DNA of 64,000 nucleotides from a virus. The position numbers were made by a program, and so were the translations under genes. Below the pieces are notes generated by a model. It had not been told where the DNA came from. It did not search any database and was given only the letters and a program-made list of their open reading frames with translations. This document shows positions 1 through 64,000 of this stretch, in pieces (position 1 is the stretch's first letter; every line of letters starts with the position of its first letter). Location of the stretch: the IMG/VR virus record IMGVR_UViG_3300045988_153745. One strand, 5' to 3'.

Positions 1-84
1 ATCAGTTAACACTTCGGCAGAATATGTTAAAAATGAATCTTTACTTTCATCTAATATATCAACTTCTGTAATATAATTATTCAT
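1..84 (-). CDS. Partial CDS, N-terminus only (MNNYITEV...). The gene continues beyond the window start
   Basis: ATG at 84..82 is preceded by an AGGAAA ribosome-binding site. The open frame runs to the window edge, directly downstream of the topoisomerase gene. Confidence 0.45.
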   Translation of the reverse strand, partial: MNNYITEVDILDESKDSFLTYSAEVLTD

Positions 85-102
85 TATTTATTTCCTTTCT
101 TA

Positions 103-1998
103 TTAATCAAATTCAAAACCTAACTGTTTAGCATTTTCATATATAAACTGCTTTCTAGGCATTACTGCTTGACCTTCTAAGACATCTAATAATCTTTTTG
201 TTTCTTCGGCATCTGAAATTGTTATTCTCTTGAAACGCTGTTTTTCAAAACAGACCTTATGTAAGTCAGTTGCATTAAGCTCTCCTAAGCCCTTTGCTCT
301 AAGAACTTCATAGCTAGATGAAGAATGTGAAGCTCGATAATTTTCCATTTCTTCTTCAGTATAGAAATATAACTCTTCTTTCCCAGTTCTTATAATATAT
401 AAAGGAGTTACTGCCCTGTATAATTTACCACTTTCAACAAGAGGTTTCATATATGTGAAAAAGAAAGTGATAAGTAAAAGTTCAATGTCTGCACCATCGC
501 TATCGGCATCTGTTGTCATAACAATTTTATCAAAATTCATTTTACTCACATCAAAATCATTGCCGAAGCCTGCACCAATTACTTTAATAATATCAGACAT
601 CTCTTGGTTTGCCAATATCTTGTCAACAGAAGTTTTTAATGGGGAGATTATTTTTCCTCTTAGCATATAAATACAATCTGTTTTTGCATTTCTAGCTTCA
701 ACTGCAGAGCTACCTGCGGAAAGCCCCTCTACTAAAAGTAGATTTCTTTCTTCTGGTTTCTTACTAACGCAATCAATAAATTTACTACTTAATTGCATTT
801 TAGCTTTTAAGCCTTTTTCTTTTTTCTTTCCATTTCTAGCTATATCTCTAGCTTTCTTCGCGGCTTCTCTAGCTTTACGCGCATTTAACGCCTTATCCGC
901 TATTCCTTTAATATCTTTCTCATTTGCGGCAAGCCAGCTTTGTAAACTTTCAGATATCACGCTTGTAAAAGGAGTCATATCAATTTTTACAATTCTACTC
1001 TTGGTCTGTGCATCATAAGAAATATTAGGAGCTGTTATATTAAAGGCTATAAGTAATCCTTCTTGTATATCATCACCTGTTAAATTATCATCTTTTTCTT
1101 TTAACCAATTCTTTTCTCTAAAGAATTTATTCATCTCTCTTGTAATAATTGTCTTTATTTGTGTAATATGAGGACCAGCATCTGTCTCTCCCGTATTAAC
1201 ATATGATATAATATTAGAGCTATACTTATCTGTATAAGTTAATACTAAATCAAGTTTATTCTTTCCATTCTCATAGTTAATATTTAATCTATTCTTTAAT
1301 ATCTCACTATCTCCTGCAATATCATTGAGTAAATCATTTAATCCATTTTTAGAAAAATAAGAAATGCGGGCATCTGTTTCTTTTTCTATTAAATTAATTG
1401 TCAATCCAGGACATAAACAAGTTAATACATGAAATAATTTTTTAAGTCTTTCAGTATCTATAGCTGCGTTTGTAAAGAACTCTTCACTTGGTTGCCATGA
1501 TACTATTGTTCCGGTGTGATGATTTCCTTGGCTACCCAGAATTCTTTTCTTAAAAACTCCTTCAGTAAACTGGACCTCTTCCATTTTCCCGTCACGATAA
1601 GAAATTACTGTAAGCCAATGACTTAAATAATTTGTCAATTTACTACCTATACCATTTAAACCAAGTGCAGTTCCTTCATAAACACCATCATCAGAAAACT
1701 TACCAGATGTATTTAATACATCAAATGAAGCTTGTAAAACAGTCTCTCCATCATCTCTTAATGTATTAATAGGAAAGCCCTGACCAAAATCTTCTACTAT
1801 ACAGCTTCCATCTTTTGAATAAGTGACATTAATAATATCTCCATGTCCTGCTTTATGTTCGTCAATCGCGTTTGATACAATTTCTATCACGAGTTGAGTA
1901 GAATATTCTGTGCTACCGCAATATACACCTGGCCTAAGTCGGGTAAACTCAAGAGGTGTTTTACTTTGTATGGAATCCGCGTCATATAATTTACTCAT
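103..1998 (-). CDS. Type IIA DNA topoisomerase subunit with a GyrB/ParE-like ATPase and a toprim domain, comparable to T4 gp39
   Basis: 631-aa ORF. GLNGIGSK resembles the GHKL ATPase motif, LLVEGLSAGSS resembles the toprim EGDSAGGS motif, and MLRGKIIS resembles PLRGKILN. Confidence 0.8.
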   Translation of the reverse strand: MSKLYDADSIQSKTPLEFTRLRPGVYCGSTEYSTQLVIEIVSNAIDEHKAGHGDIINVTYSKDGSCIVEDFGQGFPINTLRDDGETVLQASFDVLNTSGKFSDDGVYEGTALGLNGIGSKLTNYLSHWLTVISYRDGKMEEVQFTEGVFKKRILGSQGNHHTGTIVSWQPSEEFFTNAAIDTERLKKLFHVLTCLCPGLTINLIEKETDARISYFSKNGLNDLLNDIAGDSEILKNRLNINYENGKNKLDLVLTYTDKYSSNIISYVNTGETDAGPHITQIKTIITREMNKFFREKNWLKEKDDNLTGDDIQEGLLIAFNITAPNISYDAQTKSRIVKIDMTPFTSVISESLQSWLAANEKDIKGIADKALNARKAREAAKKARDIARNGKKKEKGLKAKMQLSSKFIDCVSKKPEERNLLLVEGLSAGSSAVEARNAKTDCIYMLRGKIISPLKTSVDKILANQEMSDIIKVIGAGFGNDFDVSKMNFDKIVMTTDADSDGADIELLLITFFFTYMKPLVESGKLYRAVTPLYIIRTGKEELYFYTEEEMENYRASHSSSSYEVLRAKGLGELNATDLHKVCFEKQRFKRITISDAEETKRLLDVLEGQAVMPRKQFIYENAKQLGFEFD

Positions 1999-2002
1999 TT
2001 AA

Positions 2003-2230
2003 TTAATCCCTTTCTTCCTTTATAATATTTACAATGTCTATCCCATTAAAAGTAATAACTATTTTATTATTGGGAAAAGCTCGCTGATATTCTTTTAAAA
2101 AATTTGAAACTTCATGTATATCAAATATTTCTTGGTCAAACTTAAAAACAATAATATCTCCATCTGATATTGATAAAGTTGTACAAGAAATACCTTTTTC
2201 AAAAGAATCTACTATAAAACTATGTATCAT
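2003..2230 (-). CDS. Hypothetical small protein
   Basis: 75-aa ORF with the consensus promoter immediately upstream (2259..2287). Confidence 0.5.
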   Translation of the reverse strand: MIHSFIVDSFEKGISCTTLSISDGDIIVFKFDQEIFDIHEVSNFLKEYQRAFPNNKIVITFNGIDIVNIIKEERD

Positions 2231-2258
2231 TCTCTTCTCCTTTTCTTTCTATATTAAT

Positions 2259-2287
2259 ATTATATCATAATTTTTTTCTAATGTCAA
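2259..2287 (-). promoter_or_regulatory. Sigma-70-like promoter, TTGACA-17-TATAAT
   Basis: On the minus strand the sequence reads TTGACA ttagaaaaaaattatga TATAAT. This is one example of a motif repeated more than 30 times upstream of genes. Confidence 0.7.
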
Positions 2288-2402
2288 ACTTTCGGTTTAA
2301 TAAGCTAAATTGTAGTTAGCTGTAGTAAAGTTAAAATTAATTTTCTGAGTAAATCTTCGTTTTATGAGAAAAATTGATATATATAATAAAAGAGTAGGAA
2401 AA

Positions 2403-2822
2403 TTAATTCCTACTCTCACTCATTTTTTTATGAAGATATCCTCTTTTAACAATAGAAGTTTCCAGCTCTGTTATATCATTAGAAATTTCAGTTGCTAGCC
2501 TATTAACTTCTGCAATCTTTGCATTCATCTGCTTAAACATACACTTAGCTGTATCCGAAGTCTTATCGAAATTCTTATAAGACATTACTGTCTGAACAAA
2601 TTTTCTATTAGCTTCACATTCTGCCTTTAATCTCTGATATCTTTTCTTTTTAAGATTGATGCGTGCGCGGGCATGTGCGATTCCGCAGCCAACTAATTCA
2701 GAACCATATTCTCTGTCATCTTCATGTAGCCTTGCTTTTCCGTAACCAATATCTCCATGTTTTCCTCTTATAACAACCTTAGCCGCGCCTGTCTTTTCAT
2801 TATATTTAGTATTCATTATCAT
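2403..2822 (-). CDS. Hypothetical lysine-rich protein
   Basis: 139-aa ORF. Confidence 0.5.
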   Translation of the reverse strand: MIMNTKYNEKTGAAKVVIRGKHGDIGYGKARLHEDDREYGSELVGCGIAHARARINLKKKRYQRLKAECEANRKFVQTVMSYKNFDKTSDTAKCMFKQMNAKIAEVNRLATEISNDITELETSIVKRGYLHKKMSESRN

Positions 2823-2826
2823 ATAT

Positions 2827-3387
2827 TTATTCTCCTTTTACTTCTTTATATTTTAACTGGATATCTTCAATAATTGTATCAAAAGAAACTGGAGTGTTAT
2901 TATGACTATCCATTCCAACATGATACATGGTAGGAATATTATCATAAAAATTTTCCTTCTGATGAGTATGTCCATATAAGTTAATTACCTGTCTTTTTAG
3001 CGGAAGGTCATTATCTCCATTTGCAACTATTGTTGGATAATGACTTAAATAAAAATTATAGCCTTGAATTTTTATTATTGTTGCATAACCTCTAATGAAA
3101 ATATTTGGACATTCAGTATAAAGCTTCTGTCTTGTATTGGTATCATGGTTTCCAAATAATAAATGGATTTGTCCATTTAATTGTTTTAAGCACTCAATAC
3201 CATCATTATTATCTCCTAACATAGCATCACCAAGATGATAAACAATATCATCTGGCTGGATAATAGAATTCCAGTTTTTAATAATTGCAGCGTTCATTTC
3301 TTCTACTGTGTCAAAGCCGCGTTCTTTAAAAATAAATTCTTTATTATGCCCAAAATGAGTATCACTCGTGAAATATATCTTTCCCAT
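2827..3387 (-). CDS. Calcineurin-like metallophosphoesterase, a candidate polynucleotide 3'-phosphatase
   Basis: Motifs SDTHFGH, HLGDAMLGD and LFGNHD match the D-x-H / GDxxDRG / GNH(D/E) signature. The gene sits 4 nt downstream of the P-loop kinase gene. Confidence 0.75.
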   Translation of the reverse strand: MGKIYFTSDTHFGHNKEFIFKERGFDTVEEMNAAIIKNWNSIIQPDDIVYHLGDAMLGDNNDGIECLKQLNGQIHLLFGNHDTNTRQKLYTECPNIFIRGYATIIKIQGYNFYLSHYPTIVANGDNDLPLKRQVINLYGHTHQKENFYDNIPTMYHVGMDSHNNTPVSFDTIIEDIQLKYKEVKGE

Positions 3388-3390
3388 ATA

Positions 3391-4191
3391 TTAACTCCTT
3401 TTCTTTCTTCTATGTATTTCATATTTATCCTTTAATTCTATATTTGTCGCCTCTCCGCAATCTGTTGTTACTGTAGAAATAGGATAGATATTGTATATAT
3501 CCGCATAAGGGTAATTATCCTGAGCAGGGTCTGAGAAGGAATGTCTCATTTTAATAATGACTTCTTCTGGTACATAAGCCCTTGTTCCTTTTCTCAAATT
3601 ATTTCCATAAAGGGCAACTTCTTCACTAACACTTACAAAAAGTGGAACTATATTAACATCTTTTAAGAAATCTTTTCCAATAGAGTTAATTAATTTCATT
3701 CTTGAATTACTATTAAGGTGTGTTGCATCTGCAAAACAATAATTATTAAAAGCTATTTGGTATTTAATCTCATTAACGAATAATTGAAAAACTTCTTTTT
3801 CTTTTGAGAAGTATTCTTCATTTTCAGAAACTATACTAAAACGAATTAAATCTCTACTAGCAACATGCTTATCATAATTAATTTTATTAAGCTTACAAAA
3901 CATAGATAAGAAGCTTGATTTTCTTGAACCTGGACAGCCGCACATTAAAAATAAGTACTTTTCATTAGGCTTTATTTCTATATCTCCAATAATTTCTCCA
4001 TTCTTATCTCCATTTATAAAATATGGATATTCATTTTCTTCATTACATTCATTTAAAAATAATGAGAATGTATAGATACCTGGTTTATAATAGTGACCAT
4101 CTCCGCGATAACACTCTTTATATTTAGGACAAGATTCATTACCGCATCTTGTTATATCATTGTCAAAATAGGAAATTGCATTATTCATCAT
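3391..4191 (-). CDS. P-loop polynucleotide kinase-like protein with an N-terminal Cys-rich region
   Basis: The Walker A motif GCPGSRKSS is nearly identical to the T4 polynucleotide kinase motif GCPGSGKST. The adjacent phosphoesterase gene suggests a split Pnkp. Confidence 0.65.
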   Translation of the reverse strand: MMNNAISYFDNDITRCGNESCPKYKECYRGDGHYYKPGIYTFSLFLNECNEENEYPYFINGDKNGEIIGDIEIKPNEKYLFLMCGCPGSRKSSFLSMFCKLNKINYDKHVASRDLIRFSIVSENEEYFSKEKEVFQLFVNEIKYQIAFNNYCFADATHLNSNSRMKLINSIGKDFLKDVNIVPLFVSVSEEVALYGNNLRKGTRAYVPEEVIIKMRHSFSDPAQDNYPYADIYNIYPISTVTTDCGEATNIELKDKYEIHRRKKRS

Positions 4192-4493
4192 ATTTTACCC
4201 TCTTTATTTAACTTAGCTCTAAATTCTCCATAAGGAAGAATTCTATTTCCTTCTTCATCAAAGTTACCTTCATTAAACTCTAATAAGAAATCACTATAAT
4301 CATATTTAGTCCATGGTTTGCACTCTACATGATTATGCTCTTCTTTACAATTAAGACACCATAGTCTTTTTAAATGTCCAGCTTCTCTTTCCTGTCCTCT
4401 CTTGCGGGGAATATCAAAGCCTCTTTTACCACATTTTGTACAATAAAATTCACTTGGGTCTGCTAATTGCGTTCTTCTTGCCATATATAACAC
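4188..4493 (-). CDS. Small zinc-ribbon protein
   Basis: 101-aa ORF with CTKCGK...CLNCKEEH cysteine pairs. Confidence 0.5.
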   Translation of the reverse strand: MLYMARRTQLADPSEFYCTKCGKRGFDIPRKRGQEREAGHLKRLWCLNCKEEHNHVECKPWTKYDYSDFLLEFNEGNFDEEGNRILPYGEFRAKLNKEGKI

Positions 4494-4514
4494 TTCCTTT
4501 CTTTTTATATATAT

Positions 4515-4543
4515 ATTATAACATTTTTTTTAATAAAAATCAA
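4515..4543 (-). promoter_or_regulatory. Consensus promoter, TTGATT-17-TGTTATAAT
   Basis: Minus-strand reading: TTGATT tttattaaaaaaaatgt TATAAT, with an extended -10 TG. Confidence 0.7.
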
Positions 4544-4587
4544 AAAAAAAATAAGGCGTACTACTAATACAGTAATACGCCTTATAA

Positions 4588-5805
4588 TTATAAATTTTCT
4601 GCAATTTTTGCAATTTTACTTCTATAAATATTTTTAAGAGTAACTTCACTATAAAAATCTTGTCCTCTAAATACTTTAGACACTCTGCGGAGACCATTAT
4701 GCTCGCCCGCATACATATCTAAATCAACTTGAGCATTGTCATCTCCATCAAGAATTACTTGACAATCATCACCTACTCTTTGAAGTGCAAGTTTCATTAA
4801 GTCTGAATCCATATTTTGTGCTTCTGTGATATAAATAATAGAATTAGAACCTGAAGTATCATATCCTCTGATATCAGCTAAAGGTAAAAGAATAAGTTGT
4901 TCATGTAATATCATGTCATTTACAATATCTTCTCCAAGCTTTGCCTTTAAGAAGTTTCCTATTTGACTATCTAAAAGTTTCTCTGTTCTAGTTCCAGGAT
5001 AAAAACCTAATTTAGCTGCGCCTCTAGCTGCGACTGTGTTACAAAAAATTATTATTTTTTCTTTTTTACCTGTTTCTAATTGGTTCATCATATGAGCAAA
5101 AGCAAGATAAGATTTTCCACTTCCCGCAGGACCTCTCAAAACAACCATTTGGTCATGCACTAAAGAATCTAATGCAAGTAACTGATATGCATCATTATTG
5201 TAAGGACTTATCTTACCGAAGAATTTAGAGTCAATCTTAGGATATACAACTTTTTTATAGCCTTCTTCTGTCCATTTATACTTATCAACAATACAGCTAT
5301 TATTAATTACAATCAAATATTCATTAATTAATAGACCATATTTATTATTTTTAGAATTAACTTCACTAGAATAGAAAATTGCTAATTCTTCATCATCTAA
5401 ATTTATAATCTTATAGCCAGTATAATCATCTTCTTCAATATCTGGATTAATTGTATTTAAACCTGCGGCCGCCGCCAATCTTCTACATGCAACATCTTTT
5501 GTTACAAATAAAGTTTCATCATTTTCTTTCTGTAAACTAAGTGCTGCATTAATAATATCATTATCATTGTTTGTAGCATTCGCCCCAGTTTTAACAACTT
5601 CATATTGACTACTCTTATTATCTAATAAATGAAGTAATTTTCTGGCTTTATATTTAATTTCATTATCTTTTGATGCAGAGGTTTTTATATTTTCTAATTC
5701 TACGAGTGTAACATCCGCAATATAGAAAAAATCTTCAAAAGCTTTTTCTTGTAATTCTAACAAAGCACAAGTATCATAAAATTTATTCATCTTCGTCCTC
5801 CTCAT
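4588..5805 (-). CDS. phoH: PhoH-like ATPase with an N-terminal PIN domain (PhoH2/YlaK type)
   Basis: VVLRGPAGSGKSYLAF is a Walker A motif. The N-terminal FYDTCALLE block is PIN-like. Phage PhoH homologues are common. Confidence 0.8.
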   Translation of the reverse strand: MRRTKMNKFYDTCALLELQEKAFEDFFYIADVTLVELENIKTSASKDNEIKYKARKLLHLLDNKSSQYEVVKTGANATNNDNDIINAALSLQKENDETLFVTKDVACRRLAAAAGLNTINPDIEEDDYTGYKIINLDDEELAIFYSSEVNSKNNKYGLLINEYLIVINNSCIVDKYKWTEEGYKKVVYPKIDSKFFGKISPYNNDAYQLLALDSLVHDQMVVLRGPAGSGKSYLAFAHMMNQLETGKKEKIIIFCNTVAARGAAKLGFYPGTRTEKLLDSQIGNFLKAKLGEDIVNDMILHEQLILLPLADIRGYDTSGSNSIIYITEAQNMDSDLMKLALQRVGDDCQVILDGDDNAQVDLDMYAGEHNGLRRVSKVFRGQDFYSEVTLKNIYRSKIAKIAENL

Positions 5806-6010
5806 ATTCCTCTAAATCTTGAGAAGCTTGGAATCCAATAGCAACGCCATTGCTACAATCCTCTTCTTCAATATCTTTCTTTACATTATATGTCTCTTTT
5901 GCAATTAAGGTACATATATGTTGACTTAGCTGTTGTAAAATTGTAATTACGCAATCTACGATTGGAATAATCAAAAGAACAAACAGACTTCCTTTTATAA
6001 AATTTTTCAT
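5783..6010 (-). CDS. Hypothetical small acidic protein
   Basis: 75-aa ORF that overlaps the phoH start by a few codons. Confidence 0.4.
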   Translation of the reverse strand: MKNFIKGSLFVLLIIPIVDCVITILQQLSQHICTLIAKETYNVKKDIEEEDCSNGVAIGFQASQDLEEYEEDEDE

Positions 6011-6112
6011 TAGAAGCCCTCCCGGTTTATTTTATATATAATATGAAAAAAGAAATAAGAAGATTATATCTTTTTGACCAAATAAAGAAAGGTGCGGCAA
6101 TGCCGCACCTAT

Positions 6113-7372
6113 TTAATGATACTGTAATAAGAAGTTATTATCAACCGCTTTGAAAGATTTTCTTCCATCGAGTGAACGGAATACTAATCCTTCTCGCGGA
6201 AGCCCATCAACTTTTGAAGCCCCTCCCGCAAGAGCGAGAATACCATCACAAGTAGCTGGTAATGTAACTCTTCCTACAATTGGAACGCACTCAAGACCAT
6301 ATTTAGTAAGTATTGATTTCATCTGCTCCGGATTAGCTCTCTCTGTTGTACCATCAGAAAAACCGAAGATTAAATTGAAACATGCAAGATAATGTTCTGA
6401 AGTAGAGTAATCTCTCTTCTGAATTTCTCCGCCATAAGTCTCGCCCTGAATAGTTATAAAAATAACATCATCACTAGACTCTTTTAAAAGGTCTTTTAAG
6501 ACATTTTCCATATTATATTTTTCAGCCATTTCTGTATAAACATTAGTCTCATAGAAGCACTGTTTATCTGGCTTATCAAAACAAACATTTCTTGAACATA
6601 CAAGAATGCCTTCTGTATCTTTAGATGAAAATAATCTCTTTTTAAGATTTTTTCTCATAGTAAAAGTTGTTGATGTACCGTCTATTTTCTCTGTAGCAAT
6701 CCACTCTTCCTGCGCAAACTCAGGTATTCTATCAACAAGATTCTGAATTCTTTCCTCGTCTGTCTTTACAACCCAAGCTGGCCACGCGCTTCTTACATCT
6801 CTTTTCTTTCCAAAGAATAAGAATAAAAGCTTTTTACCCCAATCTCTCCTCATTAACCAACGAATAGGTCTTTTCTTAAAGAGTTCTGGATTACGCTGTG
6901 CCATTCTCTTATATTTATCTGCAGATGGTGCTTTTCTCTTGTTATCTGCGGGGTCTGCGTATGTTACCTTTAATTCTTCTGTTAAAAAAGTTCCAACTGG
7001 ATAGGAAACATTCTTTTCTTTATTGTGAATATACTGCTGTCCATCTCCATCCTGATAATAAAACCAGCCAAAGTCAGTTGGATGCATAAGTAAGCCCTGT
7101 GAAATGAAATTTCCTTTTCCTCCAAAAGTATATCTCTGTGACTTAACTTTATAATGCTTTGCTGCAAGAAAAGCAAAAGTATCAGAAGCAGGCACTTGTG
7201 AATCAATCTCAAAGTAAATAGCTAAGTCGCCTACTTTAAAAACATTCTTACGAACCATAACTTTCCATCCGCCAACAACAGCTGCCTCACAATTATCTGA
7301 ACCCGTGATAGGTTCAATTCCATCAATTTTAACTATATAAGCTAATTCCCTAACTCCCTGTTTATTAAGCAT
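6113..7372 (-). CDS. ATP-dependent RNA ligase, nucleotidyltransferase superfamily, with an N-terminal OB-like domain
   Basis: Motif I IATEKIDGTS (KxDG), motif IV REGLVFRS (EGxV) and motif V KSFKAV are all present, which fits the Rnl (DraRnl/NgrRnl-like) architecture. Confidence 0.7.
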   Translation of the reverse strand: MLNKQGVRELAYIVKIDGIEPITGSDNCEAAVVGGWKVMVRKNVFKVGDLAIYFEIDSQVPASDTFAFLAAKHYKVKSQRYTFGGKGNFISQGLLMHPTDFGWFYYQDGDGQQYIHNKEKNVSYPVGTFLTEELKVTYADPADNKRKAPSADKYKRMAQRNPELFKKRPIRWLMRRDWGKKLLFLFFGKKRDVRSAWPAWVVKTDEERIQNLVDRIPEFAQEEWIATEKIDGTSTTFTMRKNLKKRLFSSKDTEGILVCSRNVCFDKPDKQCFYETNVYTEMAEKYNMENVLKDLLKESSDDVIFITIQGETYGGEIQKRDYSTSEHYLACFNLIFGFSDGTTERANPEQMKSILTKYGLECVPIVGRVTLPATCDGILALAGGASKVDGLPREGLVFRSLDGRKSFKAVDNNFLLQYH

Positions 7373-7393
7373 ATATTTTATCTCCTTCCTAAA

Positions 7394-7639
7394 TTAAGAT
7401 TCTATGATATAAGTTATACCAGTTGCATAATCAGTATTATATTTCTTTTCATATAAGAAATCATATACCTCGCTCCAGATTTCTGAATGAGAAGGTAAAC
7501 GATTCATTTTACTAAAACTCATTATAAAATCTGTTAATTCTGCATCTCCGCGATGCTGTTCTAAAAACTTATTTGCTTCATATTTTTCTAAAGCAAAATT
7601 GTTATTTTTCATCTTATAAAGCCTCCCATTTAATTCCAT
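7394..7639 (-). CDS. Hypothetical protein
   Basis: 81-aa ORF. Confidence 0.4.
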   Translation of the reverse strand: MELNGRLYKMKNNNFALEKYEANKFLEQHRGDAELTDFIMSFSKMNRLPSHSEIWSEVYDFLYEKKYNTDYATGITYIIES

Positions 7640-8282
7640 GATATTTTCTATTCATAACAACAGCTCCTCTAATTCTTCTTGCTATTGTTTCCTGTGATAG
7701 ATTATGAATATCTTTATATTTATCATCTTTTAACATTGCTTCTGCAGCAGTCATACATGAAGCATATTTCTGTGGTAAACCTAATACACAATTTGTATTA
7801 TCTTTAATTGCTGTATTATAGATATCAAAATTTTCTATTGCCTTTGTAATAGCTCTTTGCTTGTCTCTTTTAATAATATCTTGCGCACTTATCTTTTTTA
7901 CTTTATCCTTTTTCTTTTTATCTTTCTTATCTTTTTTAACAAGGTCTTCTACAGCTCTTCTTAAATTTTCTTCTTCAGTAACCCATTCAAGATTTTCTAA
8001 AGAATTATCTCTTTTATTATGATTAAGATGGTCTACTGTAAGCTCCTCTGCATTGGGAATAGGTCTCCATGTGAGCATAACTAATCTATGAACGCTCTTA
8101 TATCTGCAACATTCAGTATGAACTCTGCAATATCCATTACCATCTATATGTACTGGTAAATCCTGCTTATGCTCATTTTTAATATGTCCTAAATTAGAAA
8201 CATAAACTCTGTAATCCGAATTCCACTTCCATCTTTCAATTTTAAATAAAAATCTTGGTAAAATAATTTTCATATATAACAC
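7614..8282 (-). CDS. HNH homing endonuclease
   Basis: VDHLNHNKRDNSLENLEW is an HNH motif. The C-terminus is basic and lysine-rich. Confidence 0.75.
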   Translation of the reverse strand: MLYMKIILPRFLFKIERWKWNSDYRVYVSNLGHIKNEHKQDLPVHIDGNGYCRVHTECCRYKSVHRLVMLTWRPIPNAEELTVDHLNHNKRDNSLENLEWVTEEENLRRAVEDLVKKDKKDKKKKDKVKKISAQDIIKRDKQRAITKAIENFDIYNTAIKDNTNCVLGLPQKYASCMTAAEAMLKDDKYKDIHNLSQETIARRIRGAVVMNRKYHGIKWEAL

Positions 8283-8331
8283 TTCCTTTCTTTTATATAT
8301 ATATTATAATATATTTTTTAATAAAAATAAA

Positions 8332-8352
8332 GGGCGAGTATTTAACTCGCCC
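8332..8352 (-). terminator. Intrinsic terminator downstream of the MVP-like gene
   Basis: GGGCGAGT-loop-ACTCGCCC hairpin followed by a T-tract on the minus strand. The same hairpin recurs at 19909..19929. Confidence 0.6.
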
Positions 8353-8366
8353 AATATTTATATGTC

Positions 8367-26800: not shown

Positions 26801-27240
26801 TGTGAAGCATTTGCATATGAACCAGCTACTTGCGCACCAATATTTACTCTTGCGTTTGTTTTTTCAGTATCAGTTAATCCCTGAGACCCAACAGTAGACA
26901 CAGCTTTAAAATTCCCAACATTACCAAGTCCAATTTCACTTGCAGTATATGTAGGTTTTGTTTTCTGTTTTGCCCAACTAGGTACATCACTTGCTGGCAT
27001 GCTTGTGGGTTTATTTTTTATCGCAGCATCACCGCTTGTTGCATTCCAATCTGGTTGGGGTCTCCAAGTATCAGTATCAGTAAATTTTGCATTAGCAGGA
27101 ACATCTATATTAACAGTATGATTGTTAACTTTTGTTGCATTATCTGCGGAAGCCGCTGATGCAACTTTAGCTTTGCTAATATATTCTTTTAATTTGGTAG
27201 TATATTTAGTTAGACCAATTTTAGTTAAATATTTACCCAT
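23854..27240 (-). CDS. Tail fibre / receptor-binding protein
   Basis: 1128 aa. The protein contains repeated HTHG/SHTH...ITSG motifs, a Gly/Ser/Thr/Ala-rich beta-helix-like repeat region (SHAEG...TASG) and a conserved C-terminal domain. Confidence 0.7.
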   Translation of the reverse strand: MGKYLTKIGLTKYTTKLKEYISKAKVASAASADNATKVNNHTVNIDVPANAKFTDTDTWRPQPDWNATSGDAAIKNKPTSMPASDVPSWAKQKTKPTYTASEIGLGNVGNFKAVSTVGSQGLTDTEKTNARVNIGAQVAGSYANASHTHGNGDITSLDASKITSGTIDIDRLPQGALDRLVKVADDTARFKLTTKDVQLGDSVKVTSTKKMYIVVDETKLSSEAGYEPYTADSATSVPWSGVTGKPSTYTPSSHTHTKSQITDFPTSMPANGGNSATVNGHTINSNVPANAKFTDTDTWRPLGTTADTACAGNDSRLTNARPASDVYAWAKASTKPTYSKSEVGLGKVDNTADADKSVKHAATAGSANSVAWSNVSGKPALGNAASKTTRGLNATAASGWKDATTDGAYVPDMTFIAYWNGAYSNTASNLAYCNKGAFGTAATANKGDFAVANHTHSYNNLTNKPTIPSVGNGTVTITQNGATKGSFTMNQGGNTTIALTDTITSGRVTAGAKAGSIIGQYATAEGSNTTASGKVSHAEGNYSSALGQYSHAEGSSGTASGEASHSEGNATEATGFCSHAEGNYTLASGQMSHASGCGTQATRFCSYSEGLTGKATGVGSHVEGTYAVGYMGQGADCYTEVDVTIKEIPTSQLSTVRTTTGLPNVKYYMYYTNESSSLNYLPDAVQESIDNGGNVVHLFDNPLSVDEFYQFTPSQIKQVTIPSVINKPALYFGNPSFTDERILKSLLNKNLKKIWIAASFNRTYTYSLASGAASHCEGGGNTASGHYSHAEGVCTKASGVRSHAQGNSTVASGITAFASGCSTTASGQSSFAGGCDSIASQTNSFAVGSSTKASHYCAFSEGLQTEANASYCHASGFNTIASNQCSYSMGHFNTAMITGGSPSNKIGTALSIGNGSSTSARSNAFSVQFSGITKAANTITASTTADYAEFFEWLDENPNAEDRVGYFVTLDGDKIKIAEANDDYILGVISGAPFVLGNGDCDVWNGMYLRDEFRRLKEEPAPKMIRVKNKETKKYESQIIEGEYEGTRFVLNPNYDSSQEYKSRFDRPEWAAVGMLGVLPVRHDGTAQVNGYVTVGANGIATACEKTAENAYRVIKENSDSVVEIIFR

Positions 27241-27279
27241 TTTATTCTCCTTTCTAAATAAATAAAAAAAGAACGAGAA

Positions 27280-27891
27280 TTACTTCTCGTTCTTTTCATC
27301 TACTGTATAAACATAACCTTCATCACCTAATACACCAGACTCCTTATCTAAATCAATAACCCATTTAGGTAATTTTTCTCTAAGTGTATCAAATTCTTCT
27401 TTTCCGTTATAAGGCGCTGTTTTTACTTTATTCATAAATTCAAAAAATGTAATCTCTGGAATTATATTTATCATATCCTGAGCCATTCCCGCATATTGAG
27501 CAGTATACATAGTTTTTAAAATTTCTTCATTAATCTGATTTTCAATTTCTTTATAGCAACTATGATAAAATCTTTTTGCATTAAAAAGATTCTGTTCTGC
27601 AAACATTGGTTTTTCATTTAAACATTTAATATAGCTAAAATAATGAGAAACCATCTGCTCAACTGTAAATCGAGTAATTCCTCCATTGAAAGGATTTTTC
27701 TTTTTACAAAATTTAATTGCATTAATTGCCGCAGCGGTTGAACCAACAAGACATAAATCCCAATTGTATAATGGAATTCCGCCATTTTCTTCTATGCCTA
27801 TTCTTGTAATAGAGTGTTCTGAACCAGTCCTCCAAAGATAGATAGGGTCTTCAATACGATTTATCATTAATGGAGAACCTTCTATACTCAT
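27280..27891 (-). CDS. Hypothetical protein, possibly the downstream exon of an intron-split glycosyltransferase gene
   Basis: 203-aa ORF with no consensus promoter or RBS upstream. The frame stays open about 13 codons upstream of the annotated Met. Confidence 0.45.
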   Translation of the reverse strand: MSIEGSPLMINRIEDPIYLWRTGSEHSITRIGIEENGGIPLYNWDLCLVGSTAAAINAIKFCKKKNPFNGGITRFTVEQMVSHYFSYIKCLNEKPMFAEQNLFNAKRFYHSCYKEIENQINEEILKTMYTAQYAGMAQDMINIIPEITFFEFMNKVKTAPYNGKEEFDTLREKLPKWVIDLDKESGVLGDEGYVYTVDEKNEK

Positions 27892-28996
27892 TCGTATTTC
27901 CCAGTTAAATTGTCCGTCTTCCCGATATATTCAGTATAGTTCGCTAAGCTATACCCGTTCTCTTATGAACTGCTAAATATCTCTATCTAGTCTAGACTAT
28001 ATCACCAACTTTTAAAAAGTTGTCTGCCATTTCGGATTGCTTAATCCTACTCCTCCGCCGAGGATAGTCGTTGAACCTTCTTAACTAATAATAATTAAAT
28101 ATAAATAAAATGATAGCCACCTGTTGTTTTTCTTTTTCCATTACATACAGCCGAGATTAATCTAAAATTTAATCCCATTTGTCGACCTGCTTCATGCGCA
28201 CTATCAAAAATAACATTTGTTTCAAGACATTTAACTTGTTTTGACTGTCCATGATTTTCTATAGTTTTATAATCTATTTTTCCTTTTTCATTATATTCAT
28301 CAAGATACATAAAATGATGACCTTTGATTTGACCTTGTAAATGATTACAAACTCTAGACAAATCACCTTGACTAATTCCTAATTGATTAGCACATTCCAT
28401 ACAACCATCATAAATTTTTAAAGTATCAGTATCAATAATTTTTCGTTTTTGACCATTAAGAATTGAAGACCCTCCTCCTTTTATATTATAACCTTTAAGA
28501 GGGTCACAACTATTATATAAAGAAATATAATAGATTTCATATTGATTTAATTCTTCTCTTTTACATTCTTTTAAAATTTCCCATGAAAAATTTTCAATAC
28601 CTGTCTCCCTAATTTCTTTATCAAGGACTCCATGATAATGCTTCTCATTACTATAGTTTTTAAAAAAATGGTCTTTTATTCGAGATTCAATATTGATACT
28701 TTGACCAATATAAACTTTATTATTTATATTATTAGTAATTTTATAAATACCTATCATTTTATTTAATAACTCCTTTTTATTAAAAATTAGATAGCTATTA
28801 TTTTATATTTTATTATTAGTAAGCTTGGCTGCTGATTGCCCATTGTTTTATAATATTTTAGGATTCCTCCATGATACATCTCTTAACTTATTTCTGCTTT
28901 CGCCCTATTATATAAAATATAATAGTATAAGAGCTTTAGGGGTTTCCAGCAATTAAACAGATTTTTCATTACCCCTCACAGGGTAAAGCCACTGAA
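27892..28996 (-). mobile_element. Putative group I intron carrying a GIY-YIG homing endonuclease ORF
   Basis: The endonuclease ORF is flanked by 203-nt and 239-nt non-coding segments that lack the otherwise ubiquitous promoter motif. GACTA-containing core-like elements are present. The flanking ORFs look like two halves of one GT2 gene. Confidence 0.45.
28095..28757 (-). CDS. GIY-YIG homing endonuclease
   Basis: The N-terminal GIYKITNNINNKVYIGQS...R...H motif is present. The protein is 220 aa with a C-terminal DNA-binding-like region. Confidence 0.8.
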   Translation of the reverse strand: MIGIYKITNNINNKVYIGQSINIESRIKDHFFKNYSNEKHYHGVLDKEIRETGIENFSWEILKECKREELNQYEIYYISLYNSCDPLKGYNIKGGGSSILNGQKRKIIDTDTLKIYDGCMECANQLGISQGDLSRVCNHLQGQIKGHHFMYLDEYNEKGKIDYKTIENHGQSKQVKCLETNVIFDSAHEAGRQMGLNFRLISAVCNGKRKTTGGYHFIYI

Positions 28997-29554
28997 TTAG
29001 TTAATGGCGCGCAATTCAGAAAACTTAATTCCAGCTTCTCTAAGGAATGAAACTCGATATAAACGACCAAATACCCAAGGATGTGTAACATCATTACGCG
29101 GCATCATTCTCGGAGGCACGCCCTGCCCCATCTGAATTAATTGTTGTTTTTCTGCAACACTCATCTTACCTTGTTCTATCTCTTGGAAGAATGGACCTTG
29201 TACTTCAATACAATTTGGAGTTGTATTATCTAATAGACTTTCAATAGAAAATGGTGAAATAAAAATATCATCAGCATCTATAAAAGTTATCCATTCCGCA
29301 GTACAGGCATCTAATGCTCTTTGTCTTGCAATACCAGGACCCGCGTTTCTATCACAGTTTACTGTAATAATTTCTAAATCTGGATATAATGTTTTTAAAA
29401 AATCATATTTTCCATTATCTGCGGGGTCGTCATTAGCAATAATAACCTGGCATCTACTCTTATAACTCTGTATCTGAATAGATGCCAAAGTATCTTTTAT
29501 TGTTTCTATTGCATGAAAAGCAGGAATTCCAATAGCTACATCTTTCTTACTCAT
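28997..29554 (-). CDS. GT2 family glycosyltransferase N-terminal domain, possibly exon 1
   Basis: IGIPAFHA...IQSY...VIIANDDPAD...ITFIDADDIF are GT2 DxD-region signatures. A 185-aa ORF is short for GT2. Confidence 0.65.
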   Translation of the reverse strand: MSKKDVAIGIPAFHAIETIKDTLASIQIQSYKSRCQVIIANDDPADNGKYDFLKTLYPDLEIITVNCDRNAGPGIARQRALDACTAEWITFIDADDIFISPFSIESLLDNTTPNCIEVQGPFFQEIEQGKMSVAEKQQLIQMGQGVPPRMMPRNDVTHPWVFGRLYRVSFLREAGIKFSELRAIN

Positions 29555-29606
29555 TGCAATAATCTCCTTTTATCTCTTTTATTCAATTATATCATATTTT
29601 TTAGAA

Positions 29607-30830
29607 TTATGCAAACATTGCTGCAATTTCTGCATCTGTAATAGGAGTAAGCTCTTCTGCAGTTTCATCAACTACAATAGTAATTGTAGTATCATCAATC
29701 TTACCTGCGGCTTTAGCTGCAGCTATCTCTGATTCTGTTCCCATAAATACACGAGAATCAATATATGCTTTAACTGTTGATGCTTTTGCATTAACTTTAT
29801 AATCCGTTCCAAGAACAGAAGTTAAAAATGCTTCATCAATAGCAACATCCGCATATGTAGGTGTTACACTCTCACTTGAAGCTACTGTACAAATATATAA
29901 TTTATTTCCGCTTAAATATACTTCACCAACTTTAGCTGTTGTTGGAAGTGTAGCAATAGTTCCTTTAAATACAAGAGATTCACCAGTTGCGGCAATGCTA
30001 TCTAATACTTCTTGTGATAACATAGCTTTTGTGATTGCTGCATTATCAATAGTTGCAGAAATCTTATTATTAGAACCAACAACTACTTTAATAATATTGT
30101 TATCAGTACCTTCATAAACATCAACTAAATCTTTAACATATATATAAATTTTTTGATTATCAGCAGTTCCCTCTTGAACATTAATAATTAATTCAATATA
30201 TTTTCCAAGTTTATCATCTGTTACACCATCTGGTAATGCAAGAATATTCTCACCATCTTGATAGTATAATTCTCCAATTTTAGTAAAATCAGTTATTTTA
30301 CCTGATTTAACCAAGAAATCTTTAGGAATATCAACTTTGCCAATTTCTGCACCATTCTGTGTAAAAGTATATGTCTTTAAAGCACCTTCTGTTGTAGTGC
30401 TAGTTGTGATAGATACTGTTGCATGCTCTTTAATTAAATTCTTAATAGAACCTTCAACACTATCTTCACCTTCAAGTTTAGTAATTTCTTTTTGTAAATT
30501 ATCAATATCTGTAGTAATAGAAGTAATATCTACTGATATTTTATCTGTTTTATCTTCATCAAAAAATAAATCAATATAAACCTTATCAGTATCTTCCCTA
30601 AGTTCACCAGATTTTAATACTTTACTAAAAGGAATATTTATTTTAGATGCAGTTCCTGTAGGTAAACCTGAATCATTAACACCTTGATAAATTTCATAAG
30701 TTGCGGCATAGCCAGTCTCAGGTGTCTCTGCAGCTTTGATATAAACTTTATTATATTTTTTAATCGCTGCGTCATAAGCTACAAGACCTTCTTTGTCTAA
30801 ATATTTAGCCATTAATTTATCTCCTCTCAT
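29607..30830 (-). CDS. Hypothetical structural protein
   Basis: 407-aa ORF within a structural/lysis block. It has no recognisable catalytic motifs. Confidence 0.45.
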   Translation of the reverse strand: MRGDKLMAKYLDKEGLVAYDAAIKKYNKVYIKAAETPETGYAATYEIYQGVNDSGLPTGTASKINIPFSKVLKSGELREDTDKVYIDLFFDEDKTDKISVDITSITTDIDNLQKEITKLEGEDSVEGSIKNLIKEHATVSITTSTTTEGALKTYTFTQNGAEIGKVDIPKDFLVKSGKITDFTKIGELYYQDGENILALPDGVTDDKLGKYIELIINVQEGTADNQKIYIYVKDLVDVYEGTDNNIIKVVVGSNNKISATIDNAAITKAMLSQEVLDSIAATGESLVFKGTIATLPTTAKVGEVYLSGNKLYICTVASSESVTPTYADVAIDEAFLTSVLGTDYKVNAKASTVKAYIDSRVFMGTESEIAAAKAAGKIDDTTITIVVDETAEELTPITDAEIAAMFA

Positions 30831-31333
30831 TAAATAAATAATTCATCAATATCTTCTTTAGTAATTAAACTTCTATTGATTATATCCTGAACAACTTCCG
30901 TATCTATACTCTCTTGGATATAATCTTTTGATATTAAATTCTTAATATAATCATCAGATATATGAATTTTACCATTATCTTCTATTAAAATAGAATTGTT
31001 ATCAATTATAATTGCACCAAGCTTATCTTCTGTCGCAATAGGAAGCATATTTGCTATTTCTTTTTTTAACTCATCTTTAGTATAATAATTATCTAAATTA
31101 AGTTCAGTACTTCCTACTAAAACCCAATTACTATCAACATACATATATTGATTGTAAGAAGTTTTTTCCGCAGAAGCCGGTACAAAATAAATTGTTTTTT
31201 CTTTTATATCAACTGTTGGTAATGAATCAACGAATTGAATATCTAATGCACCCACTTTAGAAAAAAGGTAGTCTGCATATTGCTTACTAGCTTTTTTAGC
31301 AAGCGCATAAGTGACAGCAGAAAATCCGCTCAT
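30830..31333 (-). CDS. Hypothetical protein
   Basis: 167-aa ORF. Confidence 0.45.
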   Translation of the reverse strand: MSGFSAVTYALAKKASKQYADYLFSKVGALDIQFVDSLPTVDIKEKTIYFVPASAEKTSYNQYMYVDSNWVLVGSTELNLDNYYTKDELKKEIANMLPIATEDKLGAIIIDNNSILIEDNGKIHISDDYIKNLISKDYIQESIDTEVVQDIINRSLITKEDIDELFI

Positions 31334-31352
31334 TTTAGATTACCTCCTTTTA

Positions 31353-31541
31353 TTAAAGTTCATGCCAGATTCCATCTCCGCCAAGCATCCAAACAGAAGA
31401 ATCTTCTAAGCAAACACAAGTACTACCTGCAATAGCGCCTTTACAAGTTTCATGTAATGTATCAATATCTGATAAGCTTGTTGCTACAGCTTCTATTACA
31501 TAAGCTTCTACTTCGCCTCTTTGTGCTGTAATATCAACCAT
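31353..31541 (-). CDS. Hypothetical small protein
   Basis: 62-aa ORF. Confidence 0.35.
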   Translation of the reverse strand: MVDITAQRGEVEAYVIEAVATSLSDIDTLHETCKGAIAGSTCVCLEDSSVWMLGGDGIWHEL

Positions 31542-31661
31542 TAAAAATTCTCCTTTCTTATTATTATTTCCTATTTATTTTTAATTTTTATAAATTGTAA
31601 ATTTAACATTTTTGACCAATAAAAAATAAGCCCATGAAGAAAAATCCTCATGGGCTTATAA

Positions 31662-31991
31662 TTAATTTTCTTTATTTTCATCTATATATTTTTTATATTG
31701 TTTAATCATTTGAATAAACTTATCATATCCAAACATTGCAATATAAGCTTCTGCAATACATAATACTATAATACCAATTACAATAACTGATGTAATTGTA
31801 ATTTTTGCATAACAAATATATGCGATTGCCGCAAGAACTGTAATAACAATAGATGTACAAATAGCTAAGATGTTGTTAGGAAAATCATTACAAATTTTCT
31901 TTTCAACTTCTACAGCCAAACTTGTAACAAAAGCAATAATAACAATTGCAATTAATAATTGGGCAAGTGTTGTTGTTGTCATAATATTCAC
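31662..31991 (-). CDS. Small membrane protein, a holin candidate
   Basis: 109 aa with three predicted transmembrane helices and a charged C-terminus, immediately downstream of the endolysin gene. Confidence 0.5.
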   Translation of the reverse strand: MNIMTTTTLAQLLIAIVIIAFVTSLAVEVEKKICNDFPNNILAICTSIVITVLAAIAYICYAKITITSVIVIGIIVLCIAEAYIAMFGYDKFIQMIKQYKKYIDENKEN

Positions 31992-31996
31992 ACTCC

Positions 31997-32437
31997 TTAA
32001 ATTTTAGAAGAAGGTGTTTCTGCGATAGCTGTTTTATTCATCAGATTTAACTGCTCTTCATAAGGTTGAGTTGCATTCGCAGCATCCTTCTTAATTTCTA
32101 TTGTGTCATAAATTTTATATTCTGGATAAGCTTTTTGAATATCTATCATTCTATAAATGTTATAAACCATAACATTTGCAAGATATTCAGCTTTTGCTTT
32201 AATAGAATAAGTAGTCTGCGCGATTGCGCAAAGACTTAATATAGGTATTAAAACTTCTAATCCATAATATTGAATTACTTGATAATTATATTCACCTTTC
32301 GCAATCATAGGTGTAAGCATTAAAGTAAATAACCAAGTAAAATAAGTTAAAAAAGCATAAGGGAGAAAGAGAATTATCTTGCTAACGGTAATTCTCTTTT
32401 CTCTTGATGTAAAAAATTTTTTAATAGATTTGAACAT
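31997..32437 (-). CDS. Membrane protein, a holin or antiholin candidate
   Basis: 146 aa with multiple hydrophobic helices. Confidence 0.45.
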   Translation of the reverse strand: MFKSIKKFFTSREKRITVSKIILFLPYAFLTYFTWLFTLMLTPMIAKGEYNYQVIQYYGLEVLIPILSLCAIAQTTYSIKAKAEYLANVMVYNIYRMIDIQKAYPEYKIYDTIEIKKDAANATQPYEEQLNLMNKTAIAETPSSKI

Positions 32438-32448
32438 TTAGCGCCTCC

Positions 32449-33354
32449 TTATGCAGGAGTTACTTCTGATGTCCATACCCAAGCATAATGTTCACCATAG
32501 ATATCAAGCAGAACCTTTTCTCTATCATCAGAGAAGCTATTGATTTGATATGTTCTATTTGTATAAGCAAGTGAATTTCCATTTACATCTGTTGAACCTG
32601 TAAATAAAACATCCATTCCTTCTTCAAGAGCTGGAGTTGATGATTCTTCTTCCTCTTGTGAATCAGAGTAATACTTTTCTTCAACTCTTGCCTGATATGC
32701 GTCATAATCATATCCTGCTTCAGTTAATCTAGCTCTACGTTCTTCACCATTACCATATTCTCCACGATAAATAGCATCTACTACGTCCTCATCTATTGCG
32801 GAAGTTGGTGCTTCTGACTCTTCAGGCTCGACTGGAGCTTCTTCAGGCTGGCTGCCGCCATTTACATAATCCCAAACATAGTCATTATATACTCTTAAAT
32901 TAAAATCATTAATAATATCTAATGTTGTTTGATAATAGTCTGGAGCTGTTGCATAAGCAAGACCAATATCATTAGTAAGACCTTCAAGTTCTCCTTCTAC
33001 TGTATCTGCAGAAGTTGCATCATCATAATTATCCCATTGCATGAGGTCATAATAACCTTGTACAGCGCCTGCAATATCTGGATAAGATGCAAAACCGTCC
33101 TGTATATTTACATACTCACCATTAATATACTCTGTTGTATCTAATGTAACATCATTACCTTTAATACCAAATAAAGTTGCTGCATTAAGATTCCAGCCGG
33201 ATTCCTTTCCGCCTTGTGCGATTACAACCGCAGGAGAAATTGTTTTCTGACCAGCCTTTCTACGCTTAACCCACTCATTACAAACAATAGGAGCAAGAGT
33301 GTTTACAAAATTGTTTACATGGTCATATTTTGTGTTAGTTACTGGAAAATCCAT
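32449..33354 (-). CDS. Endolysin with an N-acetylglucosaminidase (FlgJ-like) domain
   Basis: VVIAQGGKESGWNLNAATLFGIKG matches the glucosaminidase motif. The C-terminal half is acidic. Confidence 0.7.
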   Translation of the reverse strand: MDFPVTNTKYDHVNNFVNTLAPIVCNEWVKRRKAGQKTISPAVVIAQGGKESGWNLNAATLFGIKGNDVTLDTTEYINGEYVNIQDGFASYPDIAGAVQGYYDLMQWDNYDDATSADTVEGELEGLTNDIGLAYATAPDYYQTTLDIINDFNLRVYNDYVWDYVNGGSQPEEAPVEPEESEAPTSAIDEDVVDAIYRGEYGNGEERRARLTEAGYDYDAYQARVEEKYYSDSQEEEESSTPALEEGMDVLFTGSTDVNGNSLAYTNRTYQINSFSDDREKVLLDIYGEHYAWVWTSEVTPA

Positions 33355-33510
33355 TCTTATTTCCTCCTTTTCTTATTCTTCAATTAATATAAAAAAAGGA
33401 CAAATCAATTTTACCTGATTTGTCCTTAATTCTAAAATTCGATTTAAAAAATTCCAAAAGGTGTTTTTGTTTCCTGCGGACGGACGTTAGCCTACCTAGC
33501 AGATGAAGGA

Positions 33511-33738
33511 TTACTGAGCATCTCTTTCCTTTTCTAACATTGCAATCTTTTCCTTCTCTTCTGCAATGTAGTCAGTTAAATTCTTAATCATTCTTTCACG
33601 ACCTCCTTCGTGACCACCCATCTCTTCAAGTTCTCTCTTGTTAACTTCAATCATACGATACATCTGGTCAATCATTGCTTGATGTCCCGCAATTTTAGAA
33701 GCAATACTCTCTTCTGGTATATGGTCAATATCTGGCAT
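33511..33738 (-). CDS. Hypothetical protein
   Basis: 75-aa ORF with a terminator hairpin downstream at 33397..33430. Confidence 0.4.
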   Translation of the reverse strand: MPDIDHIPEESIASKIAGHQAMIDQMYRMIEVNKRELEEMGGHEGGRERMIKNLTDYIAEEKEKIAMLEKERDAQ

Positions 33739-33798
33739 ATCCTTGTTCCTCCTTAATTTAAAAATAAGCGTACTTTAATTATTAAAGTACGCTTTAAT

Positions 33799-33870
33799 AC
33801 TCCCATTCAGAGTCGAACTGAAATCGTTAGATTAGAAATCTAATGTTCTGTTCCATTAAACTATAGGAGT
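33799..33870 (-). tRNA. tRNA-Arg (UCU)
   Basis: Acceptor ACTCCTA/TGGGAGT, anticodon arm TTAGA-TTTCTAA-TCTAA, T arm TTCAG-TTCGACT-CTGAA. Confidence 0.7.
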
Positions 33871-33947
33871 AAAACTAGACAGTTGTTATAAGGTTTTTTG
33901 CTAAAACTTACTTATTATAAATTTGCTGTTTCTGTCTGAAAACCATC

Positions 33948-34033
33948 AAAAGGGACTTGAACCCAATATAGACAATCTTAATTTTTACTCTTACATAATT
34001 GTCAACACTTTAAGAGTAAGTGTAGCCTTTCCT
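33948..34033 (-). ncRNA. Atypical tRNA-like element with a T-arm-like GGGTTCAAGTCCC and a 10-bp internal hairpin
   Basis: The CTTACTCTTA...TAAGAGTAAG 10-bp stem with a 17-nt loop replaces a normal anticodon arm, and the acceptor pairing is poor. Confidence 0.3.
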
Positions 34034-34058
34034 TTCAGCTAACATGATGGCTATAAGC

Positions 34059-34130
34059 ACGCCCAGCAGGAGTCGAACCCACATACACTGTTTTGGAGAC
34101 AGTAGTCCTAGCCATTAAACGACAGGCGTG
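34059..34130 (-). tRNA. tRNA-Trp (CCA)
   Basis: Acceptor ACGCCTG/TGGGCGT, anticodon arm ACTGT-CTCCAAA-ACAGT, T arm GTGGG-TTCGACT-CCTGC. Confidence 0.75.
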
Positions 34131-34183
34131 TATCCGCGGCAGGTGACGAATCCTGCCGTGTAGATGTCGTCATCATCTACAGC

Positions 34184-34268
34184 GCCGCGCCTGAGATTCG
34201 AACTCAGATACCCCTCACGAGGATGCGGGTTTTCAAGACCCGTGCTGTACCAGTTGAGCCAACGCGGC
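34184..34268 (-). tRNA. tRNA-Ser (UGA), class II
   Basis: Acceptor GCCGCGT/GCGCGGC, anticodon arm CGGGT-CTTGAAA-ACCCG, a long variable arm, T arm CTGAG-TTCGAAT-CTCAG. Confidence 0.8.
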
Positions 34269-34275
34269 AATAAGT

Positions 34276-34346
34276 GCGGAAATGGAGACTCGAACTCCAA
34301 CTGAGTGGTTCGTAGCCACTTCGTCTATCCATTAGCGTATTCCCGC
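34276..34346 (-). tRNA. tRNA-Arg (ACG)
   Basis: Acceptor GCGGGAA/TTTCCGC, anticodon arm AGTGG-CTACGAA-CCACT, T arm TGGAG-TTCGAGT-CTCCA. Confidence 0.75.
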
Positions 34347-34350
34347 AAAC

Positions 34351-34434
34351 GCGGGCACTAAGATTCGAACTTAGACACCCCGCATGAGGTGGAAGCATTA
34401 GCAATGCTTTGCGATACCTTTACACCATACCCGC
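34351..34434 (-). tRNA. tRNA-Ser (GCU), class II
   Basis: Acceptor GCGGGTA/TGCCCGC, anticodon arm AAGCA-TTGCTAA-TGCTT, a long variable arm, T arm CTAAG-TTCGAAT-CTTAG. Confidence 0.8.
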
Positions 34435-34436
34435 AA

Positions 34437-34712
34437 TTATTTATTTCTATAAACCTGAAGCCATGTTCGATAAATTCTCTTATAATCAGTATCGCCCCAT
34501 CTTAAACAGTTTAAATAATAAACTTCCCAAGAAGCAAAAATTTTGCAGTCACAAATATCATACTTTTCATAAATTTTTTTATAACTACTTCTTTTGATAA
34601 CTTCATCTGGATGGTCTTTTAACCACATACGAACTACTGAATTAGCAGTTCTTTTTTTCTCTTTTCCTTTGTGGTCACAATACCAATTATGTTTTTTATA
34701 ACTTCTGCTCAC
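34437..34712 (-). CDS. Hypothetical basic protein inside the tRNA array
   Basis: 91 aa with a Cys/His-containing motif. Confidence 0.4.
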   Translation of the reverse strand: MSRSYKKHNWYCDHKGKEKKRTANSVVRMWLKDHPDEVIKRSSYKKIYEKYDICDCKIFASWEVYYLNCLRWGDTDYKRIYRTWLQVYRNK

Positions 34713-35016
34713 TTATAATTCCTCCTTTAAAAAGAACTTATAGGTGAAAAGCTGTATGGATATCCTTTCTCATAATTATCTCCTTTCTACTGTTTATTTT
34801 TGTAAGAGATAACCACCTAAACAGCACTCCTAGAAAATTACTTCATGGACTGTCGCTAATAAAGCTCAGGGTTGCTGGTTTGTGTATCGTTACAAAAGAA
34901 GTCCTAAACCCTTTTTCTTCTTTTATCTTACATTAAAAGTATTAGCTGATTTATGGACTGATTACCTCATTTAACCTTTGAATCCTGACTCTCAGTTAAG
35001 GCACTAATATTTTAAT

Positions 35017-35089
35017 ACGCCCACCGAGACTCGAACTCGGGACCCTCAAATTAAAAGTTTGATGCTCTAGCCAACTGAGCTATAGGCGC
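35017..35089 (-). tRNA. tRNA-Lys (UUU)
   Basis: D arm GCTC-AGTTGGCTA-GAGC, anticodon arm TCAAA-CTTTTAA-TTTGA, T arm CCGAG-TTCGAGT-CTCGG. Confidence 0.85.
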
Positions 35090-35236
35090 AATAAGAGTAA
35101 CTATAAAGCTACTTTATATTAAAATTAAGAAATAATCTATTATGCTAGGCTCGTTATTTAATAACTTTAATATTTTAATATTTGTTTTTCTCAACCAGTA
35201 CTTACACTGAATTGCTGTTTAAGCCTTTAATAGAAT

Positions 35237-35309
35237 GGGGAGTAGAGGTATCGAACCTCTCCGCCTCGGGCTTCAACCGAGTGCTCTGCCACATATGAGC
35301 TAACTCCCC
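35237..35309 (-). tRNA. tRNA-Phe (GAA)
   Basis: Acceptor GGGGAGT/ACTCCCC, D arm GCTC-ATATGGCA-GAGC, anticodon arm CTCGG-TTGAAGC-CCGAG. Confidence 0.9.
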
Positions 35310-35423
35310 GAAAATGCGGTGTTGCAATTCCGCATAATCTGAACAAGTTTTGTTGCAACTTTTATCCTTATTCATAACCATCGACATCTAGTTTCCTATG
35401 TTTACCAATGCCGACTACAGAAT

Positions 35424-35496
35424 TGTGGTGAAAGGATTTGAACCTCTAACCTTTAGCTCCAGCCGCTAACGCTCTACCCGATTGAGCTACACCACA
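35424..35496 (-). tRNA. tRNA with a CUG anticodon (Gln-type) and a non-canonical anticodon loop GGCUGGA
   Basis: The acceptor, D arm (GCTC-AATCGGGTA-GAGC) and T arm are perfect, but positions 32/33 of the anticodon loop are GG. Confidence 0.5.
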
Positions 35497-35612
35497 GACA
35501 ATAGAACCTACAACCAATAAGAATTCTATTGTATAATATTTTGTTTCTTGCAAGAATTTTGTATTATCGCGGCGGTTGCCTCATTTAGGGGATTCCAAAC
35601 CCCTACGATAAA

Positions 35613-35683
35613 GCAGGTAACGGGAATCGAACCCGTCTATCCAGATTGGAAGTCTGGCGCACTAGCCGATGTACTACACCTGC
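35613..35683 (-). tRNA. tRNA-Gly (UCC)
   Basis: Acceptor GCAGGTG/TACCTGC, anticodon arm CCAGA-CTTCCAA-TCTGG, T arm ACGGG-TTCGATT-CCCGT. Confidence 0.85.
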
Positions 35684-36139
35684 ATTTAGCTATTTCCTAT
35701 CATGAGGTTGCAACCCTAAGATGCTTGTTATTCTGATAGGTCTTGCCTTCTGAGACTTGCTCTCTACATCTCAAACCTAACCGTGTGTCATTAGCTTAAC
35801 ATGCTTCATTACAAAGCATAACACCACCACTGGTCACTAACGCTCTTTAACCTCGGCTGTATTATCAACAGCATAGCTACAATACTGATAAATACTGCAG
35901 CACTAAACCAATTCTTGTACTTAAAATTTTGTTTAGTAAAATTAGAATACTGTGCTTAGCACAAAAACATTAAAGTCACCCTCAGACTTCTACTGAATCT
36001 TTCTGCTACTGGCAGACTGTTCTACAAATCATCCCTGCTATAGTCAAGAATTAATTTGATGTATAACTATGTATTAATCTTCAGTAACATCGTCATGTAC
36101 TTACTAATTAAAACTCATTATACTTAAACTATGGTGAAC

Positions 36140-36210
36140 GCTTCTAGTGGGAGTCGGACCCACCTCTATGCCGTGACAGGGCATTGTCCTAACCGATGAA
36201 CGATAAAAGC
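36140..36210 (-). tRNA. tRNA-Asp (GUC)
   Basis: Acceptor GCTTTTA/TAGAAGC, anticodon arm ATGCC-CTGTCAC-GGCAT, T arm GTGGG-TCCGACT-CCCAC. Confidence 0.75.
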
Positions 36211-36657
36211 AAAAATGACTTATCATTATATTAAAACTATTATTTTCTAAGTCCTAAGTTTTAGTATTTAATAAGTCATCAGTGTAATTTACAGCTGTAA
36301 GAATTAATAAGTAATAAGTAATAAAATCATCTGATATTCTTGAACATTTGCTGTATGGACTATATTTTGTTTACTAATGTTTAATTACAAAGCCCGCATT
36401 AATAAACTCTTTTAAAACCAAAAAAATACATTTGAACATTATTTTCTATCTATTAAAAGTAATATTGCGGTATGGGCTTTAATGAAGTATCGCAGCTCGG
36501 AAGCTCTACTTACATATGGTGTTTGTACAAAACATCTTTGTTTTCAGTATTAACTTTTATGGAAAACAATAATCTTTTATATTAGGTATTATAAAATCCT
36601 TATATAAAAAATTAAGAAAAGCTTAACAGAAGATTTTTAGGTAATCTCCAACCTAGT

Positions 36658-36740
36658 AGGGGAGGTGAGATTCGAACTCACTCAGCCCGAAGGCAACGGT
36701 TTTACAGACCGCCCCGACTCTCCAACTTCGGCGCTCCCCT
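36658..36740 (-). tRNA. tRNA-Tyr (GUA), class II
   Basis: Acceptor AGGGGAG/CTCCCCT, anticodon arm GCGGT-CTGTAAA-ACCGT, a long variable arm, T arm GTGAG-TTCGAAT-CTCAC. Confidence 0.8.
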
Positions 36741-36746
36741 ATAAAT

Positions 36747-36819
36747 ACTAGAAGCTAGAATCGAACTAGCAACCTGACGCTTATGAAACGCCTGCTCTAA
36801 CCATTTGAGCTATTCTAGC
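36747..36819 (-). tRNA. tRNA with a CAU anticodon, elongator Met or Ile2-type
   Basis: D arm GCTC-AAATGGTTA-GAGC, anticodon arm GGCGT-TTCATAA-GCGTC, T arm GCTAG-TTCGATT-CTAGC. Confidence 0.7.
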
Positions 36820-36831
36820 ACGCTTATTTTA

Positions 36832-37152
36832 TTAAGCAATTGCCGCAGCCTTCTTAGCTTTTGCCTTAGCTGCAGCTTCTTTCTCTTTAGCAATCTCATT
36901 ATCAAGTTTAGCAAAGATTGATGTTACGATTGCATAAGGAACTCTTGATGACTTAGCTTTCTCCGCCCTCTTGTCCTTTTCAATCCACCACTTCTTTGTG
37001 TAAGGCTTGTATGGATTTGCCTTATATACATAAGCTTTTCCAGCTTCACGCTTTGCAGCAAACTTTGCCTGACGCTTAGCTTCCTGAGCTTTATGAGCCT
37101 TTGTTCTACCACCATTTGATACTCTTGATACTCTCTTATTCTGTCCTGCCAT
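36832..37152 (-). CDS. Small, highly basic Lys/Ala-rich protein, possibly a nucleic-acid-binding protein
   Basis: 106 aa with a consensus promoter at 37196..37224. Confidence 0.5.
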   Translation of the reverse strand: MAGQNKRVSRVSNGGRTKAHKAQEAKRQAKFAAKREAGKAYVYKANPYKPYTKKWWIEKDKRAEKAKSSRVPYAIVTSIFAKLDNEIAKEKEAAAKAKAKKAAAIA

Positions 37153-37195
37153 AATATAAATCTCCTTTTCTTTTCCTTTTCTTTATTACATATAT

Positions 37196-37224
37196 ATTAT
37201 ATCATAAATTTTATATAATATCAA
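37196..37224 (-). promoter_or_regulatory. Consensus promoter
   Basis: Minus-strand reading: TTGATA ttatataaaatttatga TATAAT. Confidence 0.65.
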
Positions 37225-37351
37225 ATAGATTTTTATTTCCTTTTGTTTATATCAAGCGGGTAAGGTTGACATTATTGTCAACCAATCCGCTAACAGAAAG
37301 GAAATTTATATGAACTGAATTTTTAAAGGAAGAAATTCAGAAAAACCAAGT

Positions 37352-37423
37352 AGCGGGAGAGGGACTTGAACCCTCGACCTCGAGATAATGACTCTCGCGA
37401 GCTTCCAACTGCTCTACCCCGCG
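37352..37423 (-). tRNA. tRNA with a CAU anticodon and an unpaired C1xU72 acceptor end, possibly initiator-like
   Basis: D arm GAGC-AGTTGGAA-GCTC, anticodon arm CGAGA-GTCATTA-TCTCG, T arm GAGGG-TTCAAGT-CCCTC. Confidence 0.55.
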
Positions 37424-37634
37424 GCATTAAATTCTTTAAAAAAATATTTATTTAAGTTAAAGATTTGGCGGAATACATTTTTCAGTACCACTTTAAATGC
37501 GAAGACCTTTTACAACCAGTGGGAATATGTCCTCAAGTACATAAAGTCTTGAGTAAGCTGGAAACCAACCTCACTTTCCTCACATACCAAATCGGGCGAT
37601 TGGACCTGATCCATTTCAACTTAATTTATAATAT

Positions 37635-38363
37635 TTATATCAAAAACCATTCTTCATCAGAATAGGTCTTGATTTCTTTTTTTGTTCTAGGTAAATTTAA
37701 TTTATCGCACCATTTTCTAATAGCGTTATCTGATACTTGATAAATTTTACCTATCTCCGTAAAAGATTTATTACGGATTAAATCTTTTAAAGTATTTCTA
37801 TCTACAGGTAAATCATTTATTGATTTTATCTGTTGTTTGCTAAAGCATTTAATGCATCTATTAGAACCTTTTGAAATTTCTTTTCCACAATCAATACAAT
37901 AATATTTTTTAACATATGATTTTCTATTTTTACCATTTGTTGTATCAAGTTGCTGATTGCAATTAGGACAAACCCAACGAAGATTCTCTAATCTATCATC
38001 ATTATTAATTCCATTTATATGGTCAAGAATTAAAGTTAATTCTTTTCCTTGCCATACGGGTTTTTGTCCGCAAATAGAACAAACATATGAAGTATATCCT
38101 TTTTCTTTGTACCATTTTCTTAATGTTTTTTGTGCTGCGGTTGAATTTTCTATAAAAATATTTTCTTCATTTCTTTTTATAGAAGTATTATTTGCATTAA
38201 AATGACTTTTATCAAAATCTTTTGTTCTTTCTTCAAGAAAAATTTTTAAATCTCCTGAAAAAGAAGTATAACCTATTTTTTTAGCTAAATCTCTATAAGA
38301 ACTAGATAATTTAACTATTTGTTCTAATTCTTTTTCAGTATAATTATCAATAATTGAATTCAT
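37635..38363 (-). CDS. HNH homing endonuclease inserted in the tRNA array
   Basis: LDHINGINNDDRLENLRWVCPNCN is an HNH motif. There are zinc fingers and a C-terminal DNA-binding region. Confidence 0.75.
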   Translation of the reverse strand: MNSIIDNYTEKELEQIVKLSSSYRDLAKKIGYTSFSGDLKIFLEERTKDFDKSHFNANNTSIKRNEENIFIENSTAAQKTLRKWYKEKGYTSYVCSICGQKPVWQGKELTLILDHINGINNDDRLENLRWVCPNCNQQLDTTNGKNRKSYVKKYYCIDCGKEISKGSNRCIKCFSKQQIKSINDLPVDRNTLKDLIRNKSFTEIGKIYQVSDNAIRKWCDKLNLPRTKKEIKTYSDEEWFLI

Positions 38364-38448
38364 TTATCTTCTCCTTTATTGCTTTATCTTATACTTAATA
38401 TGAATTTTGAACTTAAATACTTGAACTTATTTGTCCAAAATATTTAAT

Positions 38449-38519
38449 GACTCTTGCCAGACTCGAACTGGCGTTTCTAGGATGAAAACCTAATGTCCTA
38501 ACCGCTAGACGAAAGAGCC
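38449..38519 (-). tRNA. tRNA-Glu (UUC)
   Basis: Acceptor GGCTCTT/AAGAGTC, anticodon arm TTAGG-TTTTCAT-CCTAG, T arm GCCAG-TTCGAGT-CTGGC. Confidence 0.8.
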
Positions 38520-38585
38520 AAGCTGCTAGGAAAAAATCCTAGCATATAGAAAAGAGGTAACTTATCAAAACTTCGCGTTTGAATG

Positions 38586-38657
38586 ACTTCTGCCAGATTC
38601 GAACTGACATTCTCGGGATGAGAACCCGACCTCCTGACCGATTAGAGGAAGAAGCCA
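38586..38657 (-). tRNA. tRNA-Glu (CUC)
   Basis: Acceptor GGCTTCT/AGAAGTC, anticodon arm TCGGG-TTCTCAT-CCCGA, T arm GTCAG-TTCGAAT-CTGGC. Confidence 0.8.
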
Positions 38658-38804
38658 AATCCAACTTATATTATACTCTAGTTGGCAAAGAGTAACTTCA
38701 CGTAGTCGCACGACCAAGATATTTTCTTGATAAAAGGTAACTCTATGTCTGGGTAAGTTAGACGGAAGTTACTAGCCACTTATAAACCCATATGTTATAT
38801 AAAT

Positions 38805-38833
38805 ATTATAACATAATTTTTTATAAAAATCAA
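38805..38833 (-). promoter_or_regulatory. Consensus promoter driving the leader plus the two tRNA-Glu genes
   Basis: Minus-strand reading: TTGATT tttataaaaaattatgt TATAAT. Confidence 0.65.
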
Positions 38834-39051
38834 TTTAATTTTTAACCTAGCGTTTCAGATACTTTTAGCTCAAAGAGGAGCTTACACGCATAGTCCACAA
38901 GTATCATTTTCGGGCTTTAGGATTCACTCTAAGTAGCTAGATTTAACTCCCTTGTTAATTCAAGTCTTCCCATCTCCGACTCTTAGAGGATGTTTACCTA
39001 TTTTTTATACCGTTGGCACACATCAAACGGTTTCCTTTATCTTATATAAAT

Positions 39052-39080
39052 ATTATAACATATTTTTTTATAAAAATCAA
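39052..39080 (-). promoter_or_regulatory. Consensus promoter driving an ORF-free, tRNA-free transcript of about 200 nt
   Basis: Minus-strand reading: TTGATT tttataaaaaaatatgt TATAAT. The next promoter lies 220 nt downstream. Confidence 0.6.
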
Positions 39081-39274
39081 ATATTTCTAAACTCGTGTAT
39101 GTATTATGAAAACTATTTAAAAATAGTGTTGTCTACATATTTTGCTGTAAGAGTTAATCATTTGATTTAAAAGACAGTTCGCTTCTGTCTGACATAGGCA
39201 GTATCTCATTATGCGCCCAGAGACTTTCCTATAATCTTCGTCTGACCTATCGCCGCGACACGCCATTCAGACCA

Positions 39275-39345
39275 GTGTTAAATTGAGAGACCGAGAGTCG
39301 AACTCGGATGACCTCCGTATCAGAGAGGCATACTAACCATTATAT
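39275..39345 (-). tRNA. tRNA-Ile (GAU)
   Basis: Acceptor TGAGAGA/TCTCTCA, anticodon arm CCTCT-CTGATAC-GGAGG, T arm CCGAG-TTCGACT-CTCGG. Confidence 0.8.
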
Positions 39346-39464
39346 TATCTCTCAAAAAAGCTAGACACCATTGATTAATTAAAAGGGAATAAAGCCTTTT
39401 ACTATTTTACATACAAATATTTTTGTTTGTTAGAATCATCAATTTTGCTGTTAGTGCCTAAAAA

Positions 39465-39533
39465 GTATCATGTAAGATTCGAACTCACTCTTCTAGGGAA
39501 TACCCAGCGTACAAACCATTATACGAATGATAC
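39465..39533 (-). ncRNA. Atypical tRNA-like gene with good acceptor, D and T arms but a 5-nt anticodon loop
   Basis: Acceptor GTATCAT/ATGATAC, T arm GTGAG-TTCGAAT-CTTAC. The anticodon region CTGGG-TATTC-CCTAG does not form a 7-nt loop. Confidence 0.35.
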
Positions 39534-39659
39534 ATATAAAATAACTTCAAAAGCTTGTTACTCACTAGTAAAGAAGAAAACTTTTATAAAAGATAAAACA
39601 ACCTTTTACAAGACTTAGTTATCATGTCTTTCTACCACAATTTAATTTCTTAGGTTAAT

Positions 39660-39741
39660 GCGGGATGTGAGACTCGAACTCACAACCTTCAACGAGGTAC
39701 GGATTTTAAGTCCGCCGTGTAAACCATTCCACCAATCCCGC
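39660..39741 (-). tRNA. tRNA-Leu (UAA), class II
   Basis: Acceptor GCGGGAT/ATCCCGC, anticodon arm GCGGA-CTTAAAA-TCCGT, a long variable arm, T arm GTGAG-TTCGAGT-CTCAC. Confidence 0.85.
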
Positions 39742-39907
39742 AAGTGGCGTTTTATTTTATTGTTGACGCCAAACAATCTAATTAAATCTTGAAATACTAA
39801 TTACAGGGCGTTTCCGCATAAAGATTTTCTGATTAGTATATTGTCATTTTCAAATGCTACTATAAAATCTTTTTCACATTTTTTTTCTTTTTCATATCTT
39901 ATATAAA

Positions 39908-39936
39908 TATTATATCATATTTTTTTATAAAAATCA
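39908..39936 (-). promoter_or_regulatory. Consensus promoter upstream of the Leu/Ile tRNA sub-cluster
   Basis: Minus-strand reading: TTGATT tttataaaaaaatatga TATAAT. Confidence 0.65.
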
Positions 39937-39949
39937 AAATATGATTAAA

Positions 39950-40021
39950 TGGAGCTAGTGGGGCTCGAACCCACGACCTTTCGCTTGCAGGGCGAATGCT
40001 CTCCCAACTGAGCTACAGCCC
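39950..40021 (-). tRNA. tRNA-Ala (UGC) with a G3:U70 pair
   Basis: Acceptor GGGGCTG/TAGCTCC gives the G3:U70 wobble. D arm GCTC-AGTTGGGA-GAGC, anticodon arm TTCGC-CCTGCAA-GCGAA, T arm GTGGG-TTCGAGC-CCCAC. Confidence 0.8.
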
Positions 40022-40022
40022 C

Positions 40023-40301
40023 TTATACCCAGTATCTATCATATAGTCTCAACATATTTGTTAAACCTACTGGATTTGCAGTATGAAAATTTAACTTATA
40101 GAATAATTCTTTTTCTATTAGATAATCCATTAAATAGATAGCATCACCGCCATCTTCAGCAAAATCACCTAAATCATGGTCTAAATCAATTAATTCTATA
40201 CTACTCTTGTTTTTCTCAATAAATAATATAGTTTCATTAACCGAATGACACCATATATATCCACTAGGTGCTTTTCTTAAATCATCAAGCCATATTTTCA
40301 T
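40023..40301 (-). CDS. Hypothetical protein that abuts tRNA-Ala
   Basis: 92 aa (MKIWLDDLR...LDHDLGD). The family was not recognised. Confidence 0.45.
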   Translation of the reverse strand: MKIWLDDLRKAPSGYIWCHSVNETILFIEKNKSSIELIDLDHDLGDFAEDGGDAIYLMDYLIEKELFYKLNFHTANPVGLTNMLRLYDRYWV

Positions 40302-40331
40302 AACATTCCTTTCTAGTACTGAAGTACTAAT

Positions 40332-40401
40332 TCTGGTTGAGAGAGTCGAACTCTCGTTACTGGGTTACAAAGCCAGGGTTCTACCATTAAACTAAACCAG
40401 A
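40332..40401 (-). tRNA. tRNA-Thr (UGU)
   Basis: Acceptor TCTGGTT/AACCAGA, D arm GTTT-AATGGTA-GAAC, anticodon loop TTTGTAA, T arm GAGAG-TTCGACT-CTCTC. Confidence 0.75.
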
Positions 40402-41040
40402 TTATAAAATTAAGAGGTTTTCCACCAATGTAAGACAAACCAATAAACTTACTTTTGGTAGGCTGTGTTTCGCTACTGGTTAGCGCTCTTCGCTCTCTCT
40501 ATCAACCACATATACAATCTTCCTTTAATTTGATTCTCGCATCTAGGAGTGTGTTATCCATATGCCGATATCTTTCTCCCCTACGGCTCCCATAATTCTC
40601 TCGAACTATTTTTCTTACGCATGTAGCCAACGACTATTATTCACACCTAATAGCCAGCGAGTTTTAATGTCTTTGCTTTGACATAATTACCCATGCAGGA
40701 CTCGAACCTGCATCTCCCCTTGTCGGAGTATTTTTCCAATTAATTTAAACTAACAGGCATTTCTATATGATTGCCGCCATATAGTCAAGGCATTTTGGTA
40801 TTTTTAATCCACATGCGGCAACATGCTTCATTCAATCAACCAACGAGGAATACTTTGAATGCCACCATTGGGTTCACTACGACGAACCGGCAAGAATCGA
40901 ACTTGCCACATTCTTCATTCATACCTCTACCGAACACTGAAATCTCTTCGGATATGAACATTGACAGTTTTAACAAGGTAACTGACAACTGACTGCTCGG
41001 TTTTGTTTAACCAGTTCCGCAACTGGAAGCTCCTCCCCTG

Positions 41041-41110
41041 GGAATCGAACCCAGATTCTCCGCTTAACAGGCGGGCATCCTACCCTTGAATGAGAGAGGA
41101 AAAATATTTT
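41041..41110 (-). tRNA. tRNA-Asn (GUU)
   Basis: Acceptor TCCTCTC/GGGAGGA, D arm ATTC-AAGGGTA-GGAT, anticodon loop CTGTTAA, T arm CTGGG-TTCGATT-CCCAG. Confidence 0.75.
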
Positions 41111-41131
41111 TTTTCTTTATCTTATATAAAT

Positions 41132-41160
41132 ATTATAACATAAATTTTTATAAAAATCAA
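41132..41160 (-). promoter_or_regulatory. Consensus promoter upstream of tRNA-Asn
   Basis: Minus-strand reading: TTGATT tttataaaaatttatgt TATAAT. Confidence 0.65.
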
Positions 41161-41338
41161 ATTACTATTATACGACCATAAGTAATTTGGTAGTTTTAAC
41201 TAGATTCCGCTAGTAGGAGATTTTGTTCTCTTGGGTAAACCGCAGCCTTAGTCGCTCTCCGTCAACCTCACCCTGTATACCTTCTTTTTTATAGAGGAGA
41301 AGCATGGGTAGTAACTTACCTCTTTTCTTTATATAAAT

Positions 41339-41367
41339 ATTATATCATATTTTTTTATATTTTTCAA
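41339..41367 (-). promoter_or_regulatory. Consensus promoter driving an ORF-free segment of about 180 nt (41161..41338)
   Basis: Minus-strand reading: TTGAAA aatataaaaaaatatga TATAAT. There is no ORF or tRNA before the next promoter. Confidence 0.6.
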
Positions 41368-41602
41368 GTTTGTACTTTATATAAAAAATATTTTATAATA
41401 CTTAAATCACTTTGTCCAAAAATTTTTAAAAATGGCTGTTTGTTATCAGCAGGTTGCCGCCCTAATAAAAAAACTTTAAGAAAGCTATTATCATAAAACT
41501 TGTCATCTTTAACGCAGTAACTCACGACTTATAACTCTTTGATAAGCAAGTCAACATATCTGATGCTGTATGTGCGCATTAAGAACTGATAAATTCTTAA
41601 AT

Positions 41603-41675
41603 GGACCTTCTGGGACTTGAACCCAGGACCATTCGCTTATGAGACGAGCGCTCTAACCAACTGAGCTAAAGGACC
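41603..41675 (-). tRNA. tRNA with a CAU anticodon, Met or Ile2-type
   Basis: Acceptor GGTCCTT/AAGGTCC with a U3xU70 mismatch. D arm GCTC-AGTTGGTTA-GAGC, anticodon loop CTCATAA, T arm CTGGG-TTCAAGT-CCCAG. Confidence 0.7.
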
Positions 41676-42005
41676 AAATACAAGACACGGTTATCTACTT
41701 TAAAAGAGTAGTGCTTATGAGCTAAAAAATTGCTGTATGTGTCTTATTTATAAATGATTTAGATGCTGTTTCAACTGAGCCTAGCGCTTTTATCTCAGTA
41801 TTAATGTCGACAACTAGGTTATGATTATAGCCTTTCTAATAGGCACTATTCGCATAGCCGCACCACTTTTATCTCTTCCTTTTCTTTGTGCAAAATATTT
41901 AAACTCAAGACCCTGTTGCAGGTAGCTACTCCTACTCACTTTGTTGCAATATTCTGAAACCAAAGAAAGTTTTTAATAAATTTCCTTATCATTTATTATA
42001 TAAAT

Positions 42006-42034
42006 ATTATAACATAAATTTTTATAAAAATCAA
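42006..42034 (-). promoter_or_regulatory. Consensus promoter driving a 300-nt leader plus the tRNA (CAU) gene
   Basis: Minus-strand reading: TTGATT tttataaaaatttatgt TATAAT. Confidence 0.65.
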
Positions 42035-42706
42035 TTAAATATCAAAGTAGTTAATTGATGAAACACCCAAAAGTTCATAATTGATATATGAAACAGAAGT
42101 ATTCCAATTATCATAAACTCTTAAAAATCTTAAATCTTTCTTCTTTCCTGTCTTATTGTTCTTAACTTTAAAAGTCTCTACTCCTATTATTAAAACAGAA
42201 TGGTCTTTATAATAATTTCTACCATCTGTAAGAAGATTTAAAATCATTGGATACTGCATATTCTTGATATAACTTTTAATCTTTTCAAAATTGAAACCTA
42301 TAATTGGAACACTTTTTAAAAATTTACTTTTAGCTTTATACTGCGTATTTGGCGTAAACTTTTCTAAAGACCTCTGTAATAATGCAGATATCACAAGAGG
42401 ATTAGTACCTTTTAACTTTCCATCATAATTATAGTACTTTTCCGCAATTTCCTCGATTATTGAGTAAAGTCCTTCTGTAGAAAGATACCTTATTTGCGCA
42501 ACCTCTTTAATTAAAGCTGTTGCACTAACAAGAGTACAATCATTCTTTTGACCAAAATCATTCTGGTCTAATGCAAGAATTACTTTCCTTCTGTCTAAAT
42601 CTACTTTCTCTCGAGATATAACAGTATAACCAAGACTTGTTATATATCTCATTATATTATATTCATGCAAACGCATACCACTATACATTAAGTAACACCT
42701 CTTCAT
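42035..42706 (-). CDS. Hypothetical protein
   Basis: 223-aa ORF. Confidence 0.5.
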   Translation of the reverse strand: MKRCYLMYSGMRLHEYNIMRYITSLGYTVISREKVDLDRRKVILALDQNDFGQKNDCTLVSATALIKEVAQIRYLSTEGLYSIIEEIAEKYYNYDGKLKGTNPLVISALLQRSLEKFTPNTQYKAKSKFLKSVPIIGFNFEKIKSYIKNMQYPMILNLLTDGRNYYKDHSVLIIGVETFKVKNNKTGKKKDLRFLRVYDNWNTSVSYINYELLGVSSINYFDI

Positions 42707-42987
42707 ATCTGAAAATTTACTGCTCTTGATTTCGCATTCATCCAGTTCTTATATTTTCTCATTGCGGTTAAAGATTTCCAACCCCATGAAACAAAAGAAC
42801 CATCATTCTTAATAGTTACAATATCTGGTTTAAAATCTTTTATTAACATTCTTAGAAAATCATCTACTGACATATTAAGTACTCGTGCGGGAATCACCCA
42901 TTTTTCTACATTAGCAGGGAAACTACTAGTATGCTCACAGTACCAAACACCACTCGCACCTTGCCATTCTTCTAAACGATATAACAT
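42703..42987 (-). CDS. Hypothetical protein
   Basis: 94-aa ORF whose start overlaps the downstream gene by 4 nt. Confidence 0.45.
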   Translation of the reverse strand: MLYRLEEWQGASGVWYCEHTSSFPANVEKWVIPARVLNMSVDDFLRMLIKDFKPDIVTIKNDGSFVSWGWKSLTAMRKYKNWMNAKSRAVNFQI

Positions 42988-43004
42988 TCCCGCACCTCCT
43001 TAAA

Positions 43005-43322
43005 TTAAAAATCTAAATGTAATTCTGCGGCAAGCTTCTTAACCGCTTCTTTCTCTGCCTCTGTTGCCTGAATTTTCTGTTCTCCAACTGTTGGAAAAGC
43101 TGAAGTCTGAACCCCTGATACATTGACTGCCGCACCTGGAATAGCTGTATCTTCTCCTGGCTCAACATTAGTCTTTGCACAAGTTAAAGTTACTTTAATC
43201 TGTACTTCAGAACCATCTTCAATCAAAGGAATTCTTATCTCCTTACCATATCTAAAAGAATTATCAAAAGTTGATAACAACTTCTCTTCAATATATGCCT
43301 TGCTACTTGCACCTTTAGCCAT
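43005..43322 (-). CDS. Hypothetical protein
   Basis: 105-aa ORF with an AAGGAG ribosome-binding site and a consensus promoter at 43356..43384. Confidence 0.5.
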   Translation of the reverse strand: MAKGASSKAYIEEKLLSTFDNSFRYGKEIRIPLIEDGSEVQIKVTLTCAKTNVEPGEDTAIPGAAVNVSGVQTSAFPTVGEQKIQATEAEKEAVKKLAAELHLDF

Positions 43323-43355
43323 ATCTTTTTATCTCCTTATCTTTATTACATATAT

Positions 43356-43384
43356 ATTATATCATAAAATTTTATAAAAATCAA
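43356..43384 (-). promoter_or_regulatory. Consensus promoter
   Basis: Minus-strand reading: TTGATT tttataaaattttatga TATAAT. Confidence 0.7.
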
Positions 43385-44383
43385 TTACAAAAATGAACGC
43401 GTTGACTTCGGATGATGTTTGATTTTACAGTTTCCGCAAAGCATGTATACATGATTCACTCCTTCAATCCAATATCTATCATCACCCGCTTTAAAGATAC
43501 GACCACAATAGTAACATTCTGTTACATCTTCCATTTTTAATGGTTTTGGAGTATATGAATTACTTCTATAATTATTTGGATTAAACTGTGGATACTCCTT
43601 TGGAATATATTCATAAACTTTATGTCTGCGAAGCTTCTGATTATCTTCTAACATAGTCTTAACTCTCTCAATAGAGTCTGATAAGAAGTTTAAATTAATT
43701 CTTTCCATGTCCATATGTTCATCAAAATACCCAACAGAAAGATTAACTGCGGCAATGCCCCACACTGGAGCTATTGTACTTATATCTGAAAAAGTTCCTG
43801 TATCAGTCTCCCAACCAAATGAATTAACATATTCTTCAAATATTTTATTATCACAGCTGTAAAAGACAGAATCCTTTTCTCCTCTTCTATCTAACTGAAT
43901 AAGATAATCACAATCTTTATCTGCTTTTGGATAATCTTCAATTAATGCAGATGCCCCACTTCCGCCATACTCTTCATCATGTGTAAAAATAATAACCGCA
44001 GGTAAAAGACCTGCCTGCAAGATGCTAATGATACTATAAACGCCCGCTCTATCATCTGCACCTAAGCCGCAAGTTCCTATAATTGTTGATTTATTTTTAT
44101 CATAAAACATGCTTTCTCTTGTTGGCGGCAACTCAAAAACAGTATCTAAATGTGCTAATAATCCAATGTGACTTTTTTTAGAATTATTAGTTTTAGCATA
44201 TATGTAATTCTCTGTTTCTATTACCTTATATTTATATCCTTTTAAAAAAACAACAAGTAAGTCATGTAACTCATATTCCTTTAAACAGAGTAAATCTACA
44301 AAAGTCTTAATCTTAAAATTATCTTTATTTTTTTCTATTTCCATATATTTATTATATGCCCATTCTAATCTACTCTTTGTCAT
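43385..44383 (-). CDS. M20/M28/M42-type metallopeptidase with a C-terminal zinc ribbon
   Basis: IGLLAHLDTV, DDRAGV and HDEEYGGSGA are metal-ligand motifs. The C-terminal CYYCGR...CGNC block is a Cys4 cluster. Confidence 0.6.
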   Translation of the reverse strand: MTKSRLEWAYNKYMEIEKNKDNFKIKTFVDLLCLKEYELHDLLVVFLKGYKYKVIETENYIYAKTNNSKKSHIGLLAHLDTVFELPPTRESMFYDKNKSTIIGTCGLGADDRAGVYSIISILQAGLLPAVIIFTHDEEYGGSGASALIEDYPKADKDCDYLIQLDRRGEKDSVFYSCDNKIFEEYVNSFGWETDTGTFSDISTIAPVWGIAAVNLSVGYFDEHMDMERINLNFLSDSIERVKTMLEDNQKLRRHKVYEYIPKEYPQFNPNNYRSNSYTPKPLKMEDVTECYYCGRIFKAGDDRYWIEGVNHVYMLCGNCKIKHHPKSTRSFL

Positions 44384-45245
44384 CTATATCCTCTTTTCTT
44401 TTCTCTTTATATTCTAATCCTTTTTCTGCGAGTGACCTTGCAACATGTTCTGCGGTAATACATATCTGACATCCTGAAGAAGTATATCCACATTTTTTGT
44501 GACAGTTTTTTCTAACCTGTCCGAAAGTAGGTATGATTGAAGAGTTTATTTCTATATTGTCCTCAGGATTGTAACCACTGATAATTAAATTCAAAGGACC
44601 TCTCCATTTTTGTTCTTTATATATCTTATATAAAGTATTCTGCTTATCCGCAGAACCAAAAAATTCCATAACATCAACGCAGTCTTCATAATATTTTACA
44701 TCTTCTGGTCTAATGAAAAATTTAGTAATTGATTTAATACCATTTGCAACAGGAACGCTGCTTTGTGCTATATTAGGATATACTCTAATTTTAACTCTAT
44801 TCTTACATATATTATATTTAATATCAGATAAAGAAAAAGCAAGCTCATTAGTTATATATACATCTGTGACACCTTCAGATATATATTGATTTAATTTATC
44901 TATTGTATCTGCGCCTTCACGAAAAAAGAAAGGAAGTTCATGTTTCTTCATCATTAATATATTTGGACGGACACCATTAGTTACTCTTGATATTACAAAA
45001 ACTATATTAGGATGTATTTTATAACATGTTTTGAAGATATCCACTGTTGTATTAAAACTTAAAATATCTATGTCAGCAATATCTATAACAATTCTTAAAT
45101 CTTCCCTTTTGCTTTTTACAAAGTCTATCAGTACAGAAGGGGAGCTAACAAGGGTATCATATTCGTAAGGGTCATACTTAATAATGATTTCTTGTACTTC
45201 ATCTTCGTATGCAAAACCTTTAAACCAATTTATAGCATAATTCAT
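44370..45245 (-). CDS. Hypothetical protein
   Basis: 291 aa with a C-terminal CHKKCGYTSSGCQIC Cys cluster. Confidence 0.45.
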   Translation of the reverse strand: MNYAINWFKGFAYEDEVQEIIIKYDPYEYDTLVSSPSVLIDFVKSKREDLRIVIDIADIDILSFNTTVDIFKTCYKIHPNIVFVISRVTNGVRPNILMMKKHELPFFFREGADTIDKLNQYISEGVTDVYITNELAFSLSDIKYNICKNRVKIRVYPNIAQSSVPVANGIKSITKFFIRPEDVKYYEDCVDVMEFFGSADKQNTLYKIYKEQKWRGPLNLIISGYNPEDNIEINSSIIPTFGQVRKNCHKKCGYTSSGCQICITAEHVARSLAEKGLEYKEKRKEDIDDKE

Positions 45246-45319
45246 TTATCACATCTCCTTTAAGCTAAAATAGGGAAGAAAACATTTCTGCTTCCTTCCC
45301 TCAGAACCAAAATATTATA

Positions 45320-45751
45320 TTACTCTGCATCAGTCTCTTCAGATGCCCCAGCCGCAAGTGCATATCCCATAACTCTACGAGTATCACGCTTTACCTGCTC
45401 CTTACGAGCTTCGCCTATCTGAACAAGCTGTGAAAGTCTAGCACCAACCTTAGCTACTGTAAGTTCACCTGTTGAATCTGGAATCTTCTCAAAAATCTCA
45501 TCTCTTGTCTGAAGCTCCTCTGTTAACATATTCTTTACAACCTCTCTAAGAGCATCTCCCTCAGCTGCCTTTTCTGCTGCCTTCTCTCTAGCTTTTTCCT
45601 TCTTAGCCTCAAGCTGAGCAATTGCACTGTCAACATAACCAACTACATCAGAATCCTGAACATCACCATCAAAAACCATATTTTCAATATTAGCCTTAAT
45701 TGTTTCAAGAACCATTGTCTTTGTAATTTTAACTGTCTCTGCCATAATCAT
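45320..45751 (-). CDS. Hypothetical acidic coiled-coil protein
   Basis: 143-aa ORF. Confidence 0.45.
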   Translation of the reverse strand: MIMAETVKITKTMVLETIKANIENMVFDGDVQDSDVVGYVDSAIAQLEAKKEKAREKAAEKAAEGDALREVVKNMLTEELQTRDEIFEKIPDSTGELTVAKVGARLSQLVQIGEARKEQVKRDTRRVMGYALAAGASEETDAE

Positions 45752-45888
45752 TATCTCCTTTTTCTTATCTTTATCACATATATATTATATCATAAAATTT
45801 TTAAGAAATCAATTATTCTTAAAAGTTCTATATATGTAAGAAAGAAGCTTTCTATCTTTCTTACATATATATTATATCATAAAATTTT

Positions 45889-47862
45889 TTAAACTTCAAA
45901 TTTTTTTAAGTTCTTAAAGAAATATTTTTCAACTTCTTTCTCTTCTATCTTATCACTATTAACGAAGGTAAGTTGTGCAAGTTTAGAACTACTAAACATA
46001 TCGTGCATGTAAATATAACTATATACATAACCTTTGATAAACATTCCTTCTTTATGCGCTCTAAGATAGCGATAGCATGCAGAACACATAAATAAAGGTT
46101 CTGCATCGCCGCCTTCTGGTATTGTAATTCCAATAGCTCTTGGATTATCTTTAACATGCTCTGGCTTTAAGTTCTCATAACAATATTTTAAATCTTTAAA
46201 ACGATTTTCATATTTATAAGAAACTTTCTCTTCTTTTCTCCAAAAGCTAGTATTGTACTCTCGTTGGTCAGCTTCTTCTTGTGTAAGTCTATATTGTTTA
46301 GCATCATCATCTTTTAAATAAAAAGCTAAAATATTTGATTCTATTCCAAAAGGTGTTTCACCTAAATTAAAAGGCTTCCCGCAACAAGGACAAATATAGT
46401 ATCCTTTAATACAATTCTTACATCTCGTGATAGAGGTATCCTGGTCATAATCGTCATTCCAAGAGTCATAAGTAGATATATCAAAAGTGAATAGATTTTT
46501 AGGACCTACAAAATCACCGCAATGTTCACACTTCTTAGTGCTGGCACACTCTTTACAAATTAAATTCTCTGTATCTTCATATCTATCATTCCACTCTGGC
46601 GCATCATAATCACAATCCTCATTAGGCTGAAGCAGAGGTTTACCGCAACTAATACAAACAACAGGTCCAGATATGTTAATCTTTCTAGTGTGTTTAATTG
46701 GATTGCGGAGACACCAATATCCATAATCATTATCATTACACATATCATTATACATAGCATTATTGGTAAAATAAATCTTTTTTGGAATAAAGTTATTCTT
46801 ATTTTTACTATTTTCCAAATCTCTATCTATTGTATAATTATCAAGGTCATTGACATTAAGCATATCTTTATATGGCTCAATACCAAATTTATAAGTCCAG
46901 CCAAGATTCTTTTCTGCCAATTCACGAGTAACTTCAAGTAACTTTTTACTAAATTCATTATTCTTATAAGGATAAGATTTACCTGATACAATAATATCCT
47001 TATTAACAAATAATAGACTCCTCCACTTTTTATCATTCCAAAATGGATGCTCTTTAGCATCTAAATTGTCATGGTCTAATCCCATCATCCTATTATTACT
47101 TTCAATATAGCAGCAAATTGCATTATTAGAGTTCATCATTTCATATGAACCTACTCTATAGCAGCCGCTACGCTTCCATGACATACAAGATGACCAATCA
47201 CTATTGTTATCACTCATAGTCATAAAATCTAATGGGTGAATTGAAAAACAGAGATTGCCTGTAATATTCTTTTCATTTAAAATTAAAGAAATCTTAATAC
47301 GGACTTTCTCAAAAAAATCAATAGCTGACTTACCTGCATTACAATACTTTAATATCTTACCAACAGCTCTAAATATTTTCGTACCTGAAGGTATCTTTCT
47401 TTCCTTTAAAGTATCAATATTATCTGGGTCTGGATATAAAAATATATCATATGGAGTTAAATTATTAATTATAGCGTCTCTTGAGAAGATATAATCAAAG
47501 AGTGATGGGATTCTGTATCCCCCATCCATGATGCACCCTTTTAAAGTCTGTAAAGCATTTTCTGAATCTAAATAGGTTGTACACTCCTTCCAAATATCTC
47601 CTTCTGGCTTTTCATAAGTAAATGGAACTTTATAAATCATCTGATTTCCAAGTAACTTATATAAAGTATTTTTACAAATACTCCATTTCTCAAGGAAATC
47701 TTTTACAGGTATATACATACTTTCATCTACTGGCATGGCAATGTAATCATTTATTTCATCAGACCAATGATTAACACCAAGGATGCCCCATCTATGGTAA
47801 TAATCCGAAATCTTCTTAATATCTTCCTCACCTAATTTTTCATATAAATCTATTCTTTCCAT
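45889..47862 (-). CDS. Large hypothetical protein with C-terminal zinc-ribbon motifs
   Basis: 657-aa ORF with several CxxC pairs near the C-terminus. Confidence 0.5.
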   Translation of the reverse strand: MERIDLYEKLGEEDIKKISDYYHRWGILGVNHWSDEINDYIAMPVDESMYIPVKDFLEKWSICKNTLYKLLGNQMIYKVPFTYEKPEGDIWKECTTYLDSENALQTLKGCIMDGGYRIPSLFDYIFSRDAIINNLTPYDIFLYPDPDNIDTLKERKIPSGTKIFRAVGKILKYCNAGKSAIDFFEKVRIKISLILNEKNITGNLCFSIHPLDFMTMSDNNSDWSSCMSWKRSGCYRVGSYEMMNSNNAICCYIESNNRMMGLDHDNLDAKEHPFWNDKKWRSLLFVNKDIIVSGKSYPYKNNEFSKKLLEVTRELAEKNLGWTYKFGIEPYKDMLNVNDLDNYTIDRDLENSKNKNNFIPKKIYFTNNAMYNDMCNDNDYGYWCLRNPIKHTRKINISGPVVCISCGKPLLQPNEDCDYDAPEWNDRYEDTENLICKECASTKKCEHCGDFVGPKNLFTFDISTYDSWNDDYDQDTSITRCKNCIKGYYICPCCGKPFNLGETPFGIESNILAFYLKDDDAKQYRLTQEEADQREYNTSFWRKEEKVSYKYENRFKDLKYCYENLKPEHVKDNPRAIGITIPEGGDAEPLFMCSACYRYLRAHKEGMFIKGYVYSYIYMHDMFSSSKLAQLTFVNSDKIEEKEVEKYFFKNLKKFEV

Positions 47863-47863
47863 A

Positions 47864-48097
47864 CTACATATAGCTCCTTATCAAATTAACAATTCTAACC
47901 TTATCATTTTCCATTAAATTAATATAAGCCTGATTATCTACTATTTCTTCAATTAAAAGCTGCGGGTCTCGTCCTGCTTCCAGCGCTTGCTTACATTGAC
48001 GCATTATTTCATTTGCATCATCATCACTCTGCATAATCATATAATCAAAGGCATCTCCCATTCCAAACATACTCATACGCCAAGCTCCTTTCCGCAA
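47864..48097 (-). CDS. Hypothetical small protein
   Basis: 77-aa ORF. Confidence 0.4.
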   Translation of the reverse strand: MRKGAWRMSMFGMGDAFDYMIMQSDDDANEIMRQCKQALEAGRDPQLLIEEIVDNQAYINLMENDKVRIVNLIRSYM

Positions 48098-48432
48098 TAC
48101 TCTTTAATGAAGCTCTCATGTCCAAGATTGCAAACAATACTGTCTAATTCACGAGTTTCCATATCCTTATACTCATCTTTAATCTCATAGATATTCCAAT
48201 ATAGCTCTTCAGCTTCTCCATTCCACTCTGGAAATTCTCCTGACTCTTCATCATAATCTGACTGAGACATTGCATATTCATCTTCGAGACCGTAACTAGT
48301 AATAAGGTCATATGCCATTTCTTTACCCATAGCATTACCTTCATCAATAGAATTGATTTCAGTTACGCACATGTCCTCAATGCCATGTAAGCCCTGATAC
48401 ATTCCTTCAGTTGCATAAATAAATACTTTCAT
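48073..48432 (-). CDS. Hypothetical acidic protein
   Basis: 119-aa ORF. Confidence 0.4.
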   Translation of the reverse strand: MKVFIYATEGMYQGLHGIEDMCVTEINSIDEGNAMGKEMAYDLITSYGLEDEYAMSQSDYDEESGEFPEWNGEAEELYWNIYEIKDEYKDMETRELDSIVCNLGHESFIKEYCGKELGV

Positions 48433-48517
48433 AAAACTATACCTCTTTTCTTATTTTCTATATATATATTATATCAAATTTTTTAAAAGAAATAAAGCTG
48501 AGCTAAATTACCCAGCT

Positions 48518-48757
48518 TTAATCATCAAATCCATCATAATAATCCTCATCATAGAATCCATCTTCATCATAATATCCATAAACCATATAATCCTCATCAT
48601 CGTAATCTTCACGATAACATTCAGAAATCCATGGACAATGTAAACAATTAGGGCGGTCTGCGCAATTCTTACTCTGTTCTATATCTTCAGGTGGTCTCTT
48701 AGGATATTCACTAACTCTTTTTGCTTCTATGTCTTCCATAGTTATACCTCCTAACAC
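48518..48757 (-). CDS. Hypothetical small acidic Asp/Tyr-rich protein
   Basis: 79-aa ORF. Confidence 0.4.
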   Translation of the reverse strand: MLGGITMEDIEAKRVSEYPKRPPEDIEQSKNCADRPNCLHCPWISECYREDYDDEDYMVYGYYDEDGFYDEDYYDGFDD

Positions 48758-49011
48758 ATAATCATCATTGAATCAAGAGCTGACTGCTCATGAATTTCTG
48801 CACATGATACAGAAGTTCCAACAGCTAAGTCTTCAACATAGCAAACTTCGCCCAAATGACTTACATACTGACCTGGTTCAAAAAACTTATCTGTAATTAA
48901 AGTATGTCTTGCTCCATTACCATTTACTAAAGTGTATTCAAATACCATATGCGTTACCTCTCTTTTCTTATTTTCTATATATATTATATCAAAAATTTTA
49001 AAAAATATCAA
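48751..49011 (-). CDS. Hypothetical small protein
   Basis: 86-aa ORF. Confidence 0.4.
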   Translation of the reverse strand: MIFFKIFDIIYIENKKREVTHMVFEYTLVNGNGARHTLITDKFFEPGQYVSHLGEVCYVEDLAVGTSVSCAEIHEQSALDSMMIMC

Positions 49012-49256
49012 TAGCGCACAGTAAGAATGTTAGTTGATGCATTATACGACCATGCAGCAACCAAAAACGCATTTTCATTTTCTATATACTGCGGCAATGT
49101 ATATTTAATTTCTGTGCCTTCTTTCTTAGCTGAGCCAAGTCCACTTATTCTATCTGTTTTAATTGGTACAAAACAAATGGACATATCTGAAACTTGTACT
49201 GTGGTCATAAGATATTCCACAAGAGAAGATATTGTAATTACCGCTTTTTCCATCAT
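49008..49256 (-). CDS. Hypothetical small protein
   Basis: 82-aa ORF. Confidence 0.4.
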   Translation of the reverse strand: MMEKAVITISSLVEYLMTTVQVSDMSICFVPIKTDRISGLGSAKKEGTEIKYTLPQYIENENAFLVAAWSYNASTNILTVRY

Positions 49257-49474
49257 TAATAATCATTCCTTTCATGCTTAGAATATTTTTCAAGTTTTCT
49301 GCGGCGATTGTCTACTCTTGCAGGTGCAGTTCCGCGTTTAGGTAAGTACTTGCCACAATGCTGACAAGCTTTTCTAAATGTTCCTTCTCTGCCTTTTGAA
49401 CACTGACCTTCACAGATATAATACTGACATACTATTTCTCTATCTCTTGCCATTTTAACTACCTCACTTTTCAT
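49256..49474 (-). CDS. Small zinc-ribbon protein
   Basis: 72 aa with CQYYICEGQC...CQHCGK. Confidence 0.4.
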   Translation of the reverse strand: MKSEVVKMARDREIVCQYYICEGQCSKGREGTFRKACQHCGKYLPKRGTAPARVDNRRRKLEKYSKHERNDY

Positions 49475-49913
49475 ATTTTTCTATCAAATTATCAGATAAT
49501 ATAGGATTATAGTCTTTATCCCACTTAATCTCAAAATTAGTAATTATTCCTTTTAAACGATATGAATCCCATAGAAAATCATAATTATAATATTTGTCAT
49601 AAGTTGCTCCTGTATAAGATATCTTATATCCTTGTATTTCATATTTATCTAATAAAGTTAGAAATAATTCAAATCGTTTTTTGTATTTTAAATACTTTTT
49701 AGAACTTTTAGTTGTACTATCTGAGCATCCTTTATCAATTACCAGAAGACTTTTAATAAATAAACTTTGTTCATTAATATCACAAGCCGCAAGAATTTCA
49801 CTATCTATTTCTTTTTCACATTTCTTTAAGAAATGCTTATCTGCTCTTGTAAGAGTTATCTCACTACTTTCTTGAGATAATCTTTGTGCAGTATGTAATG
49901 ATATCATATTCAT
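49464..49913 (-). CDS. Hypothetical protein
   Basis: 149-aa ORF. Confidence 0.45.
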   Translation of the reverse strand: MNMISLHTAQRLSQESSEITLTRADKHFLKKCEKEIDSEILAACDINEQSLFIKSLLVIDKGCSDSTTKSSKKYLKYKKRFELFLTLLDKYEIQGYKISYTGATYDKYYNYDFLWDSYRLKGIITNFEIKWDKDYNPILSDNLIEKYEK

Positions 49914-49999
49914 TCACCTCTTTCTCTTTTCTATATAAATATTATATCATATTTTTTTATAAAAATAAAGGAGGCATAATAGCCTCCTTTCCGCGCACT

Positions 50000-50368
50000 T
50001 TATTTAATAAATATTCCTAATACCTGTAGTATAATATTTAACAAAACAGCAATAATTAAAGATAGATAAAATATTTTTAAGCTTTTATGTTCTTTGTTTC
50101 TATCTTTCTTTTTCCCATAAATAAAAGAGAATATTAAAAAAACAATAGCAACTAATGCAAGACATAAGATTAAAATTGCAATAACCCAGAAAATAACTCT
50201 CAATGTTAATGAATATTCTCCCCTTACAAAGCTTAAAAGACCTCCAAAAAGAATAAAAATAGCCCATAAGAAATCAATTACTCTTTCTCCTCGATTTTTT
50301 GAAATCACTGCTATTGTAATACACACAACAGCAAATATAAAACATGATAAATTTATCCAAAATTCCAT
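50000..50368 (-). CDS. Membrane protein
   Basis: 122 aa with three or four predicted transmembrane helices. Confidence 0.45.
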   Translation of the reverse strand: MEFWINLSCFIFAVVCITIAVISKNRGERVIDFLWAIFILFGGLLSFVRGEYSLTLRVIFWVIAILILCLALVAIVFLIFSFIYGKKKDRNKEHKSLKIFYLSLIIAVLLNIILQVLGIFIK

Positions 50369-50741
50369 TTTATCTTACCTTTCTAATCCATAAATGTAAA
50401 GAAACTATATAAAAACATAAAAACAATAATTGTACCTATTAAAATAAAAGGCTTATTTATTATGACGCAAATTACTATTACAATTATAGTAATCAAAGTT
50501 ATTATCATTAATAAAGTACTATCATTCATATACTTACGCTACTCCTTTAATTTTCAGTATAACTTAAACTAATACTCATTATTATAAATAATGAAACTAT
50601 AGCCAAACCAGTTGAAATTTTATATACAATTTCATTTGTTGTTGTACAACTTATAACATAGCAGACTAATAGTATAATTGTACTAATTATCATAATAATA
50701 CCTAATATTGCATTACTCATATATTGTGACCTCCTTTAATA

Positions 50742-51446
50742 TTAACAATCTTCATTCCAGCCTGAAAAGTCAAGAATAACTGGGTCTCCATTTTCTCTAA
50801 AGCCAATATTTCCTGGGTGCAAATCTTCAGCTACAATAGGGAAATTATTTTCTAAAAAGTTAATAAGCTTATTGACCATAGCTAATCCATATCTTTCAAT
50901 AGCTGCGGCGACCCAGTTAGAATCTGCAAAGCAACAGTATTTAATATCTGAATTAACAAGCTCTATTGTTTCATCTTCTGAAACAGGACAATATTCATAA
51001 AAATCTAATACTCTTTCCTGTTTAATAACAGTACCAGATTCACATTCTCCCATAATTTCTGTCTTTGGGAAAAAGATATCTAAACCATTTTCCTTTGCAG
51101 CTTCATAAACCTCATATTCTGTTAAACAATAGTCCCAACCGTGGTCTTCAGAATTATCTGCGCCTTCAAACTTTGTAAAATAATCATGGTCAACTGATTC
51201 ATCATAATCCCATTTACCAGAATAAGGAACTTTAAGAACAGAACTGCAACCAGAAACAACAGCAACAACTTTAGTTGCACCACGATATACGCCTCCCGCA
51301 ACTCTAGCATCTCTTAAAGCTTCTGAAACTACAACTGTATTCTGCTCTTCTGTATCATATTCATCCCAGCCAAATTTTTCAGGAACTTTCTTTACAATTT
51401 CATTAAATACTTTTGTTAATTTATCCTCTACTAATAATGTTGTCAT
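50742..51446 (-). CDS. Protein with a C-terminal kinase-like (APH/CotS-type) motif
   Basis: AEDLHPGNIG resembles the HGDLHPGN catalytic loop of APH/choline-kinase-like folds. The rest is unassigned. Confidence 0.4.
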   Translation of the reverse strand: MTTLLVEDKLTKVFNEIVKKVPEKFGWDEYDTEEQNTVVVSEALRDARVAGGVYRGATKVVAVVSGCSSVLKVPYSGKWDYDESVDHDYFTKFEGADNSEDHGWDYCLTEYEVYEAAKENGLDIFFPKTEIMGECESGTVIKQERVLDFYEYCPVSEDETIELVNSDIKYCCFADSNWVAAAIERYGLAMVNKLINFLENNFPIVAEDLHPGNIGFRENGDPVILDFSGWNEDC

Positions 51447-51528
51447 ATTTATATACCTCTTTTCCTTTTCTTATATAAATATTATAACATAAATTTTTAC
51501 AAAAATAAAGCGGAGTATAAGACCCCGC

Positions 51529-52044
51529 TTATTCTATCTTAAATTGAAAGTCTCCGCCACTTCTATCAAGATAATCTTTTATTATACTTGGTTCTATCCT
51601 TAAACCATTTTTATCGTTTATAATAGCTTTCTGTCTAGCTTTTCCGCGGCAAGTGGTACAAATACAATCTCCAAAAGTAGCAATCTCTGTTGGGGTAAAT
51701 TCATATACATATCCAAAATTTCTTCCATTATGCATTTTATCCTTATGTTCATTGTACCATTTTTCTATTGATTCTCTTTCTCTCTCATTTACTGTAAAAG
51801 ACTGATTTAAGATTTTTCTCAATCTATCTATTTCACTTTTCAATTTAGCGAGTTCCGCGTCTTTATATTGCTCACTTTTAAGAGACTCATTTTCTGCAGT
51901 TAGTTCATTATTTTCTTTTAAAAGTCTCTTCATATTCCACTCAAGCTGAAAAAGAGATTCATCTACTTCTTTTTCAGTATATATAACTTTAGTGGGATTA
52001 TTATTAATAAAACAGATTCCTGACATTAATTTTCTCCTTCCCAA
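51529..52044 (-). CDS. Hypothetical coiled-coil protein with a C-terminal Cys motif, a paralogue of the next gene
   Basis: 171 aa. It shares the architecture and the ...CxxC...NDKNGLR tail with 52026..52571. Confidence 0.45.
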   Translation of the reverse strand: MGRRKLMSGICFINNNPTKVIYTEKEVDESLFQLEWNMKRLLKENNELTAENESLKSEQYKDAELAKLKSEIDRLRKILNQSFTVNERERESIEKWYNEHKDKMHNGRNFGYVYEFTPTEIATFGDCICTTCRGKARQKAIINDKNGLRIEPSIIKDYLDRSGGDFQFKIE

Positions 52045-52571
52045 GGATATTTAGTTATTCTGTATGAAACACCCTTTTGTCGCATTAATTCTAAAAGTTC
52101 ATCATAGTTTAAATCTCTATGGTTATAATATAATATCTTTGCGCATTTAGCACAATAGCAAGTAGCTACGGTTCCATTAATACCTGGTTTAAATACAAAG
52201 AATCTATCTTTTGGTTTTAAAGTTGATTCTCCACGTTCCTGTATATGTGCTTCCGCTCTATGATGCTGCCACCATTCTTTTAAACCATAATTTTCATATG
52301 TTGTAATGGAGAAGCTATTGTAATAACGCTCTTTATACTCTGCTAATTCCGCCTGTGTCTGAAGGAGGTCTTCTTTTAACTTTTTTACTTCTTCATTTTT
52401 ATAAAGTTCTTCATCTAAATTTTTTAAAGAATCGCGCATTTCTGTGATTTTATCTTTAAGTACATCAAAACTTTCTACGGCATTGTTAAATGCTTCATCA
52501 ATAGTCGGCTTATGTTTCTTTGTGAATAATTCTTTAGCCTTTTTACACATTTCTTTTTCATTTGCCTGCAT
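52026..52571 (-). CDS. Hypothetical coiled-coil protein with a C-terminal Cys motif
   Basis: 181-aa ORF. Confidence 0.45.
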   Translation of the reverse strand: MQANEKEMCKKAKELFTKKHKPTIDEAFNNAVESFDVLKDKITEMRDSLKNLDEELYKNEEVKKLKEDLLQTQAELAEYKERYYNSFSITTYENYGLKEWWQHHRAEAHIQERGESTLKPKDRFFVFKPGINGTVATCYCAKCAKILYYNHRDLNYDELLELMRQKGVSYRITKYPWEGEN

Positions 52572-52790
52572 AAATATGTCCTCCTTTTACTTTTCTACAT
52601 AAATTATATCATATTTTTTTATAAAAATCAAGCGGCGTTACGCTCTTTAAAGAAACTTGTAGGGGCCTATCATGAATTTTATAGACCCAACAGCCGCAGT
52701 AAGAAAAATAAGGGTTAATTAGAGAAAACGAAGGATTTTTTAATTTCCGGACAAAGACGATTATCTGTAAGTGAAAATGTAGAAATCCAC

Positions 52791-52819
52791 TTGAAAAAAA
52801 AGAAAAAATTTGATATAAT
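52791..52819 (+). promoter_or_regulatory. Plus-strand promoter at the strand switch, TTGAAA-17-TGATATAAT
   Basis: ttgaaa aaaaagaaaaaatttga tataat, followed by an AGGAGG ribosome-binding site and an ATG at 52844. Confidence 0.6.
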
Positions 52820-52843
52820 ATTATTGTAAGGAGGAATAAAAGA

Positions 52844-53017
52844 ATGAATATTGTTTGTGATGTAAATTGTAAATATAGAAGTTCCAATGGCTTTTGTATA
52901 AAAGACATTGTTCATATAGATAATAGATGTATTTGTAATGAAATGTATAAACCAACAGAGAAGATTGAGCGGAAACCGCAGATTGGTGAAACTTTAATCT
53001 TGACTGAAGAAACTTAA
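52844..53017 (+). CDS. Small Cys-rich protein, first gene of the plus-strand cluster
   Basis: 57 aa (MNIVCDVNCKYRSSNGFCIKD...) with a strong AGGAGG site. It is not in the supplied ORF track because it is under 60 aa. Confidence 0.5.
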   Translation: MNIVCDVNCKYRSSNGFCIKDIVHIDNRCICNEMYKPTEKIERKPQIGETLILTEET

Positions 53018-53031
53018 AGGAGGGTTTCCGC

Positions 53032-53235
53032 GTGACATTAGAAGAATTAGCAGAAGAATTAGGTGTGAAACCTAATTATTTAAGGAAAAGATTTCAAGAT
53101 GTTAAGAAGAATAGAGAAAAGATAGGTATAATTATTGAAAAAGTAGGAAGAGCGGCTTCCGCGGAATATGGTATAAAAACATGGTATGATAGTGAAATTA
53201 GATATGAACATCTTGACCCAGATGATTTTGAATAA
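53032..53235 (+). CDS. Small HTH-like protein with a GTG start
   Basis: 67 aa. It has an AGGAGG site, and its N-terminus is paralogous to the N-terminus of 53786..54568. Confidence 0.5.
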   Translation: MTLEELAEELGVKPNYLRKRFQDVKKNREKIGIIIEKVGRAASAEYGIKTWYDSEIRYEHLDPDDFE

Positions 53236-53250
53236 AAAAGGAGAAAACAA

Positions 53251-53493
53251 ATGAGTAACAAAAGAACAGTAAAGGAGATATTGACTCCTAATGAATACAT
53301 GGCATATGAAGCAATTTTAAAGAAATTAGTTCAAGGAGAACAAACTTGTGTAAATGTTTCACATTTTGCAGATGAAATACACCTTTCCCGCACAAGTATT
53401 AGTAGTATGTTAAAGAAACTAGATTTGATTGGTGTTTTTGAAGTTAAAAGTGCGGGAATGAGAGGAACTTATATTAAGTTTTTACCTAATTAA
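53251..53493 (+). CDS. Winged-helix HTH transcriptional regulator
   Basis: 80 aa. SRTSISSMLKKLDLIGVF is an HTH recognition-helix-like segment. The ribosome-binding site is AAGGAG. Confidence 0.55.
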   Translation: MSNKRTVKEILTPNEYMAYEAILKKLVQGEQTCVNVSHFADEIHLSRTSISSMLKKLDLIGVFEVKSAGMRGTYIKFLPN

Positions 53494-53699
53494 AGAAGAT
53501 ATTACTTTGGATTTCTCAAAGAGAATGAGAGGATTAATAAGATTGGAGCGAAGCGGAAATCTTTTAATCCCGAATTCTCATTTGAAAATCCAAGACTTAG
53601 AGATGCGAACTTGTTCGCATCGACTTTATATAAAGAGTATTGAGTTTTTAAATTATTTATATTTAGGAAGTTAAAAGTTCAATACTCTTTATATAAAAA

Positions 53700-53765
53700 A
53701 TGGAAAAAGTGTCACAAACTTTTAACTTGCGGAAGAATAATTATTTAAAATTGTGACACTTTTAT
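53700..53765. promoter_or_regulatory. Operator-like inverted repeats around the GTGTCACA core
   Basis: GTGTCACAA...TTGTGACAC is a 9-bp inverted repeat with a 33-nt spacer. There is a third GTGTCACA at 54683, and a TATAAAGAGTATTGA/TCAATACTCTTTATA inverted repeat at 53630..53700. Confidence 0.5.
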
Positions 53766-53785
53766 ATAAAGGAGCATAGTGAATA

Positions 53786-54568
53786 ATGAATATAAAAGAA
53801 GTAAGTGAAGCTTTAGGAATTGCGGAATCAACATTAAAAAACAATTATAAAAGAACTGCGGAAAGTTTATTAAAAAAAGGTATTATTTTAAATAAAGAAG
53901 GAAGAGGCATTTCCGCGGATTATACAATAGAATATGATATGAGTTTTAAAGATAATAGAGCTTTAACTATATTTGATGAAAAGAAAGAAATATATTTACA
54001 AGATGATATGTTAAAGATGATAGATTGGAATCTCTTGGTATTAGTAGGAGTTTGTTTAACGCCTTTGTTAACTTTTAGAGGAAGTTATAAAGATTTTTTA
54101 AATTATGTTGGAGTATTACCATCCGCCGCGAATATTAATAAGTTAAAGGAAGTATTAGTTGAAATGGATGCTGATTATATTGGTTATTATCCTGATAAAA
54201 CAGATGAACAATATTTTACCGCGTCTTTATATAGGAGTGTTGAGAAGAAATATAAGGTTTCAATTATTAAGTTGCGGAAATGTAAAGAAATTCAAGAAAA
54301 ATATCATGGGAGAAGCTTCATTCCGCTATTGAAAACTTGGTTAGCTACTGAGGAGGCAGTAAAGAATCAACCTTATACTATTGATGATTTGATTGAATTG
54401 ACAGGATTATCTAAGAGTACTATTGTTAAAGCTAATAGGCAATTAAGAGATGAAAATGTTTATAGGTCAGAGAAAGATTATATTCCAGAGATGAAAATAT
54501 GCCGAGGGGTAAATACTGATATCAATGGATTTTTTGATGAAATCCCAACAGATTTACCTAGAAAATGA
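53786..54568 (+). CDS. Protein with an N-terminal HTH, a candidate regulator
   Basis: 260 aa. The N-terminal 50 aa resemble the 53032 product (EALGIAESTLKNNYKRTAESLLKKGIILNKEGRGISADYTIEYD). Confidence 0.55.
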   Translation: MNIKEVSEALGIAESTLKNNYKRTAESLLKKGIILNKEGRGISADYTIEYDMSFKDNRALTIFDEKKEIYLQDDMLKMIDWNLLVLVGVCLTPLLTFRGSYKDFLNYVGVLPSAANINKLKEVLVEMDADYIGYYPDKTDEQYFTASLYRSVEKKYKVSIIKLRKCKEIQEKYHGRSFIPLLKTWLATEEAVKNQPYTIDDLIELTGLSKSTIVKANRQLRDENVYRSEKDYIPEMKICRGVNTDINGFFDEIPTDLPRK

Positions 54569-54923
54569 ATTTTAACTTACCTATATATAAGTATATATAT
54601 ATTGGTAAGTTAAAATATAAAAAATGAATGAATCTGTTGGGATTTTAGATAAATGTGATATTTTTATGTATGATAAAAGAAAGTGTCACATTTTATAAAA
54701 ATAGGGGTTATGTAATAATAAGAATATATTAAAATACAATAAAAATAACAAAAATAGGAGTTGTGCTGTAAATATAATATAATATAATTATATTAAATTA
54801 TAGTAAAATAGGAGTTGTGCTGTGCGCAGCCCCTATCTCCCATATAGCTTTTTATTATTCGATTGAAATTCTAAGAAGACGAATATCGTCTATCCCGGGG
54901 TGTATATATAAGGGGAGGGTATA

Positions 54924-55250
54924 TTACATAACTCCCCTAAGAAAATCTCTGATTGCATCCTCTGAATCTAAATCTGGAGTTTTCTTTATCTTAACATTAT
55001 CTAATGAAGCAATAAGCTTCTCTCCTTCGATTAGTGCATTCCTTAACTCAGCAATCTCCGCAGAGGAAACCATATCCTTCTTACCTGAAACAGCTTCAAA
55101 GTATGTAACGATAGCTTTAAGAAGAGCTTCTCTCTCTGTCTTAAATCTGTCAATCTCCGCGTCCTTCTTCTTCTTAATCTCTTTAGCCTTTCTCATAATA
55201 TCTGTAAGACTCATTCCTGCATCTAACATCTCTTCAATAGTTTTACTCAT
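54924..55250 (-). CDS. Hypothetical coiled-coil protein
   Basis: 108 aa. The overlapping plus-strand ORF 54817..55287 is judged spurious. Confidence 0.45.
   Translation of the reverse strand: MSKTIEEMLDAGMSLTDIMRKAKEIKKKKDAEIDRFKTEREALLKAIVTYFEAVSGKKDMVSSAEIAELRNALIEGEKLIASLDNVKIKKTPDLDSEDAIRDFLRGVM

Positions 55251-64000: not shown

What the first reader, a model, noticed from the sequence alone, without database searches (positions are those of the whole stretch)
27280..29554. Putative group I intron with a GIY-YIG homing endonuclease splitting a GT2 glycosyltransferase gene
The GIY-YIG ORF (28095-28757) is flanked by about 200 nt and 240 nt of non-coding sequence. Unlike essentially every other gene here, neither flank carries the consensus promoter motif. 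The upstream ORF (28997-29554) is a truncated GT2 N-terminal domain of 185 aa, with the DxD region present but the acceptor-binding C-terminal half missing. The downstream ORF (27280-27891) has no promoter or ribosome-binding site, and its frame stays open upstream of the annotated Met. The 3' flank contains GACTA-type core-like elements. A T4 td/nrdB-style self-splicing intron with an internal homing endonuclease gene is the simplest explanation.
Basis: partly seen in the sequence, partly recalled or inferred. Interest (0 to 1): 0.65.

Follow-up and report, generated by a model that had tools for sequence, protein, structure and literature searches.

The report
Mobile self-splicing intron splits phage glycosyltransferase

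Summary
Confirmed. All genes here lie on the minus strand. The two "half" ORFs (29554-28997 and 27891-27280) are exons of one 397-aa GT2 gene. A sister contig (L003) carries the uninterrupted gene and lacks exactly window 29003..27923 (1,081 bp), with no gap, overlap or target duplication. The insertion follows a U that forms a U·G pair in P1, and it ends in G. Conceptual splicing gives ...LRA-M-EDG..., the sequence seen in hundreds of uninterrupted homologues.

A routine Rfam scan finds nothing, because a 715-nt loop holding the endonuclease gene splits the ribozyme. Scanned separately, each half hits RF00028 (5' half 31.6 bits, E=1.2e-6; 3' half 44.2 bits, E=1.7e-10). The 3' half is about 72-77% identical to T4-like nrdB and Staphylococcus Twort-like phage introns. 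A full P1-P10 fold can be drawn and shows strong covariation. The endonuclease sits in the P6a loop, has its own Shine-Dalgarno, and keeps the I-TevI catalytic residues.

The exons are under purifying selection (dN/dS 0.03-0.13). Related phages carry no intron, or a different group I intron 73 nt upstream. Splicing and homing themselves remain untested.

Verdict: new member of a known kind.

The parts
29586..29615 (-). Promoter-like site for the split gene: TTTGCA, 18-nt spacer, TG-extended TATAAT. It contains the phage's recurrent ATGATATAAT motif.
   Evidence: 10 of 12 matches, TG present. (motif found 25 times against 1.66 expected; this copy at 29595-29586). Function as a promoter is inferred.
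29004..29554 (-). GT2 exon 1 (551 nt: codons 1-183 plus the first two bases of Met184). Its Shine-Dalgarno AAAGGAG lies at 29570-29564.
   Evidence: L003 positions 1-1028 align to window 30031..29004 at 95.7% identity.
27923..29003 (-). Group I intron, 1,081 nt (IA2-like, of the nrdB/Twort type). The first base is U29003 and the last base is the terminal G (omega-G) at 27923.
   Evidence: Exactly this stretch is absent from the intronless allele L003. RF00028 hits both halves. blastn matches known phage introns.
28988..29008 (-). P1 helix: GCCAUU (29008-29003) pairs with AGUGGC (28993-28988), with the U29004·G28992 wobble at the 5' splice site. The internal guide sequence continues as UUC (28996-28994), which can pair with exon 2 GGA (27922-27920) to form P10. 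The exon-1 ORF's stop codon TAA (28999-28997) lies in the P1 loop.
   Evidence: P1 appears in the unconstrained fold, in the constrained fold and in the RF00028 alignment. P10 was read from the sequence and is inferred.
28969..28986 (-). P2 hairpin: UUACCCU, loop GUGA, GGGGUAA.
   Evidence: Five of its 7 pairs show compensatory changes across four introns. The two substitutions in L008 keep the pairing.
28830..28961 (-). P3 5' strand (28961-28956), P4 (28951-28946 with 28835-28830) and P5 (28942-28940 with 28841-28839). P5 carries a roughly 90-nt extension that the relatives lack: stems 28933-28928/28885-28880 and 28925-28917/28913-28905, and a GCGAAAGC tetraloop hairpin at 28903-28896.
   Evidence: RF00028 alignment of the 5' half. 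Constrained fold. P3 and P4 are 100% paired, with 4 and 3 compensatory pairs respectively. The fold of the extension is predicted only.
28810..28829 (-). P6 (GCC, 28829-28827) and the P6a 5' strand (28823-28810). Their partners lie at 28094-28075. Together they close the loop that holds the endonuclease gene.
   Evidence: The 14-bp P6a is found by unconstrained folding of the ORF-deleted construct. P6 shows a C-G to U-A change in L009.
28095..28757 (-). Homing endonuclease gene (220 aa: GIY-YIG domain plus NUMOD-like DNA-binding repeats) in the 715-nt P6a loop (28809-28095). Its own Shine-Dalgarno AAAGGAG lies at 28776-28770.
   Evidence: Pfam PF01541 and PF22083. Match to the I-TevI catalytic domain 1mk0, E=6.6e-5, with equivalents of Y6, Y17, R27, E75 and N90 conserved. 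About 30% identity to intron endonucleases of Lactobacillus, Enterococcus, Streptococcus and Staphylococcus phages. A source database names it 'group I intron endonuclease'.
27923..28094 (-). 3' half of the ribozyme. P6a/P6 3' strands 28094-28075. P7 GACUA (28069-28065) with UAGUC (27999-27995). P7.1 28064-28051. P7.2 28047-28034. P3 3' strand 28028-28023. P8 28022-28006. P9 27990-27973 (GAGA loop). P9.1 27970-27957. P9.2 27955-27933. Terminal G at 27923.
   Evidence: RF00028 44.2 bits, E=1.7e-10. 72-77% identity to nrdB and Staphylococcus phage introns. 89.8% of cells paired across 24 sequences against 33-44% in slid controls, with 217 compensatory cells. No substitutions against L008, while the endonuclease ORF has 14.
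27280..27922 (-). GT2 exon 2 (643 nt: the third base of Met184, codons 185-397 and the stop).
   Evidence: L003 positions 1029-2117 align to window 27922..26834 at 93.8% identity. Homologues read ...LRAMEDG... across the junction. dN/dS for exon 2 alone is 0.04-0.13.
27266..27297 (-). Intrinsic-terminator-like hairpin (14 pairs) followed by a T run, overlapping the exon 2 stop codon; the likely end of the transcription unit.
   Evidence: Function is inferred.

Best explanation
Window 29003..27923 (minus strand) is a mobile group I intron of the phage IA2-like type. Its closest described relatives are the T4-like nrdB intron and the Staphylococcus Twort-like phage introns. It is inserted in codon 184 of a 397-aa family-2 glycosyltransferase gene.

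Proposed mechanism:
1. Shown from sequence: exon 1, intron and exon 2 lie between one extended -10 promoter (29615-29586) and one terminator (27297-27266). They are therefore probably one transcript.
2. Inferred from the conserved fold: the RNA folds into P1-P9.2. An exogenous guanosine bound in P7 attacks after U29004, the U of the U·G pair in P1. The freed exon-1 3'-OH then attacks after the terminal G at 27923, with exon 2 aligned by a short P10.
3. The result would be the junction ...GCGCCAU|GGAAGAC... and a full-length GT2 protein reading ...LRAMEDG....
4. The 220-aa GIY-YIG endonuclease encoded in the P6a loop is translated from its own ribosome-binding site.
5. Inferred by analogy with I-TevI: during co-infection the endonuclease cuts intronless alleles near the insertion site, and repair copies the intron in (homing). 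This would explain why closely related phage genomes differ in whether they carry the intron.
For: 1. Precise insertion. The intronless allele L003 aligns up to window 29004 and resumes at 27922, with no gap or overlap. The spliced product has the same length as the uninterrupted homologue P0001 (397 aa) and is 97% identical to it. Hundreds of uninterrupted homologues of 392-402 aa read LRAMEDG across the junction.
2. Splice-site rules are met: the U29004·G28992 wobble in P1, a terminal G at 27923, and a P10 strand adjacent to P1 on the guide sequence.
3. RF00028 hits both halves: 31.6 bits, E=1.2e-6, model positions 1-133; 44.2 bits, E=1.7e-10, model positions 119-253.
4. The 3' half is 72-77% identical to introns in T4-like nrdB genes and in a Staphylococcus phage capsid gene. 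The latter introns score 95-104 bits against RF00028.
5. Covariation. Across four introns, 96.7% of 243 cells are paired and 32 of 62 pairs show compensatory changes, against 34-43% paired in slid controls. Across 24 sequences of the 3' half, 89.8% are paired against 33-44%, with 217 compensatory cells.
6. The endonuclease has a GIY-YIG domain with the I-TevI catalytic residues aligned, plus a NUMOD-like DNA-binding domain.
7. The exons are under purifying selection. dN/dS is 0.03-0.06 between intron-plus and intron-minus alleles and 0.11 between two intron-plus alleles. All sampled intron-plus alleles keep both exons intact.
8. Presence/absence polymorphism. The clusters hold 30 truncated exon-1 ORFs (185-aa window-type and 159-aa upstream-intron type; one 353-aa member is uninterrupted), 10 endonuclease sequences and 72 uninterrupted sequences, from contigs of about 145-156 kb.
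9. There is no promoter motif inside the unit.
Against: - There is no full-length RF00028 hit at or above the 50-bit gathering score, nor any hit in a 2.6-kb scan at E<=10. This is explained by the 715-nt loop, and an ORF-containing nrdB intron used as a control also scores only 33.9 bits.
- P5 has only 3 base pairs in my model, and the fold of its roughly 90-nt extension is only predicted.
- P10 has only 3 base pairs.
- P7 and P9.1 are invariant in the large alignment by construction, because they were part of the search pattern.
- Nothing here shows splicing, endonuclease activity or homing directly.
Confidence: 0.95

Rival explanations
1. A decayed intron that no longer splices. The GT2 gene would be a pseudogene in this strain, or its two halves would act as separate proteins.
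For: Splicing has not been observed. Default Rfam scans give no hit. P5 and P10 are short. Intronless alleles outnumber intron-plus alleles.
Against: All core helices pair, and the conserved P, Q, R and S elements are intact. The 3' ribozyme half shows no substitutions against L008, while the endonuclease ORF has 14. Exon 2 has no ribosome-binding site or promoter of its own, yet it stays intact with dN/dS 0.04-0.13.
Confidence: 0.04
2. A free-standing GIY-YIG endonuclease gene that landed between two independent genes, or that caused a gene fission, with no ribozyme involved.
For: Free-standing GIY-YIG (Seg-like) genes are common in phages; several hits are annotated SegB-like.
Against: Both flanks of the ORF match the group I model. 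The whole 1,081-bp unit, not just the ORF, is missing from the intronless allele. The halves join in frame into a protein collinear with uninterrupted homologues.
Confidence: 0.01
3. A genuine, splicing intron whose endonuclease is no longer active, so that it is now inherited only vertically.
For: Truncated endonuclease variants of 101 aa and 65 aa exist in the same protein cluster, although some may be contig-end fragments. No cleavage data exist.
Against: The window's ORF is full length with the catalytic residues aligned to I-TevI. It has a good Shine-Dalgarno sequence. Presence/absence among phages 94-96% identical in the flanks suggests recent mobility.
Confidence: 0.25

Closest known systems
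T4-like phage nrdB group I intron (subgroup IA2; in T4 it carries I-TevIII). The example used here is Klebsiella phage vB_KpnM_Biddle_MM4, locus L001.
   Same: The 3' ribozyme half is about 72% identical in DNA. It has the same P7, P7.1, P7.2, P8, P9, P9.1 and P9.2 layout, with compensatory changes. The 5' half shares the AAUUGCUGGAAA P element and the P1-P2-P3 layout. In both, the endonuclease ORF lies between the P6 strands. In both, the intron splits a conserved enzyme gene.
   Different: The host gene is GT2 rather than ribonucleotide reductase. The endonuclease is GIY-YIG here, whereas the L001 ORF is annotated only as 'intron-like DNA endonuclease'; from my own knowledge I-TevIII is of the HNH type. 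The window intron has a roughly 90-nt P5 extension that nrdB lacks.
T4 td intron with I-TevI
   Same: A GIY-YIG endonuclease inside a phage group I intron. The catalytic domain aligns with the I-TevI structure 1mk0 and the key residues are conserved. That the td ORF is looped out of P6a is from my own knowledge.
   Different: The catalytic domain match is weak (E=6.6e-5). The DNA-binding region here is NUMOD-like repeats, whereas I-TevI has a zinc finger and a helix-turn-helix (my knowledge). The host gene differs. The cleavage site is unknown here.
Staphylococcus Twort-like (Twortvirinae) phage introns in a structural gene (locus L002). The Twort orf142-I2 ribozyme has a crystal structure (my knowledge).
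   Same: About 77% identity over the 3' half. The fold is shared, with covariation. The introns sit in the structural-gene module, and several introns can occupy one gene.
   Different: The three strong L002 introns have no ORF and are about 230 nt long by the Rfam matches, scoring 95-104 bits against RF00028. The window intron carries an endonuclease gene and extra P5 elements.
GIY-YIG intron endonucleases of Lactobacillus (LL-Ku, Ld17), Enterococcus, Streptococcus thermophilus and Staphylococcus PH15 phages
   Same: These are the best full-length protein matches, at 28-31% identity over about 99% of the length. Several are annotated as group I intron endonucleases or as lying in or next to terminase genes.
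   Different: Identity is low. The host genes and host phyla differ.

Membership tests
Group I intron (Rfam RF00028) | Match to the family covariance model at or above the gathering score (50 bits) | tested here: inconclusive
   There is no hit in the whole-window scan or in the 2.6-kb scan at E<=10. Scanned as halves, the 5' half scores 31.6 bits (E=1.2e-6, model positions 1-133) and the 3' half 44.2 bits (E=1.7e-10, model positions 119-253). Each is significant, and together they cover the whole model, but neither reaches 50 bits alone. A genuine ORF-containing nrdB intron used as a control scores 33.9 bits. PMC11878797 reports the same splitting of hits by nuclease loops.
Group I intron | Conserved core helices P3-P8, including the P3/P7 pseudoknot, supported by covariation | tested here: met
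   A full model could be drawn. Across four introns 96.7% of cells are paired and 32 of 62 pairs are compensatory, against 34-43% paired in slid controls. Across 24 sequences of the 3' half, 89.8% are paired against 33-44%. P7 is invariant, so it is uninformative for covariation.
Group I intron | U·G wobble at the 5' splice site in P1, formed with an internal guide sequence | tested here: met
   U29004·G28992 lies within GCCAUU/AGUGGC. The position coincides exactly with the boundary defined independently by the intronless allele.
Group I intron | Terminal guanosine (omega-G) as the last intron base | tested here: met
   G27923 is the last base absent from the intronless allele.
Group I intron | Precise removal restores an uninterrupted, conserved reading frame | tested here: met
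   The 1,194-nt spliced coding sequence gives a 397-aa protein 97% identical to the uninterrupted P0001. Homologues are collinear across the junction.
Group I intron | Guanosine-dependent self-splicing of the RNA | not testable with these tools
   This needs in-vitro transcription with GTP, or RT-PCR. The only indirect support is purifying selection on the exons.
Subgroup IA (IA2-like) | P7.1/P7.2 insertion between P7 and the P3 3' strand, and homology with IA2 phage introns | tested here: met
   The hairpins at 28064-28051 and 28047-28034 show compensatory changes. There is DNA homology with the nrdB intron. The IA2 label of nrdB and Twort is from the literature (PMC11878797) and my own knowledge. 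No GISSD subgroup model was run.
GIY-YIG homing endonuclease (I-TevI-like) | GIY-YIG catalytic domain above the Pfam cut-off, with the catalytic Tyr, Tyr, Arg, Glu and Asn residues | tested here: met
   PF01541 scores 41.0 bits against a cut-off of 22.6. The alignment to 1mk0/1ln0 shows GIY, YIG, Arg (ESRIKDHF), Glu (YEIYY) and Asn (GYNI) at the I-TevI positions.
GIY-YIG homing endonuclease | Site-specific cleavage of the intronless allele, and intron homing | not testable with these tools
   Only population evidence is available: intron-plus and intron-minus alleles occur in near-identical phages.
GT2 glycosyltransferase (host gene) | Glycos_transf_2 domain with a DxD motif | tested here: met
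   PF00535 scores 54.9-57.4 bits. DADD lies at residues 93-96. The sugar and the acceptor are unknown.

The most novel reading that the evidence does not exclude
The GT2 gene of this phage lineage may be a contested homing site. Two different group I introns, with endonucleases only 35% identical, insert 73 nt apart. None of the nine alleles examined carries both. This could reflect active mutual exclusion, in which each endonuclease's cleavage and co-conversion tract erases or blocks the other intron, rather than small sample size or shared ancestry. The strict association of exon bases -3 and -6 with the window's intron would then mark either the co-conversion tract or immunity to the endonuclease.
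Probability: 0.2. Interest if true: 0.5.

Novelty: new member of a known kind. Interest (0 to 1): 0.35.

Why it matters
This finding corrects the annotation. Gene callers report three genes here, and source databases label the first simply as a glycosyltransferase. In fact there is one 397-aa enzyme gene plus a mobile intron.

It adds a glycosyltransferase in the structural/tail-fibre module of an uncultivated gut phage to the list of genes that host phage group I introns. That list is dominated by nucleotide-metabolism, polymerase, terminase, lysin and capsid genes. I found no report of such a host gene in two literature searches.

It is also a practical warning. Standard Rfam scanning misses group I introns that contain an ORF, so their frequency in metagenomic phages is probably underestimated.

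Finally, natural alleles with no intron, with the upstream-site intron (here called 'I1') or with the window's intron ('I2') provide ready material for studying homing and intron competition.

Tried and rejected
- Whole-window Rfam scan at gathering threshold, and a 2.6-kb scan at E<=10: no Intron_gpI hit. I rejected this as evidence of absence after the control and the scans of separate halves.
- Alternative splice-site pairs that also keep the frame, such as 29003/27921 giving ...RAIEDG... or 29013/27922 giving ...SELEDG...: rejected, because the intronless allele and all homologues read RAMEDG.
- The MFE pairing UGAUA/UAUCG (28004-28000 with 27927-27923) from the constrained fold: not adopted, because it would sequester J8/7 and the terminal G.
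- The Rfam alignment places the intron end at 27973: rejected. The real end is 27923, and the extra 50 nt form P9.1 and P9.2, which are conserved in relatives.
- Clustering of exon differences around the junction as a co-conversion signal: there are 5 mismatches within +/-20 nt against a background of about 5%. This is only marginal and I do not claim it.
- Searching GenBank phages for this phage or its GT2 gene: only remote hits of 24-30% identity.
- Looking for diverged copies of the same intron in more distant GT2 homologues (61-64% identical) in IMG/VR: all five such loci were uninterrupted.
Full report
**What is there**

All genes in this part of the window are on the minus strand. Reading 5' to 3' on that strand:
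- a 185-aa ORF at 29554-28997;
- 239 nt without a long ORF;
- a 220-aa ORF at 28757-28095;
- 203 nt without a long ORF;
- a 203-aa ORF at 27891-27280.

Pfam gives the following:
- The first ORF is a family-2 glycosyltransferase domain (PF00535, 57.4 bits, nearly the whole profile).
- The second is a GIY-YIG nuclease (PF01541, 41 bits) with a NUMOD-like DNA-binding domain (PF22083, 41.6 bits).
- The third has no match.

The phage uses a recurrent extended -10 promoter motif, ATGWTATAAT. It occurs 25 times in the window, 24 of them on the minus strand, against 1.66 expected. One copy sits at 29595-29586, just upstream of the first ORF, within a site that matches the sigma-70 consensus at 10 of 12 positions. 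There is no copy between 29554 and 27280. A 14-bp hairpin followed by a T run ends the unit at 27297-27266. The third ORF has no Shine-Dalgarno sequence, and its frame is open upstream to 27930.

**The decisive comparison**

I joined the two GT2 pieces conceptually and searched the 397-aa product against the protein database. This gave uninterrupted homologues of the same size. P0001 is 397 aa, 97% identical and covers 100% of the query. More than a hundred others of 392-402 aa are 64-78% identical. All of them read ...LRAMEDG(E/Q)... across the proposed junction.

The contig encoding P0001 (L003) has the same neighbouring genes. Its DNA aligns to the window as follows:
- L003 1-1028 matches window 30031..29004 at 95.7% identity.
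- L003 1029-2117 matches window 27922..26834 at 93.8% identity.
- Not one base of L003 is left over or used twice.

The window therefore carries an insertion of exactly 29003..27923 (1,081 bp) with no target-site duplication. The insertion begins just after a U and ends with a G. The split codon is AU|G, encoding Met184.

**Is the insertion a group I intron?**

The routine test fails. The whole-window Rfam scan at gathering threshold reports tRNAs and a riboswitch but no intron. A 2.6-kb scan at E<=10 also reports none.

The canonical P, Q, R and S core elements are nevertheless visible in the sequence:
- P: AATTGCTGGAAA, 28954-28943.
- Q: AATCAGCAGCC, 28837-28827.
- R: GTTCAACGACTA, 28076-28065.
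- S: GATATAGTC, 28003-27995.

A blastn search of GenBank phages matched window 28084..27922 at 72-77% identity to 329 records. I inspected two of the best:
- The intron in the nrdB gene of a T4-like Klebsiella phage, where the match ends just upstream of nrdB exon 2.
- The unannotated gap after a "truncated capsid protein" in a Staphylococcus Silviavirus.

As a control I ran Rfam on those two loci. The three ORF-less Staphylococcus introns score 95-104 bits against RF00028. The nrdB intron, which carries an ORF, scores only 33.9 bits, below the 50-bit gathering score. An endonuclease ORF inside the ribozyme therefore defeats the default search.

When each flank of the window's ORF was scanned as its own stretch, so that truncated matches are allowed, both hit RF00028:
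- 5' flank, 29012-28790: 31.6 bits, E=1.2e-6, model positions 1-133.
- 3' flank, 28094-27973: 44.2 bits, E=1.7e-10, model positions 119-253.

A published survey of Bastillevirinae introns describes the same behaviour of RF00028 hits split by nuclease loops (PMC11878797).

**Secondary structure**

I folded an ORF-deleted construct. Without any constraints it already gave P1, P2, P6a, P7.1, P7.2 and P8. With P1, P3, P4 and P6 imposed from the Rfam alignment, and the P7 strands reserved, it gave a complete model:

| Element | Window coordinates (minus strand) | Note |
|---|---|---|
| P1 | 29008-29003 / 28993-28988 | U29004·G28992 lies exactly at the boundary defined by L003 |
| P2 | 28986-28969 | |
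| P3 | 28961-28956 / 28028-28023 | |
| P4 | 28951-28946 / 28835-28830 | |
| P5 | 28942-28940 / 28841-28839 | carries a roughly 90-nt extension that includes a GAAA-tetraloop hairpin |
| P6 / P6a | 28829-28810 / 28094-28075 | |
| P7 | GACUA 28069-28065 / UAGUC 27999-27995 | |
| P7.1 | 28064-28051 | |
| P7.2 | 28047-28034 | |
| P8 | 28022-28006 | |
| P9 | 27990-27973 | GAGA loop |
| P9.1 | 27970-27957 | |
| P9.2 | 27955-27933 | |
| Terminal G | 27923 | |

The guide sequence continues 5' of P1 as UUC (28996-28994). This can pair with the first three bases of exon 2 (GGA) to form a short P10; that pairing was read from the sequence and is inferred.

P7.1 and P7.2 are the hallmark of subgroup IA. 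nrdB and Twort introns are classed as IA2 (literature, and my own knowledge).

**Covariation**

I aligned ORF-deleted versions of the window intron, the nrdB intron, one Staphylococcus intron and a second GT2 intron (described below), then counted pairs for the window-derived structure:
- 96.7% of 243 cells form standard pairs.
- 32 of 62 pairs show changes on both sides.
- None of 500 shuffles reaches these values.
- Sliding the 3' partners by 1-3 columns drops pairing to 34-43%.

I aligned 21 diverse 3' halves from these with the four above. That set gave 89.8% paired against 33-44% in slid controls, and 217 compensatory cells against 18-47. P7 and P9.1 are invariant there partly by construction, since they were in the search pattern.

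Within the window's own lineage, the L008 intron differs from the window's as follows:
- 14 substitutions in the endonuclease ORF.
- None in the 3' ribozyme half.
- Two substitutions in P2, both of which keep the pairing.

**The endonuclease**

The ORF lies entirely within the 715-nt terminal loop of P6a (28809-28095). It has a Shine-Dalgarno AAAGGAG at 28776-28770. Its N-terminal domain aligns with the I-TevI catalytic-domain structures (1mk0, E=6.6e-5). The GIY and YIG tyrosines, and the Arg, Glu and Asn of the active site, are at the corresponding positions. The best full-length matches, at about 30% identity, are intron or terminase-associated GIY-YIG endonucleases of Lactobacillus, Enterococcus, Streptococcus and Staphylococcus phages. 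One source database already labels this exact protein "group I intron endonuclease".

**Is the split gene still used?**

All sampled intron-plus alleles (window, L004, L008) keep both exons intact. For the spliced coding sequence:
- dN/dS is 0.03-0.06 against the intronless alleles.
- dN/dS is 0.11 between two intron-plus alleles.
- For exon 2 alone the values are 0.04-0.13.

Exon 2 has no promoter or ribosome-binding site of its own, so this selection is hard to explain unless the exons are joined. This is indirect evidence only. Splicing was not observed.

**Population picture**

The exact-sequence clusters hold 30 truncated exon-1 ORFs, 10 endonuclease sequences and 72 uninterrupted GT2 sequences. 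They come from human-gut metagenome contigs of roughly 145-156 kb. The phage is not in the GenBank phage collection.

Some members of the exon-1 cluster are 159 aa rather than 185 aa. In those contigs (L009 and L018-L021) the same gene is interrupted 73 nt further upstream, after coding nucleotide 478 instead of 551. The interrupting element is a different 970-nt insertion:
- It carries a 218-aa GIY-YIG ORF that is 35% identical to the window's.
- Its 3' half hits RF00028 at 40.1 bits, E=3e-9.
- It has the same P6a-loop architecture.
- Removing it restores ...THPWVFG....

None of the nine alleles examined has both introns. Exon bases -3 and -6 relative to the window's 5' splice site are C and C in the three intron-plus alleles. 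They are T and G/A in all six alleles that lack this intron. The -3 C pairs with G28990 in P1. The three intron-plus alleles are near-identical to one another, so this is not independent evidence.

**Verdict**

This is a mobile group I intron of the phage IA2-like type with a GIY-YIG homing endonuclease in P6a, splitting a GT2 gene. The kind of element is textbook; the host gene, the phage and the pair of alternative insertion sites are new examples.

What remains inferred is self-splicing, the activity and target of the endonuclease, and homing.

Noticed in passing
L009 4479-5448; also L018-L021: Related gut-phage contigs carry a different group I intron in the same GT2 gene, 73 nt upstream of the window's site. 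It is 970 nt long and holds a 218-aa GIY-YIG ORF that is 35% identical to the window's. Its 3' half hits RF00028 at 40.1 bits. No examined allele has both introns.
   Followed up: partly
window 29009 and 29006 (exon positions -6 and -3 from the 5' splice site): These two synonymous positions are C and C in all three intron-plus alleles, and G/A and T in all six alleles lacking this intron. The -3 C strengthens P1 (C-G instead of U·G). This could reflect co-conversion, endonuclease immunity or shared ancestry.
   Followed up: partly
window 20402-20475 (-): A c-di-GMP-I riboswitch aptamer (RF01051, 62.3 bits) lies in this phage, directly upstream of a 139-aa ORF (20355-19936) that has no Pfam match.
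   Followed up: partly
window 22522-22784 and 33798-41675 (-): There are 23 tRNA genes in two arrays, all on the minus strand.
   Followed up: no
whole window, e.g. 29586-29595, 23819-23828, 18750-18759 (-): A recurrent extended -10 promoter motif, ATGWTATAAT, occurs 25 times against 1.66 expected, 24 of them on the minus strand. It is usually embedded in AAAAWWTATGWTATAATATWTATAT and is often preceded by a hairpin-plus-T-run terminator.
   Followed up: partly
window 63145-63173: A 29-nt homopolymer run (T on the plus strand, A on the minus strand) lies just upstream of a TTGACA...TATAAT promoter-like sequence.
   Followed up: no
window 28916-28914 (loop of the P5-extension hairpin 28925-28905): The UUU loop of a perfect 9-bp palindromic hairpin is AAA in the otherwise near-identical intron of L008. 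This looks like a flip of the hairpin loop.
   Followed up: no
window 23854-27240 (-), compared with L009 6203-8046 and L018 5705-7168: The gene downstream of GT2 is a 1,128-aa tail-fibre or spike-like protein with a C-terminal Peptidase_G2 chaperone domain. Sister contigs that are otherwise 93-94% identical have unrelated genes in its place. This suggests a swappable receptor-binding module next to the glycosyltransferase.
   Followed up: partly
L009 1929-3940: Relative to the window (29600-29614), L009 has an extra roughly 2 kb holding a 73-aa and a 575-aa ORF between the 401-aa gene and GT2.
   Followed up: no
L002 2534-2591: In the Staphylococcus phage control locus, similarity to the window's P9.1/P9.2 tail continues about 50 nt beyond the end of the intron as called by Rfam, just as it does in the window. 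RF00028 alignments therefore seem to under-call the 3' end of this intron subfamily.
   Followed up: partly
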